Positions 1 to 7,172 of a stretch of 7,172 nucleotides of DNA are shown piece by piece (position 1 is the stretch's first letter; the number at the start of each line of letters is the position of its first letter). A program made the position numbers and the translations under genes. The stretch lies in IMG/VR virus record IMGVR_UViG_2703718673_000012. One strand, written 5' to 3'. The notes below the pieces were generated by a model. The model had not been told where the DNA came from, searched no databases, and was given only the letters and a program-made list of their open reading frames with translations. The stretch is from a virus. Its lineage: Duplodnaviria > Heunggongvirae > Uroviricota > Caudoviricetes.

Positions 1-452
1 ATATTGAGTTTGGATTCTGGCTGGATTCGGCAGCGAGCGACAAAAATGCTCTGTGCGCTCACTGGCTAACTGAGGCCGACGACGCGCTCAATTCTGAGTG
101 GGTAAGCCACGGTGCAATCTGGAATAACCCACCGTACAGCAATATCAGGCCGTGGGTGGAAAAAGCCGCTGAGCAGTGCATACAACAGCGACAGACGGTA
201 GTTATGCTTGTGCCAGAGGATATGTCAGTCGGATGGTTCAGCAAGGCTCTGGAGAGTGTTGACGAAGTTCGCATCATCACTGATGGACGGATTAATTTTA
301 TCGAACCATCGACAGGGCTGGAGAAGAAGGGAAACAGCAAAGGCTCCATGCTGCTGATTTGGCGACCGTTCATCAGTCCTCGACGAATGTTTACTACTGT
401 ATCCAAAGCGGCATTGATGGCGATCGGGCAGGGCGTCAGGAGGGCGGCATGA
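1..452 (+). CDS. Phage-type DNA N6-adenine methyltransferase (Dam family), 5' end outside the window
   Basis: Frame beginning at position 3 is open from the window edge to TGA 450-452. NPPY catalytic motif (AIWNNPPYS) is encoded at 126-137, followed by a GRINFIEP...GSMLLIW block typical of small phage Dam proteins. The first in-frame start in the window (GTG 156) lies after NPPY, so the true start must be upstream of position 1. Confidence 0.8.
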
Positions 453-631
453 GGCGACAGCGACGAAGTATCACCGACATCATCTGCGAAAACTGCAAAT
501 ACCTTCCAACGAAACGCTCCAGAAATAAACGCAAGCCAATCCCAAAAGAATCTGACGTAAAAACCTTCAATTACACGGCTCACCTGTGGGATATCCGGTG
601 GCTAAGACATCGTGCGAGGAAAACAAGGTGA
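449..631 (+). CDS. ninE: NinE family protein (60 aa)
   Basis: ATG 449 overlaps the upstream stop (ATGA at 449-452). Product [60 protein letters not shown] matches my recollection of lambda NinE. The ORF-track entry 359..631 is an N-terminal over-extension in the same frame. Confidence 0.85.
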
Positions 632-661
632 TTGACGCGATGATTTATTCGGGGCTATATT
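632..661 (+). promoter_or_regulatory. Candidate sigma70 promoter (TTGACG, 18-nt spacer, TATATT) immediately after ninE stop
   Basis: -35-like TTGACG at 632-637 and -10-like TATATT at 656-661. Hexamer match only; no experimental support. Confidence 0.25.
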
Positions 662-688
662 CCTCACGCGCCAGCAAAATCTGGCGTC

Positions 689-895
689 GGGATTAGCACC
701 CCGGATATCGAAACGGTGCATAACCGCGCTGGCGGTTTTTTATGCGCTAAGCACAGTCACATTCGCGATTTATGGCGGGCTGTGTGGGGGAGCCGAAAGG
801 CTCGCCGGATGTTTCGACCGGTAGTGCTAACCCCGCACAGTTCGCCACCACGATGATTAGCACCTGACGGTGGCGAGGTAAAAATTATCGAAACG
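689..895. repeat. Cluster of short repeats in the ninE/ORF6N intergenic region (TTAGCAC core and TATCGAAACG)
   Basis: GATTAGCACC occurs exactly at 691-700 and 855-864; the inverted copy GTGCTAA sits at 824-830 (reverse complement GGGGTTAGCAC); a one-mismatch copy TAAGCAC is at 748-754. TATCGAAACG occurs exactly at 706-715 and 886-895. The second GATTAGCACC lies in the loop of an inverted repeat CGCCACC (843-849) / GGTGGCG (869-875). The second module abuts the RBS of the CDS at 906. Confidence 0.6.
722..741 (+). terminator. Rho-independent terminator-like hairpin plus T-tract
   Basis: Stem AACCGC (722-727) pairs with GCGGTT (732-737) around loop GCTG, followed by a T-run through 741. Confidence 0.5.
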
Positions 896-905
896 CGAGG
901 TCATT

Positions 906-1583
906 ATGGCTGTTCAAATTTCTGTCGAAAACCTTTCCCCTGTTACCTATAACCAGATCCCCGTAATTACTACTGAACTGTTGGCTCACCTTTACGGAAC
1001 AAAAATCAAAAACATTTCTGATAACTTTCTGAACAACACGACGCGATTCATGCCCGGAAAGCATTACTTTAAAATTGAAAAAAACGAATTACGCGAGTTT
1101 AAGAACAGACCCGAAACAATCGGGTTAGTTGGTAAAAATGCCCGCTCCCTCATCCTCTGGACAGAACGAGGCGCAGCCCGTCACGCAAAAATGCTCGAAA
1201 CTGATCAGGCGTGGGATGTGTTCGAAAAACTGGAAGACTGCTATTTCAGCCAGTGCGAGAAAAATACTGGCAAACAAGAGAAGAAGCTCAACGGGCTTTC
1301 CGCAAAAGAAACAGACAGCCTTGTATGGCTGTGGGATTATGCCAACCGCTCACAGGCATTGTTCCGTGAGTTGTATCCCGCATTAAAACTGATTCAGTCT
1401 GGCTATTCCGGCATATGCCACGACTACGGCTATAAGTTCTCGTATATCATCGGGAGGGCGAGGGGCGTTTTAATTAATCACACGCGGGATATAGATATTT
1501 ATGAGCCTGACGGGCCGACGAACCTTCTGGCATGGGAAAGGCTTAAGAACAAAGAGTTGCCGCCTTCACTGCATCGCTACTGA
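906..1583 (+). CDS. ORF6N/KilA-N-like domain protein (putative phage DNA-binding or antirepressor-like regulator)
   Basis: 225-aa ORF with SD-like GCGAGG 5-10 nt upstream of ATG 906. The N-terminal ~110 aa ([13 protein letters not shown]...GKHYFKI...[31 protein letters not shown]) resemble the ORF6N/KilA-N fold pattern as I recall it. The C-terminal half has no family I can name. Confidence 0.6.
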
Positions 1584-1600
1584 CAATTGACAACTTAACA

Positions 1601-1627
1601 AACCCAGCTTCGGCTGGGTTTTTTATT
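1601..1627 (+). terminator. Rho-independent terminator between the ORF6N gene and the antirepressor-like gene
   Basis: Stem AACCCAGC (1601-1608), loop TTCG, stem GCTGGGTT (1613-1620), then TTTTATT (1621-1627). Confidence 0.7.
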
Positions 1628-1657
1628 GCTGAATTTTCAATGTGAGAGGACATGACA

Positions 1658-2380
1658 ATGAATGAGCTGATAAATAGCAATGCCATCAAAATGACAAGCA
1701 TTGAAATCGCTGAGTTGGTGGGAAGCCAACACGGTAATGTCAGAATATCAATAGAACGTCTGGCAAAGCGTGGGGTGATTCAACTTCCTTCAATGCAAAA
1801 AGTTGAAAATAAACAAACAATTAGCCCTAACAAATTCACAAGCGTGTATATATTCGAAGGCGAACAAGGTAAGCGAGACAGCATTATTGTCGTCGCTCAG
1901 TTGTCGCCGGAATTCACCGCTCGCCTTGTTGACCGCTGGCGAGAACTCGAAGGGGCAACCGCGAAAATACCACAAACCTTTTCTGAGGCATTGCGCCTTG
2001 CGGCCGACCTTGAAGACCAGAAGGCTGAACTGGAGAAACAGCTTGCTCTCGCAGCACCTAAAGTTGAGTTTGCCGATCGCGTTGGCGAGGCCAGCGGAAT
2101 TTTGATTGGAAACTTTGCAAAGGTTGTTGGTATTGGTCCAAACAAACTGTTTGCGTGGATGCGCGATCACAAAATCCTTATTGCTTCAGGTTCCCGGCGA
2201 AATGTGCCAATGCAGGAATATATGGAGCGCGGCTATTTCACAGTGAAAGAAACAGCGGTCAATACAAATCACGGAATACAGATATCGTTCACCACAAAAA
2301 TCACCGGGCGTGGTCAACAGTGGCTGACAAGAAAGCTGCTAGATAACGGAATGCTTAAAGTAACAGGGGAGGCTGCTTAA
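1658..2380 (+). CDS. Phage antirepressor-like protein with Rha N-terminal domain and KilAC (ANT) C-terminal domain
   Basis: N-terminus ([26 protein letters not shown]) fits the Rha regulatory-protein pattern; C-terminus ([18 protein letters not shown]...[10 protein letters not shown]...[11 protein letters not shown]...QEYMERGYF) fits the KilAC/ANT pattern. Start is ambiguous: ATG 1652 (ORF track) or ATG 1658; 1658 has better spacing to the GAGAGGA SD at 1644-1650. Stop TAA overlaps the ninG start (TAATG 2378-2382). Confidence 0.65.
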
Positions 2381-2985
2381 TGGCTAAACCAGCGCGAAGG
2401 AAATGCAAAATCTGTAAGGAATGGTTTCACCCGGCATTCTCAAATCAGTGGTGGTGCTGCCCGGAACACGGAACTCAATTAGCACTCGAACGACGAAGTA
2501 AAGAACGCGAAAAAGCGGAAAAAGCAGCAGAGAAGAAACGACGACGAGAGGAGCAGAAACAGAAAGATAAACTGAAGATTCGAAAACTCGCCTTAAAGCC
2601 CCGCAGTTACTGGATTAAACAAGCCCAACAAGCCGTAAACGCCTTCATCAGAGAAAGAGACCGCGACTTACCATGTATCTCGTGCGGAACGCTCACGTCT
2701 GCTCAGTGGGATGCCGGACATTACCGGACAACTGCTGCGACACCTCAACTCCGATTTGATGAACGCAATATTCACAAGCAATGCGTGGTGTGCAACCAGC
2801 ACAAAAGCGGAAATCTCGTTCCGTATCGCGTCGAACTGATTAACCGCATCGGGCAGGAAGCAGTAGACGAAATCGAATCGAACCATAACCGCCATCGCTG
2901 GACTGTCGAAGAATGCAGGGCGATCAAGGCGAAGTATCAGCAGAAACTTAAAGACCTGCGAAACAGCAGAAGTGAGGCCGCATGA
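2380..2985 (+). CDS. ninG: NinG (Rap) family recombination-associated protein
   Basis: 201-aa product with cysteine-rich N-terminus ([10 protein letters not shown]...WWCCPEHG), lysine/glutamate-rich linker and conserved C-terminal CISCG...[11 protein letters not shown] region, as in lambda NinG. Start overlaps the upstream stop. Confidence 0.9.
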
Positions 2986-3176
2986 CGTTCACAGTAAAAA
3001 CCATTCCTGACATGCTCGTTGAGGCATATGAAAATCAGACCGAGGTAGCCAGAATACTGAACTGTAGTCGCAACACGGTCAGAAAATACACTGGCGATAA
3101 AGAAGGGAAAAGACACGCTATCGTCAACGGTGTTCTTATGGTTCACCGCGGATGGGGTAAAGATACTGATGCGTGA
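2982..3176 (+). CDS. ninH: NinH family protein
   Basis: 64-aa product [38 protein letters not shown]...[12 protein letters not shown] matches my recollection of lambda NinH. ATG 2982 overlaps the ninG stop (ATGA). Confidence 0.85.
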
Positions 3177-3582
3177 TATCCGGCAGGTTCTTGAGCGCTG
3201 GGGGGCATGGGCGGCAAATAACTATGAGGATGTTACATGGTCGCCCATTGCTGCCGGATTTAAGGGACTGATCCCCGAAAAAGTAAAATCACGTCCACAG
3301 TGCTGTGACGATGATGCGATGGTGATATGCGGGTGCATAGCCCGCCTTTACCGGAACAATCGCGATCTGCATGACTTGCTGGTTGATTATTACGTGTTGG
3401 GGGAGACGTTCATGGCGTTGGCACGGAAACATGGGTGCTCTGACACNNNNNNNNNNNNNNNNNNNNNNNNNNNNNNNNNNNNNNNNNNNNNNNNNNNNNN
3501 NNNNNNCATGATAAGAGTGGTTACATTGCCACGCAGTCGAACCCGCCGATGCGCGGGTTTTTTTGTACCCCGAATCCTGTGA
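3169..3582 (+). CDS. Q: Late-gene antiterminator Q (933W-type allele inferred from context), interrupted by a 60-nt N run
   Basis: ATG 3169 overlaps the ninH 3' end. N-terminal 92 aa ([34 protein letters not shown]...[20 protein letters not shown]...) match my recollection of Stx2-phage Q. Position between ninH and the tR'/tRNA/stx2 module is as expected. The frame stays open across 3447-3506 (60 N, a multiple of 3) to TGA 3580-3582, but the C-terminus cannot be verified. GTG 3130 is an alternative in-frame start. Confidence 0.7.
3447..3506. other. Run of 60 ambiguous bases (N): assembly gap or masked segment inside Q
   Basis: Literal N characters at 3447-3506. Confidence 0.99.
3541..3564 (+). 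terminator. Terminator-like hairpin plus T7 tract within the 3' end of the apparent Q frame
   Basis: ACCCGC (3541-3546) pairs with GCGGGT (3553-3558) around loop CGATGC, followed by seven T's to 3564. Its relation to the Q C-terminus depends on the true size of the gap. Confidence 0.45.
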
Positions 3583-3599
3583 GCTATACGGAAAGTACA

Positions 3600-3700
3600 C
3601 AGAAAGGAAGGTGCGACCGTAATTAATAACAAAATCTTAAAAATCGCATATAGCACTATTAGTTTTCTAAATATTGTATATTTTAAGTATTGCAGGATAA
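3600..3700 (+). promoter_or_regulatory. Approximate late promoter pR' and Q-utilisation region (exact -35/-10 not resolved)
   Basis: AT-rich segment between Q and the tR' terminator. It holds several -10-like hexamers (TATATT 3677-3682, TAGTTT 3660-3665) but no clean -35/-10 pair. Placement rests on lambdoid gene order, not on a clear motif. Confidence 0.35.
3688..3698. repeat. Direct repeat copy 1 (TATTGCAGGAT)
   Basis: Exact 11-mer also present at 3896-3906; 13 of 14 bases match when extended (GTATTGCAGGATAA versus ATATTGCAGGATTA). Confidence 0.7.
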
Positions 3701-3744
3701 CCCTGTAACGAAGTTTGCGTAACAGCATTTTGCTCTACGAGTTT

Positions 3745-3773
3745 GCCAGCCTCCCCCAGTGGCTGGCTTTTTT
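3745..3773 (+). terminator. Rho-independent terminator consistent with tR' (end of the short pR' leader RNA)
   Basis: Stem GCCAGCC (3745-3751), loop TCCCCCAGT, stem GGCTGGC (3761-3767), then TTTTTT (3768-3773). Confidence 0.8.
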
Positions 3774-3781
3774 ATGTCCGT

Positions 3782-3895
3782 AGCGTCAAAGCAGCAATGG
3801 CGCTAGGGCGTCGTGCAATTGGCGTTGAGCTGGAGAGCGGGCGTTTTGAGCAGACGGTCAGGGAAGTTCAGAATGTAGTCAGTCAGAACGGATGA
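3782..3895 (+). pseudogene. Relic of the 3' end of a DNA amino-methyltransferase gene (C-terminal AdoMet-binding region only)
   Basis: Frame encodes ...RVSKAAMALGRRAIGVELESGRFEQTVREVQNVVSQNG then TGA 3893-3895. LGRRxIGxExE followed by an aromatic residue is the conserved C-terminal signature of beta-class N6/N4 DNA methyltransferases (usually preceded by GSGTT, which is absent here). No methyltransferase-like sequence in any frame upstream of 3780. Confidence 0.5.
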
Positions 3896-3906
3896 TATTG
3901 CAGGAT
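3896..3906. repeat. Direct repeat copy 2 (TATTGCAGGAT) with downstream inverted partner
   Basis: Exact copy of 3688-3698. GCAGGAT (3900-3906) is also the reverse complement of ATCCTGC (3925-3931), giving a 7-bp stem and 18-nt loop just upstream of the first tRNA. Confidence 0.7.
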
Positions 3907-3935
3907 TAGTTACGTACCGTTATTATCCTGCGCCC

Positions 3936-4011
3936 GGCCCTTTAGCTCAGTGGTGAGAGCGAGCGACTCATAATCGCCAGGTCGCTGGTTCAAATCCAGC
4001 AAGGGCCACCA
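3936..4011 (+). tRNA. ileZ: tRNA with CAU anticodon (tRNA-Ile2 lysidine type or Met; ileZ of Stx phages)
   Basis: Hand-folded cloverleaf: acceptor GGCCCTT/AAGGGCC, D-stem GCTC/GAGC, anticodon stem AGCGA/TCGCC with loop CTCATAA (anticodon CAT at 3969-3971), T-stem GCTGG/CCAGC with loop TTCAAAT, discriminator A, encoded CCA 4009-4011. Confidence 0.9.
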
Positions 4012-4020
4012 TATCACATA

Positions 4021-4097
4021 CCGCCATTAGCTCATCGGGACAGAGCGCCAGCCTTCGAAGCTGGCTGCGCGGGGTTCGAGTCCTCGATGGCGGTCCA
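4021..4097 (+). tRNA. argN: tRNA-Arg (anticodon UCG)
   Basis: Acceptor CCGCCAT/ATGGCGG, D-stem GCTC/GAGC, anticodon stem CCAGC/GCTGG with loop CTTCGAA (anticodon TCG at 4055-4057), T-stem CGGGG/CCTCG with loop TTCGAGT, encoded CCA 4095-4097. Name assigned by position in the known ileZ-argN-argO array. Confidence 0.85.
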
Positions 4098-4110
4098 TTA
4101 TCTGCATTAT

Positions 4111-4187
4111 GCGTTGTTAGCTCAGCCGGACAGAGCAATTGCCTTCTGAGCAATCGGTCACTGGTTCGAATCCAGTACAACGCGCCA
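4111..4187 (+). tRNA. argO: tRNA-Arg (anticodon UCU, reads rare AGA/AGG)
   Basis: Acceptor GCGTTGT/ACAACGC, D-stem GCTC/GAGC, anticodon stem ATTGC/GCAAT with loop CTTCTGA (anticodon TCT at 4145-4147), T-stem ACTGG/CCAGT with loop TTCGAAT, encoded CCA 4185-4187. Confidence 0.85.
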
Positions 4188-4199
4188 TATTTATTTACC

Positions 4200-4224
4200 A
4201 GGCTCGCTTTTGCGGGCCTTTTTT
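4200..4224 (+). terminator. Rho-independent terminator between the tRNA array and stx2A
   Basis: Stem AGGCTCGC (4200-4207) pairs with GCGGGCCT (4212-4219) with one G-U wobble, loop TTTT, then T-run 4219-4224. Confidence 0.7.
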
Positions 4225-4277
4225 ATATCTGCGCCGGGTCTGGTGCTGATTACTTCAGCCAAAAGGAACACCTGTAT

Positions 4278-5237
4278 ATGAAGTGTATATTATTTAAATG
4301 GGTACTGTGCCTGTTACTGGGTTTTTCTTCGGTATCCTATTCCCGGGAGTTTACGATAGACTTTTCGACCCAACAAAGTTATGTCTCTTCGTTAAATAGT
4401 ATACGGACAGAGATATCGACCCCTCTTGAACATATATCTCAGGGGACCACATCGGTGTCTGTTATTAACCACACCCCACCGGGCAGTTATTTTGCTGTGG
4501 ATATACGAGGGCTTGATGTCTATCAGGCGCGTTTTGACCATCTTCGTCTGATTATTGAGCAAAATAATTTATATGTGGCCGGGTTCGTTAATACGGCAAC
4601 AAATACTTTCTACCGTTTTTCAGATTTTACACATATATCAGTGCCCGGTGTGACAACGGTTTCCATGACAACGGACAGCAGTTATACCACTCTGCAACGT
4701 GTCGCAGCGCTGGAACGTTCCGGAATGCAAATCAGTCGTCACTCACTGGTTTCATCATATCTGGCGTTAATGGAGTTCAGTGGTAATACAATGACCAGAG
4801 ATGCATCCAGAGCAGTTCTGCGTTTTGTCACTGTCACAGCAGAAGCCTTACGCTTCAGGCAGATACAGAGAGAATTTCGTCAGGCACTGTCTGAAACTGC
4901 TCCTGTGTATACGATGACGCCGGGAGACGTGGACCTCACTCTGAACTGGGGGCGAATCAGCAATGTGCTTCCGGAGTATCGGGGAGAGGATGGTGTCAGA
5001 GTGGGGAGAATATCCTTTAATAATATATCAGCGATACTGGGGACTGTGGCCGTTATACTGAATTGCCATCATCAGGGGGCGCGTTCTGTTCGCGCCGTGA
5101 ATGAAGAGAGTCAACCAGAATGTCAGATAACTGGCGACAGGCCTGTTATAAAAATAAACAATACATTATGGGAAAGTAATACAGCTGCAGCGTTTCTGAA
5201 CAGAAAGTCACAGTTTTTATATACAACGGGTAAATAA
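4278..5237 (+). CDS. stx2A: Shiga toxin 2a A subunit (rRNA N-glycosidase), full-length precursor
   Basis: 319-aa product with a 22-aa signal peptide ([22 protein letters not shown]). Mature-numbering catalytic residues are present: Tyr77, Glu167 (codon 4842-4844) and Arg170 in [10 protein letters not shown]. Protease-sensitive disulfide loop [20 protein letters not shown] and C-terminus FLYTTGK as in Stx2a. RBS AAGGAA at 4263-4268. Confidence 0.97.
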
Positions 5238-5248
5238 AGGAGTTAAGC

Positions 5249-5518
5249 ATGAAGAAGATGTTTATGGCGGTTTTATTTGCATTAGCTTCTGTTAATGCAA
5301 TGGCGGCGGATTGTGCTAAAGGTAAAATTGAGTTTTCCAAGTATAATGAGGATGACACATTTACAGTGAAGGTTGACGGGAAAGAATACTGGACCAGTCG
5401 CTGGAATCTGCAACCGTTACTGCAAAGTGCTCAGTTGACAGGAATGACTGTCACAATCAAATCCAGTACCTGTGAATCAGGCTCCGGATTTGCTGAAGTG
5501 CAGTTTAATAATGACTGA
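5249..5518 (+). CDS. stx2B: Shiga toxin 2a B subunit (Gb3-binding pentamer subunit)
   Basis: 89-aa product with signal peptide [19 protein letters not shown] and mature sequence [70 protein letters not shown]. The residues in YNEDD and VKVDGKEY fit Stx2a rather than Stx2c as I recall them. Starts 11 nt after the stx2A stop with an AGGAG RBS. Confidence 0.97.
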
Positions 5519-5765
5519 GGCATAACCTGATTCGTGGTATGTGGGTAACAAGTGTAATCTGTGTCACAATTCAGTCAGTTGACAGTTGCCTGTCAGACTG
5601 AGCATTTGTTAAAAAAATTTCGCATGGTGAATCCCCCTGTGTGGAGGGGCGACTGGTGAAAAATCCTTGCTTGTGATTCATTATCGACACGGGTTCGGTG
5701 GTACCAGGCCGAACTCACCGGGAGGCACCCGGCACCATGCAGTATACAGAGATTAGGCATATACC

Positions 5766-5792
5766 AAGGCCTCTCATAGCAGGGGCCTTTTT
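5766..5792 (+). terminator. Rho-independent terminator about 250 nt downstream of stx2B
   Basis: Stem AAGGCC (5766-5771) pairs with GGCCTT (5784-5789), extendable by three inner pairs, followed by T-run 5788-5792. Confidence 0.65.
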
Positions 5793-5798
5793 ACATGT

Positions 5799-5822
5799 AA
5801 AAAAGCCCGAGTGGGTTCGGGC
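5799..5822 (-). terminator. Terminator-like hairpin oriented for the minus strand (convergent with the preceding one)
   Basis: A-run 5799-5804 then stem GCCCGA (5805-5810) / TCGGGC (5817-5822); on the minus strand this is a hairpin followed by a U-tract. Together with the previous hairpin it flanks the perfect palindrome TTTTTACATGTAAAAA (5788-5803). Confidence 0.45.
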
Positions 5823-5877
5823 AATTGCATGAGATACTCGTTTTAATAATCGAAATCATTTTAACCAGGATTCATAA

Positions 5878-5902
5878 GGCTGCGCAACTGCGCGGCCTTT
5901 TT
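5878..5902 (+). terminator. Second rho-independent terminator upstream of nanS-p
   Basis: Stem GGCTGCGC (5878-5885) pairs with GCGCGGCC (5890-5897) with one G-U wobble, loop AACT, then TTTTT (5898-5902). Confidence 0.7.
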
Positions 5903-6004
5903 CGTATTTCGGGCTGTAGTCTTCCTTCTGCCATTGTCCTGTAACTTCCGGACTTCAGCCCGCTCCTTATTTTACTCACAATATTATCCCGGCCGGGAGG
6001 ATTC

Positions 6005-7172
6005 ATGGCATTTAAACACTATGATGTTGTCAGGGCGGCGTCGCCGTCAGACCTTGCGAAACGAATAACTCAAAAACTGAAGGAAGGGTGGCAGCCTTAT
6101 GGTGGTGCGCTGATTTCGACAGCTGGTTATGGTGCGGAGTTCATCCAGCCAGTTGTGAGTGAGGGGAGCATCTCATCACCAGAGGAGCCAGGCAACCGTC
6201 CGACGACCTCAGCGCCTTCTGTTGCGCCAGAATATTACTATGTGATCGCGCTTGCTGGTCAGTCCAATGGTATGTCATACGGTGAGGGACTGCCATTGCC
6301 GGATACATTCGACAGCCCTGATCCACGTATTAAACAGTTAGCGCGTCGCAGTACGGTGACACCGGGCGGTGCAGTATGCAAATATAACGACATCATTCCG
6401 GCGGACCATTGTCTGCATGATGTGCAGGACATGAGCCGTCTTAACCATCCGAAAGCGGACCTGTCAAAGGGGCAGTACGGAACCGTGGGGCAGGGGCTGC
6501 ATATCGCCAAAAAACTGCTGCCGTTTATACCGGCGAATGCGGGCATTCTGCTGGTTCCGTGCTGTCGTGGTGGTTCAGCGTTCACCACCGGAGCCGATGG
6601 CACATACAGTGACGCGAGTGGTGCCTCGGAGAATTCAACCCGCTGGGGTGTGGACAAGCCGCTGTATAAGGACCTTATCGGTCGAACAAAAGCAGCACTG
6701 AAGAAGAATCCGAAAAATGTGCTGTTTGCCGTGGTGTGGATGCAGGGGGAATTTGATTTTGGCGGTACGCCGGTAAATCACGCCGCACAGTTTGGTGCGC
6801 TGGTTGATAAATTCCGTGCAGACCTGGCGGATATGGCAGGCCAGTGCGTCGGTGGCTCTGCTGGCGGTGTTCCCTGGATATGCGGGGACACGACGTATTT
6901 CTGGAAGCAGAAGAACGAATCCACGTACCAGACGGTGTATGGCAGCTATAAAAACAAAACGGAAAAGAATATCCATTTCGTACCGTTCATGACGGATGAG
7001 AACGGGGTGAATGTGCCGACGAACAAACCGGAAGAAGACCCGGACATTCCGGGTATCGGATATTACGGTTCGAAATGGCGTGACAGCTCAGCCACCTGGA
7101 CGTCACAGGACAGGGCGAGCCATTTCAGTTCATGGGCTCGCCGCGGGATTATTTCCGACCGTCTGGCAACGG
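6005..7172 (+). CDS. nanS-p: Prophage sialate (9-O-acetyl-N-acetylneuraminate) O-acetylesterase NanS-p, 3' end outside the window
   Basis: ATG 6005 preceded by GGAGG (5996-6000); frame open to the window end, hand-translated with no stops. N-terminal small domain (HYDVVRAASPSDLAKRITQKLKEGWQPYGG) fits the DUF1737-like head of NanS-p proteins; the SGNH/DUF303 esterase signature GQSN (codons 6257-6268, in YYYVIALAGQSNGMSYGEG) supplies the catalytic serine. Position immediately downstream of stx2AB matches 933W-like phages. Confidence 0.85.
   Translation, partial: MAFKHYDVVRAASPSDLAKRITQKLKEGWQPYGGALISTAGYGAEFIQPVVSEGSISSPEEPGNRPTTSAPSVAPEYYYVIALAGQSNGMSYGEGLPLPDTFDSPDPRIKQLARRSTVTPGGAVCKYNDIIPADHCLHDVQDMSRLNHPKADLSKGQYGTVGQGLHIAKKLLPFIPANAGILLVPCCRGGSAFTTGADGTYSDASGASENSTRWGVDKPLYKDLIGRTKAALKKNPKNVLFAVVWMQGEFDFGGTPVNHAAQFGALVDKFRADLADMAGQCVGGSAGGVPWICGDTTYFWKQKNESTYQTVYGSYKNKTEKNIHFVPFMTDENGVNVPTNKPEEDPDIPGIGYYGSKWRDSSATWTSQDRASHFSSWARRGIISDRLAT

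Follow-up and report, generated by a model that had tools for sequence, protein, structure and literature searches.

An exact 11-base direct repeat upstream of stx2 in a 933W-type phage: probable coincidence of an StxS RNase E site and a tRNA-cassette promoter

Results

Two copies of an 11-mer between Q and stx2

The window, by which we mean the whole stretch of 7,172 nucleotides analysed here, derives from an Stx2a phage of the 933W/VT2-Sakai (Sp5) type and carries, in this order, ninG-ninH-Q, pR', tR', a methylase relic, ileZ-argN-argO, stx2A and stx2B. Positions 3510-4280 are 100% identical to Stx2 phage I, VT2-Sakai and other phages, with 0 differences from the Sakai chromosome. A run of N at 3448-3506 masks the 3' end of Q, whose stop codon lies at 3492-3494 in Sakai, together with the pR' hexamers; open reading frames listed across this run are artefactual, as in the case of an ORF at 3130-3582 that overruns the real Q stop. 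An exact 11-mer, TATTGCAGGAT, is present twice in this region, as originally predicted:

3688-3698, plus strand: copy 1 of TATTGCAGGAT, covering pR' transcript positions +173 to +183, with its first base at the RNase E cut from which the 5' end of StxS_S arises
3896-3906, plus strand: copy 2 of TATTGCAGGAT, directly after the methylase stop codon and containing the -35 hexamer of the tRNA promoter

The window holds 7 direct pairs of exact 11-mers, against 7.4 expected as the mean of 1000 dinucleotide-preserving shuffles of the window, and in 33% of the shuffles at least one such pair falls within 250 bp (P = 0.33). Neither an exact direct 12-mer pair nor, at one mismatch or fewer, a third copy of TATTGCAGGAT was found in the window. 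The original prediction had regarded an exact 11-mer recurring within about 200 bp as unlikely by chance. This premise of non-randomness is wrong: the repeat is real, but it is no more than chance gives. A second close pair of 11-mers is formed by TCAGTTGACAG at 5431-5441 and 5575-5585, 144 bp apart, one copy lying inside stx2B and the other just downstream; we take it as a chance match that illustrates how frequent such pairs are.

The segment bracketed by the two copies does hold the methylase relic (3782-3895) and, before it, the stem and T-run of tR' (3745-3773), in agreement with the earlier description. The open frame said to fill this segment is indeed open from the TAA at 3698-3700 and ended by the TGA at 3893-3895. 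As a frame, however, it is accidental, since the last 37 codons (from about 3782) are methylase-derived and the first 27 are StxS and tR' sequence that happens to read in frame.

Copy 1 begins at the RNase E site that releases StxS_S

The region around copy 1 encodes a regulatory RNA described in the Sakai strain:

3516-3773, plus strand: StxS_L, the 258-nt constitutive pR' transcript, which ends at tR' (PMC7547250)
3687-3691, plus strand: RNase E motif G-U/A-U-U (the slash marks the cut), the sole GTATT in the StxS_L transcript
3689-3773, plus strand: StxS_S, the processed regulatory sRNA, with the 5' end from dRNA-seq and an RLM-RACE end 8 nt downstream, at about 3697
3704-3712, plus strand: StxS seed core UGUAACGAA, located 3' of copy 1 and fully complementary to TTCGTTACA of the rpoS leader
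3745-3773, plus strand: tR' intrinsic terminator, GCCAGCC...GGCTGGC and T6; both AP004402 and phi24B carry it as an annotated terminator

In Sakai, pR' has a constitutive start, and the 3' end mapped by Term-seq lies 258 nt further on, at tR' (Sy, Lan & Tree 2020, PNAS; PMC7547250). RNase E cleaves GU/AUU at +173 and thereby releases the stable sRNA StxS_S, for which RLM-RACE gave a 5' end 8 nt further downstream; the RNase E dependence of this cleavage was established in Sakai, whose sequence is identical here, with RLM-RACE, rne-3071 and CRAC (PMC7547250). The -10 hexamer TATCAT at 3504-3509, read from the identical Sakai sequence, puts +1 at 3516, +173 at 3688 and +258 at 3773. Position 3688 is the U of the unique GTATT (+172 to +176), and 3773 is the last T of the tR' T-run. 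Since the start site, the GTATT and the end of the T-run all agree with the published numbers, copy 1 comprises the 11 nucleotides that start at the RNase E site and thus forms the 5' end of StxS_S. The paper's coordinates refer to NC_002695.1 and our comparison to NC_002695.2, the shift between them being derived from these three agreeing internal landmarks.

Further features of the locus conform to StxS. The GU/AUU site at +173 of the 258-nt transcript lies downstream of a 933W-type Q, and the seed complementary to the rpoS leader lies inside the processed 3' fragment. The leader sequence TTCGTTACA is present in 5,416 E. coli genomes, and its predicted duplex with the seed (-23.5 kcal/mol) ends at window position 3713. 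Copy 1 is kept in all 8 distinct pR'-tR' contexts, except that its first base is changed from T to C in phi24B (HM208303, locus position 1679, equal to window 3688), which turns the RNase E motif GU/AUU into GC/AUU. A role for copy 1 as part of pR' was rejected, given that pR' (-35 TTTACG at 3482-3487, -10 TATCAT at 3504-3509) sits 172 nt upstream, and the 'putative -35/-10' annotated in AP004402 at 3650-3675 differs from the mapped pR' promoter.

Several other features of this transcript were observed. Positions 3539-3566, as early as +24 to +51 from the pR' start, hold a strong hairpin with a T7 tail (GAACCCGCCGATGCGCGGGTTTTTTT) that resembles an intrinsic terminator. The phi24B record labels it a terminator, the Stx1 phage retains it, and LC567837 has a counterpart behind another Q gene; even so, StxS_L as published continues through it to +258. 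Rfam returned a sub-threshold RprA match over StxS_S (3661-3777; 28.1 bits against a gathering score of 70, E = 0.6), a match that fits the use by StxS of the rpoS seed region also used by RprA and DsrA. Rfam 15 itself apparently holds no StxS family. In addition, a -10-like TATATT preceded by TG occurs at 3677-3682, 7 nt upstream of A3689, the 5' end of StxS_S, and may explain why TSSPredator called a primary start there in the StxS paper. In Stx1-type modules, which still make StxS, this hexamer is degraded to TGTATT, which fits processing rather than an internal promoter.

Copy 2 overlaps the conserved promoter of the tRNA cassette

Downstream of the methylase stop codon the sequence is organized as follows:

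3898-3926, plus strand: tRNA-cassette promoter, with -35 TTGCAG at 3898-3903, a 17-nt spacer and -10 TATTAT at 3921-3926
3925-3931, plus strand: ATCCTGC, complementary to the GCAGGAT of both copies and overlapping the end of the -10 hexamer and the discriminator
3936-4187, plus strand: ileZ (CAU), argN (UCG) and argO (UCU) tRNA genes, from ARAGORN, Rfam and the Sakai annotation

The TATTAT hexamer ends 9 nt before ileZ, and the phi24B record HM208303 annotates the equivalent of window 3898-3926 as 'pT putative tRNA promoter'. In Sakai, dRNA-seq located a primary transcription start between tR' and stx2AB that drives the tRNAs (PMC7547250); we infer that this start is served by the TTGCAG/TATTAT pair. 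Upstream regions of ileZ-type tRNAs from 120 viral contigs and annotated phages yielded 37 distinct 60-nt sequences, and the promoter alignment comprised 31 distinct variants of a 50-nt window, 28 of them in the same register. All 31 variants share TTG in the -35 hexamer and TAT.AT in the -10 hexamer, and 28 of them also keep the 17-nt spacing. To the left, the variants have no relation to one another, with methylase stop codons, terminators of other Q modules or other sequences as flanks. The pair thus has the arrangement of a sigma-70 promoter, with hexamers separated by 16-18 nt and correctly placed upstream of the first tRNA, and both hexamers and spacing are conserved across divergent homologues behind unrelated upstream DNA. 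A consensus promoter scan missed this element, the -35 of which matches at just 3 of 6 positions.

The remainder of the 11-mer behaves differently. Positions 3896, 3897 and 3902-3904 vary among the promoter variants: T and G are found at 3896 in 14 and 13 variants, respectively, and the 28 same-register variants carry A (15), C (7), T (5) or G (1) at 3904. The G at 3904, just 3' of the -35 hexamer, is needed for identity with copy 1 and occurs only in the 933W/Sakai type and in one lineage with an intact methylase. Judged from these alignments, the conserved unit at this site is the promoter, not the 11-mer.

The first tRNA (3936-4011) is called Met (CAT) by ARAGORN, while GenBank/RefSeq annotate it as ileZ, a tRNA-Ile with a CAU anticodon that reads AUA after lysidine modification. 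The content of the cassette differs among prophages, with Met/Lys/Arg in PPompW_EH2246 and a single tRNA in vB_EcoS-640R1. A 454-nt query (3507-3960) found matches in 2,690 of 5,426 complete E. coli genomes, many of them non-STEC; most matches span the methylase/tRNA end of the query alone, and homology typically begins at the upstream edge of the promoter. Literature searches on ileZ/argN/argO and the phi24B tRNA promoter gave nothing useful.

The module junction lies between the two copies

Comparison with related phages and prophages places the boundaries of the segment as follows:

3782-3785, no strand: actual junction of the modules, with Q933W-pR'-tR' on one side and the truncated methylase on the other; similarity to Stx1 phages extends to 3782, that to intact-methylase phages begins at 3785
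3782-3895, plus strand: methylase relic, the last 37 codons and TGA, homologous to the intact methylase of LC567837

Aligned with residues 316-352 of the complete 352-aa methylase encoded by LC567837, the relic agrees at 29 of its 37 residues. In Stx1 phages, similarity through the Q-pR'-tR' module stops at 3782, beyond which the sequences differ. Matches to intact-methylase phages and to about 2,000 E. coli prophages start at 3785-3788, and those to prophages without the methylase at 3896-3898. The pR'-tR' segment is kept to at least 80% in one place in 290 of 291 phage records, and in the sampled rows the match runs through or ends at 3782. No breakpoint was found at copy 1 (3688-3698) in the sampled rows of 291 phage and 2,701 E. 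coli records.

The expectation that synteny would break at the repeat is therefore borne out at one end: the left edge of copy 2 (3896-3898) does start homology to many prophages, but copy 1 is nowhere a breakpoint. Nor are the copies devoid of breakpoints and transcript ends, an absence that had been set down as fatal to the idea, since an RNA 5' end lies at copy 1 and a homology boundary at copy 2. The proposal that the repeat marks the joining of the Q-pR' module to the tRNA-stx region nevertheless fails, as the real junction, at about 3783, lies between the copies. The 3896 boundary is an older gene/promoter boundary of the tRNA cassette. A flanking repeat generated by recombination should have both copies at the homology breakpoints of the segment, and this is not the arrangement seen here.

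The two copies occur independently of each other

Each copy is found without the other. The Stx1 phage AU6 carries copy 1 and lacks copy 2, and at least 10 loci that have another Q module and lack copy 1 carry an exact copy 2 after a complete 352-aa methylase. Because the intact methylase is ancestral to the relic, copy 2 predates the juxtaposition of the two modules. Thirteen loci have the relic architecture with copy 1 about 208 nt upstream; copy 2 reads GGAT in 7 of them and GAAT in 6, a polymorphism that indicates that identity of the 11-mers is not maintained. Both copies occur together in 6 of 132 sequences (131 fetched loci and the window), so that neither a shared origin nor constant co-occurrence is evident.

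Similarity between the two sites does not extend beyond the 11 bases, the local alignment score being that of the 11-mer alone. With nhmmer, a profile of the tRNA promoter matched 3893-3935 at E = 1e-12 and left the copy-1 region unmatched even at E<=100. The wider similarity or cross-detection by a profile that would be expected of duplicated, homologous regulatory elements is thus missing between these two sites. The idea of a duplicated promoter-proximal element holds to the extent that copy 2 overlaps a -35 hexamer, but copy 1 lies 172 nt downstream of pR' and escapes the profile. We also considered hidden homology, or a degenerate second tRNA promoter at copy 1, and rejected it: the TTGCAG at 3690-3695 has no -10 hexamer 17 nt downstream and the region no profile match. 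Gene conversion of copy 2 by copy 1 is unlikely, as G3904 is also found with the intact methylase and without copy 1. Elsewhere in the region, ATATAGCACTATTAGTT (3648-3664) and ATATTGCAGGATTAGTT (3894-3910) are identical at 14 of 17 positions, with a score no better than that of the 11-mer and at chance level.

A deletion between the copies would leave a single-copy junction, and a 60-nt query for this copy 1/copy 2 junction found none in 5,426 complete E. coli genomes and 50,697 phage records. With a longer junction query, all 25 of the 25 full-coverage matches listed are split into two pieces over 411 bp, as expected for the normal arrangement. Relatives therefore offer neither a single-copy empty site nor a deletion product.

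Discussion

Our analyses place the two copies of the 11-mer on two unrelated elements, each already described, in modules that are inherited separately, and we consider it very probable that their identity over 11 bases is coincidental. We propose the following history for the locus. Copy 1 would have come with the Q-pR'-tR' module, as the RNase E site that converts StxS_L into StxS_S just 5' of the rpoS seed, and copy 2 with the methylase-tRNA-stx2 module, as the -35 hexamer region of the presumed sigma-70 promoter of ileZ-argN-argO. Recombination at about 3783 would then have truncated the methylase, joined the modules and set the pre-existing copies 208 bp apart. The repeat would thus be neither the cause nor the product of this recombination and would have no function as a pair. 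Our own analysis supplies the coordinates, the statistics, the separate occurrence of the copies, the breakpoints and the negative results on extended homology and covariation; that RNase E cleaves StxS_L, what StxS does and that a tRNA start exists are taken from the literature. Three observations count against coincidence: functional landmarks lie under both copies, a mild surprise for a chance match; the A preceding copy 2 gives AU/AUU, followed by the same 10 bases as at the validated site; and, in the fold predicted for the window lineage, copy 2 pairs locally with 3925-3931 as a hairpin.

The second of these observations raises the question of whether copy 2 duplicates the RNase E signal. 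RNase E processes polycistronic tRNA precursors in E. coli. It is conceivable that pR' read-through RNA, antiterminated by Q, is cut at copy 2 (AU/AUUGCAGGAU, 3896/3897) as it is at copy 1. Such a cut, 39 nt ahead of ileZ, would free the tRNA-stx2 RNA from the StxS/relic leader. Copy 1 does start at a validated RNase E site, and A3895 together with copy 2 fits the degenerate motif RN/WUU with the next 10 bases shared. Yet this motif is so degenerate that it has 14 matches in the 258-nt StxS_L, for one reported cleavage; the bases composing the 11-mer vary at the copy-2 site of other tRNA cassettes (at 3896, 14 variants have T and 13 have G; G3904 in 1 of 28), and phages of identical architecture carry GAAT. 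Moreover, the tRNAs have their own promoter, with a start predicted at 3932-3934, downstream of copy 2. We regard a duplicated RNase E signal as improbable, and hold it a shade less probable again that a cut at 3896/3897 in the RU/AUUGCAGGAU context takes place during lytic induction and influences tRNA maturation or Stx2 mRNA stability. Were it to occur, the rare G3904 allele would represent a lineage-specific gain of an RNase E site, and a true second site at copy 2 would add a modest new point on the processing of the late Stx2 transcript.

A structural role appears more doubtful still. Copy 2 and ATCCTGC (3925-3931) could form a functional hairpin in processing or stability of the tRNA precursor or leader, with copy 1 perhaps competing for the 3' arm, but we consider this very improbable. 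ATCCTGC is indeed complementary to GCAGGAT at 3900-3906, as first noted, although the gap to the first tRNA at 3936 is 4 nt rather than the 5 given. The pairing is a perfect 7 bp, becomes 8 bp with an inner stem in the minimum-free-energy fold of 3880-4015 in the window lineage, and shows one apparent compensatory change between lineages, GGAT/ATCC to GAAT/ATTC. Across variants, however, covariation scores 0.103, no higher than the mean of shuffles (0.105), and 261 of 500 shuffles reach 0.103; of 31 variants, 9, 13 and 16, respectively, fail to form the three central pairs; and the outer pairs consist of the promoter's TTGC and TATTAT bases, conserved for other reasons. A conserved hairpin or tRNA-leader signal, with pairing maintained by covariation, is ruled out by these counts even though the structure folds in the window lineage. 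The hairpin also lies upstream of the predicted tRNA start and would therefore be absent from promoter-derived precursors, occurring only in read-through RNA. The 5' end of StxS_S can pair with 3918-3932 at a predicted -17.9 kcal/mol, but this duplex ranks about 20th of 1,384 windows and is not distinctive, and a special pairing of this kind was discarded. The suggested tRNA-precursor processing signal thus finds no counterpart here, the signal at copy 1 serving StxS and the hairpin at copy 2 not being conserved. A recombination scar, whether a target-site duplication, an att-like core or microhomology from the insertion of a segment or the joining of modules, seems to us the most improbable reading. 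Homology with other prophages does repeatedly break at the left edge of copy 2 (3896-3898), but this boundary is simply the methylase stop codon beside the promoter edge. On its left the joined segment begins at 3782-3785, which is 85 bp beyond copy 1; the sampled rows show no breakpoint at copy 1; each copy occurs alone in an older context, copy 1 in Stx1 phages and copy 2 behind the intact methylase; and neither the single-copy empty site nor an excision product was found in 5,426 E. coli genomes and 50,697 phage records. With breakpoints elsewhere, independent histories of the copies and no empty site, we rejected a target-site duplication or junction scar.

What is the relevance of the locus if, as we favor, the identity of the two copies is coincidental? 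As a pair the repeat would be unimportant, marking neither a junction nor a shared signal. The gain is one of annotation, in that the StxS RNase E site, its seed, tR', the junction at about 3783, the 37-codon relic and the tRNA promoter are now placed on exact coordinates in a much-studied virulence locus. In addition, the tRNA cassette travels with its own conserved promoter, the upstream edge of which is a recurrent mosaic boundary in about half of complete E. coli genomes.

The two copies can be set beside known systems. Copy 1 has the same sequence as the StxS maturation site, the window being identical to Sakai Sp5 in this region, with GU/AUU at +173 and 5' of the seed (PMC7547250). The paper describing StxS makes no mention of a second occurrence of the 11 bases, and copy 2 differs from the maturation site in lying outside StxS and having no reported cleavage. 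Copy 2 overlaps the ileZ-argN-argO promoter ('pT' in HM208303; the tRNA start in Sakai), whose hexamers and spacer are kept behind varied flanks; unlike the promoter, only the TTGC of the 11-mer is conserved, and the full 11-mer is a lineage-specific allele defined by G3904. The 37-codon relic and the sharp boundaries at 3782/3785 and 3896-3898 resemble lambdoid mosaic junctions, in which recombination at gene boundaries leaves truncated relics, although here the junction lies away from the repeat copies and involves no microhomology between them. A short exact direct repeat around a segment of about 200 bp also recalls target-site duplications and att-core repeats, from which this one differs in that its copies lie off the homology boundaries, have independent histories and are accompanied by no empty site.

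Follow-up and report, generated by a model that had tools for sequence, protein, structure and literature searches.

The analysed DNA, called the window here, is a stretch of 7,172 nucleotides from a virus of the Caudoviricetes (IMG/VR record IMGVR_UViG_2703718673_000012), and it covers the region of a 933W-type Stx2a phage that governs late regulation. Over the stretch compared, positions 3785-3935, it is identical to phage 933W. The features, in the order of the strand given, are the following.

1-452: 3' end of a phage Dam-type methyltransferase gene (PF05869, E 2e-54; TIGR01712)
403-429, plus strand: segment of this dam (PF05869) 3' end that had been likened to the relic (local alignment score 22, chance level)
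Between the dam 3' end and the pR'-tR' leader: Roi/Ant-like genes, ninG, ninH and Q
3447-3506: masked block of 60 N, under which lie the last part of Q and the greater part of pR'
3743-3779, plus strand: intrinsic terminator tR', hairpin GCCAGCC...GGCTGGC with a T-run
3783-3784, plus strand: recombination junction, the two letters GC, with Stx1-phage tR' modules matching on the left and intact methyltransferase genes on the right
3785-3895, plus strand: methyltransferase relic, a pseudogene fragment (93.4% nucleotide identity, tblastn E 2e-14, PGAP pseudogene)
3898-3926, plus strand: pT, a putative sigma-70 tRNA promoter (TTGCAG, 17-nt spacer, TATTAT; annotated in AF125520)
3936-4187, plus strand: tRNA array ileZ (CAU), argN (UCG) and argO (UCU) (ARAGORN, Rfam and record annotations)
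3' of the tRNA array: stx2A, stx2B and then the start of a nanS-p esterase gene

The positions of pT and tR' follow the annotation of the 933W record (AF125520) together with published transcription-start and Term-seq data. The pR' of that record maps to about 3482-3509 of the window, its terminator feature tR' (20929-20957) to 3745-3773, and its feature "pT; putative tRNA promoter" (21082-21110) to 3898-3926. A generic consensus promoter scan did not list pT, whose -35 hexamer matches at three of six positions, and tR' was not picked up by the generic scan, since its loop is above the limit of the scan. A second terminator-like hairpin (3539-3560, GAACCCGCC...GCGGGTT with a T-run) lies well 5' of tR', about 20-45 nt 3' of the presumed start of pR'; AF125520 records it as a possible terminator.

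The tR' hairpin forms the 3' end of the small RNA StxS, as located by Term-seq (PMC7547250), and is the final functional element of the Q933-pR'-tR' module; the StxS end adjoins the relic directly on its left. On the other side, the TTGCAG of pT starts 3 nt past the stop codon of the relic, and a GC-rich discriminator and then the first tRNA follow. A primary transcription start for the tRNAs was reported between tR' and stx2AB, and the same study mentions a "downstream ORF" in Stx2a phage (PMC7547250), which is presumably the relic ORF.

The frame that closes at TGA 3893-3895 belongs to an ORF at 3743-3895, and its product ends in ...SVKAAMALGRRAIGVELESGRFEQTVREVQNVVSQNG. The original prediction had read this end as the C-terminus of a beta-class DNA methyltransferase with no upstream catalytic part in any frame. 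Judged by its own sequence, the relic peptide is weakly methyltransferase-like and is not classifiable with confidence. The Pfam N6_N4_Mtase profile aligned to it over profile positions 197-220/221 (the last 24) with 13.0 bits and E 0.099, short of the gathering cut-off of 26.7 bits; a search of the peptide against NCBIfam gave no match, and a search against the PDB gave no methyltransferase, the sole hit being an unrelated protein (E 0.73). The profile search that had been proposed as a check was thus sub-threshold (E 0.1), and homology was established by comparison with the intact gene in neighbouring phages.

That comparison bore out both parts of the reading. In tblastn, the 352-residue methyltransferase of phage Stx2_14040 aligned to the window over residues 316-352 at 3782-3892, with 30 of 37 residues identical (81%, E 2e-14). 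The rest of the gene is absent from the window: the runner-up of the six-frame search had E 0.14 and was noise inside stx2A. At the DNA level, positions 3785-3935 are 93.4% identical over 151 bp to the end of the Stx2_14040 "DNA methylase" gene, a match that comprises the last 111 nt of the gene and the 40-nt spacer ahead of the first tRNA, which is the pT region. The relic at 3785-3895 corresponds to nt 949-1059 of the 1059-nt gene, that is, the final 36 codons and the TGA. Homology begins at 3785 and not at 3782, since the codon 3782-3784 is the junction.

The relic starts two residues past the FxGxG AdoMet loop (FFMGSGST|VKAAM, with the V at 3785), and it retains only the helix and strand that follow this loop. 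The suggestion of a conserved C-terminal AdoMet-binding signature therefore holds in part: the peptide is a beta-class C-terminus, but the FxGxG loop itself is missing from the relic. Both tblastn and alignment show that the window lacks the catalytic motif DPPY, the target-recognition domain and also the FxGxG loop, and for this reason the relic cannot be an enzyme. It is very probably an inactive 3' remnant of a beta-class N6-adenine DNA methyltransferase gene of the M.EcoGII family.

The intact gene is present at the same site in related phages and prophages. In the Stx2a phage Stx2_14040 it is 1059 nt long and encodes 352 residues; Q and a small ORF precede it, and the same three tRNAs come immediately after it, then stx2AB. 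We also found it at this site in Stx2c phages, in phiP27 (L24) and in a stx-negative prophage of a UPEC (urinary isolate), and each intact copy examined is followed by the same tRNA array, with stx2 as well in the Stx2 phages. An intact homologue next to Q in related phages, including stx-negative ones, had been anticipated, and it was found together with the same tRNA array. The spacer between the stop codon and the first tRNA (3896-3935) shows no difference between the window and either Stx2_14040 or MS10860. A near-full-length copy of the gene is carried by 1917 of 5426 complete E. coli genomes (~35%), and the tR'-relic junction occurs in 542 complete E. coli genomes. Between Q and the M.EcoGII-type gene, the MS10860 prophage has two terminator-like hairpins (2561-2576 and 2889-2906 of that locus) and an ORF of 65 residues; the phiP27 counterpart of this ORF is annotated as a TrmB-family regulator.

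The intact protein matches PF01555 with E 7e-44, carries DPPY at residues 35-38 and FFMGSGST at residues 309-316, and has M.RsrI, CcrM and M.MboIIA among its nearest solved relatives; it is clearly a beta-class enzyme. Over their full length, the intact proteins are 93% (Stx2_14040) and 95% (MS10860) identical to M.EcoGII, and the relic agrees with the M.EcoGII C-terminus at 28 of 34 residues (82% amino-acid identity); the M.EcoGII reference was taken from Supplementary Table S1 of PMC11551740, as machine-converted PDF text with a few conversion errors. M.EcoGII and M.EcoGI, which are encoded by prophages of E. coli O104:H4, methylate adenine at N6 without sequence specificity (Murray et al. 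2018, PMC5778455); the intact homologues of the relic are likewise prophage-borne. The same paper names phage 1720a-02 as encoding an enzyme very similar to M.EcoGII (PMC5778455), and the 1720a-02 gene shares 97% DNA identity with the intact homologue used here. Non-specific adenine methylation is documented for M.EcoGII only (PMC5778455), and from the relic, which is without a catalytic domain, methylation activity would not be expected.

The relic can be compared with its known relatives at several levels. Of the full M.EcoGII enzyme, the window holds only residues ~317-352. The phiP27 L24 "DNA methyltransferase" and the "DNA methylase" of Q21/QO111-type Stx2 phages are of the same family and stand after Q and before the ileZ/arg tRNAs and stx2, and they are full length, whereas 933W-type phages retain the last 111 nt only. 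A methylase gene between q and the tRNAs has been described in 45-kb Stx2a phages and as absent from 61-kb q933 phages (PMC8456039; PMC3491183 Fig. 5), and the 111-nt remnant of the q933 phages is mentioned in neither paper. Against the beta-class PF01555 enzymes M.RsrI, CcrM and M.MboIIA, the relic covers the final 24 positions of the profile, and both defining motifs are missing from it. Sequence identity and conserved position both place the relic by descent in the M.EcoGII family; as a functional PF01555 member it lacks motif IV (D/S)PP(Y/F) and motif I FxGxG, and it does not reach the Pfam gathering score. The MT-A70-family enzyme described in a paper on a prophage rRNA methyltransferase (PMC10810198) is a different gene located elsewhere in the phage and has no bearing on the relic.

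The left end of the relic is a sharp breakpoint. When positions 3700-3935 were searched by megablast in collections of phage and of E. coli genomes, Stx1 phages matched positions 1-83 of the query only (window 3700-3782), and phages and prophages with the intact gene matched positions 86-236 only (window 3785-3935). In the alignment, the relic loci read ...GGCTGGCTTTTTTATGTCCGTA-GC-GTCAAAGCAGC... and the intact genes ...GGGTTCGACA-GTCAAAGCAGC..., common from 3785 on, while the Stx1 phages are the same through GTCCGTA (3782) and diverge beyond it. A breakpoint with a different phage lineage on each side is what a remnant of module exchange would leave. It falls at 3782/3785 and coincides with the end of the tR' module, in agreement with the proposal that the methyltransferase gene was truncated when the pR'/tR' leader was joined.

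The junction is identical in all seven relic loci compared, namely 933W, Stx2 phage I, PA5, E2863, O104:H4, O145:H28 RM12761 and RM9975, where it reads ...TTTTTTATGTC(C/T)GTAGC|GTCAAAGC.... The A at 3796 is specific to the relic, being present in all seven loci and replaced by G in five of five intact alleles examined; among the matches listed, homology to the intact gene sets in at nt 949 in every record that carries the relic only. Because the junctions are identical, the relic may well have had a single origin. The homology immediately left of the break, where the tR' hairpin and T-run face the motif-I coding region and both contain TTTTT(T/C)ATG, was not significant (shuffle fraction 0.31-0.58), which points to an illegitimate join and not to a homologous one. 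None of the 327 records (327 places) searched held both a 933W-type tR' and the intact gene in one phage, which fits a replacement of the upstream segment by the Q933-pR'-tR' module. Alternatively, the sequence between the two may have been deleted via an unsampled intermediate.

The junction is also carried into several module contexts. In RM9975 the same tR'-relic junction stands behind a differently annotated "antitermination protein" gene, and in RM12761 (O145:H28) it stands behind a hypothetical gene on the opposite strand, with divergence 5' of ~3700 and no stx downstream. The prophage of E. coli E2863 (NZ_AP018802.1) represents a stx-negative 933W-like late region: Q933, tR' and the relic are present, and the three tRNAs are followed by a SASA-family esterase gene in place of stx.

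The relic exists in at least two forms. Between the 933W-type and the O104:H4-type there are eight differences in 3700-3935, and all of them lie within the relic (3785-3895), at positions 3800, 3805, 3837, 3838, 3840, 3841, 3872 and 3875. They mostly change amino acids (A/S, S/T, G/E, N/D, V/L). Six of the eight O104:H4 variants are states found in at least two of five intact alleles, and a seventh (3841) is found in one. Both relic alleles, with RM9975 also compared, share the junction and A3796. This pattern of variation suggests that intact copies in other prophages exchange sequence with the relic (gene conversion), or that constraint is relaxed; divergence confined to the relic could reflect such exchange and not simple decay. 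Because all eight differences lie in the relic and most match states of intact alleles, we considered whether the relic serves as a short homology anchor for exchange with co-resident intact M.EcoGII-type genes and/or as required upstream context of pT, a reading that we regard as unlikely. If true, exchange would bring the high-expression Q933-pR'-tR' module beside new tRNA-stx cassettes.

Whether the relic is kept for a role in cis, as upstream context of pT (a zone for an UP element or activator site) or as a 5' leader for tRNA processing from the late transcript, can be judged from its surroundings. The interval from about -38 to -150 of pT falls in the relic, the -35 hexamer being 3 nt past the stop; phages with the intact gene have the same arrangement of this sequence and pT, and the reported transcription start of the tRNAs lies between tR' and stx2AB. 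However, the -40 to -60 zone (~3874-3896) is not A/T-rich, unlike an UP element, and no other part of 3700-3935 varies as much among phage alleles as the relic does. RNA structure prediction for 3777-3935 was unremarkable (z-score -1.9), and no Rfam family matched there. A cis role is accordingly quite improbable, and we infer that the relic has none. It is very unlikely, moreover, that the relic is a functional small gene whose product of 50 residues (TTG 3743) or 32 residues (ATG 3797) would act, for example, as a peptide interfering with dimeric M.EcoGII-type enzymes of co-resident prophages. Beta-class methyltransferases do function as dimers (PMC7544214), a CDS labelled "putative DNA methylase" stands here in several phage entries of GenBank (50 residues long in some), and the frame is open, with no stop or indel, in both alleles and in every allele examined, which over 111 nt says little. 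Yet the TTG start lies within the tR' hairpin, no Shine-Dalgarno sequence precedes either this TTG or the in-frame ATG 3797, and the first 14 residues of the 50-residue ORF are terminator sequence and not methyltransferase. The predominance of amino-acid-changing differences between alleles and the PGAP call as a pseudogene also speak against a small gene.

The original prediction had further pointed to a resemblance between the relic and the 3' end of dam, as a possible sign of past recombination between the two methyltransferase genes. The alignment exists: 403-429 and 3786-3808 agree at 19 of 26 columns, one gap of 3 nt included, and with a score of 22 this is the top plus-strand match in the window. 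However, 70% of dinucleotide-shuffled windows reach a score of at least 22, with a mean maximum of 22.5, and the reverse strand scores 21. A blastn search of the intact gene against the window, run up to E 10, produced no hit within dam. The proteins fall into separate Pfam families (PF05869 for dam, PF01555 for the methyltransferase); they show a weak alignment at (N/D)PPY (E 0.088) and no similarity at the C-terminus, and the real junction partner of the relic is the tR' module, not dam. We rejected the resemblance as evidence of homology; it is a coincidence at chance level, and a relationship through recombination is extremely improbable.

The preferred account, then, is that of an inactive remnant left by a module fusion. 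The ancestral order, as seen in related lambdoid prophages, would have been Q, one or more terminators, a small wHTH ORF, the methyltransferase of 352 residues, pT, ileZ-argN-argO and finally stx2 or another cargo. One event in the 933W lineage, either an illegitimate recombination or the replacement of a module, would have fused the right end of Q933-pR'-tR', which H-19B and other Stx1 phages also carry, to the methyltransferase gene at codon 317. This fusion would have deleted the catalytic DPPY, the target-recognition domain and the FxGxG loop for AdoMet. The tRNA-stx2 cargo had been thought to be joined in the same event. For the tR' module this stands, but the 3' end of the methyltransferase gene, pT, the tRNAs and stx2 are already contiguous in phages with the intact gene, and the event therefore consists of the module being joined inside the methyltransferase gene. 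Today the remnant would be without enzymatic function, a spacer between tR' and pT that is transcribed as part of the late, Q-antiterminated RNA. Its persistence is most likely explained by its being short, neutral and placed between selected elements, tR'/StxS on one side and pT with the tRNAs on the other.

Read in this way, the relic would be the scar that marks where the Q933-pR'-tR' late-control module was joined to a methyltransferase-tRNA-stx2 segment, and a handy marker for the origin of high-toxin 933W-type Stx2a phages from phages with a full M.EcoGII-type methyltransferase. The 933W-type phages would have lost a non-specific adenine methyltransferase and kept a separate Dam-type enzyme (window 1-452). 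The relic matters little alone, and the understanding of Stx phage biology is unchanged.

At the level of annotation the relic is already known. PGAP records a pseudogene "site-specific DNA-methyltransferase" or "DNA methylase", "incomplete; missing N-terminus", at exactly 3782-3895 in E. coli E2863, O104:H4 2011C-3493, O145:H28 RM12761 and RM9975. This annotation mentions no M.EcoGII family and no join to the tR' module, and we found no published account of the relic junction or of the link to M.EcoGII; these two points are small increments.

Several known RNA elements were also seen in the window. The first tRNA (3936-4011) was called Met (anticodon CAT) by ARAGORN and is ileZ, a tRNA-Ile reading AUA, in the records, the usual ambiguity for a lysidine-modified tRNA-Ile2. 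Just 5' of an ant/KilAC-like ORF (906-1583), Rfam identified a P1/P7-type c4 antisense immunity set on the plus strand (655-852), consisting of c4-a1b1 (655-707), isrK (668-742) and the C4 antisense RNA (768-852); such sets are already familiar from Stx and Gifsy-type prophages. At the other end of the window, 3' of stx2B, Rfam placed the STnc100 sRNA at 5593-5798 on the plus strand (208 bits) and the anti-sRNA AsxR at 5800-5852 on the minus strand, both already known.
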